Shown: piece by piece, positions 1 to 64,000 of the stretch | How positions within the stretch are numbered: the stretch's first letter is position 1 | How the letters are laid out: each line of letters begins with the position of its first letter | Assembly (NCBI RefSeq): GCF_026571515.1 | Contig: NW_026859119.1 | Coordinates: 248,001-312,000 of the forward strand | DNA from: Ruditapes philippinarum | Taxonomy: Eukaryota | Length of the DNA: 64,000 bases | Reading direction: 5' to 3' | Made by a program: the position numbers and the translations under genes | Notes under the pieces: model-generated | Seen by the model: only the letters and a program-made list of their open reading frames with translations | Database searches by the model: none | Told to the model about the DNA's origin: nothing

Positions 1-362
1 ATTGTTTAAAGAAGAGTTCTTTTCAAACGTTTTAGCCAAAGTTTCTGCAATATCCGTTTTTGTTTTGGCATATTGGCCATCACCAGTTTTTAAGTGAACA
101 ATTGGACTCTTTTTATACTTACCACTTATTTTTCGTACTAAATCCAATACTTTCCTAATAGGAGGATTTGAATTAATATTTGAAACACAAGATTGCCATG
201 ATTGGCGTTTAGATTGACGCACTGATCTTCTAGCTTTGGCTCTAAATATTCTATAATTTTCACGGTTTTCTGTTGTAGGGCTATGTTCAAACTTTTTGAA
301 TGAAGCTTTACGTATACGAACGGCTTTTTTACATTCATCGTTAAACCAAGGTTTTTCGATTT
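1..362 (-). mobile_element. Non-LTR retrotransposon ORF2 fragment (I/Nimb-like, region between endonuclease and RT), running off the window edge
   Basis: Manual minus-strand translation gives KPWFNDECKKAVRIRKASFKKFEHSPTTENRENYRIFRAKARRSVRQSKRQSWQSCVSNI...VRKISGK, the typical PWFN..C/RAKARR/SW/RKISGK linker of I-group LINE ORF2. Confidence 0.7.
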
Positions 363-384
363 TGTTACAGTAAGGGCAGTGTTT

Positions 385-750
385 GATCTGAACATCTGAA
401 CAAGGGTGTACCTTGTACGCAATTATCAGAAAAAGAACAAAAAATTTTAAAACAGGCTACAACATCTGATGACATTTTTGAATATTTGAACAATGACACT
501 AAAAGTGCCATATACCATAGGCTTGGTTTACTATTGAAGGAATCATGCATCATATTAGACCAGAGAAAAAAGCCCAAAATCCTCTCTTATGACCAAAGAT
601 TATGCTGCAATGAGACATTTGGACTGGGAGACCAGATTTATGGAATTCTTTAAGAATTTTCCAGGTCTATCTCATACTTTGATATCATTAATGATTCCAA
701 AGTCAGCAACAGAAGAAATGATACGGTTTGACCTTGTTTGTGAAAGCTAG
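385..750 (+). pseudogene. Frameshifted coding relic of an uncharacterised, probably TE-borne protein
   Basis: Protein-like translation HLNKGVPCTQLSEKEQKILKQ...SSLMTKDYAAMRHLDWETRFMEFFKNFPGLSHTLISLMIP, with one frameshift near 575. Family not recognised with certainty. Confidence 0.3.
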
Positions 751-1530
751 TCTGTTTATGTTTATTAGTTAAATTTTAAGTTTTAAATTTATATTGTTTT
801 ATTGAGATTTCAGTTACAGACTCTTACAGGTGTTTTGCTGATGGCAAAACATAAAGGATTGTTTTTGTTTGGCATTGGTGACAATTAATTGGGAATATTA
901 TAATTTAAATTATGACTTTTTATCAATACCAGGATGAGATATTGATATATGCCTAGATAGCATTGCTACAACTTAATGTTCATTTTTAACATGTAGTCAA
1001 TTAAATGATTACCAACTAAATAGATCAACCACAATTTATTCTCCTTCAAAATGATAAGTGTATAAGTTTCTACAATACAAATTCAATTTATGTCTGAGAT
1101 AATAATCTGTAAATATTTCCCATTAATATTATCGGAATGTTGCCTTGCATCTTATTGTTGTTTTTAAGGTGTTTGTTTTTATTGGGTTTTTTTGTTGTTG
1201 TTGTTTCTTTTATTAGATTTTGACTCTCTTGAAACCAACTAGTTCAAATGAACTACATAGGTTTCAATGTTCATTTTCTTGTATAAATTGCTTTTTGTGA
1301 AAGTCAAGAATGATTTATGACATGAGAATAATAATTTGAATATATAACATTCTGTATTCTTTTTATAACAGTTTTATTATTATTCTTATTATGGGTTATA
1401 TATTGCATAAATATCACGAGAGTAACATATTAAAACAGCTTTCATGATTTTTTTTATTATATTACTTGTCTCTTATGCTTTCAGTAAACGCATACCAAGA
1501 ATTGCATTTATATATGCACTTATGATGCAA

Positions 1531-2383
1531 TGTAGGAATCCCGAACAGTCATGTGTACAGAGGACAATTATAGTGACATTATTTGATAGTATTGCTTTTT
1601 AGAAGTGCGCAGGGGACCAGTCTAAAACAGAGCTGGCTTGGGCTAAATTCTGGCACTGACGTCATCGGCTATGACGTACATGCCTGACCCCTGATACTAT
1701 AAAAACTCTGGCACATGCAATCTGGCTGTCAGTGCATGGATATAACTTTGAAGAGTAATCAAGCCCATTACAACCTAGAAAATACCAGCAACTCCTTATT
1801 CCATGGTAATATAATTATTTATGACAGTTTTATTGTGCCTGAATTATTAGCATCAGAAAATATTATATTTTCCTGACAGTTTATTTTACTCCAATTGTAT
1901 TGATAGAGAAATACCTATAAATACCAGCTTCTATTGTAGTTTATCATAGATTCCATCCTGAAGTTCCAGCTATCATGGAACTACTAGTATAATCACCCTT
2001 TTTAAAGTAGATGTATTTATATGAACCAATATAAATATAGACAGTTCATTATAAACCATATAGATCCACATATAACTTGGATGTCATACTTAGCTACTCT
2101 ACCTTGATATAGCTATTCTTTGGTTTAGTTCACAGCCTATAGACGAGGATTATCACAAACCCTTCCAGACGTGGCCCATTGGCGAGGATTTTCCAGAATA
2201 TATACGAATTTAACTGTATTTGATATGAAATCTAAATAAATTATTTGTGTACTTTTATTTCAGGTTTTTGTGTTCTGTTTTTTCCCTTGTAGGTTCAATT
2301 TTTAATACTCCACGGGCGTTCGAATAGAACTCACGTCCTGAATATTGATACGTGTTTGGGAAGCAGACCCCGACTGTGTTTCA
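1531..2383 (+). mobile_element. Possible solo LTR
   Basis: Starts TG and ends CA, with TATAAAA at about 1698 and AATAAA at about 2235. No TSD found, so boundaries are uncertain. Confidence 0.25.
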
Positions 2384-2448
2384 ATATCATGGTGTCCCAT
2401 ATAGCACTTCTTATATCAGTATATACACTTCTGATGTAACGCCGATAA

Positions 2449-3089
2449 TTAAGTACCACTTAAAAGGCAACTACATTTGAAGAGAAAATTTAATGAAAAA
2501 AAAAAGAATCTCAAACGAAATTGATCATTGTTCTGTAATCATTGAACATTGGTTTAATACATACATATACGTTTTTAAACCATGCAGCATATAAAATATA
2601 ATAATTATGCTTTTGGATATGCTTGTATGTATATTGTATTAAGTTTAATCACAATCACGAAAATATTATTTCTTCGGCAGAAGTGGCGATCCTGTGTATA
2701 CAATCCTCACACAGAAATATCACATCAGCTTCTATTTGTGGGAGCAGACGATGGAACCCTCATCCCTATTCAGGGTCCATCACAAGATGTGGCAGCATAA
2801 GATTGCAGGAAAGGGTTTCATGCTCTCAATGTTCAGGCTGTATGCGATTACCGAAATGAGGTACATTTACAATAGAGTAAAGAAAAAGCACAATCTAGAC
2901 TTACTCTCCAGTCCTGTGTTAGATTACGAGTTCTTATAAAAAATAGTTAATTTATTAAGCTAAGAAGTGTACCAAGGTGGATAATTAAAATTGTCATTTG
3001 ATAACGGTTGAAACCAGCAAAATGAAGATGAAATTATCTTCAACTTGTTAAGTACCACTTAAAAGGCAACTACATTTGAAGAGAAAATT
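2449..3089 (+). repeat. 42-bp exact direct repeat (2449-2490 and 3048-3089)
   Basis: ttaagtaccacttaaaaggcaactacatttgaagagaaaatt occurs twice; the second copy abuts the scrambled repeat region. Confidence 0.85.
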
Positions 3090-5590
3090 CTCTTGTTCCT
3101 GGGTCGGGTGGGGGCTGCGTTCATTGAACGCCGCCTTTCCTTGATGATCTTGTTTATCATATTTTTTTAAAATTACAATGCTGGAGCGAAAACAAAGTGG
3201 ATCATACAACTAGCAATTTATGAAACACAATGGTACATCTTTAAGATTGATTATTTCTCGTAGATTTATTTTTCAAATTAATTTATCTATAGTTACTGTA
3301 AATTACTGGATTAAGAATTGATTACCGCTCAAGCCGGTGCTAGGGGGCGTTAGCGATGTTGCATTTATACATTATCCCTCATGTACAGACTCAATCAAAC
3401 CGAGGCTGCAATTCTTATGTTATTTTGTTGTGATTAATGCTTCCGAGGGATCACTTTGTTTCCAGAATTTTGCACTTATTCATTATTCCTCATGTACAGA
3501 CTCAATCAAATATGAAAAACAAGATCAACAAGGAAAGGCGGCGTTCAATGAACGCAACCCCCATATGACCCAGCAACAAGAACCAATGGCAAGGAGCCCA
3601 GGCGGACCCCAAATATAAAAAGGACAGGGCAATTTTTTGCTGCAACCGTGTCTGCAAAAACCGTGTCTGCAATTCTTGTGTTATTTTGTTGTGATTGATG
3701 CTTCCGAGGGATCACTTTGTTTCCAGAATTTTGTTGAAAGGAGTGCAAACGGTAGTACCCTACAGTACCGTCAATCAAACCGAGCCTGCAACATTTTCAA
3801 TAATGTTGTGTTCCCCTTTGTGGGCCTATTATTATTTTCTTAATCAGTTACGAATTATTTATCATTTAATGATTAACCTGTCCGTGCTCTGTCTTTGCCC
3901 TGTCCTGTTTTTGTTTGGGGTCCGCCTGGGCTCCTTACCATTGGTTCTTGTTGCTGGGTCATATGGGGGTTGCATTCATTGAACACTACCTTTCCTTGTT
4001 GATCTTGTTTATCATATTTTGGATTCAACATTTTTTGAAAAAAAAAAATCTGGAAACAAAGTGATCCCTCGGAAGCATTTATCACAACAAGATTTCAAGA
4101 GAATTGCAGACTCGGTTTGATTGAGTCTGTACATGAGGGGATAATGAATATGTGCAACTCCCTCACGTCCCCTAGCACCGGCTTGAGCGGTACTTAATTC
4201 TCAACACTTAATAGTGCTGGCATCAATGATCCCGAAGGACCAGAAAAATATAACAACACTGAAGTGAAGTACCGGGCAACTTTTAACGGCTGCCACACGG
4301 CACTTGACACTTGTTGTTGTGAAATATGATAAGCAAGATCAACAAGGAAAGGCGGCGTTCAATGAACGCAACCCCCACTAAAGTACAAAATTCTGGAAAC
4401 AAAATGATCCCTCGGAATAAATCATTTTGCAGTGACAATTGCTATGTTTAGTCCTTCGGGATCATTGATTCCAAAAAATAACAAGAATAAAGATCAACAA
4501 GGCAAAGGCAACGTTCACAGGACGCCTCCCCCGGCTTTACCCCAGCTTCAACTTTAAAGTGTTGAGAATTGAGTACCGCTCAACCCGGTGCTAGGGGGCG
4601 TGAGGGATGTTGCACGTATTCATTAACCCTCATGTACATACTCAATCAAACCGAGTCTGCAATTCTCTTGTTATTTTGTTGTGATTAATGCTTCCGATGG
4701 ATCACTTTCTTTCCAGAATTTTGAACTGGCGCTTGTTGCTGGGTCGGATGGGGGCTGCGTTCATTGAATGCCGCCTTTCCTTGTCGATCTTGTTTATCAT
4801 ATTATATTTCACAACTGCAGGCGTCAAGTGCCATGTGGCAGCCGTAAAAAGTTGCCCCGAACTTCACTTCAGTGTTGTTATATTTTCTGGTCCTTCGGGA
4901 TCATTGATGCCAACACTTTATTGTCTGGTCCTTCGGGATCATTGTAGCCAACACTTTAAAGTGTTGAGAATTGAGTACCGCTCAAGCCGCTAGCCGGTGC
5001 TAGGGGCCGTGAGGGATGTTGCACGTATTCATTATCCCTCATGTACAGACTCAATCAAACCGAGTCTGCAATTCTTATGTTATTTTGTTGTGATAAATGC
5101 TTCCGAGGGATAACTTTGTTTCCAGAATTTCGACCTTGAGCAGGGTCCTTGTATAAATTAACTGTCACTGCAAACTAATTGAATTGATGAATACAGAATC
5201 CCTAAAGAAGCCCAACACGGCAAAATTGAAAATGTTGCAGGCTCGGTTTGATTGAGCCTGTTCATGAACGGTACTGGAAAGTGCAAGTTACCGTCCACGC
5301 CCCCTAGCACCGGCTTAAGCAGAATTCAACATTGAAACATGAAATAGCAAAATTTTGAATTTAGAAACATCCGCAGATGTGTTCATACGGCGGTATGTCA
5401 TATCATGTCCTGTTTAAATGTTGAATTCATAAGCCGGTGATAGGGGGCGTGGACGGTAATTTGCACTTGACAGTACCGTCCATGCACAGGCTCAATTAAA
5501 AAAAAAGAGAGAGAGAAAAAAAAAACAAGAATAAAGATCAACTTGGCAAAGGCAACGTTCACAGGACGCCGCCCCAGGACACACCCAAGT
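3090..5590. repeat. Scrambled mosaic of 3-4 sequence modules in both orientations
   Basis: Module ccgctcaagccggtgctaggggg...tttccagaattt at about 3325(+), 4049-4190(-), 4576(+), 4978(+). Module aagatcaacaaggaaaggcggcgttcaatgaacgc at about 3090(-), 3520(+), 3895-4019(-), 4334(+), 4733(-). Long inverted pairs at 3511-3632/3895-4019 and about 4207-4377/4750-4920. Confidence 0.85.
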
Positions 5591-7169
5591 GGACACGAGG
5601 GCGAAATGAGCGGTTCACGCAATGCGAAACAATATAAACAAAAACAGGCCCACAGGATTTATGGAATTGTTATGAAGTAGGTAGGGGGCAAAAAAACTCG
5701 CATATCTTGCAGCAATAACCTCCTTTACATATACTGTAATAGAGCCAATCAAACCTGGCCTCATACTTTAAACAGGATATCAATTTTTTGCAACATTTCG
5801 CTGTAGACAGTTTAATTTCTTTTTCCGGTAAGATTTATTGTTGTGAGATATTTTCTTTCCTAGAAGAAAAGGGGAGCAACTCTTGCAACAGAAGTTTAAA
5901 ATACGTCGCTTTTTCTTAATATACGGATCTAAAATCGACGCGTCGTATGTTAAACTTCTTTTCGAGGATTTTCTCAGATTATAATAATGAAGGTGATGAT
6001 AATAATAATAATGATATTACTTCTGGAATACTGATTTGCATCATTTATCCGAAAAGTAGTACATGTAATTACCGGTATCTGCTCGTTAAAGAGCATGATT
6101 TCGATAAGTTTACATGGGAGTTGATAACAATTAGTCGTCCTTTTACAACAGACAATCGGACAATAAAACACAAATTGACAAATTTTGTCATAAAGCTAAG
6201 ATTGTTTCTGAATAAAAAAACTCAAAATGCAATATCATGTTTGCAATGAAATGCAGGGAGAGAAAAGATATACAACCATGTAGGCAAACAAAGAGACAGC
6301 CGGTAAACGAAAGACTGACATAAATACAGTAAACGGAGGGACAATAGTTTATCCTTAGACAAACAGAAAACCTGATTACCGTTGTATCGAAACCCTATAT
6401 CTTGTGTCTGTCCTTTTAATAATGCAACAACTACGAAAATGCACCTGTTGATACTCTTCAAAAAGATCAACGTAGGGTATGAAAAGAATTTCTTATTAAT
6501 TCGGTGTACAGAATACTCGTGGAAAAGGCATAACAATCAATGCATACCAGTATATGACTGTCTAATACACACACAATAATGTATAATATATGTAGTCAGG
6601 ACACTAGACAACTTTTGGGGACAGGTACCCATACCCTCAGAAAGGGGAATTTTGCATCATTTTAACACAAAAAGGGGAATTTTGAGTCGTATATAAGTTA
6701 TTTAGATCTAGGGTATTACACTTACTTTTAAGCACTATTTCCTACCATTAGGCCTACTTTCAATAGCTAGTATATCTTTTACTATAGACCTAACCAAATA
6801 AAAGATATAACATGAAGTTGTTCTTAAAGTATCTTTATTCTTCATTGTTTTGAATTTCTTATTACACTCAGGACAACTGACTCAGACATAAATTTTTCTA
6901 GACTTGGAAGTGAAATGATTAATGGCCCTCTCAAGTTGATTGTCACTCAGTGAAGTTGCTCCTTCATGAACAATTCTCATAATGTTATCAAGTGTTTCCT
7001 GGCTCATTGATGATCTGAGAGGAGTGCAAATACTGTTCATCAAAGAAAACACCCTCTCAACACAGGCTGTTGATGTTGGAATCAAACTGGACAGTAGCAC
7101 AAAGTAAGACATTACAGGGAAGGTTTGCTGTAATATAGGCTCATCAGTCAACTTCTTCAGCAGAAACTG

Positions 7170-7182
7170 CACTAACAAAGTT
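7170..7182 (+). repeat. Left TIR of RAG-like transposon (CACTAACAAAGTT)
   Basis: Starts with the RSS-heptamer-like CAC, preceded by TSD AACTG; exact reverse complement of 17079-17091. Confidence 0.95.
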
Positions 7183-7199
7183 CTATGCTCCTGCGTTTA

Positions 7200-7255
7200 T
7201 GAATAAATTATGCAAATGAGCCAGGTTGAGCCGCCATGTTAGAATTTCGGTAAGC
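7200..7255 (+). promoter_or_regulatory. Putative RAG1L promoter and non-coding first exon next to the left TIR
   Basis: Octamer ATGCAAAT at 7210-7217, YY1-like CCGCCATGTT at 7231-7240, splice donor GTAAGC at 7250, acceptor ttattatttcag at 7782 just before the ATG exon. Confidence 0.4.
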
Positions 7256-8706
7256 GTGTTGGAAATCGATACCTGTTCGTTTTGAAAGCTCGTCCTAACT
7301 TACAGTTTCCTTGAATGTAGGAAAACTTGGTTTTGTTTGATTGCATATTGAATGATAGGTATTACAAAATAAATATAATGAAAATCGATCAATAAATAAT
7401 TGTATACGAGCGTTATAAAGTCAATTTAATTCGTCAGAACAATAAGGTTCTGTTGCAGGGGTATCGGTAAAAAGACTCCTTTTTTTCCCCGTTTTTGAAT
7501 TTATTTGAACACGGATACAATTATTCTCAAACAGGTTTATGAATATACTTTACGTTGCAACCGAGTTTACCGTGTGTCCATTCCTTATTTAAATTGTCTG
7601 AGAAGTTAAATCTGTTTGTTTACATGTAAATGTGTACCGTCATTTTGACCGACTGGAATAAAAACTACCATGACGGTGATAATACCGGATATGTAATGAA
7701 AATTACACCGTGTAGTGCAAAGTTTTGGACATTTCAATTTAGCACAGTAGAGCTTGTGACATATGTTATTTTATTATTTCAGAAGAAAACAAATATGAGT
7801 GAAAAACAAATATGAGTGATTCCCCTGTTTTCAAGAGAAAGAAGCAGGAAGGGGTAAAAGTCTAATTTTTTTCATAATTTTATGTCAGAAATAGTTTTTA
7901 AGTTTCAGAATGGTATCGTTCTAGAAAGTTTTATTTTTTTACTTTCATTGTAACGGATATTAAGCGATGTACTTGAAAATGCAGTGAATAATTATGATTT
8001 ACTCAAATCAATGAGGCAATTTAATACTGCAAGCTGGTCCTGGAGTGTCTTATAGTACTGATTTTAAAATCAACTTTACAAGTAAGTTCTGTATGACAAG
8101 ATGCCCCTTACGCACCCCCCCCCCCCCAAAAAAAAAAAAAAAATAAAAAAAAATAACCCTCAAAGATGAGGCTCTAATGGGGTGTTGAAATGTAAAAAAA
8201 TGCTATTCGATCTCTTAGAAGGTTTATAAGAATTTGATTATGTTGGCACAAATAATCAACTTTGTAAATTCTCTAACAACTAAAAATTTAGAAACTGGAA
8301 TTTTACAAAAATGAGGTACTTCACGGGACATAGTTATTTTCTTACATTATTATATTTTAAAGAAAGTTCAGAATTGTTATTGTCTCAACTCAATGTACAC
8401 AACTAAGTTCTTTATAAATATACATTGAAGGAAAACAAATAATTTGAAGATGAGGCCCCATTGGGATGTTGAATTTTAAGTTTATTTTCTCTCAGACAGA
8501 CAGACACACACTCCAGGGTCCTTTCATTTCCAAGAATTTGCTTGCTGGGTTTTTAAATTGGTTAAAGGGAGTGCTTTACCTTTTATTTGCTACACTTTTG
8601 TTAATAAAGCCCAGTCAGGAAACCTCAACTGTACAGCTTATATCTTGCTGCTTGTACACACTTGTATTCGGAATTGTAGTACTGTATTATATAATCGCCT
8701 AACTAC

Positions 8707-8912
8707 TACTTTCAGTGCCTCGGTAGTAAATTAATCCACTTATTAAAGATGTTGTAGCTGATTCACTTTCGGGTTTGGGGAGGGACGAACTCAGAAATTT
8801 TGATAAGAATGCCAAACAGTATATTTTTTGATCTCACGGTGAAAAAACCTTCGAATGATTAAAATCTATGATGTTTGTAAAGACGACCAAGTCCAAAGGC
8901 ACTGAGAGTGTT
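8707..8912. mobile_element. Small MITE-like insertion in the RAG1L intron
   Basis: Inverted ends actttcagtgcct (about 8708) and aggcactgagagt (about 8897-8910). Confidence 0.35.
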
Positions 8913-10770
8913 ACTATAATCACATTTACTATACTTGCTTTTGTGTAACTAGTAAATTAACATTAACTTTTAATACAAGGTGACGGACTCCGGTACATCA
9001 TTTTACTATTAAATGCACTGTTCAGATATCACTTATTCGAACTGATGTTATAACTTATTTCTAAATGTGACATCACCAATACGAATCTAGATATATCCCA
9101 TTCGAACAGGTGATAAATTGTATCCCTTTGAATGGCTTATAATACCTAATCATATTGATGATATCACACATAAGAATTAGCGTGATCATTTATTCAAATG
9201 GAACCACATATCTGTATAGATAATATACCCAGTACGATTACATGAGCTTAGCTTTTACAAATGTTGAAGTCATCTACTCGAAAATATCATTTATAGAGAC
9301 ATATGTATTATTTCACCCATTTTGAATTGGTGATATCCCGTATTTACATTGGTGATATAACAAAGGTGCATTTGGTAGTAAAAACAAGGCCCCATAATTG
9401 GCACGCTGTATATAATATATTCTTGCTTCCATTTTAATACACTTAACACAGTGTGCTCCTTTGTAATCATAGTGTCTCAACTTATAAAAATTGTGCTGCA
9501 GGTGAAAGGATTCATATTATCTATGCTTCTCTAATGTAATCTTGCATTATGAATGTCTAGTGTCATAGTTCAAATGATTTGAAAGGCTAAGTCTATCTGG
9601 GCAATTGAAGAAAAGATTAATGGCTATTATATAACAAGCCGATATTTGTTGTAAGTTGCTTTGTTTTATTTTCTAAGCCGAAATGTGTAGAGACACATGT
9701 AATGTTTTCTAGACTTAAACTGATCAGGTCATTTGAACTATTTAGTGCTTTGCTAGTTCTAGAGGTTATCCAAAAATTTATTTTTCATAGCTGGCTGTTT
9801 AACAAGACTCCCCCGAGCAAGAGTGTCTTCGTTCATCTCAAGATTTATTTGCCAGTAGCCCACCAGAGTCTGAGCCTCTTCATTCTTCCCAAGACTTTTT
9901 TGAATCAAGTTTAGAAGAGCCTTTGCCTGAACCCTCTGATCCTATGTGGCAAAACTATATAGATCCCAATAAGGGAGATTTTAATTACATAGAATCTCCA
10001 GTTCACTCGTCAACTAACACAGTCGTTCAAGATAACGAACTAGTTGAAAAGTGTAAACAGTTAGAAATTTGCAATGAAGATCTTCGCCGCGAAAATGAGA
10101 AACTTAAAACAGAAAATGTAAATCTTAAAACCGAAATAAAAAAAATTGGAGAAAAAATGCAATGCAGATTTGGTAGAGAAGAAAACTTAAAATTGAAAGA
10201 AAAGGTGGAAGAACTAACATTTATACTAAATTTGCAAAGTGATACACAAAGTTCTACACAATGAATGTACGTGAAGATAAAGATGAGATTCATCCAAAGT
10301 CACTCTGTTCGAGCTGTAGAATTAGATTTTACAAATTTAGGCAAATGGTGCAAAAAAAGAGAGAATTTTTCTTCCACCTTTCCAACAGTGTATAATTTTT
10401 TGTATGCACAGTGAAAAAATGTACTTTCTGTAAAAGTAAATCTAAAAGCAAACTTTTATCACGTTGCTCCCAAGATATTTTTTGCAGGTTCGTGCATTCT
10501 TGCAATGGTTTGACAACTGCTAATGTCTGTCCAGTATGTAGGGTGTTACATAACAGCGGAGGATGTTGTACCTTTGACAGGTCAACTGCTATTACTATAT
10601 GAAACCATGACAGTGACATGTAAATATACCGGCTGTTCCTGTATTTCAAACATAAACACATTTCAAAAACCACGAAGAAGTGTGTAGGTTTTGGTAAATA
10701 CCCAGCTCTTTTCCCCAGCTCTTCTAAAAGTGCGACTGCTGTTCCGAAAATACCCATTTATGACTGTTCT

Positions 10771-10974
10771 TTTTTTTGTTTGTTTGTTTTGGGTTTTAAC
10801 TGGTGGAGGAAGACCTCAGGTGCCCTTCCGTGCATTATTTCAGGCACGAACGGGCACCTGAGTAGAACCACCGACGTTCCGTAAGCTAGCTGGATAGCTT
10901 CCTCACATGAAAGAATCCAAAGTCCCTGTCGGGATTCGAACCCACAGCGGTGAAGGGCAAGTGGTTTGAAGTCA
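10771..10974 (-). mobile_element. 5'-truncated tRNA-derived SINE inserted in RAG1L
   Basis: 11-bp TSD ATGACTGTTCT at 10760-10770 and 10975-10985, B-box GGTTCGAATCC on the minus strand, (AAAC)n tail. Removal restores KIPIYDCSNKYLKQRRLKGL. Confidence 0.92.
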
Positions 10975-13865
10975 ATGACTGTTCTAATAAGTATTTAAAA
11001 CAGAGACGCCTTAAAGGTTTAAATGATTTGGTAACAACATTTTGTCAAACAAATAAAGAGGATAAAGGCGACGCACTGTTTTTCATGTTACAACAGCATT
11101 TGAAAGACAGTAATGACGTCCGATTTAATGACATAAATGATATATGTAAATCAACTGATTCGAAACTGACCCCAAGCCAGTGCCTTGCTTTGAGAGTCGA
11201 TACGCTTCAAAGTAAAACTCAATATAAAGCCCAATACAATTTCTTGAAGAAAAATGTTCGCAATCCTTTACAACCTCCAAGTGTTATCGACGATGTAGAA
11301 CTGTTATACACACCAAGTTCAACGCGTTATAGCATCGAAGGGTTCGATTTCACGGACAACTACTATCACACACCAGCAAAGGCAGTATATAAAACAGACT
11401 ACGCATGTAAATATACTTCATTTGAGCCACTTGATGTTTTGCAAGACTTTGATCGATTACTGCCAGAATTTGCATCGCCTAACATAAAAGGTGTTCGATG
11501 GTGCTACCCTGATGCGATAGCTGGTACTTTGAAAGAGCTTGAACCGAAAATTGTATCTGGTCTGAAGAAAAATAATATTGACCCAAACGATCCTAAAATT
11601 TTATTGATAACAAACATTAAAGATGGTGGTGATGGTCTCGGTGACGTGTCAATTCATAAGGAATTATCCGACCGGTTCTTGCCTGACAAAGCATTTAGAT
11701 TTTCTTTCTGTATTTTTAAAATTGAGGCTGCGGTTGGCGACAATGAACCAGTTGAAATTTTCCTAGAGGAAAAGCCAAATTCTGTTTAGAACTAATCGGC
11801 CTCTGTTAGAAGCAATATGCGACGAAAGCAATAGAGCTTCAAGCTTGGCGTGTCTTTTGCCGATTGAAAATGAAAGGTCCTTCATGAAAGATAAAATAAT
11901 GAGAGTACAACATACTAATGGATGGCGAAGACATTGTCTAAAATTTTTCAATAGTATGATTGACGAAAAGTTGGACAGGAAAGAGAGCGGTTTAGCAGAA
12001 AGTTGTTCAAGATACCTTTGCACACTTTGTGAAGCCACCACATTAAGCGCGGTTAAGGACCTTGGCACTTTCAAAATTACAAGAACGTACGATGAAACTA
12101 AAGAAATCGCGGAATATATGAGGGTAAATCCTGATAACCTTTCGCACGCGGCAATTGACAAGATTTCCAAGGAGTAAAAAAGGGCCCCTCTTTTAAAAGC
12201 TGAAGCGATTGAAAAGTGTTTAGATGCAACTCATGCTGACATAAACCTAGGGTCTTTTTCAAAAAGGTTTTGGTAAGGGAAGTTGCATGCATCACCCAGT
12301 GGGAAGCTACTGCGGACGTAAAGCCAATAATTAAAGACAGTGAGGTTAAATTTGATATGCATTTAAAAAAATACTATTGGCATAAACCCAGAGTTAATGA
12401 TGCCAGGTAATTATGCCAGGGTATTGTTTGATGAAAAAAATGAATCAAAAATACTTGCTTATATCACAGATGGAGAAAGAAGGAAACATTTGTCAAGCGT
12501 GCTGCAGAAATTTAGACTCATGAGGAAAGTGTACCGGGCTAAAGACCCAAAGAAGGAATGTCCTGGGGATGTATCCTCATACAAAGTTACAGCTATAGAA
12601 ATGGGCAGACTACTTCTGGCACATTTTGAATATGCTTCTTGGCCTAATTACCTACACAAAGTAATCGAACATGTTCAAGAAATAATTGAAAGCACAGATG
12701 GTCCAGGTACAGTAGGTGGTATAAGCAGCGAAGGGAATGAGTGTGGGAACAAGATTTTCAGACATATGCGGAAAAACATGGCAAGAAAGGGAAACACTCA
12801 AGGTGGTCTAAGGGACGTGTTGTGGTGTCACTGGCTTTACAGTAGTCCAGAACTTACAAGTCTTGCTTTAGTAACATTGAAACAGTCTAGATGTAGTTTG
12901 TGTTTGGAGGTTGGTCATAACAGACGTACTTGCGCGATGAACACAGTCTTTCCTGATGTTACTGTTCAAATTTGAGTGGCTATTTGTGAACTGCTATTAG
13001 TTGTCAAAAATATTAAAAGAGGTATCGAAAGTAATGTGTAAAATTTTAAGCATATTTTCATTAAAAATGACATTACCAATAACTGGAAACTGTGTACTTA
13101 GTTTAAATATAGGGGATATTGAAAAAGTAAGTAAAACATGTCTAGTACTCATTTTATTTAACTATGTAGCCATAGTAACCTTAATATTAACACTTGTGGT
13201 GGTTTGGTGTGGCTTGCATGAAAGCTAGCTAATATGCTTATATCCCAGGAGGAATAAGCAGACGTTTTTCTTTATCTCGTTTTTCTTATAATTATTCCAC
13301 TATATCATCAATATCATATAATGCATGTCTTGTTTCAGTAATATGTATTCGCTAAATATTTTGTGTAATCACTATAAAACATGTATGTACCCTTGTTCAG
13401 TTGGCTAATTTCTTACGAGATGATACGCGTGGTCTAGGTTGATATCTGTTATTCTGTTGAAATAAGCTGAAACAAATTGTAAAAACTACTTTTTGTGTCG
13501 CCTTTTCTGCGAAATTGCTGATAAATTCAGATGTTAAAAATAAGCAAAATATTTGGTTCATTCATTTACTGGTTTATCATAAATATACCATACTAAGTAG
13601 TTCAGCTTCGTTTATCAAAGTAAATGTTTTCAACCTAACAATAGCATAACGGTGGTGCAGATAGTATACAAGTATTAAAAAAGAAGTAAATGTTGTGTGC
13701 GCACTCAATTTATGTGCACATAATGCTGTAACATGTGCAAAAAAAATAATATTGCATCATGCATGCTACTTCTATATACCAGTAATTACTTATATGCATG
13801 TGCTACCGTATAATCACTGTATATATTAAATAAATTGTTATGGTTCATTTCATTTCTTTGTTGTC

Positions 13866-16281
13866 CTATTTCAATGTTTTCCTTTTTCTACCTTGACTTT
13901 TGCAAGTAGAGCATACATATTTCCCTTTAGGGACACCTTTTTCCAGGAGACCAACACAAAACTGGTGTAACCATCGTTTACATTTGCTTTCACACTGAAC
14001 CCATGCTATAGGTGAAATTTCTGGAGAGTCAGATATACAACATTCATCATTTAAGTCACATGGGCTAGGTCTCAATGGTTTGGTTGTATATGCAAATATT
14101 GTCTCCAGAACTCCTCCAACAACCATAATGCAGTCATCTGACAAAGTAAAACTTGAATTCCCAGCAGTACAGTACATAATATCTAACTCTGTACTCTCAA
14201 TACTCAACGACTGTAAGTCAATAGCATATAATTTGTTGCTGGCTGTTGGGGGATCCGTAATCTCTGCTTCCTTTTGAACAAACCCACCTGTGATATAGAG
14301 TATGTTATTAAATGAAACGACACTTTGATACGAAATAAATATGTCTTCTGGAATTGAAGCAGATATCTTATCTAGACTGTATCTACGCTCAGCTACACCA
14401 TGAAGTTTCAATATGACAAGTTCACTTAATGGAAGTCTTAGTCTTTCCGACGGTGAAGACTCTACCCCTTTGAATGACACACCTCCTGTTATGATCACAC
14501 ATCGTGTCCCTGAAATTGTAGCAATGTTGGCAGTATGGTAGGCTCTAGGCATTACATCCGGAATATCTCTGATTTTTGTCCAGCGGAGTGTTCTTGAATC
14601 AAACTCATAGAATGAACCGTCGTTGCAAACTTGAGAAAACGGACTGGCAAGACCAGGTTTATGTCGGTTGGGAAGAGATAATCCGCCATGCATCACTATA
14701 ACATTTTCACTCAACTGTGTAACGGTATGTCCAGTTCTGCCAACTGGTATATCTCCATTCTGTACTAATTTACTTAATGAAGTTTTTCCGGCAGGTTGAC
14801 AAATTGTACACTGATATTTGTTCCTAATAAAATCCAACTTGATAAGTTCATTGCTGGTTTCAAATGTGTCTGTATTTAATCCACCCATACAAAAACGGTG
14901 CGTGTGTCATACCATGCACTAACAGACTGTAAGCTTGGAAAATGGGCCCCCATTATGTTATCGAATCGCTGTATACTGCTGATATACGCATCATCAGGGT
15001 CATGGTTGAATGTCATATGAAATAAATCGTGTCCAAATTTCCATTCGGTTTCCTGAACTTTACGAGCACCACCAAAATATAGGAAAGTGGATTCACTGTC
15101 ATTAGACTTTAGTTTTATGCAACAGTGTCCTTCAGGGGGAAAGTAGTCATTATTTTGTAAATTTAGTTCGATTCTCTTTCTAATTGCTTTACCTTTTGTA
15201 GAAGATTTTGATTTAAATGGGAGAATCTAATTCCCCGGAAATAATTATTAACCTTTCAAATATAAAAAAGGCATCAAATTCACCTGAATATTTCAAAGAG
15301 AAGTTTCTAGCAATTAAGGAAGAACATGAAGATTTTATACATATTTATACGGACGGTTCAAAAGAAGGTTGCAAAGTAGGTGCGGCTGTGTTTGAAAATA
15401 ACTTTACATCTAGTATGAGGTTACCAGATAATGCATCAATTTTTACTGCTGAAGCAAAAGCTATCGATTTAGCATTGTCATACATAGCACAGCATACCCA
15501 CGATAAATTTGTGATATTTTCTGACTCGCTTTCTGTTTTAATATCCATTAAAAATAAAAAATCTGACAATATCATGGTAAAGAAACTTCTTTTGCGATTT
15601 CATGATATACTAAAAACAAAATATGTTAAATTATATTGGATTCCAAGCCATGTAGGAATACGAGGAAATGAAAAAGTAGATGCTTTAGTTAAACAATCAT
15701 TAAATTTTCAAAAAACTGACTTATTGTTACCTGCTTGTGATTTTAGACCGGCTATAAATAAACTCGTATCATCTGAATGGAAAGCAAATTGGGACAGTGC
15801 CGTTTTTAATAAACTTCACGATATAAACCCATCTCTTGATATGTCACCATCTCTATCTCTGTCAAACCGCCGTGATCAAACAGTTCTTCTTCGATGCCGA
15901 ATTGGACACACTAAAATTACCCACTCTTATCTTCTCACAAATGAAAATGCCCCTTTCTGTGTAGGTTGTAATGAAAATTTTACTGTCAAGCATTTTCTTC
16001 TTGAATGTCATGATTTTTCACAGGCCCGTAATAGATATTATTCTGTAAATTCACTCAAAGAACTTTTTAATACAATTCCATCAAAAAACATAATTGATTA
16101 TTTAAAAGAGATAAACTTGTATTCTAGGATCTAATGGGCTCATTTTTATTGTCATTTACAATGTTTTACATAATATTCTAAGCCTATTATAGCATTCGGC
16201 ACGATATGGCCAGTTATGTGTTGACGTGCCGTATAATCCAAACAAACAAACAAACCTCCAATCGGAATCTGCAAATGCCAT
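13866..16281 (-). pseudogene. RAG2L: RAG2-like protein (kelch propeller plus PHD finger), interrupted by a LINE and a 1-bp frameshift
   Basis: ATG at 16281 (MAFADSDWR) resumes at 15227 (ILPFK...DYFPPEGHCC...FLYFGGAR...VFVW), with a frameshift at about 14885 into GGLN. Kelch blades: GRTGHT..VMHGGL, PRAYHT..IITGGV, LYITGGF, MVVGG. PHD: PCDLNDEC...WVQCESKCKRWLHQFCVG...YVCSTC. Convergent with RAG1L. Confidence 0.92.
15228..16254 (+). mobile_element. 5'-truncated I-group (Nimb-like) LINE: RNase H domain, CCHC-like motif and 3' tail, inserted in RAG2L
   Basis: ORF 15217-16134 has YTDGSK, AEAKAI, FSDSLS, WIPSHVGIRGNEKVD and CVGC...TVKHFLLEC. The 3' UTR has a stem cggcacg/cgtgccg and an (AAAC)n tail. 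RAG2L codons rejoin across it. Confidence 0.92.
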
Positions 16282-16938
16282 GTTTCTCTAAAATTGTAAA
16301 AAGTTTACATTTATTAGATTATTTATTGTGACACAAGTTCCTTAATTCATACAAATTTATTTATTCTCAATTTCGAAATGATTCGTACAACTTTTATTAA
16401 TCGCTGTTAAGACTCGTTCCACATAGAATCAACCTCGAAAAAAGATAGGAGGCAACGTTTAATTATCGATATTGTTATGTCTTTCTTTAGAACACATGGC
16501 TATTTTTGCGATCAAACACATGTTAAAAATATTTCATGCACTTTCCGGGGTATGTTGACCCAAGTTATGTGGTTTTAACCAGTACTCCATGTATAATCAC
16601 CAAAGTTACAGGGAATTTTTGTACTACATCTAGATTAATTGGGCTTAGACTATTAAACAAACATATAATTTCAACTACTGCTGAAATGATCTCCAAATTT
16701 ATAATCCTGTTTATTGCGCATATATAGTCTGTTATGCAACTTCCCAGAAGGATATACTCGTATACGGAAAGTAACAATTTCTTTATCGCTTAACTACGTA
16801 TCTTTCATATAATTAAGACTAAAAGGAAATCAATCTTGATAGAAGATATACACGTTCTTAGGTCCCGAAATATTACCCCTGCAAATGGTGTGCATATTTC
16901 TACATACAAATTAATAATATCTTAAAATTAACACTTAC

Positions 16939-17078
16939 GTTGCTTGTCAGCAAAATTGAAACCGAAAGTAGCGGTTGTTCTAAAATTTAATCGAGTAAAA
17001 TGGGTGGGATTTAACCACCGCGCATGCCCTGTGCGAACGTATTGTTTACATCCGGTCGTAGCATAGGGTAAGAGTGCA
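16939..17078 (-). promoter_or_regulatory. Putative RAG2L promoter and non-coding first exon inside the right TIR
   Basis: Minus-strand donor GTAAGT at 16938 and acceptor tttacaattttag at 16288, 6 nt upstream of the RAG2L ATG. Confidence 0.45.
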
Positions 17079-17091
17079 AACTTTGTTAGTG
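17079..17091 (-). repeat. Right TIR of RAG-like transposon (AACTTTGTTAGTG on +)
   Basis: Exact reverse complement of 7170-7182, followed by TSD AACTG at 17092-17096. Confidence 0.95.
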
Positions 17092-20000
17092 AACTGTGGG
17101 TCTGATAAATCTGTTTCAGATGCCCTCTGCCTAAAAAGATATAGATTAAAACAGTTGGTCAGAGAGAAAGTTGCAGAATAGCTTTTTTTTAACTTGAAAT
17201 TCTATCAATATTAATGATAACATACAAAATATACCCCCATATTATATAAAAATTATACTAGAAATGTTATAAAACTAAAATGTTAATGCAAAAATTTCTG
17301 GATTCATCATTGTATTTAAACATAATAATTAATTTTATAATATTATCACTAGAAGCTTAAGATCTATATTAACATACTATATATGCAAAGACTTGTTCTC
17401 TAATCATAAAAAGGATATTTACACTGCTCATCATCTATGAGCCAGGAAACCAATGGCCATACAATTATTATGCATGATATGAATACAAATACACTCAGTA
17501 ACACTCACCTTGATAAGGGCCAGTGGCCATTTCACCTAAGTTCCTATGACTAGCAAAAAGTTCTAACATAAGAACTGATCAACATAAACTTCTGAAATAA
17601 CAAAAAAAGAATAAACAAAAATGCAACATTTCAATAGAAAATAAAAACTTACCAAACAAGAAAATGTGAAAATCCTTTGCTTCTGTATGTTTATTCAGAG
17701 TGAAAAGTATATAAAAGAACACTGTAGAAAATTAACTGGCTAACAATAAATAACACAAAATAACTATTTAAACTTTGATATTGCTTCAAATGAAACTGAC
17801 CAGACCACTTACTTCATTATAAACATCTGATGCTTAAAAGCACTGAACTCTCTTCTGATGATCTCTGCTGGAAATTCTGGCTGAGCAACAACATGATGTC
17901 CCATGAAAGTGTCCTGTTTCGCCTCACCATAGTGATCAGCAATGTGGCTAATAGAGGTCTATATCAAATGAAATTATGTGAAATAATTGTATTGCTTTGT
18001 GATTGAATAAATGGGTTCTAAACTCTATAAATAAAAGTTGAAAAAATTACTATTAGTATGAAAACTGAATATTCTTGATTATATTAAAATATATATTATT
18101 TGGAAAACAACAACTTTACAATTAAGTAAAACATGTTATCTATTTATTTATACCTGTCCATAGTCGCCCAATTCAAGGGGATTTGAAGGTACATGTCTCA
18201 TATCAAACACAGAGAAAGCACCTAAAGCTGGACTACAATGAAATGCATCTTCGAGCTCCTGTATCAAACTGTACACCATCGGCCTGGCAACTTCTTCTGC
18301 GAACTGTTGAATAGTGATTGGCCCTTCATCCCTGAAAAATCCAAAGATCATGCTTATGATGAAAAGACAAATATAACTTGTTCATAAACAGTTTAGTTTC
18401 ATTAAATTACAAATTACTTAGTTTTAATTCTGACAGTCACTTCAATTGTAATAAATAAAATCATGTCTAACAAGACTGTCTGAAATAATAACTATAAGTT
18501 TTTAATTTTTTGGTACAGTTATAAACCTTAAGTCTCTAAAGAAATTATGTTATATAATGAACTTTTTTACCTTAGCCTTCTTGCAAGTTCTCTCCTCTCA
18601 TCTATCAGATCCCATATCATTGGCAGTTTGGAGAAATAAAGTTCTTCATCATGCACACAATCACCAACTTGAGTTAATCTATTACTCAGATTTTCAAGTT
18701 CATCTATGAGGTTCTGAAGTTATAAACTTAAGGTTGATAATGTAACTGAAAATGTAAAGTCTATAAGAGAATGCATATCCATTTATATCTATTCAATTAA
18801 AAAAAATGTTTTAATGGAGTAATTGTCAAACATAACTTGATTCAATCGTAATTTGTAACTGTACATTTCTTTGTTGGCATTTAGTTATGTGATATGTATA
18901 TATGTACATCAATAGCCAAGTCAGAATGATAATTAAATTTGTGTGAAGATTTGACAGTAGTGCTTAACAAAGACAGGCATATTTTTGTTGAAATACTTAC
19001 TCTCATTTTCACGTGAAAAGTGAACATCACCTTGTAAGTAGTCACTGAATATGACAATGGGCTTCAGCATATCACATAGGGAAGCTGCTGCTGCTGCTAT
19101 TGTATGTTTGTTAAGTAGCATCTCCCTTAATCCGACTACTTCAGGGCTTCTTGATTAAGTCAATATGGAATCTATCGCATCAATTATGGGTTCATATCTA
19201 TCAAGGAGGCGGCTGCAAGCCCTTCCATGGGATAACCACCTTGTAGCTGCAGCTCTCAAAAACGTCAGCTTTGTCATGTTGTAGGCCTCCTGGACTTCCA
19301 TAAAGACCTGAAAATTTTATTTTTTGTAAAAATTCACTGATGGATCATGCAGGTATTGATTTAGTTAATAGATCTAAATGATTTCACATGAATACAATTG
19401 GCAGCTTGAATTTTTTAGAATTTAATCAATGTCATCATAATGACATTAACTTCCTTTTTTTTCATATTTCAAGTACAATATATAACATATTTTGCCTGAA
19501 AAAGTTTTTTTTTGTTTGAAATATCCGACAATTTATTATTATAATTTCATCTTGTATTCAAAACATGTCATTTAGTGACCAGTCACCTTAAATTATAATT
19601 GCATCTGATTTTACAATTTATTTTTTTCGGTTATTACACAAGCAAACAGTAGATTTAACATTCAAATTTAATTAATGGGTGAGCCTGATTGTTGGTAGGA
19701 CACTACTAAGTCTACTTACAGCAAATCTTTGGGCCGAAAATTTGAACAATTTCCAGATGGCAATCAGCACGGCATCTAGGTCTGAAAGAACTGGGTATTG
19801 CTTGACAAGATGACTTACACACAAGGCAAGTCTATGATTTCTGCAGTTAATGTAGAGTTGAAATGGGACCACATGTCTGAATCTGCGCTGTAATCCTGTG
19901 GATAAATTATAAAATAATATTCTAAAATACAGTATAAATACCAATGTCTTTATTTATTTAATTACTTTCATTACTGTAATAATGAATGTATTTACATTAA

Positions 20001-21672
20001 TGCCTTTATATTTTTATTAAAATAAAATAGTGTTATGATAAAAAATCTGATAGTTTAATGATGTCCTCTTACCTTTGTTGACCCCACTCATAACATTACA
20101 GCCATCAAAGCCTACAAAAATGGCTTTTTTGATATCGATTCCCTTGCCTTGAAGAAACCGTTCAATGGCTTCCATCAAACTTGCTGCATCAGTAGACACC
20201 ACTTGAATGATCCCAACAAAAACATCTGCCACTTGCTTTCCCTTTAGAAGTTTGATTATTACTGCAAATTGTTCTCGATTAGACTCATCGGTTGATTCGT
20301 CAGCCATTAGAGCATAGCATTTGGCATCACGGATTTGTTTAAGGATCTCATCTTCAAATGCAAATGCAATTGATTTGACAATGTCCTGGATAGAAGATGG
20401 AGAAGTGTAAGTCAACTTAGGATTTTCATTCACATACTGTTTTACCATTTCATTTTTTATATCAGAAGCCAAGAAGTTCTTGATAAAATCCTCAAGGTTG
20501 TCAGTGAGTGCCCATCTTTTCCTAAGCATGAAATGTGAAGTACGGAACAAGGTCTCCAAATATGTTTTGTTCAATGCCTTTTTACTTTCAACTTGTTTTG
20601 CCAATAATGGAAAAATCTTCTGTGTACCTTTAATTGATTTGGAAAGGTAGCTTTCTGAAGCCTTTAAGTGCTTCTCAGACTGGTCATGAGTTTTTAGACG
20701 TCTTGCTGGATGAGTGCCTAACTTAACTCCACGTGAAATATAAGCAGTTGTCTCATCAGCCAATGAACTACTATACATGAATTCACAGTACTTGCAGCAA
20801 TAACCTTCTTTGGATGCGCTGTAGTAAAGCCATTTGAAAGTCTTTTCATATTTATTGGTATCAAACAGTCGATTGTCAGGCACCATTACACATGCTTTTT
20901 TACTTGTACATATATCGGACCCATTGTCTGAATCATCAGCACTAGAAGTAGAATCATGAGAATGGGAGTCAACTAATACTGCTTTACGTTTTGGTGATTC
21001 TTTTTTAGAGACTGTAGTTGATGTTGTGATTTCAGACAAAGATAATGCATGCTGCTTAAATAAATTGTCAATTTTCTTACACTTTTCTGATGTTTTTGAC
21101 GTTATTCTTTTTGGCTTGCAGCCACGGCTGCAAGCCCATTTGTTTTGGAAAACTTGTTCCGGTTAGGTGGTTTCCTGCTTACATTTGTTAGTGCATGATT
21201 GAACGAGAAACCAACTGCAATCGTGCCAATCGCAACTTTTTGGCCCTTTCCGTCACTCTTCGGTTTAATGATTATAGCCGATGTAGTTCCGATTGCAATC
21301 GTGACAATTCGGGCGATTCCGTCATACTGCGGAATCAGACGAAGTAATATTACGGAAATCTAAGCTATTTTAGTTACTTCGGTAATCCCAGTTTGTTTAT
21401 ATAAATAGGATTTCTATTTTTACTTGATTTATCGGTTTAAACCGTAATAAATTATAAACGAAATTGTTACGTTTCAATTCTTTTTCAAGACGCAAAAGTT
21501 AGTTTCTTTTATAATTGTTTTTGTCTGTATTAGTTTTGTATATTAATTAACATAAATACCTTATACAATAGAGGATGGTTACGTCTCCAAAGGGTGGTCT
21601 TGCTTACCAAATCACAGAGAATATTAGTGCATGATCGAGTTATATTTAGATCTAATGAACGCAGTGAGGTAA

Positions 21673-22058
21673 GTAATAGAAAGAGCACCGAAACACGAGG
21701 CTATCTGATTTGTACGAGGGGGCGTAGCCCCGGAGTATAAATCAGATTGCCGAGTGTTTTGGTGTTCTTTCTCTTTTGTATCATAGTCAAACATGACAGC
21801 ACGTTCCCTGTTGTCATAATATGAAACCCCAGAAAAAATGAACCAATTAACGAGCATTTGAATAATGATATTTCTGCCCATTTCCCTTTCTCTGACGTCA
21901 CAATAAGTAAACCCCAGCAAAAAGGAACCAATCAACGGGCATTATCTGGAGTGCGGGTAACTGATACCCGCACTCCAGTTACCGCACTGTGCATGTATAT
22001 GTATACGATTTAACTCTGAGACTTTTTCAACAGAAAGGTCCCCAAACTATGATACAAT
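21673..22058 (+). repeat. Dispersed repeat of about 380 bp, copy 1
   Basis: gaaagagca..gaaacacgagg.tatctgatttgtac...caacagaaaggtccccaaactatg is shared with 62106-62478. Confidence 0.85.
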
Positions 22059-22848
22059 CTAAAAATAGCCCATGCATATCAATAACCTTACCGTATCTGT
22101 GGTTGTGTAACATAGTTGATACATGCTTATTAATTGGTACCACGTAACGAAGTATTTTAGTGCATTTACTTGTCCATAAAGATGCTATATAAATGAAATT
22201 AGCAACTGCCAAAACGAATGATTTCTCTGGAAATGAAATGTTCACACTTGTTTCCTTTTCAGTATGATAGAATAGTTAGTATTTTTATTTTCTTTACAAG
22301 TTTTATACAATAGAGAATAGATTTCAAATTGTTTTGACAAAAAATATTCGTTTTTACAAAAAAAACAAAAAAACTAAACAAACACTTTATGAAGGCACAA
22401 CTGTGCAAGCCTTTCCTTTTAAAACGAAACTTTATTTAGTAGTGGTTTTGATTGTGCGACATTTTACTTCGCCACGGTAATATCCGAAAACTCCAAACGT
22501 ATAACTATCGCAAAGGTAAAAGCCGAAAATTCCAAATGTATTCCTACCTGATCAGTTACGATTAATTTCATTGGACATGAGAAAATAAGGGGAGGTAACT
22601 AGTGAAGAAATATAATATGGCTTCGTACTCAAAATTGTTTGTAACCAAAGTAATTACTAACATTTTCGTTTTTTGTTTTGTTTTTTTTGAGGGGAATTTT
22701 TTTCTGAAATAGGGGAAAAAAACATATGATCTTGAGAGGGGAATGGGGCCGATATTCGGCCCCAAAAATGGAAAAACGAGTGCCCTGATAGTGAACAATA
22801 GGCATTTTGTTGTTCTAATGTACACAATCGTTGAGTACTGTAGTAACA

Positions 22849-23270
22849 ATGGTTGGTAAAAGTGTTGACTTAAAAGAAGAAATGCGGACCTACATAATTT
22901 TTTGTACAAAGCTTTGTCAATATTTGATATTTGCAGACCTTTCTGATATTTACACAACCTTGAATGTGACACAGCTAACACAGTTTGCAGATGAAACACA
23001 AGTCTGAGAAATTGAAAATGCACCAACATTAGGAAGTCGACAGTGTGCATCTTGTGCCGAAATTTATTATAAGTTAAAGATATTGTTAGAAGAGGTGCTA
23101 GATATTCACTTCACGATATTGCACACATTGTTGGTATTTCACGATCGAGTGTACTCTTTAATCTAAAAAGAATATCTTGAAATATAGATCCTTGCAAGAT
23201 TGATGCCTCATTTATTGTAGTCAATAAAAAGTAATAATAGCCAAACATTTTCTGAAAATATTTCCAAAAA
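22849..23270 (+). pseudogene. Degenerate mariner transposase N-terminal fragment
   Basis: MVGKSVDLKEEMRTYI...IIKVKDIVRRGARYSLHDIAHIVGISRSSVLFNLKRI (HTH region), with stops and frameshifts. Confidence 0.6.
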
Positions 23271-25231
23271 GTAAATTGGCAAATATATAGTATTGTATTT
23301 TGTTTCTTTTCTAAACTTACAGATACAAGCACTTAGATCGTCATTTTACAGTATCTTACAAGTACTTCTCTTGTACCATTAATGCAATTTCAATGAAACT
23401 TTACAGGATTAATCTGTAGCTCGAGTCTTTACGCATATTGCACGGTTTTTCCGGTTGAATGATTTTTGGCCGAGTTATAGACGAGTTTGATAATAAGGTG
23501 TTTTTTTCTGTGTTGCCAGGAACACAAAAGCTTGTCCGGACAACTCCTCATAAACTACTTGTGCAATTTTATCCAAACTTTACAGGAATGATCAGTACCA
23601 AGTCTAGTTGTGCACTGTCTGTCCGTCTGTCACAAAACTTGTCTCAACATGAAATTTGCCATCCTTAGGCGACACATGTGATCACTGATCGCTCTTGTTT
23701 TCTCTTTTTTTTTTCTTCACCTTTTTTATAGTTTCTGCATAGATGTCTTTATGTACACAGCATGATAAATGGATCACTTAAACAATAAGGGAAATAAGTC
23801 AATGTTACAAAATGATCGAAATTGGCAATTATGGTAATTGATATTTGATAGTACATATCGGTAGAACAACGGGGTCAGGACAAGCTACCCAGATGACATT
23901 AACGTACAAACGCTCAAGAGACATAATTGTAGAGAACAGCGTTTTCCGTTTCAATTGGCATAAAAAGGTTTCGTGTAGACACAAACTTCCGTGTCATTAA
24001 CTTTACTATTAATTGAAAATTCTCGTGCAGACAGGACATAAGAAATGCGTATATTAGTAAAGAAGGAATTTTTGACATCAGACATTGTTAATAGAACTGA
24101 CGACATATTGCCAATTACTTTTAGGTTGATAAACAAAGCAAATGAAAATATAAGTACACAGGTTGTGTTGTTTGTTATACTAATCTGTAACGTTATACAA
24201 GATAAACAATATAAACTTAAAAGGCCGTGAAAAAAATAAGCAAACGGAAAATCATTGTATCAGTCATCCTAATTTTAAAAAAATATTAAAGAATGTTTAC
24301 AAATAAAAACTTTGGGATAGTGATAGCTTTGGTTTAACAATAAAGGATCATGTCAAGGTCATTACCAATGAATTAACAAGAATAAAAGTCATCATTTCAT
24401 TCAATATGATTTATTGTTGCTGAAAATTGTTTGTATGAAAGAATTTAAAAGTTCAAAGGATTGTTTGTCACAAAGCCTAATTGTGCATACTCTCTAGATT
24501 TTGCAATTGATTTTTTATTGTACTGTTATGGTCCCGAATTGTCAATTTTAGAGTAAAGTAAGTTTGTCCGTGCTTCGCCACCAAAAACCGCTTGGGGATT
24601 CCAGTGAAACTTCATAGGATTGTTTTTCGCCATACCTGCTTAAATATGCTGGATATAATGTTGCGTTTTTCTTTTGCTGTATTTAAAACTTGAAAATTGT
24701 GTGCGCAAGGATGACATCTTTATTTTTATACATTTTTTAGCGATTGCGTTTTGTTATTTTTCGTGATCTCACAAATACGAAAATAGAAAGGGTGCGGTTT
24801 TAAATAATGAAAAGGCATACATTGTTGATAAAACAATGACAAGGTTAGCTTTTAAAAAAGCTAGTAGCGACTCGCTTCGTAATTTCTTTCCAGGGGCGTG
24901 TTTTTATGTAAAAATGACAGTTCTGTTAGCTGAAAAGACTTCAGCGAACATCAAAATAAAAGTTACATATAAAGTTAAGGAAGCCAGCTCTCTCACTTTA
25001 ACAAAGAGGAATATGAGTATATATGAAGATGCATGTAAACAGATAGAGTGAAGTCCCTATGTCTATGCACATTTACCATATGGCCTGTTGACCTTGACCA
25101 GAAAAAAAATAGATAAGTAGAATTCATAAAAATGTCTCTTTATACGAAGTTAAGTTGTAGTATGTTATTTAGTATTGGAATAAATTGCAGATACAAGTCC
25201 TAAAGTAAACACAAGTTGTCAATCAATTCAG

Positions 25232-25440
25232 CCAGAAAAGCCGGGCTCCTATTAAAAAATAGGATCCCGGAAATTGACCAGTTCAAGAATATAGTTTTTA
25301 GAAAAGCCGGGATCATATTACAAAATAAAGAGATCCCAGGAATTGGACAGTTCAAAAATATTGTTTTCAGAAAAGCTGGGATCGTATTAAAACATATGGG
25401 GATCCCGGGATTTGACCAATTCAAGAATATAGTCTTTGAT
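25232..25440 (+). repeat. Tandem repeat, about 68 bp x3
   Basis: agaaaagccgggatc.tatta.aaaata...gatccc.ggaattgacca.ttcaa.aatat repeated three times. Confidence 0.8.
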
Positions 25441-25590
25441 TTTTCCAATTAATTAGGCATGTAATTATAAGTATTGTGATTTTGTTAATAAATAGCTCTA
25501 AATATATCTGTATCTTAAGTTAAATCAATTTAACTTTCATTACATACAATAAAAAAAACTTAACGTTCAATGGCCTTTCATTACGACAAT

Positions 25591-25624
<34 letters not shown>

Positions 25625-25880
25625 AGGTATTTTTATAGCGCGACACTTTATACAGTTATATTCTGTTGCGCTTCACAAGATCCTATAATGTCAAAGTCAT
25701 TTCCACAGTTTAAAACTATATACACATTTGACGAAACTTTTTATCCATAAAATTGTTCAAAGAGGTGTGCTTTCAGTCTTTTTCTGAATGCAATTTCCGA
25801 TGCAATGCACTTTAATTCTTTTGGTAGGGCGTTCCACCATTTAGGTCCCATAACAGAAATAGATCTGTCAGCAAGTCTGG
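25591..25880 (-). mobile_element. L2/CR1-type LINE 3' end with (GATT)n tail
   Basis: Minus-strand translation ADRSISVMGPKWWNALPKELKCIASEIAFRKRLKAHLF, followed by a microsatellite tail. Confidence 0.75.
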
Positions 25881-26887
25881 TTTGATCAACACAAATATAG
25901 TTTATTAGTTTTTTCCTCTATTATCTTATACGATCCCGGATCCCGGGCGTCCCGGATCCCGGCCAGTAAATACATGCACTTAATACCGGAAAGGATAAAA
26001 TGACCGGAAAAAAGAAAAAGAAAAAAATGCACAGAACCAGATGTCGTTTATGTTAATTAACCAAACGAAAACTTACTACAGAGTAAACAGGACTGGTGAA
26101 ATCGCTAAATCAAAAGTCAGTGTAAATATGATTTACTGAAAAGAATCCATGAAAACAAACATTTTAATCATCATTATATCTTTGCGCTCAAAACAATACT
26201 TGCTGCTATTTAAATATGGCGTGAAAATTGAAGGTTTTTTGACGCTATATAATATCAAATTTGATTGGCTAAATAATTTTGGATCCTAGCCCTGATAGAT
26301 AAATTTTGTAGTAAGCTGGAAGCTAAGCTTCGATTAAATTTTTGGATGGATTCGGAGTTTTAGGTTGTTTCTCAGTAAAATCCGAACGTAATACAGCGAG
26401 CCGGCATGATGAGATCGCGATGGTACTATGGTGAAAACGTGGTGGCACGATGGTGAAAACGCTATGTCGGGAATGGCTTATTTCGAGACAAATTGTAGTA
26501 AATTACATACGTTCACTATTACAAGGGCTTGTCTCTGACTACGTCGAGAGAATAAAGTTTCGCTAAACTATTCCCAGGAATGACGAAACAACATACTTCA
26601 TGATTTTTGTATTTGGAATAGCCTACTTTTTAATTATCAAGCCATGACAAAAGTAAAATTTGAAATGCTTTAAGCTATAGAAAAGTGCGTATCATGTCTA
26701 TGAACGTTGAGATTTTACTACAAATGTACTTAGATATTGTTGAAGATATACTGTCTTTATTTTTATGTAAAATGCTTTCATTACAGAAATGTATTTCTTA
26801 CTGAATATATCTAATTTGAATATGGGAATGCACTAACTATGTTTGGAAAGCTACATTTCCTTTAATTTGGTCTAGTCTTATAAACAG

Positions 26888-27107
26888 ACCGCTTCCGTGG
26901 TCGAGGGGTTAGTGTCGATGACTTCTAATCCAGTTACCTCTCTGGCGTGGGTCCCATCCCCGGGAGATGCTTTGGTAGTTTAGCGCGGATGAAGGTAGTC
27001 TTGTGGTGGTGTAACTGTCCAGGAACGATGGTTAGGAAACTATCCGCCTATATGACTGAAATACTGTTGGGAAAAGGCGTAAAATGAAACTAACAAACAA
27101 ACAAAAA
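26888..27107 (+). mobile_element. Full-length tRNA-derived SINE (second family)
   Basis: A-box-like GTGGTCGAGGGGTT, (AAAC)n tail, 12-bp TSD TCTTATAAACAG at 26876-26887 and 27108-27119. Sister copy at 45118-45340. Confidence 0.9.
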
Positions 27108-27624
27108 TCTTATAAACAGTGTTTTTTAATGACACTGTGTTTTCATATGATGTTTACCTATAGTATGTAGTGGTAAAAGATATATTAACATATCTTATGT
27201 GTGTGTACTCAGAAGATGTTTATTTAACCTGGGACAAAAATTACATTTTTTCCAGATTAAACATTTAACAGGAACTGTGTAGAAATTTTCAGTATTCAAA
27301 TATCAAATTTGAGCATAATATATATCTTGATTTAAAATACTAATATTGATTGTCCCCCTGCAGCACACTCCTCTTTTCTCAGTGCCTGATAGTATATAGT
27401 CCTCGGCACACCTGCCTGTCAATGAAAGTGAACAAATATTTCAGGTTTAATGTGAATACCTCTGATGTTTTTTTGTTGTTTTTTTTTCTGAAAAGGCAAA
27501 TATTCTTTGAAAGAAAAGAGGAAATACTTTAGCAAAAAAACTTTAAGGATTGTCTGCCCCGTAAAAGTGCAATTTGGACATGATATTTATCAAGATGAAC
27601 AAGTACTCCAAGTTTAAAGTGATT

Positions 27625-30143
27625 TATTATGCCCCCACTTCGAAGAAGAGGGGGTATATTGCTTTGCACTTGTCGGTCCGTCCGGTCCGTCGGTCCGTAG
27701 ACCAAATGGTTTCCGAGTGATAACTAAAGAACCCTTAGGCCTAGGAACTTCAAACTTGGTATGGTGATTGGTCATGACCAGTAGATGACCCCTATTGATT
27801 TTGGGATCAAGGGGTCAAAGGTCAAGGTCACATTGACCTTGTATGTTAAAACGGTTTCCGATCAATAACTAAAGAACGCTTAGGCCAAGGATCTTCAAAC
27901 TTGATGTGGTGATTGGTCATGACCAGCAGATGACCCCTATTGATTTTGGGGTCAAGGGGTTAAAGGTGAAGGTCACATTGACCTTGTATGTTAAAACGGT
28001 TTCCGATAAATAACTAAAAAACGCTTAGGCCTAGGATCTTCAAACTTGATATGGTGATTGGTCATGACCAGCAGATGACCCCTATTGATTTTGGGGTCAA
28101 AGGTCAAGGTCACATTGACCTTGTAGGTAAAAACGGTTTCCGATCAATAACTAAATAACCCGCAGGCCTAGGAACTTCAAACTTGGTATGGTAATTGGTC
28201 ATGACCAGCAGATGACTCCTATTTATTTTGGGGTCAAGGGGTCAAAGGTCAAGGTCACATTGACCTTGTAGGTAAAAACGGTTTCAGATCAATAACTAAA
28301 GAACCCGCAGGCCTAGGAACTTCAAACTTGGTATGGTGATTGGTCATGACCAGCAGATGACCCCTATTGATTTTGGGGTCAAGGGGTCAAGGTCAAAGTC
28401 ACATTGACATTGTAGGTAAAAACGGTATCCGATCAATAACTAAAGAACCCTTAGGCCTAGGAACTTCAAACTTGGTATGATGATTGGTCATGACCAGCAG
28501 ATGACCCCTATTGATTTAGGGGTCAAAGGTCAAGGTCACATTGACCTGGTAGGTAAAAACGGTTTCTGATCAATAACTAAAGAACGGTTAGGCCTAGGAA
28601 TTTCAAACTTGGTATGATGATTGGTCATGACCAGCATATGACCCCTATTGATTTTGGGGTCAAAGGTCCAGGTCACATTGACGTTTTAGGTAAAAACGGT
28701 TTCCGATCTATATCTAAATCAAAGGGCTGCAGCTCTATGTTATTTTCTGATCTTTGCAATCTAAATCATACTGACTGTCTGTATGTACTTTCCTGTATAA
28801 GTTTAATTTTATATACTATATATTTCATCTTTCGCAGCGACAGCGTTTTGATTTTCTTCTATAACAGTTTGAGATTTACATATGGAATTTTGCATGAAAA
28901 AAAATAAAATTGCCTCGACTAGGATTTGAACCATAGGCCTGTCACGCCCTCAACGAGACCGCTTACCTCTGCACTATACATATGAGCCTTGAATAAAAAC
29001 GAATACATTATGTAATTCTAAATTGAGAATTTCCATTTCGTGTTTGTAATCCTTATAAATTTCGAGGTATTTTGTTCACGATAAACGTGTTGTTTAACAC
29101 TGATGAAAATAATTTATCGAAAATCTTCTCGCCAAAACAGTCCGACATGTATATATTCCACTACTCGACAGTCAGATTTATTTGTGTACTACGCTATGGG
29201 GTATTCGGTAATCGGCATAGCTAAAAATAGCATTTTCATTGATTAAAATGATATTCATGATAATCCGAAGCTTTACGGAAATAGCCGAACATTTTTCATT
29301 GGGAAAAAAAGATATTCATCCGCGTAATTTGTGATTGTAACCTCATATTTCTATTGACTTGACAAATCTAAACTTTTAATGCACTGTAATTCGTTAAATG
29401 TCTACATTTAAAATTATTCTTTCTTTTAATTGCTGGTTTTTAAACAGTTTTGAGTGAGAACTACTTTGCGTTGTTAGGACTGTCAGGAAATTTTGTGTTA
29501 GACCGTGGATGTTAGCTATGTATTTACTGATCTTACGATCAGAAAATACAAAAAGGCTTAGGCCTAGGTACTTCAAACCTGGTATGATGATTGGTCATGA
29601 CCAGCAGATGACCCCTATTGATTTTGGGGTCAAGGGGTCAAAGGTCAAGGTCACATTGACCTTGTAGGTAAAAACGGTTTCCGATCAATAACTAAAGAAC
29701 CCGCAGGCCTAGGAATTTCAAATTTGGTATGATGATTGGTCATGACCAGTAGATGACCCCTATTGATTTTGGGGTCAAGGGACAATGTCATAGTGACCTT
29801 GTACTTAATGACCGTTTCTGACCAATAACTCAACAACTCAAGTTGCCTTGGTTGATATTTTTATGTGCTTTTGGTATACACATTTGAAGGTCTTATGTAA
29901 TATAACCACTTGGCTGTCATTAATGTATATATTATTTGGTAAGATTTTTTATAACTTTAATTGCTGCACACAACCTATGGGGTCACAATCATTATTACCT
30001 TGTGACTAGTCATGACCAGTAGATACTAGATAACCCTTATTAATTGCTTCTTTTTACTGGGTCAGAAGTCATGCATAATAACCTGATCACATGACAAATT
30101 GGCTACTGATAGGGGGCATACATGTTTTACAAACATATCTTGT
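27625..30143 (+). mobile_element. Non-autonomous Helentron-like (HINE/pearl-type) element with 137-145-bp tandem array
   Basis: 5' ttatgccccc with hairpin and GTCC-rich microsatellite, about 7 tandem units (27704-28710), unique spacer, about 2 more units (29555-29830), 3' agggggcata...cttgtt. Confidence 0.8.
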
Positions 30144-30729
30144 TTTCATAGTTTTTGAAAATTTAAGAATTCTACATTAAAATGTCTTTTATATAATTTG
30201 TTAAACGTGTAAAGAACATCTTCATTCCAAAAAGGTTAAGATATCGTGAAAGTAAAAAAAAAGAATAATAATAAAAACGGATCTACAAGAAATTTATATT
30301 CACACTTCTCTTTTGTCGTGATAGGAAGTAGGAAAACAGAATTATCAAACACTTTTGTCATAGACTTCTATATAACTACGCTGATGAAATGTCGCAAGTA
30401 CAATGATGAACATGAAATCATACCGAGTTTTTACCATTGGATGAGTTATTTCGTCATTTCAGAAGATATAACGTTCAGATAATTTAAGCCTAATGCTTTA
30501 CTGTTTCTGGGTAAGTAAAATCAGATCTCGTTTCATTTATTTGTGTGTTGTATCGTTAATATCATCTGGCATTTTCAACAATACATATACATACCGTGCA
30601 GAACAAATGGTATAAATGTTTTGTTTACCTAAGTTACTGTAGTTATCTCACCAATGATACAAGCCAATATATATCTTCCTATGTACAAAACATTAGATTA
30701 TAAATATACAAATATTTACTTAACTTATA

Positions 30730-31020
30730 ATACGGAACGCTTAAATCGATATCTATGTTATTAACTATACGGAACACGTAAACCAATATCTCTTACTTCC
30801 CCTACGGAACACTTTAATCAATATTTATCATTCTAACTATACGGAACACGTTAACCAATATCTCTCTTATTTTCCCTACGGAATACGCAAACCAATATTT
30901 ACCTTACTAACTATACGTACATCTTAAACCAATATCTACCTTAACAACTATATTGAACGCACACCAATAAATACTTCACTTATTATATAAAACACTTTAA
31001 ACAATAACTATCTTACTATA
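30730..31020 (+). repeat. Degenerate minisatellite, about 37-bp unit x8
   Basis: Variants of actatacggaacacgt.aaccaatatct. Confidence 0.7.
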
Positions 31021-32826
31021 TATAACTACTTAATGTTATCCATATTTAAATTTTCTTTTCAAAAGTAGGTTGCAAAGAATGTGCAGCCACCTTTGAAAAT
31101 CAGTTTATATCTAGAATTAGACTTTTTGATACAGATATTTTCTGCTAAAGCAAAATATATTGTTTTAACCTTGCCATAAATTGTACAGCATAATGATAAT
31201 ATTTTTTTTTCAGATTCACTCTTTAATTTCTAATTAAAAACAAAAATCAGTAAATAAAATGATAACAAAACTTTTGTTTCATGGTATCCTAAAACCAAGT
31301 CAGTGAAATCATGTTGGATCCCAGGCAATGTATGAATCAATACAAGAAGATTCTTTGGCTAGATAATCTTAAACTACTCAATCATTAAGGTTATTTGTTC
31401 CAAACAGTGATTTTATACATTCCATAAGCAATCGAATCTCAGCAGAATGAAAATATCGTGATATAAACCGTAGCTATCTTATGTCTTGTAAACCGTCATG
31501 ATCAGATGATTCTTCTAAACGTCGAATTGGACACACTAGTGTTACACCATTTCATCTTCTAACGAACGATGGTGCTCTTTCACAGTCAAACATGTCCTCC
31601 TTGAGTGCCTGATCTTGTACAGGTTCTAAAATGAAATTACCGAGTGAATTCACTTCCAGAACGTTTTGACTCAGAACATTGAGCGACAACTTCAAAGGAA
31701 TAACCCACCCTATAATTTAAGATTTAACTTACTCGTTTTATAACTATTTAATATCTCTTTTTACGTTTAATAATTTTATGTTAACAATTCTAATGTTTGA
31801 TGCGGTATTGCCAGTAATGTGTCAATTTGTCGTTAAACACAAAGGAAAAACTAAATATACTTAATACTTGACGGCCAATTAAGCATAAAATGCATGAATC
31901 TCAATGATTGATCTTATAGTTAAGCCGGCTTCCTTTTTCGTTTCGGTTATAAATACGTGTACAGCGATTAAGTATTTTGAATGGAAGTCAAAATACCACT
32001 TTGTTTACATCTCGCTACTTTTATTCTAAATTATTTCACATTTAGCACTATTTTCTGCAGATGATAAGTATCTCAGATGCCATTACTATTTTACTTTAAC
32101 ATTATAAAATAAATGTTGTTCCTTTCTACAGAATAAAAAAATTCTTATGTTAAATGTGCCTTTAAACCAGTCTCTCTCTTCCTAACTAAATTGATTCCAT
32201 AGATTATAATTTACTTTAATGACGGTAAATACGGCATTCTTATGTATTCTTTTTAACATTTACCAAAGGTTTAAACATTAAAATTATCATTATTTTATCA
32301 CCAACAATTCCATTCCCTCCATAGCAATTTACAGTTATTCTGGTATTGTCATTACTTTCATATAACAATCGCTTTCAATTTGTTCTTAAAAATTAACTTG
32401 TTAACATGGATAAAAAAGAATTATATTATGCAGGAAAACTTAATGGTCATGGCGAAACTATAAAGCTTTGTGACTATCATATCGGTCTGACAGCACGATT
32501 GTTAATGTAATTCAATCTGTGAAAATAATTTGATTTCAGATTGAGTTACGTGAGCGAAGTAACATTATCATTTGATGGTGTTTACTTGATTTATTTCAGA
32601 AAATAGAAAACCTTTTAGAGACAATAATGTTCCGAGAACAAATGCAATAAATTCAGAAAACAGCACTGTAACAAGACATTAACCTATTTTTTAACCATTA
32701 AAGAAGAAATTACATTTTAGAATTAGATGTCTAGCGTGAAAACTGTGTTCTACATTTGATCATTTAAATGAAATGTTCTCAATAAGGATATAGAAAATAT
32801 TATTTTCAATTGGCATGTTGCCAATA

Positions 32827-33420
32827 TACGAAGGGTGTGCTAATATGAATGCAAATGGATCTATTTTCAGTAGTGCTTAACAAACAGTGTCAAAATTATT
32901 ATCTCAATCCTTCAAAATTATACAATGTCTAAGTCTTTTAATCCAAGTTTTTCATGCGACTTCATGATATGTACAAGTAATACTGTTCAGACACTGGAAA
33001 ATAGCCGAAACGAGATTTTTTCGCGTTTGATATTTCTTCGAGCGATGTGTTTTTTGAGCCTCGGAAATAGGCAAAAAGTCACAAGAAGCAACATCTGAAG
33101 GATAAGGAGGGTGAAAATGCACGACAACCCTTTCCTGTTTTAGATATTCTCGTATAATGACCGCTTTGTGTGATGTAGCATTGTCTTGTAACGATCTTAC
33201 ACCACGAAGACTAGAACCTTGCCTTTGTAAGACTTGGCATTCATAGATTTATCCTTTGGTACTGCAATTTGAATAGCAGGATCTTGACTGCTAAAAAATA
33301 ACATACATGACCTTTTTGACGCTCCTTCTGCGTTTTGTTATGCAAGGTCTTTGACCTTCCTTTGGTTGCCCATATTATGTTATGTATCTTTTGCTTGGGC
33401 TCATAAAGCTAAAGATCGAT
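32827..33420 (-). mobile_element. Mariner relic (catalytic region plus one TIR-like end)
   Basis: TACGAAGGGTGTGCTAATATG end; minus-strand translation FYEPKQK...RSVKKVMYVIF...AVPKDKSMNAKSY...LQDNA. Confidence 0.65.
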
Positions 33421-33429
33421 TGTTGTATT

Positions 33430-34140
33430 TAGGGAACTGTTTCAACAATTGTTTGGAGATTTTTACCCGAGCAAGTTATTGAATTAGGGGTAAAGCCTAT
33501 TTCTATACAAATTCACTCAAGAGTGCTTTGCTACTGGTCAAAACAGTTGTCATTTAGAAGTGACAAAATATGTAAAATAGTATTCAATACTGCTCTAGCA
33601 TTACATTCTAACAATATTAAGTTTCCGTGGATAAACTTTGTCAAGGACACTCTTGATGATTTTGGACTTTCTGAGTATTTTATAAATTCAATGTTAGTAA
33701 TTTATTTAACTTCAAAAATGTTGTTTAAACCAAATAAAATGATTTGTTTTTGATTGAATGGTACAACACTGTGGATACATCTCCGAAATGTTTAGTTTAT
33801 CGTATGTTTAAAAAGGAATGCAAGTTTGAAATATATTTAGACGAACTACCTGTTGATTTTATGAAATATTTTAGCAAATTTAGAACTACAAAACACCATC
33901 TCCCTAAAGAAAAGGGTCTCCATCTTGGCATTGAATTTTTTTTAGAAACTGTACTCATTGTAATAAAAACATAAAAGTAGACGAATTTCATTATTTGCTT
34001 GAATGTGATACTTTTATAAAAATTAGAACAAAAATGTTGAGGAAATATTATTATTGTCATTCAAATGTCTATAAATTGAATGACCAGTAAAGATCATGTA
34101 AAATTAGCTTTACTTTGTAAGAAAATCCTATTAGTTGTTA
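33430..34140 (+). mobile_element. Degenerate non-LTR retrotransposon ORF2 C-terminal fragment
   Basis: WINFVKDTLDDFG, KCLVYRMFK...FEIYL, SKFRTTKHHLPKEKG and DEFHYLLEC across frames. Confidence 0.7.
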
Positions 34141-34169
34141 AAAGAGATTTTTGTTTTATTTATCTTTTT

Positions 34170-35638
34170 TTAACCAGGTTTTCCGAAGGAAAAAACTGGT
34201 TATTAGATTGAGGTATGTCGGCGGGCGGATGGGCGGACGGGTGTGCGGGCGGGCGTAAACAATTTCTTCTGTGCGCAACTCCTCCTACATTTCTCAACGG
34301 ATTTTGACCAAACTTTCACAGAAGCTTTGTCATCAAGTGCCCTGGCGCATGTTTTCGGGGTTTTGCCATTGGATAATATTTGACCTAATTATGGCCCTTT
34401 GTTGTTTTTTTCTTATATAGAATATATAGTGAACAATTTCTTCTGTGCGCAACTCCTCCTACATTTATCAACAGATTTTGACCAAACTTTTACAGAAGCT
34501 TTGTCATCAAGTGCCCTGGCACATATTGTCGGGGTTTTGCGATTGGATAATATTTGACCTAATTATGGCCCTATGTTTTTTTTTATATAGAATATATAGT
34601 GAACAATTTCTTCTGTGCGCAACTCTTCCTACATTTCTCAACGGATTTTGACCAAACTTTCACAGAAGCTTTGTCATCAAGTGCTCTGGCACATATTGTC
34701 CGGGTTTTGCGATTGGATAATATTTGACCTAATTATGGCCCTTTGTTTTTTTTTCCTTATATAGAATATATAGTGAACAATTTCTTCTGTGCGCGACTCC
34801 TCTTACATTTTTCAACGGATTTTGACCAAACTTTCTCAGAAGCTTTGTTATCAAGTGCCCTGGCACATATTATCGGGGTTTTGTGATTGGATAATATTTG
34901 ACGTAATTATGACCCTTTGTTTTTTTTCCTTATATAGAATATATAGTGAACAATTTCTACAGTGCGCAACTTCTCCTACATTTCTCAACAGATTTTGACC
35001 AAACTTTCACAGAAGCTTTGTTATCAAGTGCCCTGGCGCATATTGTTCGGGTTTTGCGATTGGATAATATTTGACCTAATTATGGCCCTATGTTTTTTTT
35101 CCTTATATAGAATATATAGTGAACAATTTCTACAGTGCGCAACTTCTCCTACATTTCTCAACAGATTTTGACCAAACTTTCACAGAAGCTTTGTTATCAA
35201 GTGCCCTGGCGCATATTGTCGGGGTTTTGTGATTTGATAATATTTGACCTAATTATGCCCCTTTGTTTTTTTTTCCTCAATATATAATGATCAAATTCTT
35301 CTGTGCTGAACTAGTCCTACATTTCTCAACAGATTTTGTTCAAACTTTCACAGAAGCCATATCATCAAGTGCCCTGGCGCATATTGTAGAGGTTTTGTGA
35401 TTGGATAATTTTTGACCTAATTACGGCCCTTTGTTTTTTTTTTCCTTATACAGAATATATTTTTTCCTTATACAGAATATATAGTGAACACTTCTGTGGC
35501 AATTCCTCCTACATTATTCATGTTTTACATTGCACATAGTTACATTGTTTATTGCTTGTATTTGTATTTCAAATACAACATATTTATCTACAATGGAGAT
35601 AATTGAAAACCTGGTTTCGTGGCATTGCCATGTTTCTT
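34170..35638 (+). mobile_element. Helentron-like element with about 173-bp tandem array (about 7 units)
   Basis: Subterminal inverted repeat aaccaggttttc / gaaaacctggtt, GGGC microsatellite, units starting aacaatttc at about 34258, 34432, 34603, 34776, 34949, 35122; 3' hairpin tggcattgcca. Confidence 0.85.
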
Positions 35639-35651
35639 TTTTATTTTATTT

Positions 35652-35707
<56 letters not shown>

Positions 35708-36222
35708 TAACTTGTCATTCAATTATTTTTGTTTTTCTCTATTTTTGCAATGGTAAAACAACAATTGCATATAGCATTATTCATTATTAATGTTGTAATT
35801 GTGTCAATCTTGTTATTGTACTTGTAATTGTTTATAACCTATGGTTGGTGAAGTTATTGTTTTTGTTAGCTTTTTATATTCATGTGTTTTTAATGAATAA
35901 AAGAATTGAATTGTTTTGCAAATTACTTTAAAATACATGAAATTGTAACTTGGCAGTTAAGAAATTAAGAAGAGTTTAACTATAAAGCCATAATCAGAAA
36001 ATGGCAGACAACTATCATCTCGCATTACAGCTACTACTACTATAATCAAAACAACGGATAAACAAAATAGTAACCATATCTTGTGATCATATACTATATG
36101 TGTACAGTGTATTGTGAACATATACAATTATCTGCGTACAATGTATTGCGAGCCTTTACAATTGTATGTGTACAATGTCTTGCAAGTCTAGACAATTCAT
36201 TGTGCATTATGCCTTGCGAGGC

Positions 36223-37500
36223 TACCGGGTGTTTCATAATATGTGTCCCCATTTCAAATGCTTATAACATTTATATAATTCATTTAGATACACATTCAGT
36301 TTTTAAGAATGTTTTACACATGGAACAAAGTTTTACATAATGTATAATTCATAAGGATTTCTTACCTTTGATGTAAATATTCATGCTTTGAACTTTGACA
36401 GGATATACTCTAAATGACGTACTTTTTGCTCAATAACGGCGTCTACTCTGTGTAAAAAAATGCGAATCACTGAGGCACAAGTCTCACTACTTATATTTCT
36501 GATTTCTCTTGTTATGGCTGCTTTTAGGTCATCAGTGGTTTTACGCGAAGGTTTTTACATGTACACACGGTCTTTAAGATACCCCCAAAGAAAAAAGTCC
36601 AGAGGACTCAAATCAGGAGAGTGGGGAGGCCATTCAATGGCATTCTTCAACGAAATGAAGTTTTGGCCGAACGTCTCTTCCAACCATACCAGTACACCTG
36701 TGGCTGTATGTGGGTCAGCTCCATCCTGCTGAAACCATATATCGCCTACATTTACAACTTTCTTTCTCAATGCTTGCATAAACTTTCTTTTAATAATATT
36801 CAAGTAGCGATCTTCATTTACTGTTTCCTGTCCTCGTAGAAAAATGAACCAATAATTTCATTTGCACTTAACGCGGCCCACACCATAACCTTTTCTGAAT
36901 GCGGTGTTGTTTTTTTTTTTTTTTTTTTTTTTTTTTCTAAATAAATTCTGGCTTTTCAGAACCGCAGTACCTGCAGTTTTTCTTGTTCACCTGCGAATTA
37001 AGATAGAAATGTGCCTCATCTGAGAACCATATCTTGTCAGCAATACCACTGTTGTCGATCATCCATCTTGCAAAGGTCACTCTGCGCTCAATGTCGGTTG
37101 GTTTCAAATGCTGCATGATGGATATTGTATAAGGAGTGAGCTTCAAATCATACAGAAGCATTCTATATACACTAGAATGACTGGCAGAGTTAGTAATATC
37201 GCCCAGTACTTGTCTTACATACCTTTGTGGTGTTTCATTTATCACTGATTGCACTTGCCCAATATTTTCAGGAATTGTTACAGTTCTAGGACGTCCAGGG
37301 TTAGCATGCCTTCTGTCTTCAATCAAACCTGAAGCCTCATCAAATCTTTGTATAATTCTCTGCATGTTTTTCTTATTAAGATCCCTTAGATCAGGGTACC
37401 GGTATTTCTTTTTTTTATTGCTCTTATTACAGTGATAGGTGATTTACTTTCATAATAAAGTTTAACAACTTCCTTAACTGCTCTTTGGATGGCGCCATCT
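36223..37500 (-). mobile_element. Tc1/mariner element, DD41D (rosa/Visitor-type) transposase pseudogene
   Basis: TA-CCGGGTGTTTCATAATA terminus; GRPR, WFSDEAHFYL, and QQDGA followed by 41 residues to the D of SPLDFFLWGYLK. Interrupted by frameshifts and a poly(T) run at 36909-36936. Second TIR not found. Confidence 0.85.
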
Positions 37501-38559
37501 TGTTTATACGGATAACAGGAAATGTATATACAAGTCAATTGTATACATTGCTGTGCAATTCAATATGTACCATCTCTGCTATTACAAGCACCTGCTACTT
37601 TCGGTTGGGAGCCTTGCAGAAAGTTGACTAGTTTATAAACTGTTATAAAAATTGCGTATAAAATAAGTGTTAATAAAATCTTTCGTATGTCAATAACTTA
37701 AAAACCACTCTTCCCTACATGATATTACTAATTGTATTAAAATTTAGATTTATTAGTATGGTACTTTGGTGTCGTTAACGAAAATAATGGCCTCCATCTA
37801 AAGTTTGCAAAATCACTAGCCGTATGTTCACAATCTAGTCATAACATTTCCACAAGTTTGAATATTACAATTATTTGATTTCATTCGAAAATATTTATGT
37901 TTTGGTGTAAATTGAATTTGTAGAAACAAAACAAATAAATTAAAGGGCCTCCTAGGGCAATTATTACTAAATGAGATACCCCATCGATAGAAATAGCGAC
38001 AAAACAAGTTTGTAGGTGTTCTGATTAGTATGTTATGCAATGGTTATTTAAAATAATTGTTTAAATCATGTTTTATATAACATTCCAACCACTTATCTTC
38101 ATAAAAGTCGTAATTAGAGCCTATTTATTGCAAATAACTTATTTGACATTAATTGTTTTTATCTAAATAACCTTTAACAAAAATATTACATAATTGTGTG
38201 CTAAAAAATAACTTGGTGTTATTCAAAGAAAACGCATGTTAAAAGTTCCTTGAACTTAGTGAGAGCCCCATTAAAGTCATTAATGAGAAAAGAAATAGAT
38301 TGCACGACGTCATTCTAATTGAAACAACATTGGAACAGACAATGGCAATAATAATTTATCTCACAACCTGCTTATTTATACAAGCTTTTTATTTCAGCTT
38401 TATGATTATATTTAACTCATTTTAGAGATTTTTTAATTAATTAATTGATATTTGTATATTAATAAAGTAAGTAGTATTAGTAAAGTAATACAATAGCGAC
38501 GACACGATTTAATTCAGGTACCTAAAATGATAACTCCTTCACAAGTTAACGTCCCATGC

Positions 38560-39697
38560 ACGATTTGCACTTGTCAAATCTTTCAACCCATGACTCGAAC
38601 ACGTGTTGTAGCCCGTCACATGACATCTCCCGCAGCTGTCTGTCAACGGTACACCTCGGTTTCTCTCTTGACTCAAATTTCGTACCACGAAAACTGTTTT
38701 TTAAAGTTGGAAATAGACAGAAGTCAAATTGCTAGGTCCGGGCTGTAGGGCGAGTGCGGTGACAGATCAACGTCGAGTTTTTTTTAGTGTATCCATGACA
38801 ACGTGGCTTTAATGACTCGGCGGGTTGTCGTTATGTAATATGAATCCAGACGTAAGTAGATGTGGCCGCAATGAGTTCCGTTCTAAGTAATTTTGCATAA
38901 AAGTTCTTAGTGACTGTCGTTTTCGGGGGAACAAAGTGGTTTAACACTACACAGTATGTATAACAGAATATAATGGCCATAAACGTCCCGGCTGTCTTGG
39001 AAATTATCGCTTTTGTAGGGGATAGGGAGGAAGGATACTTCCAGACAGAAAATGATGTTTGTTTTTCGGTTAAAAAAAGTGAGCCCACGTTTCATCACAT
39101 GTTATCTCTCGATTTAGAAAGTAATCTTCTTTTTCACGACATCTCCTATCGTACTGCTGACACATGTTCACCTTTATCCCAATCTGCTCCGATCAAACGA
39201 GGCACCCATCTTGCTGAAACTCGGCGCATTCCTAATCTATCATAATGCCCTGAGCTGCACCATATTAAATAGCGAACTTATCTGCTACGTGCTCCACACT
39301 TATTCGTGTATCTCAGAGTATGTACTCCTGAATAGTTCTTCATCTGTTACAGTCACTGGTCTTCCTGCACGACTGTCGTCTTCAGTTGCCTGACTGCCGT
39401 CTTTAAACCGCTTCATCCACTTTGAAATGGTACGTTTTGACAGAGCTGCCTCTCCGTAAACTTTTTGCAAATCTTCACGAATATCAGAAAAAGACTTTCC
39501 GAGTTTTGTGTAAAATTTTATAATAATATAAATAAATGTCATTTACAGTTTATGACGTCATAAGTGGTGACGTCAAAGTTGTATACATAGTAGGATCAAT
39601 TTGAAATAATCTGTTTTAACAGCATTCAAATTTCATTTTAAACGGACCAGTAGTTTGACGCTATTGAATTAGTTTACGAATTTATTGATGCACCCTG
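38560..39697 (-). mobile_element. Mariner (Mos1/Hsmar-like) transposase relic
   Basis: IIKFYTKLGKSF..LQKVYGEAALSKRTISKWMKRFKDG..EDDSRAGRP and PYSPDLA..F.LFPTLK; TIR-like CAGGGTGCATCAATAAATT at the right end. Confidence 0.8.
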
Positions 39698-42600
39698 GCA
39701 TCATACCAACTTTGAGATTAAGTTCACTTAATATCAACTTCAATTTGGTATGTGCGTACAGTATATTTGCTTCATATAAATGAATAGTAAGATTTGTTCC
39801 TCCGAAAGTGATCAGATACTTCTTATACTTGTCAAATAAATTATAACAGTCAGGTGAAGATTTTCTGATGTTAAAATAATTGGAAAAACGTCAAACCAAC
39901 CTTTGTATAAGTTGAGCAATTGCACTTTTCCCGAAATGGGACTCAAAGAGCTTTATAAAACTGTTAAATGATTTTGCTTTCATCACTTCTAGAATTGTGG
40001 TCATTGTTGTTGCACCGTTTGGCATTCATTCTGTTCTATCAACATAATAATGTCACATCCGAAAATACCGTGACGCAGAGTAGCAGTATGACGCTTTTAA
40101 TGGAATGACACGAGAAATGTCACATTGAAAGTTCTATGATAACTGCATTATGAACACAACTGTGGATTTTTCTTAATTCAAATTTTAGTTAAAATGTTGA
40201 ATTCTACTCCTGCGTGAATGGAAGCTTGTTTAGTACTGTCCGCGAGCAGACTCAATCAAACCAGGCCTTTTTCTATATACTTGGTGTGTTCAGCATTCAT
40301 AAGAAAGTCCGTTTATCTCTATTTATACAAAATCGTTAAGAATGTCATTAAATGGAAGAATATGACATCAATAATTTTGTTTGTTAGTTGTTGTTGTTTT
40401 GTTTTGTTGTTGTTGTTTTTTCTTTTTCCTTTTTCTTTATATATCTTTTTTGTCGAGAAATCATTTATCTGTATATAAGAAAATATATGTAATGAAAATA
40501 TTCTGGCTTTCTGGCAATTAAACTTCTCGCAAGACTTTCAACAATTATGCTAGACGATCAATTTATTTCGGAGAAACGAGTTGTGGTAAATTATATGGTA
40601 TGTCATTCTCAAAAGGTCATCGTCTCTCGCTAGGTCGGAGTTAAATAATGGGTATGTTGCCATTTCCCTGGAATAGCACTTAAAAGCATAAAGACACACA
40701 TGACGATTATTGCCGTGATGATTGAACGTTTTGCATTTATAAGTTTAATCCGCTCCTCTAAAATATAAGAAAAATTAACAAATATCGTGTAAATGTTAAT
40801 GTCCTTATTTATTTCCTTGAAAATACATCAACAGTTAAAAGTAGTTACCATGTTTGACTGTATAATATATTTAAACGGAAGTCGTGTCAAAAAGATTTAT
40901 ATTGGTGAATTTATCAGGAGAACAAAAATACGATTGGTGTAAATAAAGATATAATAAAAATGAAACGCATATTTTAACATTTATCCATTTTTCGTGCTTA
41001 AAGTGTCACATCTTGATATGATTGTAATTCTGTGTACGTGCATGCGTGTATACGTGTGCATGGAATAAACGTTTATTTATAGTCGCCTCCAGAAAACCAT
41101 ATTCATGTCTTATTCCAGTAGATTGAATGTTATATAATAACTCTTGGAACTTGGTTCAACGGATTTTTATTTTTCGTGCACGACGAAACTCACAATTTAC
41201 TCAAGACTTCGATTTCCATAGTCTCAGCTAGTAAGTGATTTTGATTGTAGTAGCAAAAGATCAACCTCGCGTGCTAGACGGGTAACATTTAATTCATAAG
41301 CCGGATGAATTCTTTTAAAGAAATTAACTCTTAAAGATAAAAGTGTTAAAGGGATACTCAGGCAAAAAAATGACAAAAATATTTAAATGATCTTATGTAC
41401 TCAAATCACGCTAAAATGACATTTTTAAAAGTTCCAGCATGAATTTATGTATAAATGCTGTATATTTTGGGTTTGAGGTAAATATATGAATATGAAATAT
41501 ATGAAGTAATATTTATGTATATTGAATGAAATTTTGAAGCGGACAGTATCACGGAGTAGTTTTAAAACAAGGATTTTTACTTAAACAAACCCAGGAAGTT
41601 ACAATAATAGATATTGTGGATATTGTATGATTGAAACAAGTAGTCCTAGTCATTCATTTGACACGTTCTTAACGTTCTCAGAGTTAACTGTGACAACTAT
41701 TGTTTAACTTGACCCATGTTAGGAAACCACCATTTCATTCTTTTTAAGGGGAAAAGTTTTGTTCCTTTGTTCATTTTGAGGACATTTACAGAATAATGAA
41801 TGAAAACTTGATAACGAAGAAAGGAAAATTTTGCGTGTGTCTCCCGATTGGAATCGGCAAACATTTGCAAATTGTTAATACATGACATCAGTTCATCATA
41901 AATATGATATATAGACCTACAGTAGGACTTTAACGGAAAAATTGGTGATTAAGCACAAATAATCATAATTGTATTTTAAAGTGACATTATGGCGATTCAA
42001 AATAGTGCACGAGTAAAAGTCAAAATAACTTCATTTTGTCATTGTGTTAAATTTGAAATTTTACTAGGCACAAATATTATTAATCCACTTGACCCACGGA
42101 AATTTTTATAAAGCTCATTCGGAATGTATCGCTTATGTCAATTTTTTTTCAAAAACAAAATGCACTCGGACCGTTTTTTATAAATAAGGTATTTTTTCAT
42201 ATCTTATCCTTATTTTTGTCATTATCAAGTATTGATTAATCTTCATCATTTTAGTCAATCTTTCGAAATATATTGCTAACGCAACTCGACAGCGAAAACA
42301 AAGAGTTTAAAGCCACTTTAAAACAAATAATATGGCCTAATGCATGGACAAAGTTAGGATTGTTGTTTCCCTGATGGTATTAACTTTCTAAATGAGATAT
42401 ATCGTGCCGACACGAACCTCATAACTTGATTATCGTTTAAGTTTATATCTATGACGTAGGCAAGAACTTTTGTATCCTTATATCTGACTATAGAACTATG
42501 TTGAACCAAAATCCTGAAAACCCACATTTTGAAAAGAGTGCAATTTTAGATATATTACAAAGTAGTTTTCGATCATTAAAGAGTGCAAACAAAGCATATA

Positions 42601-43275
42601 TACAGTATTTTCGGCGTTCGAAATAAAACAAGCAAGAACACAAGTTGGTTTGGTTTTCAATATTCCTTTTTCCAAAACACAAAAAACATGTCATTAACAA
42701 ATACATGATAAAACTAGCTATATAAACCTTATCCACTAAAAGACAAATCATTCTTTGCGTCTAAAAACAAAGCAAATGGAATTAATTCTCAAATTTGGTT
42801 GACAATAAAAGCAATAACTTAGCGTCCCTTATTTAGTACGGTTGATATTTCAAGCTAAAAGCAATGCAGCCCCACGTCTACTGTTGAACTTATATGAAAG
42901 TACAAAAATTCAGTTTACATGTTGCATTGTCTTTTACCGTGTTTGATGTGTAAAATGGGGGTTTGTCATATTCACGAAGTGCCTATCTGTTGAAATACAA
43001 GTGGTTTCAAGGGATAATCTTAAAATATATTTTAACAAATATTGTTATATGGAATGAAAGGATTGCGTGAGACTCATGTCTCCCAACTAAACTACTAGTG
43101 TAACATTGTTTCAGTACAAGAATCACAAATATGTCAGTTTGGACACGTGAATGAAATAAAGTAGGCGTGTTTACTGAAAAAAAATGTCTGAAATTCTTTG
43201 GAATTATTCATCTCATTCAACAGGACATTTTCATGTGAGATGAGCACGTGCCAATATCATGTCCCGGATGAAATT

Positions 43276-46200
43276 TCATACTACAACCACTATAAAAATA
43301 GAAATTATGATAGCAGCTATTGATAACCCAATGTCTGTAGCAGACGAACTTGAACATTGTTTGTTCAGTAGCCGGACCGAGTCCCGGCGGTAAATGTTGA
43401 CAGCATCGATGTACAGCGATAGAAGGGAGCTGTCGGTGTTACATTTGTCCTCTATATTGTCGGCTACACAGTCTCGTATCCTGAAAAGAATAAAAAATAA
43501 TGGTATGAAAATAATTATTCATTTATATCACATATCGAAAAATGGCAGTGCCGTTAATTCATAAACGTTTGTCAAAAATGTTTTGATAATGTACATATGT
43601 AATAATTTTTACTGTTTATTATTGCTTTTCATTATTTCATTAAACACATCATTAGGAATATTTTTATTGAAATGTTTGGCTTTCGTTCAGTGCTTTCATT
43701 GAGCATTGTAAGATAGGTCACCATAAGTCCATGTTAAGCCGTCTTTTTAGTGATTCATACTGACACCGTGAAGGTCATAGGACGACTTAAAGCTGTGCTG
43801 TTGGAAGATTACTGCAAACCTGGATAGCTCCCACACTAGTAATTACCCTCTTTCTAGCATAATATGAATCCACAACAAAGAAGTACAGAAGGGCAAGTGG
43901 TTCGAAGTAAGCGAACTTAATTACTCACCACCAGCGAAACATTTGTTTCTTGGTCGGGTTTCACGTTGCACCAATACAGTATAAGTCATATGGTGACTTT
44001 CCAACTTTTAATGGTAGTGGAAAAATATATTGTGCCCTCTGTGCATTATTTTAGGACACAAACAGGCACATGAGTAGAACCACCGACCTTCTACATCTGG
44101 AAAGCTTCCTCGTGTGAAAAAAAAATCCAAAGTTTCTAATGGGATTCGGACCTACAGCGGCAAGGAGCAAGTGGTTTTAAGTCAAGGACCTTAACTACAC
44201 GGCCAGGAAAGCCCTACCACCGCCCCATCCCACCCCCAGAAACATATAAGATTTATATAGAAGTCAGTAAATATATATCCTTACAAGTCATTCTCCTATA
44301 TAATCATACAGAACATAACATGATTATTTATTATACATACTTATGTATTTTAATGTACTAAACATGTCAAAATGTCTTTTTAGATACACGTAGCATTATT
44401 TAAAGTCGTTGTTAAAACGTAATATAAAATAATACAACAAGTAGATAGAGGTCTTTCAAATATTGGACAAATCAAGATAACTCGTAAAATGCTTAAATAC
44501 AACTCTTGTAAGAGTCACTTTCCTTTTTTCAACTGTGCATTATTTCCATTTTTAGGGCATTTGCTATGATCAAATTTTCTCAAGTAATAAATAGAAATCA
44601 GTCTTTAATAAGTTTCAAATAAAATGTTTCAATTAGTTTATTGAATGCCTGCTAATTTGTATAAGAGAATAGTAACTAACTAAAATGTCAGAAATTAAAG
44701 ACAATAACATTAAACTTTAATGAAATTGGAAATTATTTACTATATCATTGAAATAGAGTTAACTTGTCATTTGCCATATTTTCGGATGTTACATGTAGTG
44801 ACGATAAAAGAACTTAAATCTATTTAATTTGACTGGAGCTTTCTTTAAACTTAATATTCCACCTGCTGTCTGGCATCGGAAAAAAATATGTCGTCCGCAT
44901 ACCATGGCATTTAGCAACTTACCGACAAATCTGTTTGGAACTAGGTAAGTTATCTGCCTCTCTGACACATTGTCTAAACTGATTTGAGGTGGATTTCTCT
45001 TCTATGCACCTATACTTGGCAGTGAAATCTAAAATATTTGTCAATTATACAATATAATGACCCATTAGTTAAATGACAATTAAAATAACTTTAAATGTAA
45101 AGTTTATTTATTTATACTTTTTGTTTGTTTGTTTGTTTGTTTCATTTTACGCCCTTTCCCAACAGTTTTTCAGTCATATAGGCGGGTAGTTTCCTAACCA
45201 TCGTTTCTGGAGAGTTACACCAGTACTAGACTACCTTCCTCCGTGCTAAACTACCAAAGCATCTCCCGGGGATCGAACCAACGCCAGAGAGGTAACTGGA
45301 TTAGAAGTCATCGACTCTAACACCTCGACCACGGAGGCCCAAATCGTGATAAATTTGCAAATTAACAGCACATACATATAATTGTTTCAATACTTTAGTG
45401 TTTGAAATTATTTTTTGTACAATATATTTTCATTATTTCAAATGAGTTATGACACATTTACTTTAGTAAATGGGCTAAATTTTATCAGTCTGGTAAATCG
45501 ACAGTTTTTAATTTATTAAAATAATTTCAAACACAGAATTGGTTAGTGTTTATTAGTGTGCATTTACTATATTGAATTGGTCGGCTGTTCTTGACCAATT
45601 TAATTTTGTGAATGCATACTAATACATGTTAAAGCTATCCTTTTTAAAATCTTTCTTTTTTCTGTTTTAGTACATTCTTGAGCATAAAGTCGTAAAAAAT
45701 ACTATCTTATTAAACGACTGATTATTTTTGCATTTATTGATTGAAATTATAGAGTAAATTGTTTAGAATTAGCAGTGCTTAACTGTAAAAAAGCCATCAG
45801 TCTCAAATATGACATTATTGTTTCACATTATTACAATCTCAACTTCATTTCATGCATGTTTTAATTAAAATGTTAATTTTTTTTAAATTAAAAAGTCGTA
45901 GACGTTTAATTGTCGATTTTTTTTATATTTCATAATTTGGATAGACATACCTTCGTTGTTAATTGTATTGCAATGTTCTTTTGAAAAATCATACAATCCT
46001 TTTATATCTTCAGCATCTTCATTTGTAAAGTCGTCACCGTAGCGTTTCGTCAAAGGGGACTGGCATTGACGTAAATTGCTGCGCACGCATCCGATATACC
46101 GGAAGTTACTATAACAAAAAAGTTACGTGTATATATTTAACATTTAATCTAAAAATAAAAAGTTACAAGTAACGACAGAAAGTAATACCAACTGGCTTCC

Positions 46201-49200
46201 CGTGACAATTTATGGGTTTATTTGTAAATTGTCATGCTTCTCTATTCAAACGGAATATTTTCAAGATAAATGAATGTTAATAACATGACTCATGTAAATT
46301 TATTTTTAATTGCATGTGCATCTATATATCCACATTCGGGTTTATAGAGGCGCAAATGCATCGAGGTATTTAATCATTTTTCATGTTCTGTTAATAATAA
46401 AAATATTAATAAAAATATTAATATATAATGATATTGATAAAAAAAATGTATTTATAAAAAAATGTATTTAGAGAAGGTTTCAAAAAAAATAAACAAACAA
46501 TTTTTATAGCTTTTTTTTAAGATTGTAAAGTCACGACGACGGAACTGTTACACGAAGGATGAAGCTATTATGATAACCTGTCAGGAGATCTTGTGATTAA
46601 TGTCACGAGGGAAATACTACAAAACAATTGTCAAAAATGGTTATTTTCATCTTTAAAAAGCGAGTTTTAGGAGCTAAATTAAACTTTATTGATAAAACTC
46701 GCCATCGATCTTGTATTATATGTCAAACACTTATTCATAGTCCATTTTTCATGGCCTATTGTTTAAAATCAGGAAGTTTATACATACATTATATATAATG
46801 TTTATATACTTCGAACCTTGTTCGTATGAATAAAAAAATGATAAAAGTCTGTAAAATAAAATAAAATTTGAGCCAGACTTACTCTTTATCACAGATGACT
46901 TTGTAATTTGGTAGGTTTAACCATGGTGAATTCGAATCTTGGATTGTAAGTCTTTGAGTTCTTTTCACCTTCAAAAGTTCTTGAATACAAATTAAACCTG
47001 TTGCACACGCTGAAAAATAAATGTTAAAAAAGTTAATTTGAAAGTCGAATTGAAAAGTGTAACATTTATAAATGACGCTTTTGTTGATATATTGATTTTA
47101 TGATGGTAGCTATAAAAAAGTTGTTGGTTTTATTTCGTACCTTGCTTAATGAACTTAAATAAAACAAAGGTAAAATAAAACGTTATTTTGTGTCTGTCAA
47201 CAGTCAAAAAAACCTATTTGCCCGAGGGATGAAACTTTTGACACGTGACTTCGTAAAAGTGACTTGTCAGATTATGTGATCACCCTGTTATTTTTGATGT
47301 CATGTAAGGACAGACAATACATGTAGGTCCGTTCTTTTTGCAAATTCATTCAGTGATAACCTCCCTTGTGCACATAAGGCAATACTGAATAATTGAGCAG
47401 TCGGAACAGATAACTGTTATTTAGTTATTAAAAATGTGTGAACATATTAAGTACAAATATCACGATTAATAAATAGGTTTTACTAAATAAGGTCTGATAA
47501 CAAAACGGTATAGCATCAAATATGAGCCGCGTCATGGCAAAACCGAAGTAATGCGTTTGCGACCAGCATGGATCCAGACCAGCCTGCACATCCGCGCAGT
47601 CTGATCAGGATCCATGATGTTCGCTTACAAACCCTATTACAAGTAGAGAAACAGATAGCAAACAGCATGGTTCCTGATCAGACTGTGTGGATGCGCAGGC
47701 TGGTCTGGATCCATTCTGGTCGCAAACGCACTATGTTGGTTTTGTCGTGACGCGGCGCATATATTATAAGACGTCTGAAGTTGACAATATTGATGTTTAA
47801 TTTGCACATGGTGAAATATGATATCTAAAGTAACTTATGTTTTGCCATTTGCTGCTAATATCTAGCCGTTGATCATCGTTGCAACTCATGTTCCTTATAT
47901 ATACTATTAATTCCAACATCGTCATCTCCCAATATAACGGTTTAACATGAAATATCCTAATTACTTTTCTATTTCAAGTAAGGATTTGTGAATTACAACT
48001 CTAGGTATTATTTGTTTAATTCCCCCACTATTCTGATCACATTTTGCGTTCCTTTTTCTTCTCCTTTCTTCTTTCTTTTCACAGTGCCTGTTTAGCAGCC
48101 TATATTGTGCCTTTTCACTGGTCATGTGTGAATGAAAAATGTGTTGGGTTGCAGACCACAAAAGTCGCTACCCATTCACATTATAACGATAAAAGGCTTA
48201 CTTATATAGCTATAAAACAGAATGTTGTTATTGGGAGAGTTATCACCGCCATGGTTTCGAAATATGTGGATATATTTTTAATGTCAGGTATATCTTCTGC
48301 TTAGCCTGCAAGACACCACACCCCATATGCCTGTCTTGCAAGATTTTGCGATTCCCTATTTCGAAAAAATATAACTTAGTTGTTAGAAGATAATTAATCA
48401 TAAAAAGGAAGCATTTTTAAGTTAAGGTGATAAAAATGTTGAAATTAATTTAGACAACTTACAACACATTTGATCGATACTGCTAAAGTATTGAATGTCT
48501 TTGATATGATACGGTCCAAATTCCAACACCTCAACTTCTACTCTGTTCAGAAACGCTGGACATTCCATAAAATGCCGATGAATACATTCAATCAAAGGTT
48601 TTGATCGGTTAACACTGCAAGTACACGAACAAAGAAAGCTACGAAAAAAGCTAAGGGAACCTTTTTAGAACAATAGACACTGATGAATGTAACATGTTTC
48701 ACAATATACCAGTACAAGGCTTGTGACATCACGACATTGCGCAGTAAAAAATGATAAAATATTATGCCAGAAAATGATGATAACAATTTGAAACCTATCA
48801 TACCCTAATCCTTCTCATTTTACTTAATATGTTTTTTATTGGCATTCTAATACCACAACAAAAATCAAGGAAAGCTTTATGTCTGATTAAATATACTCAT
48901 TTCATGAAAACAAAAAATAAATCATTCCATTCACCACAATTTTTAATGTTCAGTAGAGATCTTAATTCGAACTAGTACTCACAGATATCATATAGTGACC
49001 TAAATACGGACGCCTACTCACTAATATTCAATAGTGACCTAAATTCGAACACTTACTTTATTTTCAGTAGTGACCTAATTTGGAACACTAAACTTATTTT
49101 CAAAAGTGGCCTAATTTCAAACACTTACTCACAAATATCATCAATAAAACCGGTTAGATTTTTGATCAAGGACATAATCCATTGCATTCTTGCCCAGTCC

Positions 49201-52200
49201 CTCAAAACAGGCCTACAAAAAATTGTCTTTTCGTGGGACCATACAATTTGTTGGCTTTTTTCGTCGTAGCCGCAAACAGTGACAGTTTTTGTTTGAAAGT
49301 TGTTTCTGTGTGAAGAAAATCATCAAATATCCCTTATTTGAATTGTTGTGTTTGAAGATTTATATTTGAAAATATTCAAACTATGATTCATATCGGATAA
49401 TCTGCATAATTAACACGAATATTTGCATATATTTCAAACTAAGTGATATAAAGTTTATGATAATTTTATATCTAAAATGTCCACGTTTAGATTAACATCT
49501 TTTTTAAACATTTATTTAATTGTACATACACTACATTTCTAGGAATGAAAAATGAAAAATAAAATCACATAATACTGTCACGTGTTACTACTTTTGGCTC
49601 AATTATGTTATTTGGAAAGAACATAGGCACGACTTTTATTTAGTATTATGTACTGAATTCACATTTCAAATGTACTGGTAAACAGTATGGATGAAGTTAC
49701 GACTGTTTTTTACATGTATGAAAGGGATTTGATCAAAAGACCTAAAGCTTTTAATTAATATTCGCATTATACACACACAAGTAAGATAGTATTGGGACTA
49801 AAGACTTCAAATGCTAAATACTACTTGTGCTTTTAATGTATCTGTTTATATTTGTATCGAAAAAAACTTTACATGTATAGCTTTAACTGAACTCAGTTTT
49901 ACGTACATCATAATTATTATGTATATACATCAATACAGCCATGGCGTTGTAATATTTTTTAACATTTTATACATTAAATTTGAATGCATACTGTCTTAAA
50001 AAGGTGCTTTTTCGATAATTCTACGGTTGCAACAAGGCGGTTTAACTGGCTTTGATTTGTTTTTGTCCCATTGAAATGATGCTGTGAAGTCAATTCATCA
50101 GTGCAAAGCAAACTAGTGCAAGTAGCTCTGTGGTGCTTTCAACTCTAAAAAAATATTAACAAATCAATCATAATTGCATTCAAGCAGTATCAAGCTAACT
50201 ACAGCAAAATTTTCCTTTCTGTGTTATTGGACATACCTGGATCAGGAACATTATCTGTGGACAATGGTTTCGCTGTCTTTGGCTCAGTTGTTGTTGACGT
50301 GGACATGTTTGCATCTGCCTGACCAACTTCAAACTGCGAGTGAGTGTGCTCGAAATCGGTAATGTGACCGTAGCTAGATCCAGCACATACTGTAAGATAG
50401 TTATTTAAATTGATTAACATAGCTTTCCTTTTTATCCCTGAAATGGTGTGATTTTTTACTTAGAGCCACGAATGAAAATATCAATTGTTCGAATAAAGGA
50501 GGTCTTCTTTTTAAATAGAATTTCATTTAATTAAGACTGGAAAATTTGTTATTTCGGGCGGTTATAGAGTCCGAAGAATGTGGGTTATGTATGAAGTAAT
50601 AACTGATACATTACAAAAATTACATATGTGACATGAATGTTTATTTACAGAAACACCGACTGAGTGTCAAGATGCGCACGTTTGAACTTAAAGTTATATC
50701 TGTAAAAAGATCTATTTCGGCATAAATAGGGTTTATTTTCAGTAATTGTAATGTGAACAATATGCTTAAATACATTAGCATGTGTTTCTTTGGAATTTCG
50801 ACGAACGAGAAACGTTGACTGTACCTAATCATTATGTTATGCCTATTTGCTTATTTCCGTATTTAATTAAGGAGATTTAGACGTAAATCTTTGTAGAAAT
50901 ATCAAATGTACTTGTATTATGTTAACACTTATAAAGGGATATGGATTTGGCTGAACAGTTACAGTCGTGTAACCATTGGAAGACTTAATTTATGTGTCGT
51001 ATGTTGACAATGTTTCACTAAGTGTGTGGCCTCTTAAAATGAATGTCAACGGTAATAAAAAAATCATTTTGCCCCTAAACATATGCACAGCGTGAGAATG
51101 GATAGATTTATTAGCATAAGAAAAAAAAACCTTTTTCGCATTAAAGCAGCACGCCTCCAGATTTCATGCTTATTTTCATGAAAATTTTGAAAATGTATTT
51201 GAATGAATAATATTGTGAAATAACCAAAAAGGAAGCAATTTACACATTATTAATGGCGCACTTATACAACCCACGTTAATTACCAAAAAGTTGTCAAAAT
51301 ATGCATAAATAGCCCTTACTGCGTTAGTAACGCAGTAGAAATATACTTGTAAATACCAAAAACTCAGTCATAAACCGCACATAACATGTAAAATAATACT
51401 TGAATCTTGAATCATTTTTACTTTTCCTAAAATCTTAGTACATATTTCTCAAGTTTGATTTTATTAAATTATTTTGACTCATCTGGAGGCATGCAGCTTT
51501 AGGGGTATTTGATTGTAACTTAAAGCATTATGAATAAATAATATTCACTTAATGAATAAATATCACAGATTATAAAAATATTAACCATAGGTATGTTTTA
51601 AGTTCGATCAAGTATATTGTAATTGATATTTACTTTGCGTAATGCAAAATAGCATTTCTTTTATACATAGCACGTGCCTTAGAATGTCTGTCGTGCGATA
51701 ACAGATGTATCAGTAATACATCGTGACTTGTTAAGAGTATTTACACGAATATATAGCTGCATTTAACCTTATTTTGAATTAATTTTACATTTACAACTAC
51801 GCGCTATATATTTTAGCATTATTATTCTTATTCATATTCATATTTATTCTTACTTTACTTGGTTTCATCACGTGCTTTTAATTATGTTACGAAAAGTTGA
51901 AATTCGGCCCAGACACATTCTTTTTCGCATACATTTTGTATTTATAATATTGGTGTAATGATAAAAATAGTACATAAGTATATTAGTATGATCATTTATT
52001 AACTCATGTTTCATTGACAACCTGTCATAACGATCGCATTTATGTCTATGTACTTTATATGGTGTATGTTTACAAATTGTCAAAATTAGTAACCAGTGTT
52101 TACAGGTGTTACAGTTCAAGTTGTCAATGCATGGTAAATAATGATTGATATTTTTTTACGAATCATATAAAAAAGTAAATGTATCCTATTTTTATTATTT

Positions 52201-53747
52201 ATGCTTGTTTGGAAATCTACCAATATATCATTAGATAAAACCTTTGTCATTCGTTCTTAGAATTCTTTGATTATCCCCCGCCGAAAATTTTCGGCGGAGG
52301 ATATAGTAATAGTCTCCGTCCGTCCGTCCGTCCGTCCGTCCGTCCGACCTTCCGTCCTTCCGTCCGTCCGTCCTTCCGTCCGAAATTTTTGTCCGGAGCA
52401 TATCTCTAAAAGTATTTGAGTTATCAACTTGAAACTTCATAGGTGGATAGACCTCATTGAGGAGGAGTGCAGTGCACAAGAATGATAACTCTACCTTGCA
52501 TGATTTTTGAGTTATTGCCCTTTGTTATTTTTCAATATTGATTTTTGTCCAGAGCATAACTCCAAAAGCCTATGAGATATTAACATGAAACTTCATAGGT
52601 GCATAGATCTCACTCAGGAGGTGTGCAGTGCACAAGAATGATAACTCTTCCTTTCATAATTTTTGAGTTATTGCCCTTTGTTATTTTTCATACCTAATTT
52701 TTCACCTGAGTGGAGCATAACTCAAAAAGTGTTTGAGATATCAACATGAAATGTCATAGAAGGATAGATCTTATTGAGGAGAAATGTTGTGCGCAAGAAT
52801 GATAACTCTTCCCTATACAATTTTTGAGTTATTGCCCTTTGTTGTTTTTTTCATGCTATTTTGTCCAGAGCTTATCTGAAAAAGTATTTGAGGTATCATC
52901 TTGAAACTTCATAGGTGGATGGATCTCATTGAGGAGGAATGCAGTGCTAAAGAATGATAACTCTGCCCTGCATTATTTTTGAGTTATTGCCCTTTGTTAT
53001 TTTTCAAAATTAATTTTTGTCCAGAGCATAACTCAAAAAGCCTTTGAGATATCAAAATGAAACTTCACAGGTGCATAGATCTCACTCAGGAGGTGTGCAC
53101 TGCACAAGAATGATAACTGTACCTTTTATAATTTTTGAGTTATTGCCCTTTGTTATTTTTCATACTTAATTTTTCAATTCATTTTTTTCTCAAAAAGTAT
53201 TTGAGGTATCAACTTGAAACTTCATAGGTGGATAGATTTTACTGAGGAGGGATGCAGCACACAAGGATGATAACCTACCCTGCATTATTTTTCAGTTATT
53301 GCCCTTTGTTATTTTCAGCCATCAGTATTCACATAGGTTTCAAATCTGTAATCACTATAGCCATCAGTTTTCATTACCAAAAGACCTCATAAAATGGAAT
53401 TATTCTGCTCTACTACATATACATTCTTCCAATGAGCAAACACATTCGGCGGGGGATGGCCATGTTGACATGGCTCTTGTTTAATTTTATTTTTTACTTT
53501 TATGTAACACTTTTTTAGATTTTAATCTCTTAGACTAGTATTTTTTCCTATATAGTTGCTTTACAACCATTCAGCTATGTTTATCTTGACTGATTGGTAG
53601 TTAAGAGAGTACTATCATCAATTTTTTTTTCCATTTATATGAAAAACTTAACATTTACATACGAATATGTAAATGTACGAAAATTAAAAAAGATAAATTC
53701 TTACCTATTGCCCATATTAAAGCTGCAATAATGTTTCTGGTATCCAT
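43276..53747 (-). CDS. Four-exon gene for a 175-aa secreted Cys-rich protein with a C-terminal hydrophobic (GPI-like) tail
   Basis: Exons 53747-53705, 50389-50237, 47009-46883 and 43480-43276 have GT-AG sites and compatible phases (1,1,2), totalling 528 nt. Protein: MDTRNIIAALIWAIVCAGSSYG...CATGLIC...VICDKEIRDCVADNIEDKC...KQCSSSSATDIGLSIAAIIISIFIVVVV*. Confidence 0.85.
43760..44215 (-). mobile_element. Two degenerate copies of the SINE family found in RAG1L
   Basis: Shared segments gagtagaaccaccgac, gcttcctc.tgtgaa, gggattcg.acc.acagcgg, caagtggtt..aagt. Confidence 0.75.
45118..45340 (-). mobile_element. tRNA-derived SINE, same family as 26888-27107
   Basis: Reverse complement closely matches 26888-27107, with B-box GGTTCGATCCC and (AAAC)n tail. 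Confidence 0.9.
47520..47762. mobile_element. MITE with about 90-bp TIRs
   Basis: atatgagccgcgtcatggcaaaacc...tgcgaccagcatggatccagaccagcctgc..agtctgatcagga is mirrored at the right end. Confidence 0.85.
48955..49140 (+). repeat. Degenerate minisatellite, about 35-40 bp x5
   Basis: Variants of tagtgacctaaattcgaacacttact. Confidence 0.6.
51141..51501. mobile_element. Kolobok-like MITE (TTAA-flanked)
   Basis: Inverted ends ttaaagcagcacgcctccagat and atctggaggcatgcagcttta. Confidence 0.7.
52271..53482 (+). mobile_element. Helentron-like element with about 157-bp tandem array (about 6 units), in intron 1 of the minus-strand gene
   Basis: 5' atcccccgccgaa mirrored by 3' ttcggcgggggat, (GTCC)n microsatellite, 3' hairpin gccatgttgacatggc then cttgtt. 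Confidence 0.88.
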
Positions 53748-56641
53748 GATTTTTTGTTTTAAACACAGTCAAATTACATAAACAGTACAGGACACAGTAT
53801 ATCTCCTTGTATAACACCAATCCAGACTGATTTATTTTACTTACTTTACCATAAACGAACGTCTCGGTCCCGTGACATGCCTAAATGATATGTTAACTCT
53901 GACAGGTGCTTTAATTAATGCGTCAAATGATGGCTGCAAATAGTTATTGATGCACTTATACAATGTACTGTAAACATAATTTACTTAATATATAGTTTGT
54001 TAACTAAAATGAAAAATAAAACATGTGTGATTTTACCTCATATATCTACTTGTTGTGCATACCTATACAAAAACATAACCATAAATCTTTATATAAAAAC
54101 AAATTATTTGCGAACCAGGAAATGGTCACGCGTCTATACAGTATCATGTGCATACTTTCCTTAAACATGTGCATCATTTTTTATAAACCTATACATAATC
54201 AGCTGATTACTTGCAAGCGCTTTGTCATCTCAATCTTGATCTATTAAAAATCATAATAAAATAAAATGAAATAAATAATAATAATAAAACAACATATAAT
54301 ATCACTAAACTGACTGTGTAAGTTTGCATTATCTCAATTTATTTTTATTTCTCGATGACAATACATGTAAAACAATTGAGAGTATATATCATCTCGTAAT
54401 TTACAAAATTAAATTTGTCAAGTACGAAGCACACTTTTGACCAATTTAATGTAGTAAATACATACTAAAAACACTGACCAATTTAGTATTTGAAATTATT
54501 TTTGATAAAACTGTCGATATACAAGATTGATTAAATATAGCCGATTTACTTAAGTAAATGTGTTACGATTCATTTGAAATACTGCAGTTCTATTGGACAA
54601 AAAAACAATGTCAAACACTTTATATACTATTATATGGAATTTAAACTCGCAATCTTAACTTCTTTGGTCGCTATATCTAAAGAAGAGAAGGATATAGGCT
54701 TTTAATATATAAAATGATAGTTTTAACACAAAATGAGTATAAAGTTAGCTAAGAAGATATATACGGCAGATTATTGTATGAAACTGGACTGTTCAAATCA
54801 AGAAATTATTGATGCTTAAATAGAGGTTCTTTTTTAGTGATATTGAAATCTTAATGTTAAGAAAATCTTATTCAATAACAACCTTACAAACCATTAATAA
54901 CTTTTTGAAATAATAAATAAGTGCTTAGATATATTTAATTCAGCCCAGGAACACGTGTTTTTTGTTCTTATTTTTTTAGTTTTTCATGAAATGCAAATGA
55001 TGTCAAATTAGATATAGTATATTTACACGGCCACAATAAGTTTGAATTTAGCTTTAAAATTGAATTAATAACGAGAATATGAATTGTTTCACTTCTAATG
55101 AGAAAACTTGTATTTAATGCAAGCTATGTAAGTTTATTCAGTGAATTCGAGCATGTCATGCATATATTCATATTTTTATTTACTTACTTCTGTTACAAAT
55201 TCATGTAAATAATTAACTATTTAATTATTTACTCTAAGATAAGTTTCAACTAGGATTGAATGAGATTTTAGTTAACATCCAATGACATATGTGCGAATTA
55301 TTGAAAGAAAGAATTGCATAGCACAATTAGCAATAATATAAAAGGCACACAATGAGTTTTGTTTAGTTATATATAAACATATTTTTATGAAAGATACATG
55401 AATCATAAATGTCTACAGAAATAAAATATTAGCTATACCATTATTTACAAATAAAATATAAATGCAGTTAGTCTTTATGACGTAAAAAATGTACAAAACG
55501 ATACATAAATATTGAAAAGAATAGCAAAGATATCTGACCCACACAGGGACGATTACATCAGATTATCGAAAAAGAATAATAACTGATGAATCATATACAC
55601 GAGTTCATATGAAATAAAACACAGAACAATAAAATATTATAGCCCTTTACAGACAATATTAACTGCTAAAACATCTTGGTACTAAAATTGATAAAAAAAG
55701 GAAAGACATACATTTTTATGATTTTTTTATGTTGTTTTTTGTTTTATTCTATTTTTATACAATAGAAAGATGCATTCAGGTTCATTGTGTATGAAATAAA
55801 TCATATACTTAGAGCATGTAATACATACGCGTGCTCCGGGTACGTGGCACAACATACCCTAGTTGTTGAAAATTCATGAAACAGAGACATACATAATAAT
55901 CACTCGGTTTATCAGTCCCTTTCAAAATAAGGAAAAGGTAAAATAATGAATAAGTGAGAATATAATAGGGCAATCAAGAAGTATCTTCATCAAGATTTAC
56001 AGGTTTAATTGCTCCTGGGTGAGGTCGGTGTTTCCTACTCATGCTGAAATATCATGAATGATCATTACATTATGGAAAGGAAATATCACAGAAATTCTAT
56101 TTCAAATTCTCTCAATTATTGGCTTCGTTATGTTCAGAATCGAATCTCATTGCTGTCAGGCTTGGTACTTGGAGTCTGGCAAATACCGGACAGATAGAAT
56201 GGCGGATAGCACGTAGATTTACCGGTCGTCAAGATATAGACAAATAGCCTATAGCAGAAAAAAAGGTTAATCATGTGCTGACAACACACAAAACGATCAC
56301 CAACAAAAAGCCTACTGCAAATATTATTGTTACGTTTTTACATTTGTATATTTAACTCGGCGGCAAATCGAATTTGCGACCGTCTCACTTTGTGGTACCA
56401 ACGCTTTAAGCCAACGCTACGTGTTGATGATTTCCACTGACTTAATTTCATGCGGATTTTTTCACCTTTTTTCTGTTGGTTTCTTAATCATAATGCAAAT
56501 CCTAAGTAAACACTTTATAAAAGATATATATGTCGAAAATCAACGGACAAGAAACTTTACTATATAAAACTATAGCCTTATCATTAACGATTTCCTAAAG
56601 AAGAAGAAAAAAGAGATTTTTTTTGTCATAATCCTTTTAGC

Positions 56642-59600
56642 ATGGTTTCAAAGGTAAGTCGCACTTATTATATATACACTATATACACTTACATTTTTTT
56701 TTATTTTAATTAATTCAATAAAAGGATATTGACGAAATGTATGCAAATAATCATTGTTTCTATACACATAAGAGTACTTATGAAAATATATTTAAAATTT
56801 GGAATAGTAGTTTCTAATTACATGTATAATTAAACATTTATCGTAAAGGTATCACGGACACAAACTTTACCTCGGCAAGTGTTTTCGCTGAGATGATTTA
56901 GAGTTTTTTCATTAATGAATCCTTAGAATAGGTTGCCAGTTATTTAATATATAAAATCCAAGAAATGAACACCCGTTACGTACTTCCGTATTGGTATATA
57001 ATAAAAGTACTGTTGAACTGACCCGAAACAGCAATTAATGATGAAATGATTCCTTTTGGATCACTTGCATTATATATTACAAGTCACAACCGTTTCTTTT
57101 AATAATAAGTGCGATAAAGATTAATGATCTAAATCAATCAAATGTCATATAATTTTACTTCAATAATTAATTTATTTTTTTTTTCAGAAAATGATTTCGA
57201 ACCGCACAATTTTCTCTTGGGTGTTACTGATCAGTTTAATATGCTGCATCCTAATAGCTGATTTGGAATGTAAGCGTCATTCAAAAGCTGAGAAAAAATT
57301 CTCAGAGGAAGATAGCAGTTCATTTTCTAACAACAAAAATGGCGATCAACTTTGGTCAGATGAAAATAACCAAGAACGAGTGAACGAAAAGCATCCGAAG
57401 CCTAAAAAAGAAAGTTCAGAAAGCATATATTCGACAATATCAGAGCAAAGGAACATCAAAGAAACAGATTCAAGTTCTGAAAATACCAATAGTAATTATC
57501 TTCAAGATAAAGATACTGATAATGACAAAAGCGCTGAAACGACTTTAAGAGAAGATTCGAGCGTCAGAAGAAATCAATTCAAACCAAAGTATTTGGAAGA
57601 CGAAGAAGATTACAAAACCTTTGAAAGAAAATCTTATTCGTCAAATCCAGAAAATAAAAATGATATTGGCACTGAGAGCAGAAGAACACTAACTGAGGAA
57701 GATTTCACCAGCCAAGAAAGTGAAGCAACGTCAAGAAACAAAGAACGAGAGACTAATGAATTGAAAGTAAGCGAGCAGCAAGAAAAACAGGGAAAAGATA
57801 GAACGGAGCCGTCTGATTCAAAATCAAGCTATCATGAAAACGATGTAGACAAAACTGAAAGGAGTATGGGTAAGACCGGGAGTGAAAACGAATACTATGA
57901 AAATAGTAGAGGTAAGACCGGGAGAGAAAACGAATACAATGAAAATAGCAGAGATAAGACCGGGAGTGAAAACGAATACAATGAAAATAGTAGAGGTAAG
58001 ACCGGGAGTGAAAACGAATACAATGAAAATGGTAGAGAAAAGACCGGGAGTGAAAACGAATACAATGAAAATAGTAGAGAAAAGACCGGGAGTGAAAACG
58101 AATACAATGAAAATAGTAGAGAAAAGACCGGGAGTGAAAACGAATACAATGGAAATAGTAGAGAAAAGACGGGGAGTGAAAACAAATACAATGAAAATAG
58201 CAGAGATAAGACCGGGAGTGAAAACGAATACAATGAAAAGAGCAGTATTAGTATGTCAAAACATTCCAATGGGGATCTTAACTATCAAGGTGACAGGAGT
58301 TCGGAACAGAAACATACATTGACAGAAGACAGCAGTGGAGCATCAGGAGAAAGCATTCAAAAGACGACCGAAGCCAAACCAATAATATTAAAATATCAGA
58401 ACCCATTGTCTTAACGCCAAATGATAATGTTGATTATGATAATAACGTTTTGTACTCAGAAAACAGCGTTTTTAGCACAACCGTAAGTCCTACAAAATAC
58501 CAGACCTCTTTATCAAATATGTTATCCACAGCAACAACAAACAAACCAAGCATATCATCGACAGGAGTTATAAATGCAAGACAAGATAAGAAAGAGGAAA
58601 CTGTTGACATATTAAATACTGCACCGGGAATAATAATAAAACAGCCATTTACTGGTCGTAAAAAGTGCATTGAAAGAACGCCTCCTTGTTGTGTTCCCGG
58701 TCAGGTTGATATAAATCTTGGTGAGTGTCATGTTGGCTTTTCTTCTATGCAATGTTTCTTTTTTTTGTTAAGTAGTTCACACAAACGTAAATTTACATAA
58801 ATAAATGTTTGAAGGTCTGTGGTGAGGAATAGGCATGATTTTCAGTTTTAAATAGATTTCGATAAATACAATAAAAATGTGTTTTACGATGTTCTTTGAT
58901 GATGAAAAAAACATGATTTAGAAAGTCGTTTTTTTCTCAACGCGATCGGTAATTTCCACCGCCATTTTAACTGATGACGTTTCAATATCCCTACTTAATT
59001 TTCTTAACCCTCATGTCAGTTATGCTTATGTGTAAATGCATCAAAATATCTATTGTATTGTACAATTGTTTTTTCTTAACGAGTATTATGTAAAAAGAAT
59101 AAAGATTTTCTTTTGATATTTAAGTGCTTTACGCGAACTCGACCATAAATGCAGCTGATTTTTAAACTCAAATGGCCATTCAATTATTCAACTGGATTGT
59201 AAATTAACAAGGAAAGAGACAAATAAACAGACAAAAACATCCTCAAGGCTTAAATTTCTGTTACAAACCATGCAATTTACGGCTTTATAGACAGATTTTG
59301 ATGTATATCAAATTTTACTAGACGTCTATTTTCTGATTTGGTATTCTTTCTAAGCTAAGTATTGTCTTCATCACTTTACCCTTTGATTATTATCTACACC
59401 ATAATCTCTTTATAGTAATTCATCAAAGATCTATTTGTGCAATGTTTTGAACAATTCTGTCACATGATCTTTTGTGTGTGTATTTAGGTACAATTAATTA
59501 TAAAGCACGGGTAAATGGCGAGTTGGATGGTGTTAGTGCAACAGTATCTACAAAGCCACAGAGAGCATACAAACGATGTAGCAATTCCGCTGTAATTAAG

Positions 59601-61872
59601 GTTATATATAACTATGTCTTATCTGCTTATTGTAAGTTCATCAAGACAACTCTTACTTAAAGATATAGGAATTTTTTAAATTAAAATGTTGTGTATATGG
59701 TCTTTTGTCTAGTGGTAATGCAATATGAATACATTTTGTCCTGGTTCACCATTTAAGTGACATTATACTAATTTTTTTTTACCACCGTCAAGTTCAGGCG
59801 CTTTACCTACATATTCAAAAGATTTACTATGTAAATGGTCCCTGATCTATAACTGCTAATGGAAAATGATAAGAACTGCCTAAAGTTAAAAAGACTGCCC
59901 TATCTTTTTATCATATAAACGTTACTGCTACATTCTGAGGGATATCTAAAGCATTTTTCGGGAGTCATTTGATAGACGTGAACATTAATAAAATAAAATA
60001 TTGCCTTTTATTATGGCCTTTTTAGCTTTCCATTCACCATTTACGCTTTAAGTGACAGAATGCCTCTTTAAGGACGTATACCTTCATTTACATGCAATAA
60101 CAATATGCAAGGAAAATACAGGAATGTAATGTTCATATATTTTCACAGTAAGCCTAAATTGTCTTTGGTGTACTTTTGCAAAATAAAAGCTCTCATGACG
60201 TCATATGGCTTTACTCAAATCAATTCAAATTGCAAACTTTTTTTCAAATAAAGAACATTGTTTTCAAAGCGTGGTTTAATTGACAAATTCAGGTAACATT
60301 TGATCCAATGGGGAACGAAGGTTGTTTTGGGTGTACTAAAGGACCTTTCTGTGGCCGTCGTCTGCTACAACTTGATCTTGACCTGTCTAGAAACAGGCGT
60401 CGTGATACACTGTTGTACATCACGGACTCGCATTCTAAAGATGGTATGTATTAATTTTAACACTATATTTAAACAGAATTAATAACAATCCATTTGGTTT
60501 ATATCACATAAGATTCGAAATATCTGTAAATCAGATATGACATTTATATCCAAACCGGATACGGACTATTTTTTCTCAAGTTAGACGGTGCATATTTAAG
60601 GATATTTCTCGTATTAAAAATTGACAGTTGTCAATGTATTGAGGCGCCTTGTGTAATTAAAGAATCAAGAACAGTTTTAGTTTATTATGCATATCGTGTT
60701 ATATTTCGACATAAAAATAATAAATTATAAAATATATTGCAAATTATTTAATAATAATTTTGTAATGAATTATATTGAAAGGAAATTACGGACCTTGAAC
60801 CTCATTCCATTTTCATTTTATGGCAATATTTCATTGTGTTTATAAATATTTCACATTCATTTAGTGATTTTAGGTCATCGAAGACATATTTCACATTTCG
60901 TTAATGATTTAATTAATTGAAAATTGCAGGCCTAAATATAATCATATATACACGAGTTCTGCAACAGTTTTAGCCAGAAATTATATCAGTGCCACAAAGA
61001 AAATTTGTCTAATAATCTTAAAGTTTGTGTTTAATTAATAATTTATCACGCCCTCATGATACAATTCCTCGCATCCGAACTCCGAACAGTGATTATAGTT
61101 AGCGTTAAATCACTGTTGGGGATATATTATTGCGATTCTAACGTGTCAAGGAACATTGCTCCAGCATTTCTGAGTGCAGGTCGTGTTAGAATAAGACAAA
61201 AGTTATTGTATGACATTCGTAATGGCTTTGTGTCAAAATTATGAACCTCAAACAAAATTATTTACGATGTTTCAGATGGCGCAATCGTGCATATAATTCC
61301 TCGCATCCGAACTCCGAACAGTGATTTTTATTTAGCGTTAAATCACTGTTGGGGATATATTATTTCGATTTTAATGTGTCAAGGTACATTGCTCCAACAT
61401 TTCGGTTAATGTGAGTGCAGGTCGTGTTAGAATAAGACAAAAGTTATTGTTTGACAATCGTAATGTCTTTGTGTCAAAATTATAAATCTCAAACAAAATT
61501 ATTTACTAAGTTTCAGATGGCGCAATCGTGCATGCTGTATTTCCACATGTTAAAATTTATCCTCATAACTCTGCCGGAAACTCATCAAGTCACGTGATGA
61601 TTATGGGCGTGACGAACTCGCGTACTAATAAGATGACTGTTTACATCGGAAACCAATTTATGCGCATGACCAATGACAATCGTCTGGATGAAAATTTTTG
61701 CATGAACGATCTGTTTCATTTGAACGGACAGTTTGATCCGGGCAGTGGCGGGATGTCTCCGAATGAAATTACAATTGGAATAAATAGACAGATTCCACAA
61801 AGCGATGAAGAACGAAGTTTTGGAGTATGCTCCGCCTCATTAAAGTGGACATGTCCTTGGCAAGAAACATAA
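56642..61872 (+). CDS. Five-exon secreted acidic repeat-rich protein with a Cys-rich C-terminal domain; one frameshift at about 58375
   Basis: Exons 56642-56653, 57188-58720, 59488-59600, 60293-60443 and 61517-61872 have GT-AG sites and compatible phases. Signal peptide IFSWVLLISLICCILIA; TATA box at about 56561. Adding one A near 58376 joins ORF 57191 to the frame of ORF 58450. Confidence 0.8.
57869..58246 (+). repeat. Coding tandem repeat, 42 bp (14 aa) x9
   Basis: (G/D/E)KTGSENEYNENSR x9. Confidence 0.95.
61063..61533 (+). repeat. Tandem duplication of about 235 bp spanning the last splice acceptor
   Basis: aattcctcgcatccgaactccgaacagtgatt...gtttcagatggcgcaatcgtgcat at 61063-61293 and about 61296-61533. 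Confidence 0.9.
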
Positions 61873-62105
61873 GGGCATTACATGTTTTTTCTTCTTTACT
61901 TCATTGTATAAAGTAGAAATAAAAGACCAAGAATTACTTCACTTGTATTTTTGTGTTTTATTTTAATTATTGCTTCCAATGTGCCATTTAATTAATTCAA
62001 ACTATGTGCATAAACATTATCCCTCTACTTAAAATATAACTTTTTCTATTCTAGCTAAACATAGTGCACACATATTTATCAACACTTTTAATGAGTAAAG
62101 AACAT

Positions 62106-62478
62106 GTAATGGAAAGAGCATCGAAACACGAGGTTATCTGATTTGTACAAGCCTCAGGGGCCGTAGCCCCCGAATATTAATCAGATTGCCGAGTGTTTTG
62201 GTGTTGTTTCTCTTTTGTATCATAGTCAAATTAAAAAAAACACGTTCCCTGATGTCACAATATGAAACCCCAGAAAAATGTAACCAATGAACGAGCATAT
62301 GATATTTCTATCTCTCTGTCGTCACAATATGTAAAACCCAGACAAAATGAACTTTTCAATGGGCATGCTCTGAAGTGCGGGTAACTAATACCTGCACTCC
62401 AGTTAACGCACTGTGCATGTTATATGAGTTAACTCTTGACACATTTTCAACAGAAAGGTCCCCAAACTATGTTACAAT
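62106..62478 (+). repeat. Dispersed repeat of about 380 bp, copy 2
   Basis: Matches 21673-22058 in the same orientation. Confidence 0.85.
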
Positions 62479-64000
62479 TTATTTTTACATTGAATATAAG
62501 CATCGGATCATTTGCCCGCCAGTTTATACCGGATACAGTTTGCACACTGATGGCTTATTTTTCTGTTATTAAGTAACATTCCTCGCCCTACGCTTTGATT
62601 ATCTGTTGTTAATTACCAGTAGCATGAAATTGTTATCATAACTGCGGTAGGAGTGTCCTTTATCATGTGTACTAAATTACTTTAACCTTCATACCAATGC
62701 GACAAAACATCTCAATGATGGACAAATGTTGCAACAGCAATCTACAACCAATGACCAAAGTTATTTCAAACCCGACAAGTCATGTACATTTAATGTAGAT
62801 AGTAAATAAAATTGACGAGGATTTTTTTCTGTTCTTATTGTTATTTTTTTTGTTTTGTTTTCATGGCCTTTATAATTATGTTCATCTAATTGGCACGTAG
62901 ACATTAATTCTATCATCTGTTTTTATGACGCTGTCGGTATGAATCCTGTGTTTATCCTATGGATAAACTTAATAGAAGTAATCTTATACACAGTCTGGCT
63001 TCAAAGGTTATAGTTGATCCCAAATCATTAATTATGGTCAATTGAGAATTTTTTAATATTCTGAGCAAAAAAAATCTAGATGTCGGCTTCTCCAGAATAA
63101 AAATTGAAATGAAGTAATTAACTACTTTTTCTCATAAATGGGTTTCATTAACAGTTTATAAGTTTTGTCTTCTAATGAAAACATTTCAGCGTTAGCGTTA
63201 TTCCTTAAAACAATCAATGTGTTATTTAAGATTCAAAATTTATACAGTGCCTTTAACTCATCAAGTTTGACGCGACTGTACTGTTTTTCATTGTAAATGA
63301 CCTCCAGACGTAATTATCTGTACATTTAATCAGGCAACTATATACAGTGTATCTTTGTTGTATTAAATGAATATAAAAAAATGGAAGTCATTTCATCACC
63401 ACGCATTTGAAAGTACTGTTATAAAAATCTATTATTAGAACATCGTATGAAACGTACTGATGAACATGGTTCAAGGTTGAACAGAAAGACAGACATGAAA
63501 ACAAACAAATAAGATTAGATAATACCAAAAGTAATGTTATACAGATAGACCCGATTATGGTGAACTCCCCAGGACCATGATAATAGTACGTTATACCCGA
63601 GGTTTATTAGCCAATAAAAAACTTGTATCTTTCAACCAGCCACAAATAATTTAAACTTATTATTCCGGCAAAGTGTGGTTGAGTGAAGTGTCTGAAATAT
63701 TACACCTACACTTTCATTAAATTATATCATAGAATATAAATGTCAGAAAAATATTTCCGGTCAACAACCTTATTAGAATCCCCTAATTTGACATAAGATA
63801 AAGAAGGAGTGTGCGATATATCAGAATTCGGTATAGGTGAGCACAACTGTACAATGGCAATCTTGGGTAACAGTTAAAAAGATAGTGATTCATTTTCCCA
63901 TTATCTAATAATTGCACACGATGTTTCTCATTCTCCATATCAATGATATAAGTAGTTATAGTATATGAAACGAGTTAGTTACGAGGATATAACAATGACT

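What the first reader, a model, noticed from the sequence alone, without database searches (positions are those of the whole stretch)
7165..17096. Complete RAG1L-RAG2L transposon with CAC-initiated TIRs and 5-bp TSD in an invertebrate (probably bivalve) genome
Seen in sequence: AACTG|CACTAACAAAGTT ... AACTTTGTTAGTG|AACTG brackets a RAG1-like gene (+) and a kelch-PHD RAG2-like gene (-) arranged tail to tail. Established: this is the architecture of amphioxus ProtoRAG and of the proposed ancestor of the V(D)J recombinase; RAG and Transib transposition makes 5-bp TSDs, and RSS heptamers begin CAC. RAGL elements have been reported in some protostomes, including oysters, so the class is known. Inference: this may be an undescribed family or host. 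Unmutated TIRs and TSD suggest a relatively recent insertion, so intact sister copies may exist.
Basis: partly seen in the sequence, partly recalled or inferred. Interest (0 to 1): 0.97.

Follow-up and report, generated by a model that had tools for sequence, protein, structure and literature searches.

The report
Dead RAG-like transposon copy in Manila clam
This is a real but broken copy of a RAG-like (ProtoRAG-type) jumping gene, a relative of the ancestor of the vertebrate antibody-gene recombinase, in the Manila clam genome, where the same family also left two sister copies and well over a hundred short derivative copies.

Summary
At 7165-17096 a 9,922-bp element is bounded by perfect 13-bp inverted ends (CACTAACAAAGTT) and a 5-bp duplication (AACTG). 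It carries a RAG1-like gene (+) and a kelch-PHD RAG2-like gene (-), tail to tail.

The host is Ruditapes philippinarum, a venerid clam. Two sister copies lie at other loci with their own 5-bp duplications (CAATA, CGCCT). At least 137 candidate short (~740-bp) internal-deletion derivatives exist; 14 of 17 examined have distinct perfect 5-bp duplications.

RAG1L matches amphioxus BbRAG1L (E 3e-165) far better than vertebrate RAG1 (about 1e-66). RAG2L matches BbRAG2L (E 1.7e-31). The ends fit the published protostome RAGL consensus at 15 of 17 positions.

The window copy is not functional. It has a nested SINE, a nested LINE fragment, two deletions in the RAG1L N-terminus and several frameshifts. 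None of the three RAG1L copies is intact. Copy B keeps an open RAG2L, which RefSeq calls "uncharacterized".

It is a new member of a known kind (RAGL-B, known from pteriomorph bivalves since 2020), here in a heterodont clam with an unusually large derivative family.

The parts
7165..7169 (.). left target-site duplication AACTG
   Evidence: identical 5-mer at 17092-17096
7170..7182 (+). left terminal inverted repeat CACTAACAAAGTT (heptamer CACTAAC plus an A-rich TR2-like AAAGTT)
   Evidence: It fits the protostome RAGL consensus CACTWMCAAACKTYKBB (PMC7204232) at 15 of 17 positions, counted over 7170-7186
7170..7739 (+). left arm, kept in the ~740-bp non-autonomous derivatives
   Evidence: derivative positions 1-568 = window 7170-7739, 96.7%; 118 candidates, all starting at base 1 of the element
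9803..10264 (+). open ~153-aa acidic/coiled-coil frame just upstream of the RAG1L zinc-finger region; open in all three copies; its relation to RAG1L (N-terminal extension or separate ORF) is unresolved
10225..10770 (+). remnant of the RAG1L N-terminal non-core region (zinc fingers, second half of the RING). Relative to copies B and C, 120-193 bp are missing at 10270 and 287 bp at 10447-10459
   Evidence: In copy B the same region hits RAG1_imp_bd PF12560 and RING families
10771..10974 (-). nested SINE-like insertion (antisense, (CAAA)n-type tail, about 10-bp duplication ATGACTGTTC) that splits RAG1L inside the codons for ...PIYDCS...
   Evidence: Absent from copies B and C. Very high word depth in all four runs. 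ARAGORN finds no intact tRNA
10975..12975 (+). RAG1L core (NBD to CTD) plus the C-terminal CCHC zinc knuckle. It is broken by 1-bp indels at 11785, 12170/12176, 12254 and 12365, with an in-frame stop at 12175-12177
   Evidence: DDE residues, ZnC2 and ZnH2 motifs are readable in the pieces
13866..15227 (-). RAG2L: six-bladed kelch propeller plus C-terminal PHD finger; a 1-bp deletion at 14883 shifts the frame
15228..16254 (+). nested 5'-truncated non-LTR retrotransposon 3' end (RNase H domain, (CAAA)n tail) inserted after about codon 9 of RAG2L
   Evidence: Absent from copies B and C and from contigs of run X1
16256..16281 (-). first codons of RAG2L (MAFADSDW...), cut off from the rest by the LINE fragment
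   Evidence: matches the start of XP_060562647.1
16922..17091 (+). right arm, kept in the non-autonomous derivatives
17079..17091 (-). right terminal inverted repeat (reverse complement CACTAACAAAGTT)
17092..17096 (.). right target-site duplication AACTG

Best explanation
Window 7170-17091 is one inactivated copy of a RAGL-B (ProtoRAG-type) cut-and-paste DNA transposon family of the Manila clam, Ruditapes philippinarum. By homology with amphioxus BbRAGL (inferred, not shown here), the intact element would work as follows. A RAG1L-RAG2L heterotetramer binds the two CAC-initiated ends. It cuts at the CAC border by nick-hairpin chemistry, using the DDE RNase-H-fold site of RAG1L. It then inserts the excised element with a 5-bp stagger, which gives the 5-bp duplication. 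Shown here: the family moved repeatedly. There are three gene-bearing copies and at least 137 candidate short internal-deletion derivatives at different loci, each with its own 5-bp duplication. The derivatives must have been moved in trans. This particular copy landed in the last exon of a DUF4371/hAT-type gene and then decayed. It acquired a SINE inside RAG1L and a LINE 3' fragment inside RAG2L, lost about 400 bp of the RAG1L N-terminal coding region, and carries several 1-bp frameshifts. It cannot encode the transposase. Because both ends are intact, it could at most be moved passively.
For: Ends and duplication. Three copies have unrelated flanks and the duplications AACTG, CAATA and CGCCT. 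Of 17 short copies, 14 have perfect, distinct 5-bp duplications. The derivative equals window 7170-7739 plus 16922-17091. There are 137 candidates; the 40 scored are all full length at 94-98% identity. RAG1L: Pfam RAG1; 6b40_A BbRAG1L E 3e-165 (554 bits) against vertebrate RAG1 at about 227 bits; no Transib chain at E <= 0.001. In the alignment the DDE residues, the ZnC2 CxxC, the ZnH2 HxxxxH and the transposase-type V and M at mouse E649 and R848 are all present. RAG2L: 6b40_M BbRAG2L E 1.7e-31 against E about 0.9 for generic kelch proteins. The AlphaFold model is an all-beta kelch-type propeller, and mouse RAG2 chains are among the fold matches. In the tree the protein sits with Mercenaria (support 100) and next to a Pinctada RAG1L (98). 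The ends match the published protostome consensus and 5-bp duplication rule. Lesions. Host: RAG2L of copy B is 100% identical to XP_060562647.1 of R. philippinarum, on a contig of the same length as C11980.
Against: No biochemical activity was tested; the mechanism is inferred from homology. About 15 of about 18 private 1-bp indels of this copy are extra bases in homopolymer runs. That pattern could partly reflect assembly error, so the small frameshifts are less certain than the large lesions. Contigs of independent runs lack these indels, but they follow the majority path over three near-identical copies. They therefore neither confirm nor refute the window's version. The fold search alone does not separate RAG2L from other kelch propellers.
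Confidence: 0.92

Rival explanations
1. The family is still active. An intact autonomous copy exists in this species but is unassembled or segregating, and the window's small frameshifts are assembly errors.
For: Every lesion is private to one copy, so the common ancestor of the copies was intact. Copies A and B are 98.4-99.5% identical. The short derivatives average 96.8% pairwise identity. Copy B keeps an open 464-codon RAG2L frame that RefSeq annotates as a gene. An RNA-seq library holds contigs over RAG2L of a copy without the LINE. RAG1L-core differences between lineage C and lineages A/B give pN/pS of about 0.2, on small counts. Most 1-bp indels of the window copy are homopolymer insertions.
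Against: A six-frame search of the 1.41-Gb assembly found only three RAG1L loci of this family and about six more distant ones, none open over its whole length. The window copy has large lesions that are not sequencing errors: a SINE with its own duplication, a LINE fragment, and 287-bp and 120-193-bp deletions. Copy B has a 7-bp deletion in the core, and copy C has lost RAG2L. No RNA contig on RAG1L was seen in the one library on record as RNA-seq.
Confidence: 0.2
2. It is a stand-alone Transib-type transposon that happens to lie next to an unrelated kelch-PHD host gene.
For: Transib also has CAC ends and 5-bp duplications. Pfam assigns the second protein only to generic kelch and PHD families, not to PF03089 RAG2. 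Foldseek ranks generic kelch proteins above RAG2.
Against: The kelch-PHD gene lies inside the inverted ends in copies A and B, with a remnant in C. It matches BbRAG2L at E 1.7e-31 against about 0.9 for other kelch proteins. Its relatives include proteins of Mercenaria, Mactra and Ptychodera. RAG1L scores 554 bits to BbRAG1L, and no Transib chain appears at E <= 0.001.
Confidence: 0.02
3. It is a domesticated RAG1L/RAG2L host gene pair, or the extra copies are an assembly or haplotig duplication rather than mobile copies.
For: Protostome genomes hold many RAG1L-RAG2L pairs without detectable ends. The assembly is fragmented, with 15,874 contigs.
Against: Homology between the copies stops exactly at the ends, and flanks and duplications differ. 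The unique part of the left flank (6894-7169) has no second copy in the assembly. More than 100 short derivatives share the ends. The genes are pseudogenised.
Confidence: 0.02

Closest known systems
Bivalve RAGL-B transposons of Pinctada imbricata and Crassostrea virginica (Martin et al. 2020, Mob DNA 11:17, PMC7204232)
   Same: The layout is TSD-TIR-RAG1L-RAG2L-TIR-TSD with convergent genes. The ends start CAC, carry AAA at positions 8-10, and fit the consensus CACTWMCAAACKTYKBB at 15 of 17 positions. Duplications are 5 bp. RAG1L has N-terminal zinc fingers, a RING, the core and a C-terminal zinc knuckle; RAG2L has a PHD finger. The nearest named non-venerid RAG1L is from Pinctada, at 64% identity, and is sister in the tree.
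   Different: The host is a heterodont (venerid) clam, whereas the 2020 survey reported bivalve RAGL only in Pteriomorphia and had no genome assembly for this species. Position 11 of the end is G, not C. The paper reports only 'a small number' of non-autonomous elements; here at least 137 candidates of one ~740-bp derivative exist. No intact RAG1L is present in this assembly.
Amphioxus ProtoRAG (BbeRAGL-B; Huang et al. 2016; structure PDB 6B40)
   Same: It is the best solved-structure match for both proteins. The catalytic and zinc-binding residues are the same, as are the transposase-type V and M at mouse RAG1 E649 and R848. It also has CAC ends and a 5-bp duplication.
   Different: BbeRAG2L lacks a PHD finger, while this RAG2L has one. 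The host phylum differs. This copy is inactive.
Predicted RAG1-like and RAG2L-like proteins of Mercenaria mercenaria (XP_045174389.2, XP_045210185.2)
   Same: They are the closest named relatives: 82% (RAG1L core) and 75% (RAG2L) identity. Both hosts are venerid clams, which is consistent with vertical descent of the family.
   Different: They exist only as automatic annotation.
Vertebrate RAG1/RAG2 and RAGL-A (Ptychodera flava; Martin et al. 2023, PMC10629977)
   Same: The RAG1 core is homologous (about 227 bits to vertebrate RAG1). RAG2 is a kelch propeller with a PHD finger.
   Different: There is no acidic hinge between the kelch domain and the PHD finger (read). RAG1L has V and M where RAG1 has E649 and R848. 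No significant asymmetric-spacer or nonamer organisation of the ends was found. It is a mobile element, not a domesticated locus.

Membership tests
RAGL (ProtoRAG-type) transposon, family B | RAG1-like transposase with the RAG1 core fold and sequence | tested here: met
   Pfam PF12940 hits on three window pieces. The 544-aa open core of copy C matches 6b40_A at E 3e-165.
RAGL (ProtoRAG-type) transposon, family B | DDE catalytic triad and the ZnC2/ZnH2 zinc site | tested here: met
   The alignment to BbRAG1L and zebrafish RAG1 shows the motifs DGLGD, IDEK, GNECGNK, CTLC and HKVIEH conserved. The same motifs are readable in the window's broken pieces.
RAGL (ProtoRAG-type) transposon, family B | RAG2-like six-bladed kelch partner gene, convergent with RAG1L, inside the same pair of ends | tested here: met
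   6b40_M matches at E 1.7e-31. The all-beta kelch-type propeller model has pLDDT 75. The orientation and the position inside the ends hold in copies A and B. The Pfam RAG2 family PF03089 itself was not hit.
RAGL (ProtoRAG-type) transposon, family B | Terminal inverted repeats that begin 5'-CAC and carry an A-rich TR2 | tested here: met
   The 13-bp ends are perfect. Each end fits the published protostome consensus at 15 of 17 positions.
RAGL (ProtoRAG-type) transposon, family B | 5-bp target-site duplication | tested here: met
   All 3 long copies and 14 of 17 short copies have one. One more case is a dimer with a matching outer duplication.
RAGL (ProtoRAG-type) transposon, family B | Family B rather than family A or vertebrate RAG: no RAG2 acidic hinge, a C-terminal zinc knuckle on RAG1L, and transposase-type residues at mouse E649 and R848 | tested here: met
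   The kelch-PHD linker is short and not acidic. The CCHC knuckle is at the end of 12397-12975. V and M sit at the two positions. The bit score to BbRAG1L is more than twice that to RAG1. No named RAGL-A sequence was in the tree.
RAGL (ProtoRAG-type) transposon, family B | Autonomy: both reading frames intact in this copy | tested here: not met
   The copy has a SINE at 10771-10974, a LINE fragment at 15228-16254, deletions at 10270 and 10447-10459, and 1-bp indels at 11785, 12254, 12365 and 14883. This does not affect family membership; it makes the copy a dead member.
RAGL (ProtoRAG-type) transposon, family B | End cleavage and transposition by the encoded proteins | not testable with these tools
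   This needs biochemical or cell-based assays.
Transib | Single-gene element with a Transib transposase and no RAG2L | tested here: not met
   RAG2L lies inside the ends. No Transib chain appears among the solved-structure matches at E <= 0.001.

The most novel reading that the evidence does not exclude
An intact autonomous copy of this RAGL-B family still segregates in Manila clam populations and is still moving the more than 130 short derivatives. If so, a farmed and experimentally accessible protostome would carry a currently active RAG-like transposon, together with a large natural record of its integration sites.
Probability: 0.2. Interest if true: 0.75.

Novelty: new member of a known kind. 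Interest (0 to 1): 0.45.

Why it matters
RAG-like transposons are the living relatives of the element that gave rise to V(D)J recombination. Among bivalves, bounded copies with ends and duplications were so far reported only in pteriomorphs (oysters and pearl oysters).

This element extends bounded RAGL-B transposons to heterodont (venerid) clams. The closest relatives are in Mercenaria, which fits vertical descent in bivalves.

It also supplies an unusually large set of independent integration events: at least 137 candidate derivative copies, all from one simple internal deletion. These can be mined for target-site preference and for the minimal end sequences needed for mobilisation.

Practically, it shows that RefSeq's "uncharacterized protein LOC132722215" of R. 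philippinarum is a RAG2L. It does not change the current picture of RAG evolution.

Tried and rejected
1. Asymmetric ends. The two ends share a CTATGCT motif 12 bp further in on the right, as another first-reader note also says. A local alignment of the subterminal 107 bp scores no better than shuffles (p about 0.57), so I reject this as evidence for a 12/23-like spacer.

2. Paralogous empty site. Only 6650-6893 of the left flank is repeated (an unrelated repeat); 6894-7169 is unique. No empty allele or paralogue was found.

3. Independent-run contigs as proof of an intact copy. They lack each copy's private lesions, but that is what a majority path through three near-identical copies would give. 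I reject them as proof.

4. Fold search for RAG2L. It confirms a kelch propeller but ranks generic kelch proteins above RAG2, so it does not discriminate.

5. ARAGORN on the nested SINE found no tRNA.

8. Paper searches for RAGL, RAG1 or Transib together with Ruditapes, Mercenaria or clam found nothing relevant. The held supplements of the 2022 survey do not name Ruditapes or Mercenaria.

All protein searches used natural open frames by reference.
Full report
**Observation.** The sequence reads AACTG|CACTAACAAAGTT at 7165-7182 and AACTTTGTTAGTG|AACTG at 17079-17096. With up to one mismatch, the 13-mer occurs only at these two places in the window, once on each strand; 0.24 matches are expected by chance. 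Between the ends, three + strand pieces (10950-11789, 11845-12177, 12397-12975) hit Pfam RAG1 at consecutive parts of the profile. The - strand ORF 13866-14888 is kelch plus PHD. The two genes are convergent and about 890 bp apart.

**It is a transposon, shown by other copies.** A search of the window's own 1.41-Gb assembly found two more copies that carry RAG1L.
- Copy B lies on contig C11980 (9,018 bp).
- Copy C lies on contig C11460 (10,414 bp).
- In both, homology to the window begins exactly at 7170 and ends exactly at 17091.
- The flanks are unrelated, and each copy has its own 5-bp duplication: AACTG, CAATA and CGCCT.

The 431-bp left end and the right end each have more than 110 candidate matches. 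Most belong to elements of about 740-750 bp that equal window 7170-7739 joined to 16922-17091, a simple internal deletion. Of 17 such copies examined, 14 have perfect and mutually different 5-bp duplications. A search with one whole derivative gave 137 candidates; the 40 that were scored are all full length at 94-98% identity. Mean pairwise identity among the 17 is 96.8%.

**Identity of the proteins.** The 544-aa open RAG1L core of copy C gives these results:
- It matches amphioxus BbRAG1L (6b40_A) at E 3e-165 (554 bits).
- It matches vertebrate RAG1 chains at about 227 bits.
- No Transib chain appears at E <= 0.001.

The alignment shows the two aspartates and the glutamate of the active site, the CxxC and HxxxxH zinc ligands, and V and M at the positions of mouse E649 and R848. 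That is the transposase-type state also seen in BbRAG1L. The numbering follows my own knowledge of mouse RAG1.

Copy B's N-terminal region hits the RAG1 importin-binding region and RING families. The window's last RAG1L piece ends in a CCHC zinc knuckle.

The open RAG2L frame of copy B (464 codons) matches BbRAG2L (6b40_M) at E 1.7e-31, while generic kelch proteins score E about 0.9. An AlphaFold model (pLDDT 75) is an all-beta kelch-type propeller followed by a small PHD-type module. Foldseek finds kelch propellers, including mouse RAG2 chains, but cannot tell them apart. The linker between the kelch domain and the PHD finger is short and not acidic.

**Host and relatives.** RAG2L of copy B is 100% identical to XP_060562647.1, "uncharacterized protein LOC132722215" of Ruditapes philippinarum. 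That protein sits on a contig of 156,493 bp, which is the length of C11980. Public runs that hold the sequence include "mollusc metagenome" RNA libraries and a marine sediment metagenome. The closest named proteins are from the venerid clam Mercenaria mercenaria (RAG1L 82%, RAG2L 75%), followed by Pinctada imbricata (64%). A quick maximum-likelihood tree puts the clam RAG1L with Mercenaria (support 100). That pair is sister to one Pinctada RAG1L (98), inside a bivalve-rich group and apart from the echinoderm and amphioxus RAG1L sequences. The careful tree search did not finish, and no Transib or vertebrate outgroup was included.

**State of the window copy.** Relative to copies B and C, the window copy has these lesions:
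- A 204-bp SINE-like insertion at 10771-10974. It is antisense, has a (CAAA)n-type tail and its own ~10-bp duplication ATGACTGTTC, and lies inside the RAG1L codons for PIYDCS.
- A 1,027-bp 3' fragment of a non-LTR retrotransposon at 15228-16254. It has an RNase H domain and a (CAAA)n tail, and it separates the first ~9 codons of RAG2L (16256-16281) from the rest.
- Deletions of 120-193 bp at 10270 and 287 bp at 10447-10459. These remove zinc-finger sequence and half of the RING.
- 1-bp indels at 11785, 12170/12176, 12254 and 12365 in RAG1L, and at 14883 in RAG2L.

Copy B has an open RAG2L, but its RAG1L is broken by a 7-bp deletion and further frameshifts. Copy C has an open RAG1L core, but it has frameshifts upstream, a 435-bp insertion near the 3' end, and RAG2L largely replaced. 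A six-frame protein search found about six more RAG1L-like loci at 45-57% identity. None of the RAG1L loci found is open over its whole length.

**Caveats on the small lesions.** About 15 of the roughly 18 private 1-bp indels of the window copy are extra bases in homopolymer runs. This could partly be assembly error. Contigs of four public runs lack these indels, and also lack the SINE and LINE junctions. However, such contigs follow the majority path across near-identical copies. They show that each lesion is private to one copy, and hence that the ancestor was intact. They do not show that an intact copy exists today. One RNA-seq library has contigs only over RAG2L, from a copy without the LINE. 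This fits transcription of copy B's annotated gene, although DNA carry-over cannot be excluded.

**Age and selection.**
- Copies A and B are 98.4-99.5% identical by region.
- Copies A and C are about 96% identical in non-coding parts but 98.6% in the RAG1L core.
- Core differences between C and A/B give pN/pS of about 0.2, on 9-17 substitutions. This is weak evidence for selection on the transposase while the lineages diverged.
- Between A and B, RAG2L has 1 synonymous and 6 non-synonymous changes, which looks neutral after insertion.

**Comparison with what is known.** Martin et al. 2020 (PMC7204232) described RAGL transposons with ends and 5-bp duplications in C. virginica, P. imbricata and a nemertean. 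They gave the end consensus CACTWMCAAACKTYKBB, noted PHD fingers on all invertebrate RAG2L except that of amphioxus, and reported only "a small number" of non-autonomous elements. Both ends here fit that consensus at 15 of 17 positions.

Their survey listed R. philippinarum with transcriptome data only and no genome project, and it reported bivalve RAGL only in Pteriomorphia. Paper searches found no report of RAGL in Ruditapes, Mercenaria or clams. Repbase could not be checked.

The element is therefore a new member of a known kind. What is new is the host lineage and the size of the derivative family.

**Rejected ideas.** The CTATGCT motif shared by the two ends at a 12-bp offset is not significant. 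The readings as Transib plus an unrelated kelch gene, as a domesticated gene pair, or as an assembly duplicate are contradicted.

**Limits.** As a result, ends of related species and a larger target-site sample could not be examined. I built no repaired, joined or consensus sequence.

Noticed in passing
window 6882-7178 (-), 17097-17200 and 20017-21039 (-): The element sits in the last exon of a hAT-type gene. A hAT dimerisation-domain frame starts at the left junction, and a DUF4371 ORF lies 3 kb upstream on the same strand. When the element and one duplication copy are removed in silico, the frame runs on for 35 more codons into the right flank.
   Followed up: partly
L018 (G000:C10559:204322-205832): Two short derivative copies lie head to tail, as TGCTA|copy|CAACG|copy|TGCTA. 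The outer 5-mers match and 5 bp separate the inner ends. This suggests a dimer, perhaps formed by unequal exchange at a duplication, that later moved as one unit.
   Followed up: partly
window 10771-10974 and 15228-16254: The nested SINE-like element and the LINE 3' fragment both end in a (CAAA)n-type tail, as expected for a SINE and its partner LINE. The SINE has very high word depth in all four public runs that were laid.
   Followed up: no
window 9803-10264 (+); copy B L039:6-473:-: A ~153-156-aa acidic/coiled-coil frame just upstream of the RAG1L zinc fingers is open in all three copies, although the rest of RAG1L has decayed. It has no Pfam family above threshold. It may be an N-terminal extension joined by splicing, or a separate ORF.
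   Followed up: no
G000 contigs C4313, C12925, C15024, C8870 (two loci), C13947 (loci L046-L058): There are further RAG1L-like loci at 45-57% protein identity to this family, all with stop codons inside the matches. The clam genome therefore holds several older, fossil RAGL lineages.
   Followed up: no
18 insertion sites (window, copies B and C, L015-L038): The 5-bp duplications are 43% GC against 33% for the window. They show a possible bias: purine at position 2 (17 of 18), T at position 4 (11 of 18) and purine at position 5 (15 of 18). Two unrelated sites share AACTG and two share TGCTA. The sample is too small to be sure.
   Followed up: partly
window 5182-5401; C11460 30043-32595: A ~220-bp repeat left of the element in the window is also present as several tandem-like copies inside copy C, where RAG2L has been replaced.
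   Followed up: no
window 57191-58414 (+): A 407-aa ORF has a signal-peptide-like start and a tandem repeat of about 13 aa (…TGSENEYNENSR…). It has no Pfam match.
   Followed up: no

What the first reader, a model, noticed from the sequence alone, without database searches (positions are those of the whole stretch)
6882..17130. Insertion site is readable: excising the RAG element restores an open hAT exon
Deleting 7170-17091 plus one AACTG copy joins the minus-strand exon ag|GCAGAGGGCATCT...GACCCACAGTT to TCTGCTGAAGAAG. This gives (FIMK)QRASETDLSDPQFLLKKLTDEPILQQTFPVMSYFVLLSSLIPTSTACVERVFS, in frame with the upstream exon. It independently confirms both boundaries and shows a true transposition event that split an exon in two. 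That is the same type of event proposed for the origin of split antigen-receptor genes (analogy only).
Basis: seen in the sequence. Interest (0 to 1): 0.8.

Follow-up and report, generated by a model that had tools for sequence, protein, structure and literature searches.

The report
RAG-like transposon splitting a hAT-like exon
A 9.9-kb jumping gene of the family that gave vertebrates their antibody-gene recombinase sits inside a coding exon of another transposase-like gene, and related gene copies show what the site looked like before; the case is clear, but this kind of element and this kind of proof are already known.

Summary
The element at 7170-17091 (9,922 bp) has perfect 13-bp inverted ends that start with CAC. 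It is flanked by a direct AACTG repeat at 7165-7169 and 17092-17096. It carries convergent RAG1-like and RAG2-like genes.

On the minus strand, both AACTG copies sit in the same codon phase of one reading frame:
- The 12 codons before the element read QRASETDLSDPQ.
- The 95 codons after it read QFLLKK... to a stop.
- The upstream exon ends AA|gtaagt and the split exon starts ag|G, so the frame is continuous.

Three independent checks confirm the boundaries:
- A sister long copy on another contig stops matching exactly at 7170 and 17091, and has a different 5-bp duplication.
- 24 of 27 short (~740 bp) deletion derivatives have the same ends and their own perfect 5-bp duplications.
- Paralogues of the host gene run through the site uninterrupted with a single pentamer equivalent. 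One reads ...DDPQFLL...

No empty allele was found in four public runs or in the assembly. This copy is not brand new: it is about 98% identical to its sister, its RAG1-like frame is interrupted, and it holds a nested retroelement fragment. RAG-like transposons with 5-bp duplications in protostomes, and empty-site proofs, are already published. I rate it a new member of a known kind. The same stretch was also noted elsewhere in this scan.

The parts
6882..7169 (-). 3' piece of the split last coding exon of the hAT-like host gene: 95 codons plus the stop at 6882-6884. It includes the hAT C-terminal dimerisation domain.
   Evidence: Translation. Pfam PF05699, E 4.1e-05, 23.7 bits against a cut-off of 21.4.
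7165..7169 (.). Left copy of the 5-bp target site duplication, AACTG
   Evidence: read directly
7170..17091 (+). RAG-like (RAGL) transposon, 9,922 bp
   Evidence: Homology with the sister copy on C11980 begins at 7170 and ends at 17091. TIRs. Genes.
7170..7182 (+). Left terminal inverted repeat, CACTAACAAAGTT
7170..7739 (+). Left part of the element that is kept in the ~740-bp non-autonomous derivatives
   Evidence: In one search the high-depth block spans 7170 to about 7780, and the X6 loose end at 7739 continues with letters of 16924-16942. Short copies.
10911..12975 (+). RAG1-like core coding region, read in three open pieces (10911-11786, 11767-12174, 12367-12972) separated by frame changes
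   Evidence: Pfam PF12940 hits at E 2.5e-18, 2e-11 and 5.3e-27. Best solved relative is 6b40_A at 8e-48. Frames; indels against the sister copy.
13866..14888 (-). RAG2-like gene (kelch repeats plus a PHD finger), convergent with RAG1L
   Evidence: 6b40_M at 1.9e-27.
15228..16255 (+). Nested 5'-truncated retroelement fragment with an RNase H ORF and an AAAC-repeat tail. It is absent from the sister copy.
   Evidence: Pfam RNase_H at 1.7e-12.
16924..17091 (+). Right part of the element that is kept in the short derivatives
   Evidence: (matches over query 223-392) and the loose end at 7739
17079..17091 (-). Right terminal inverted repeat
17092..17096 (.). Right copy of the 5-bp target site duplication, AACTG
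17092..17130 (-). 5' piece of the split exon: G, then 12 codons QRASETDLSDPQ, then TT. The acceptor AG is at 17132-17131.
17813..17958 (-). Upstream host exon, ending ...FIM AA|gtaagt
20017..21039 (-). Large 5' coding exon of the host gene, with a DUF4371 domain
   Evidence: Pfam PF14291 at 7.2e-15.

Best explanation
A RAG-like (ProtoRAG-type) DNA transposon integrated by cut-and-paste into the last coding exon of a hAT-transposase-like gene on the minus strand.

Inferred mechanism: the RAG1L/RAG2L transposase binds the CAC-initiated ends and joins them to target DNA with a 5-bp stagger. Repair of the stagger duplicated AACTG. The hit fell inside the codons CAG TTT (Q-F), about 16 residues upstream of the part of the hAT dimerisation domain that Pfam recognises.

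Shown consequence: the host frame now runs into the element and stops after 15 foreign codons, so the dimerisation domain is cut off.

The element belongs to a family with three long copies and at least several dozen ~740-bp internal-deletion derivatives in this genome. All have the same ends and each has its own 5-bp duplication, so the family has transposed many times. This copy is no longer pristine: it is about 98% identical to its sister, its RAG1L frame is interrupted, and it carries a nested retroelement fragment.

Shown: ends, duplication, frame continuity, the pre-insertion state inferred from paralogues, and the multi-copy family. Inferred: the enzymology, and that the host gene was functional when hit.
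For: - TIR and TSD read directly. The 13-mer is found only at the two ends, with 0.24 expected.
- RAG1 Pfam hits on three + strand pieces, and a kelch+PHD RAG2-like ORF on the - strand.
- The closest solved structures are the amphioxus RAG1L and RAG2L of entry 6b40: 8e-48 against about 1e-24 for vertebrate RAG1, and 1.9e-27 for RAG2L.
- The two exon pieces are in the same phase, and the splice signals are in frame.
- The sister copy on C11980 aligns from exactly 7170 to exactly 17091 at 97.5-98.3% and is flanked by CAATA on both sides.
- 24 of 27 unique short copies have perfect 5-bp duplications, all different apart from one that is also AACTG.
- Paralogues C2332 and C797 are uninterrupted, with the same spacing and one pentamer equivalent.
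- Reading on into the element gives a stop after 15 codons.
- In run X15, a 115-letter contig with no differences covers 7080-7194 across the left junction.
- The ends fit the published protostome consensus CACTWMCAAACKTYKBB except at position 11 (passage of PMC7204232).
Against: - No empty allele was seen. Only the window itself and the 73% paralogue match the left flank in the assembly. Among the loose ends listed for four runs, none leaves the flank at 7169; 29 loose ends were not shown, and contigs cannot show absence.
- The X15 junction contig has only 25 letters inside the element, below the tool's 31-letter rule for bridging.
- The right junction was not checked with reads.
- The paralogue evidence comes from copies 57-73% identical, not from an allele. 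C3020 has two extra codons upstream of the site.
- The RAG1L frame of this copy is interrupted, so the copy may not be autonomous. Assembly indel errors could also explain the interruptions.
Confidence: 0.93

Rival explanations
1. The insertion is real, but the target was already a dead hAT relic (pseudogene or immobile transposon remnant). On this reading no working exon was split, and the open frame is simply not yet decayed.
For: The nearest DNA paralogue, on C2332, is full of stops. No hAT-type inverted ends were found around the host gene. The family is low-copy and diverged, with the best relatives at 73%, 61% and 57%. No expression data were obtained.
Against: All eight putative exon segments are open. 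The one donor and one acceptor I inspected are canonical. The intron position before the last exon appears to be shared with paralogue C797, whose exon also follows ttttcag. The 95-codon and 340-codon pieces have no stops.
Confidence: 0.3
2. The arrangement is an assembly artefact: a chimeric join or a collapsed repeat at the abundant short-copy ends. On this reading the long element does not really lie between these two exon pieces.
For: The element ends are repeated at least dozens of times, which invites misassembly. The window differs from all four runs laid at some positions, for example 6928.
Against: An artefact would not produce a 5-bp duplication in matching codon phase at both ends. 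The X15 contig crosses the left junction without any difference. The window's left part is closer to the sister long copy (98.6%) than to the short copies (median 95.5%).
Confidence: 0.02
3. A short non-autonomous copy inserted here first, and was later converted into a long copy by recombination or gene conversion with a long element elsewhere.
For: Short copies far outnumber long ones: 118 and 110 first-look candidates for the two ends, against 3 long copies. One short copy has the same AACTG duplication at another site.
Against: The terminal 570 bp of this copy is 98.6% identical to the sister long copy, against 94.7-96.6% to the 27 short copies. Nothing calls for the extra step.
Confidence: 0.02

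Closest known systems
Protostome RAGL transposons (oysters C. virginica and P. imbricata, nemertean N. geniculatus), Martin et al. 2020, PMC7204232 (passages read)
   Same: The layout TSD-TIR-RAG1L-RAG2L-TIR-TSD, convergent genes, CAC-initiated ends close to the published consensus, 5-bp duplications, and the existence of non-autonomous derivatives.
   Different: That paper speaks of 'a small number' of non-autonomous pairs. Here the two ends give 118 and 110 first-look candidates, of which 40 each were scored and all matched. The paper's text has no mention of 'inserted into', 'empty site' or 'MITE' (0 occurrences each).
Amphioxus ProtoRAG (BbeRAG1L/BbeRAG2L, PDB 6b40)
   Same: It is the best solved relative of both proteins. 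From recall of the 2016 description, which I did not read here, it has the same gene pair, CAC ends and 5-bp duplication.
   Different: It comes from a different phylum-level lineage. The ends share only the terminal letters.
RAGL-A of the acorn worm Ptychodera flava, Martin et al. 2023, PMC10629977 (passages read)
   Same: [quoted passage not shown]
   Different: There the empty sites are alleles or populations of the same locus. Here they are diverged paralogues, and no empty allele was found. The proteins here are closer to the ProtoRAG type than to vertebrate RAG.
The hypothetical insertion of a RAG transposon into a receptor-gene exon at the origin of V(D)J recombination
   Same: A RAG-family element with heptamer-like ends interrupts a coding exon with a 5-bp duplication.
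   Different: The host is a transposase-like gene, not an immunoglobulin-domain receptor. Nothing suggests somatic excision or rejoining. This is an analogy only.

Membership tests
RAGL (RAG-like) transposon | A RAG1-like gene with the RAG1 recombinase core | tested here: met
   Pfam PF12940 on three pieces, covering profile positions 24-272, 294-392 and 473-624 of 653. 6b40_A at 8e-48.
RAGL (RAG-like) transposon | An adjacent RAG2-like gene (kelch propeller, with or without a PHD finger) in convergent orientation | tested here: met
   ORF 13866-14888 on the - strand with kelch families and PHD. 6b40_M at 1.9e-27. RAG1L lies on the + strand upstream.
RAGL (RAG-like) transposon | Terminal inverted repeats beginning with CAC (heptamer-like) | tested here: met
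   13 of 13 bases paired, CACTAACAAAGTT. The same ends are seen in 27 short copies and one long copy.
RAGL (RAG-like) transposon | A 5-bp target site duplication | tested here: met
   AACTG here, CAATA at the sister copy, and 24 of 27 short copies perfect.
RAGL (RAG-like) transposon | An uninterrupted RAG1L reading frame with the catalytic acidic residues (an autonomous copy) | tested here: inconclusive
   The frame changes near 11785, between 12174 and 12255, and near 12365. The sister copy has other private indels. Assembly errors are not excluded. I did not map the catalytic residues.
RAGL (RAG-like) transposon | Transposition activity of the encoded proteins on these ends | not testable with these tools
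   Only indirect evidence: many copies with individual duplications.
hAT superfamily (host gene) | The C-terminal hAT dimerisation domain | tested here: met
   PF05699 at 23.7 bits against a cut-off of 21.4 on the 3' piece. The same domain is found in three paralogues.
hAT superfamily (host gene) | The transposase body upstream (DUF4371 / RNase H-like region) | tested here: met
   PF14291 at 7.2e-15 on the 340-aa exon. The other exon pieces gave no Pfam hit.
hAT superfamily (host gene) | A mobile element with short TIRs and an 8-bp target duplication | tested here: not met
   Between 5500-6890 and 21000-24000 there is no inverted match of 10 or more bases other than short, mostly A-rich strings of 10-12 bases. 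So I call it hAT-like, not a hAT transposon.

The most novel reading that the evidence does not exclude
This RAGL family is still mobile in a protostome, and the insertion in the hAT-like exon is polymorphic in the population. Filled and empty alleles, and perhaps excision footprints, could then be caught in nature. Together with its abundant ~740-bp derivatives as ready-made substrates, this would be a natural system for watching a RAG-type element enter and leave a coding exon, the step assumed at the origin of split antigen-receptor genes.
Probability: 0.12. Interest if true: 0.6.

Novelty: new member of a known kind. Interest (0 to 1): 0.35.

Why it matters
It is a textbook-clean example of RAG-family transposition in an invertebrate: exact ends, a 5-bp duplication, and a pre-insertion state that can be read from paralogues at codon resolution. 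It also comes with a sizeable family of short derivatives and a few long copies, which shows repeated mobilisation. That makes this genome a candidate for population or bench studies of RAG-like transposition. It does not change what is known: such elements, their duplications and empty-site proofs are already published for protostomes and deuterostomes. Hitting an exon is also what any cut-and-paste element occasionally does.

Tried and rejected
- **Empty allele in the assembly.** The 320-bp left flank matches only itself and one 73% paralogue, so there is no alternative haplotig.
- **Empty allele in public runs.** Four contig runs from four samples were laid on 6300-8000. No listed loose end leaves the flank at 7169. 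One junction contig was found in X15 only. Contigs cannot show absence, 29 loose ends and 442 pieces were not shown, and the single call allowed did not cover the right junction.
- **Empty allele as a predicted protein.** The 95-aa piece found 1 protein among 4 candidates. It is 53% identical and starts downstream of the site, so it is not informative.
- **Pfam across the site.** In the window piece and in three paralogues, the hAT dimerisation match starts at profile position 28. The site lies upstream of the recognised part, so the domain model cannot be used to show restoration.
- **MAFFT with the 12-aa piece.** It misplaced the piece on a similar LSD.Q string further down. I relied on the DNA alignment and direct reading instead.
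- **hAT ends around the host gene.** None were found.
- **Literature search for the end sequence.** It gave 13 papers, of which 10 were listed. All 10 are unrelated by title and look like primer matches.
- **Organism.** Not determined; run and genome names are coded.
- **Odd joint in reads.** A joint from 7826 back to 6576 with 10 letters between appears in three runs. A similarity search between 6500-6760 and the element found nothing. It remains unexplained.
Full report
**What is in the sequence.** At 7165-7182 the + strand reads AACTG followed by CACTAACAAAGTT. At 17079-17096 it reads the reverse complement of that 13-mer followed by AACTG. The two 13-mers pair perfectly, and similarity between the ends falls off after that. 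The 13-mer, with up to one mismatch allowed, occurs only at these two places in the 64-kb window, against 0.24 expected. The bases next to the pentamers differ, so the direct repeat is exactly 5 bp.

Between the ends lie several open pieces:
- Three pieces on the + strand match Pfam RAG1 at profile positions 24-272, 294-392 and 473-624 (E 2.5e-18, 2e-11, 5.3e-27).
- A 340-codon ORF on the - strand has kelch repeats and a PHD finger, so it is RAG2-like and convergent with RAG1L.
- An RNase H ORF lies at 15217-16134.

The closest solved structures are the amphioxus RAG1L and RAG2L of entry 6b40. RAG1L scores 8e-48, against about 1e-24 for vertebrate RAG1, and RAG2L scores 1.9e-27.

**The split exon.** On the minus strand, 17129-17092 reads QRASETDLSDPQ plus two bases. 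7169-6882 reads QFLLKKLTDEPILQQTFPVMSYFVLLSSLIPTSTACVERVFS... to a stop. That piece carries the hAT dimerisation domain. In both pieces the pentamer, CAGTT in gene sense, starts a codon.

The exon begins after tttttag at 17130.

Further upstream on the same strand there are six more open segments, among them a 340-codon one with DUF4371. As it stands, the host frame runs into the element and stops after 15 codons. All of this rests on the pieces read separately.

**Independent tests of the boundaries.** Each end of the element is repeated in the window's own genome. The first 431 bases give 118 first-look candidates; 40 were scored, and all matched at 94-100%. The last 392 bases give 110 candidates; 40 were scored, and all matched.

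A second long copy lies on contig C11980. Aligned with 70 bases of flank on each side of the window copy, homology starts at exactly 7170 and ends at exactly 17091, at 97.5-98.3% identity. That copy is flanked by CAATA on both sides.

Most other copies are short, 663-759 bp. In the fetched loci I found 27 unique complete ones, and 24 of the 27 have a perfect 5-bp duplication of their own. The three exceptions are:
- the two members of a tandem pair on C10559, whose outer flanks share TGCTA;
- one copy with a damaged right end.

The short copies are deletion derivatives of the long element. Read depth is high from 7170 to about 7780, and a contig that leaves the window at 7739 continues with the letters of 16924-16942.

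The short copies are 94.7-99.5% identical to each other, with a median of 96.7% over 351 pairs. The window's left part is 98.6% identical to the sister long copy and 94.7-96.6% identical to the short ones. DNA of the RAG1L and RAG2L genes of this family is found at three places plus one contig end.

**The pre-insertion site.** The host is low-copy. Its last-exon DNA matches one other place, contig C2332, at 73%. That copy runs through the site without a gap. The left and right flanks of the window overlap on the same five columns of it, AACGC in that copy. It is itself a decayed pseudogene.

At protein level the 95-residue piece has 58 matches at E of 0.01 or better. I fetched four of them:
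- C797 reads ...ATPEQVDDPQFLLRAIIEDD... across the site, with one CAATT where the window has CAGTT, and its exon also follows ttttcag.
- C3020 begins QRAL... and is continuous, but it has two more codons before the conserved part and one TGA.
- C5755 and C12694 are more distant and also continuous.

**What I could not show.** I found no empty allele, despite three attempts:
- The assembly has no second haplotype of this locus.
- In four public runs from four samples, all of them contigs, no listed loose end leaves the flank at 7169. One 115-letter contig of X15 covers 7080-7194 without a difference, which argues that the insertion is present in that sample too. However, it has only 25 letters inside the element, below the tool's 31-letter rule. 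In addition, 29 loose ends and 442 pieces were not shown.
- A protein search with the 95-residue piece found one 53% relative that starts after the site.

The right junction was not tested with reads. One run that holds the stretch is labelled as a marine sediment metagenome.

**State of this copy.** The RAG1-like frame changes near 11785, between 12174 and 12255, and near 12365. Compared with the sister copy, these are private single- or two-base indels, and the sister has its own. They may be real decay or assembly errors.

The window copy also holds 1,028 bases (15228-16255) that the sister lacks. This stretch is an RNase H ORF followed by an AAAC-repeat tail, which I read as a 5'-truncated retroelement that landed about 340 bp upstream of the RAG2-like start.

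The insertion is therefore not brand new, and this copy may depend on transposase supplied by another copy.

**Mechanism.** Shown: the ends, the 5-bp duplication, repeated independent insertions of the family, and the truncation of the host frame.

Inferred from established knowledge of RAG, ProtoRAG and Transib (recalled, plus passages of PMC7204232): RAG1L/RAG2L bind the CAC ends, excise the element, and integrate it with a 5-bp stagger. By the same knowledge, real excision would leave an imprecisely repaired footprint. 'Restoring the exon' is therefore a reconstruction of the past, not a forecast.

**Comparison with what is known.**
- Martin et al. 2020 (PMC7204232; abstract start and passages) describe protostome RAGL transposons with the same layout, 5-bp duplications, the consensus end CACTWMCAAACKTYKBB, and a small number of non-autonomous pairs. 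The ends here fit that consensus except at position 11.
- Martin et al. 2023 (PMC10629977; passages) show empty sites with a single copy of the duplication for RAGL-A in an acorn worm.
- The 2022 Natl Sci Rev paper (PMC9435367; passages) reports insertion differences between cultures of an alga.

Element type and style of proof are thus both known. What this case adds is an exon hit readable at codon level and a comparatively large family of short derivatives. Searches for 'RAG1L' with 'non-autonomous' (3 papers) and 'ProtoRAG' with 'MITE' (5 papers) turned up no paper whose title or abstract start points to such a family in a protostome. I did not read those papers. Supplements, where TIR lists sit, were closed.

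The host is hAT-like by its domains, but I found no hAT ends around it, so I do not file it as a mobile hAT.

**Earlier notes of this scan.** They list the same stretch as a complete RAGL transposon, and list other CAC/5-bp elements in this genome. The follow-up report on the same stretch was withheld.

**Verdict.** It is a new member of a known kind, of moderate to low interest.

Noticed in passing
window 7170-7739 and 16924-17091; loci L035-L072: The long element has a family of ~740-bp internal-deletion derivatives. The two ends give 118 and 110 first-look candidates. 27 unique complete copies were examined; their pairwise identity has a median of 96.7%.
   Followed up: yes
L038/L039 (G000:C10559, about 204650-205832): Two short copies lie head to tail, separated by 5 bases (CAACG), and the pair as a whole is flanked by TGCTA on both sides. 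It looks as if a dimer had transposed as one unit using its outer ends.
   Followed up: partly
window 15228-16255: A nested 5'-truncated retroelement fragment (RNase H ORF, AAAC-repeat tail) that is absent from the sister copy. It lies about 340 bp upstream of the RAG2-like start codon.
   Followed up: yes
window 11785, 11996-12011, 12174-12255, 12365, 12472: The two long copies differ by private 1-4-base indels inside the RAG1-like coding region, so each reads in several frames. This could be real decay or assembly error.
   Followed up: partly
window 7183-7189 and 17060-17066: After the shared 13-mer, both ends carry CTATGCT. It follows directly at the left end but comes 12 bases later at the right end (seen in the alignment).
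   Followed up: no
window 6994-7014 and 17430-17450: A 21-nt inverted repeat, 95% complementary. One arm is in the host's last exon and the other is in the intron upstream. 17279-17500 also has a 90% match on contig C15149.
   Followed up: no
window 17191-17260: A repeat of about 60-70 bp with 564 first-look candidates in the genome. It often occurs as adjacent inverted pairs.
   Followed up: no
window 6585-6698: A short block of very high read depth just downstream of the host gene's stop, so probably another repeat. Contigs of three runs join 7826 back to 6576 with 10 other letters between. No similarity between the two places was found.
   Followed up: partly
window 6928, 7867, 7921, 7930, 7967: All four runs laid carry a different letter from the window at these places. 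The cause could be an assembly error, a rare allele, or, inside the element, reads from sister copies.
   Followed up: no
G000 contig pairs C5755/C12439, C11149/C13018, C4032/C14146, C13974/C11460: Pairs of matches have identical scores, and one pair has identical flanks. This suggests uncollapsed haplotigs in the assembly.
   Followed up: no

Follow-up and report, generated by a model that had tools for sequence, protein, structure and literature searches.

The window (the whole stretch of DNA analysed here, 64,000 nucleotides) contains a complete RAG-like (RAGL) transposon that spans positions 7170-17091 and is bordered by 13-bp terminal inverted repeats (TIRs) and a 5-bp target site duplication (TSD). 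Both termini read CACTAACAAAGTT (5' TIR, 7170-7182, plus strand, the left end of the element; 3' TIR, 17079-17091, minus strand) and match at 13/13 bp, and the TSD AACTG occupies 7165-7169 and 17092-17096. Homology to two sister contigs breaks off exactly at 7170 and 17091. Three full-length copies were found, each with its own 5-bp TSD (AACTG, CAATA and CGCCT); the two sister copies are 98% identical to the window copy, and the core divergence among the full copies is 1.2-1.9%. The element lies in the last exon of an older hAT transposase gene on the minus strand (6882-21162; Pfam DUF4371 and hAT dimerisation), the reading frame of which is continuous across the empty site, that is, without the RAG element. 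Divergent, broken RAGL subfamilies (48-56% identity) are also present in the genome. Elsewhere in the window, a broken Tc1/mariner-type transposase (36555-37443) and a dense cluster of nested inverted repeats belonging to an abundant family of MITE-like type (3091-5500) were observed, as was a secreted-looking host protein with tandem repeats and a single homologue, in Ruditapes (57167-58800).

The left end of the element (7200-7240) shares a GAATAAATTATGCAAAT block with the left end of the Pinctada element 3145, and within it lies ATGCAAAT, the octamer motif. The block is followed by a putative YY1-type site, CGCCATGTT (7232-7240, plus strand), which matches the motif CGCCATNTT described for the ProtoRAG TIRs in the accessible part of PMC7481187.

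RAG1L (10261-12975, plus strand) and RAG2L (13139-16993, minus strand) are convergent, tail to tail. RAG1L, identified by Pfam RAG1 and RING and by PDB matches, comprises an N-terminal zinc finger, a RING, the core and a CCGHC tail. The RAG2L transcription unit was delimited by RNA contigs aligned to a sister copy and mapped to the window, together with Pfam and a PHD pattern: a non-coding exon reaches to 16939, an intron occupies 16938-16288, the ATG lies at 16281, the stop at 13866 and the poly(A) site at about 13139. Its protein has a kelch propeller and an invertebrate-type PHD without the acidic hinge. A GT-AG splice into RAG2L is present in X17 (presumed RNA) and X18 (RNA-Seq on record); in X17, RAG2L is a continuous ORF with a poly(A) tail and no indel listed, and 8/9 variants common to X15-X17 carry the base of the window. 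RNA cover of RAG1L is mainly of its 3' part, and ORF0, the third ORF described below, and the 5' two-thirds of RAG1L had no RNA joint or clear cover in the four runs, which does not imply silence. At 12439 (L154:3857), RNA contigs from two studies depart from RAG1L and enter an identical foreign 30-mer that is absent from G000, perhaps because of a rearranged copy or a chimeric transcript.

The preliminary description had proposed that RAG1L carries residues of the transposase rather than the domesticated type, and the alignments agree with these assignments. Val occupies the position of mouse E649 (codon 11784-11786; query 31-291 matches 405-648 of mouse RAG1, so that Val292 corresponds to 649), Met that of R848 (codon 12397-12399; query 4-164 matches mouse RAG1 841-1000, placing Met at 848, and printed RAG1 alignments are gapless before it) and Cys that of S963 (codon 12742-12744, in EGNEC from 12730, aligned to the Ser after E962). 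The CX2CX3GHX4C tail (CTT*) is CSLCLEVGHNRRTC at 12892-12933, and the GRPR/K motif is absent from RAG1L. In a 70-row alignment the three columns are those of BbeRAG1L V751, M949 and A1064, and the register holds; a register shift was ruled out by mouse RAG1 (6oem), the BbeRAG1L PDB chains and this alignment. Since the Val649 codon adjoins a +1 frameshift of the window copy (11785), it needed checking, and a frameshift artefact was ruled out, as both sisters read KPNSVRTNRP in frame. The statement that the DDE triad and zinc ligands are intact holds residue by residue: the catalytic D-E-D-E, H795 and the four zinc ligands are all present (catalytic positions D 11631, E 11824, D 11962, H 12232 and E 12739; zinc ligands CTLC at 12019 and HKVIEH at 12655). 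It fails for the assembled copy, whose catalytic residues fall in four different frames.

The combination of Val649, Met848, Cys963 and the CCGHC tail is the published default of invertebrate RAG1L-B and nothing new. According to the accessible parts of Martin 2020 (PMC7204232), Val649 is found in most protostome RAG1L, a hydrophobic residue 848 in virtually all of them and the CX2CX3GHX4C tail in essentially all, while those of Martin 2023 (bioRxiv 2023.08.20.553239) give Ala, Gly, Ser or Cys at 963 in families B-D; for the roles of R848 and E649/S963, these two papers cite Zhang 2019. Among the 68 homologues in our 70-row alignment, Val is found at 649 in 54/65 rows with a residue there and Met at 848 in 51/55 rows; position 963 is Ala in 30 rows, Gly in 13, Cys in 5 and Lys in 1 (Ala/Gly/Cys in 48/49), and the CCGHC tail is present in 44/49 rows that reach 963. 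The flagged residue pattern is ordinary because it is both the published default and the majority state among these homologues.

The further proposal that the enzyme was an active transposase is borne out by the TIRs, TSDs, sister copies and MITEs rather than by the residues. Searches with exact end patterns found 86 left ends and 78 right ends, and DNA searches returned 113 and 110 candidates. Most candidate ends belong to MITEs of about 750 bp, which consist of the first 569 and the last ~180 bp of the element and form a family of ~90 or more copies. Among the 86 paired elements at the fetched loci, which include the three full copies, the 5-bp TSD is perfect in 81, has one mismatch in 2 and is lacking in 3; two of these last three are halves of one tandem dimer with a matching outer duplication. 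In this dimer (G000:C10559:204322-205832; L032, L094), TGCTA-[MITE]-CAACG-[MITE]-TGCTA, the outer duplications are equal and the inner spacer is different, and therefore it likely jumped as a composite unit. The MITEs diverge from the majority sequence by a median of 2.0% (59 copies) and have a private load of 0.55%; the low values indicate that the enzyme moved recently.

Pyrimidine-purine steps, which bend easily, occupy T1-T2/T4-T5 of the targets in 78/162 cases, against 42 ± 5.5 in within-TSD shuffles (0/5000). Their positions coincide with the two target kinks, 3 bp apart, that the accessible part of PMC12337333 describes for the mouse RAG strand-transfer complex. The 81 natural insertion sites show which targets a Met848 enzyme uses in vivo, a signature consistent with kinked-target structures. 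Target GC is 0.49 versus 0.33, and GC-rich targets are known for Transib and RAG (PMC1131882, in the part accessible).

When footprints of single-end cleavage were sought, 17 unpaired ends were obtained, none of them diagnostic: 3/17 pair if mutated TIRs are allowed, 4/17 lie at contig ends, and 5/17 are left ends in which the MITE body is cut or interrupted after 418-702 bp. Five MITEs from this set of 17 (G000 C4, C2309, C12849, C13209 and C15374) have the same altered left TIR and near-identical TGCCC flanks, and therefore likely represent one insertion amplified inside another repeat. The search for precise TIR-TIR joints found none, its sole match having a 5-bp spacer. Fixed insertions are two-ended almost throughout, which is neutral on uncoupled cleavage.

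The products establish cut-and-paste by RAG1L/RAG2L, and its details can be modelled on BbeRAGL and mouse RAG. A RAG1L2-RAG2L2 complex would grip each TIR via the CCGHC tail, the DDE site would cut by the nick-hairpin route, and the complex would capture a doubly kinked target, as permitted by Met848. With Val at 649 and Cys at 963, the Glu-Ser hydrogen bond would be lost, and for this reason single-end cleavage by an enzyme of the window type is likely by analogy. The relaxed coupling suggested in the preliminary description is likewise best seen as an analogy to BbeRAGL only.

In the assembly, the RAG1L of the window copy is broken by small indels, two deletions and a SINE-like insertion (10760-10985, minus strand), which is absent from the sisters and high-copy in the sequencing runs; the SINE has its own 11-bp duplication, ATGACTGTTCT, and looks real. 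A 5'-truncated LINE piece (15227-16254, plus strand; RNase H by Pfam, (AAAC)n tail) interrupts RAG2L in the window copy only. The sister copies are each broken at other places, so that all three full copies are broken and no unbroken RAG1L was found in G000. These lesions, together with RNA contigs that cover RAG2L and little of RAG1L, would fit a long-dead fossil of an extinct family, the RAG2L transcript being residual or heading for lone domestication. However, the region 9791-12975 holds 13 small private insertions, 11 of them beside an identical base, versus 2 small deletions, and because of this excess most frameshifts of the window copy look like assembly errors rather than marks of a fossil. 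Moreover, among the matches listed, the contigs of four runs from four studies lack seven indels, a 120-bp deletion and the LINE, with the reservation that run contigs merge copies and that the presence of the window insertion in the sequenced animals is an assumption; the stop at 9800 in the window reads G in all four runs. Two MITEs with zero private changes also speak against an extinct family. We regard the fossil explanation as a serious one that falls somewhat short of even odds.

The feature that sets the element apart is ORF0, an ORF of ~170 codons upstream of RAG1L. Its predicted short exon (7783-7853, plus strand) has an ATG at 7812, MSDSPVFKRKKQEG, and a phase-0 donor GTAAAA, and its main exon (9791-10264, plus strand), delimited by an open frame of 156 codons in both sisters and by homology to family II, contains an acidic/Ser-rich stretch, the motif MW..Y..PNKGD[FY]N and a coiled coil. 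The peptide of the short exon matches the N-terminus of the homologue P0085, which begins MDEASDSPIFKKRKR (0/5000 shuffles), and is the best window across the whole upstream region against it; four other homologue N-termini that were tested did not match the predicted exon. Family II, the RAG1L core of which is ~55% alike, has a homologous ORF0 at the same place, and in each subfamily a short exon is predicted upstream, with an ATG, VFK and a phase-0 GTAAAA donor.

The ORF0 proteins of families I and II are 37% identical over 139 aa, with an alignment score of 178, none of the 3 x 2000 shuffles scoring above 105, and the other eight frame pairs score at most 35. With pS 0.76 and pN 0.40 at saturated synonymous sites (0.80 and 0.29 in the core), and a protein-guided alignment that favours such a pattern, the substitutions argue that ORF0 is under purifying selection at the protein level. 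From this selection ORF0 would be translated.

A profile search of 1.84 billion representatives returned 15 matches, 14 of which are small proteins (87-160 aa) that combine the MW..Y..PNKGDYN motif with a coiled coil. One library match, P0084, was dropped as a chance coiled-coil match, and P0070, nearly identical to the family II sequence, was not counted as independent. For two homologue clusters from other genomes, one of each subfamily type, 4/4 contigs are equal in size to RAG1L-bearing contigs, which is evidence of the same contig rather than of adjacency; for the remaining homologues, no link to RAG1L was found among the 14/68 RAG1L clusters looked up. The motif was absent in frame from all examined proteins longer than 300 aa, RAG1L matches included. 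Pfam gave sub-threshold coiled-coil matches only, the ESM Atlas gave only matches under 0.9, and a metagenome scan for loci gave one weak match that was uninformative. For one homologue AlphaFold predicted a disordered start, a short helix at the motif and a single 73-residue helix (pTM 0.36); the basic N-terminus and the coiled-coil model suggest that ORF0 may be a nuclear oligomer.

The ORF0 stop TGA (10262-10264) overlaps the RAG1L ATG (10261-10263), and in family II a TAA lies two bases before the ATG; the junctions are CAATGAATG and AAGTAATTATG, both in the -1 frame. One spliced mRNA could carry ORF0 first and RAG1L second; RAG1L would then depend on stop-start reinitiation and be produced at only a fraction of the rate of ORF0, and the small coiled-coil product would act in the nucleus. 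Translation of RAG1L through such reinitiation comes close to an even chance in our estimate, if slightly under it. Neither a -1 slippery heptamer joining ORF0 to RAG1L was seen at the junctions nor UGGGA, a TURBS-like motif, within 120 nt of either. In bicistronic stop-start mRNAs (calicivirus, influenza B and SART1; PMC10275272, in the part accessible), stop and start likewise overlap (AUGA, UAAUG) or lie a few bases apart, out of frame; in contrast, the present case concerns a DNA transposon that lacks the TURBS-like motif, and reinitiation is proposed from geometry.

Alternatively, ORF0 may be real while RAG1L has an mRNA of its own, spliced to an alternative 3' site just before the ATG from a shared promoter, with the stop-start contact incidental. 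Both families have AG dinucleotides in the last ~25 nt upstream of the RAG1L ATG, that of family II being a strong TCTTGAACAG; in the Pinctada elements an acceptor immediately precedes this ATG, and the junctions lack the TURBS-like motif. Yet the candidates in family I are weak AAG sites, the upstream exon holds the ATG of ORF0, so that an upstream ORF would remain even with the alternative acceptor, and in both families the ORF0 stop lies at -4 to +2 nt from the RAG1L ATG with the same frame offset. We treat the alternative acceptor as a possibility that is less than an even chance but closely rivals reinitiation.

ORF0 might also be a general accessory module that precedes several unrelated mollusc transposases and has no RAG-specific role. 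An unrelated DNA transposon-like unit with 43-bp inverted repeats (G000:C3252:11401-16075; L166, L167) holds a short ORF0 homologue (12007-12252), a coiled-coil frame that is broken, and a DDE-like ORF of 532 codons, the first 321 of which have no Pfam match. The score of this homologue was reached by 0/3000 full shuffles and by 0-2/3000 local shuffles, and such short-type homologues also occur in the library. A shorter homologue before an unrelated transposase means that ORF0 is perhaps not RAG-specific. The same module reading draws on three published oyster elements (C. virginica 0007, P. imbricata 3145 and 3975): the six-frame displays of Martin 2020 File S2, viewed by eye in the part accessible, have no ORF0-like frame upstream of RAG1L, and NKGD occurs once in that file, in an unrelated context. 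ORF0 is therefore dispensable for RAGL transposition. Against an unspecific role, the long-type ORF0, with a second coiled-coil block ending TQ, has a RAGL context wherever the context is visible and is kept under selection across two RAGL subfamilies, and we consider the general module unlikely. Since ORF0-bearing rows are sister to a Pinctada row in both subfamilies, either Pinctada lost ORF0 on two occasions or the subfamilies came to share it later. At G000:C8870:183365-186200, the 5' part of a family II RAG1L is present in two head-to-head copies with an inverted fragment of ORF0 between them.

According to our analysis, the window element is a complete family-B RAG-like cut-and-paste transposon, likely of a venerid clam, with standard transposase residues, dozens of recent insertions and a conserved ORF0 that likely throttles or assists transposase production, a reading to which we assign a probability of about 0.75. 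A bolder reading, put forward tentatively and rated clearly below even, is a mollusc RAG branch with three genes, in which a nuclear coiled-coil protein translated first, with RAG1L made by reinitiation, would be a brake or an extra subunit and the family would still be active in living clams. V(D)J recombination descends from RAG transposons, for which a layout of two genes has been described, and the known RAG brakes (R848, the RAG2 hinge and host YY1) all work either directly on the two encoded proteins or by way of them. A conserved third gene tied to the start of the transposase, if true, would tame RAG in a different way, and a family still active in living clams, if true, would offer a natural in vivo model of RAG transposition. 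A young, partly expressed RAGL family is open to direct experiment.

The conserved ORF0 is what makes the element new with respect to published RAGL, the residue finding being already known. A third RAGL gene was not found in the accessible parts of Martin 2020 and its supplements, Martin 2023, bioRxiv 2026.01.24.700457 and the text of Tao 2022 (PMC9435367) or in wider paper searches; the supplement of Tao 2022 (786 RAG1L homologues), the bioRxiv supplements, Repbase and subscription papers might mention it or venerid elements.

The nearest named proteins to RAG1L are those of Mercenaria (82%) and Pinctada (64% in the core), and in a quick tree RAG1L groups with both among BbeRAG1L-like rows, apart from the sole A-type row; the careful tree has 23 rows and no A-type row. 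Recent horizontal transfer, for which the 82% identity to Mercenaria and the young burst might speak, is improbable: one of the host genes in the window shares 83% identity with a protein of Ruditapes philippinarum, so that the host is likely a venerid like Mercenaria, and the tree joins the venerid RAG1L sequences as sister to Pinctada, on which grounds the descent of the element is likely vertical.

The closest published counterpart of this family-B transposon is Pinctada imbricata RAGL_B Bivalvia2 (PimRAG1L_B_Biv2_3145; PMC7204232, in the part accessible), to which the nearest Pinctada protein was linked through N-terminal likeness, by eye. Both have convergent RAG1L and RAG2L, a 5-bp TSD, a CACTAACAAA TIR start, the GAATAAATTATGCAAAT block, ZDD/RING, V649/M848/CCGHC and non-autonomous derivatives. 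The distance from TIR to RAG1L ATG is 0.8 kb in Pinctada 3145 and ~3.1 kb, holding ORF0, in the window element, which also differs in its large MITE family, Cys963 and likely venerid host. ProtoRAG of Branchiostoma belcheri (PDB 6B40) resembles the window RAG1L at all catalytic and zinc positions, in V751 and M949, in CTT*, in the lack of GRPR/K and in a YY1-type motif near the 5' end, with 50% core identity. However, its A1064 is Cys in the window RAG1L, the window RAG2L keeps the PHD, and ORF0 is unreported in ProtoRAG. The window TIRs fit those of RAGL-B and ProtoRAG, which start with CAC and are conserved over ~13-15 bp, whereas the third conserved ORF departs from their described two-gene layout. 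Transib is a single gene without the RAG1-type N-terminal RING and without RAG2L, both of which the window element has.

With RAGL-A (Ptychodera and ophiuroids; Martin 2023, in the part accessible) and jawed-vertebrate RAG1/RAG2, the element has in common the core fold, the DDE site, the tail-to-tail pair and heptamer-like CAC ends. It lacks the E/Q649, the GRPR/K NBD and the RAG2 acidic hinge of RAGL-A, as well as the R848, E649/S963 and acidic tail of the domesticated jawed-vertebrate RAG, and it has TIRs. Among the homologues, P0069 is a RAG1L with E649, K963, GRPR and M848, like published family A proteins.
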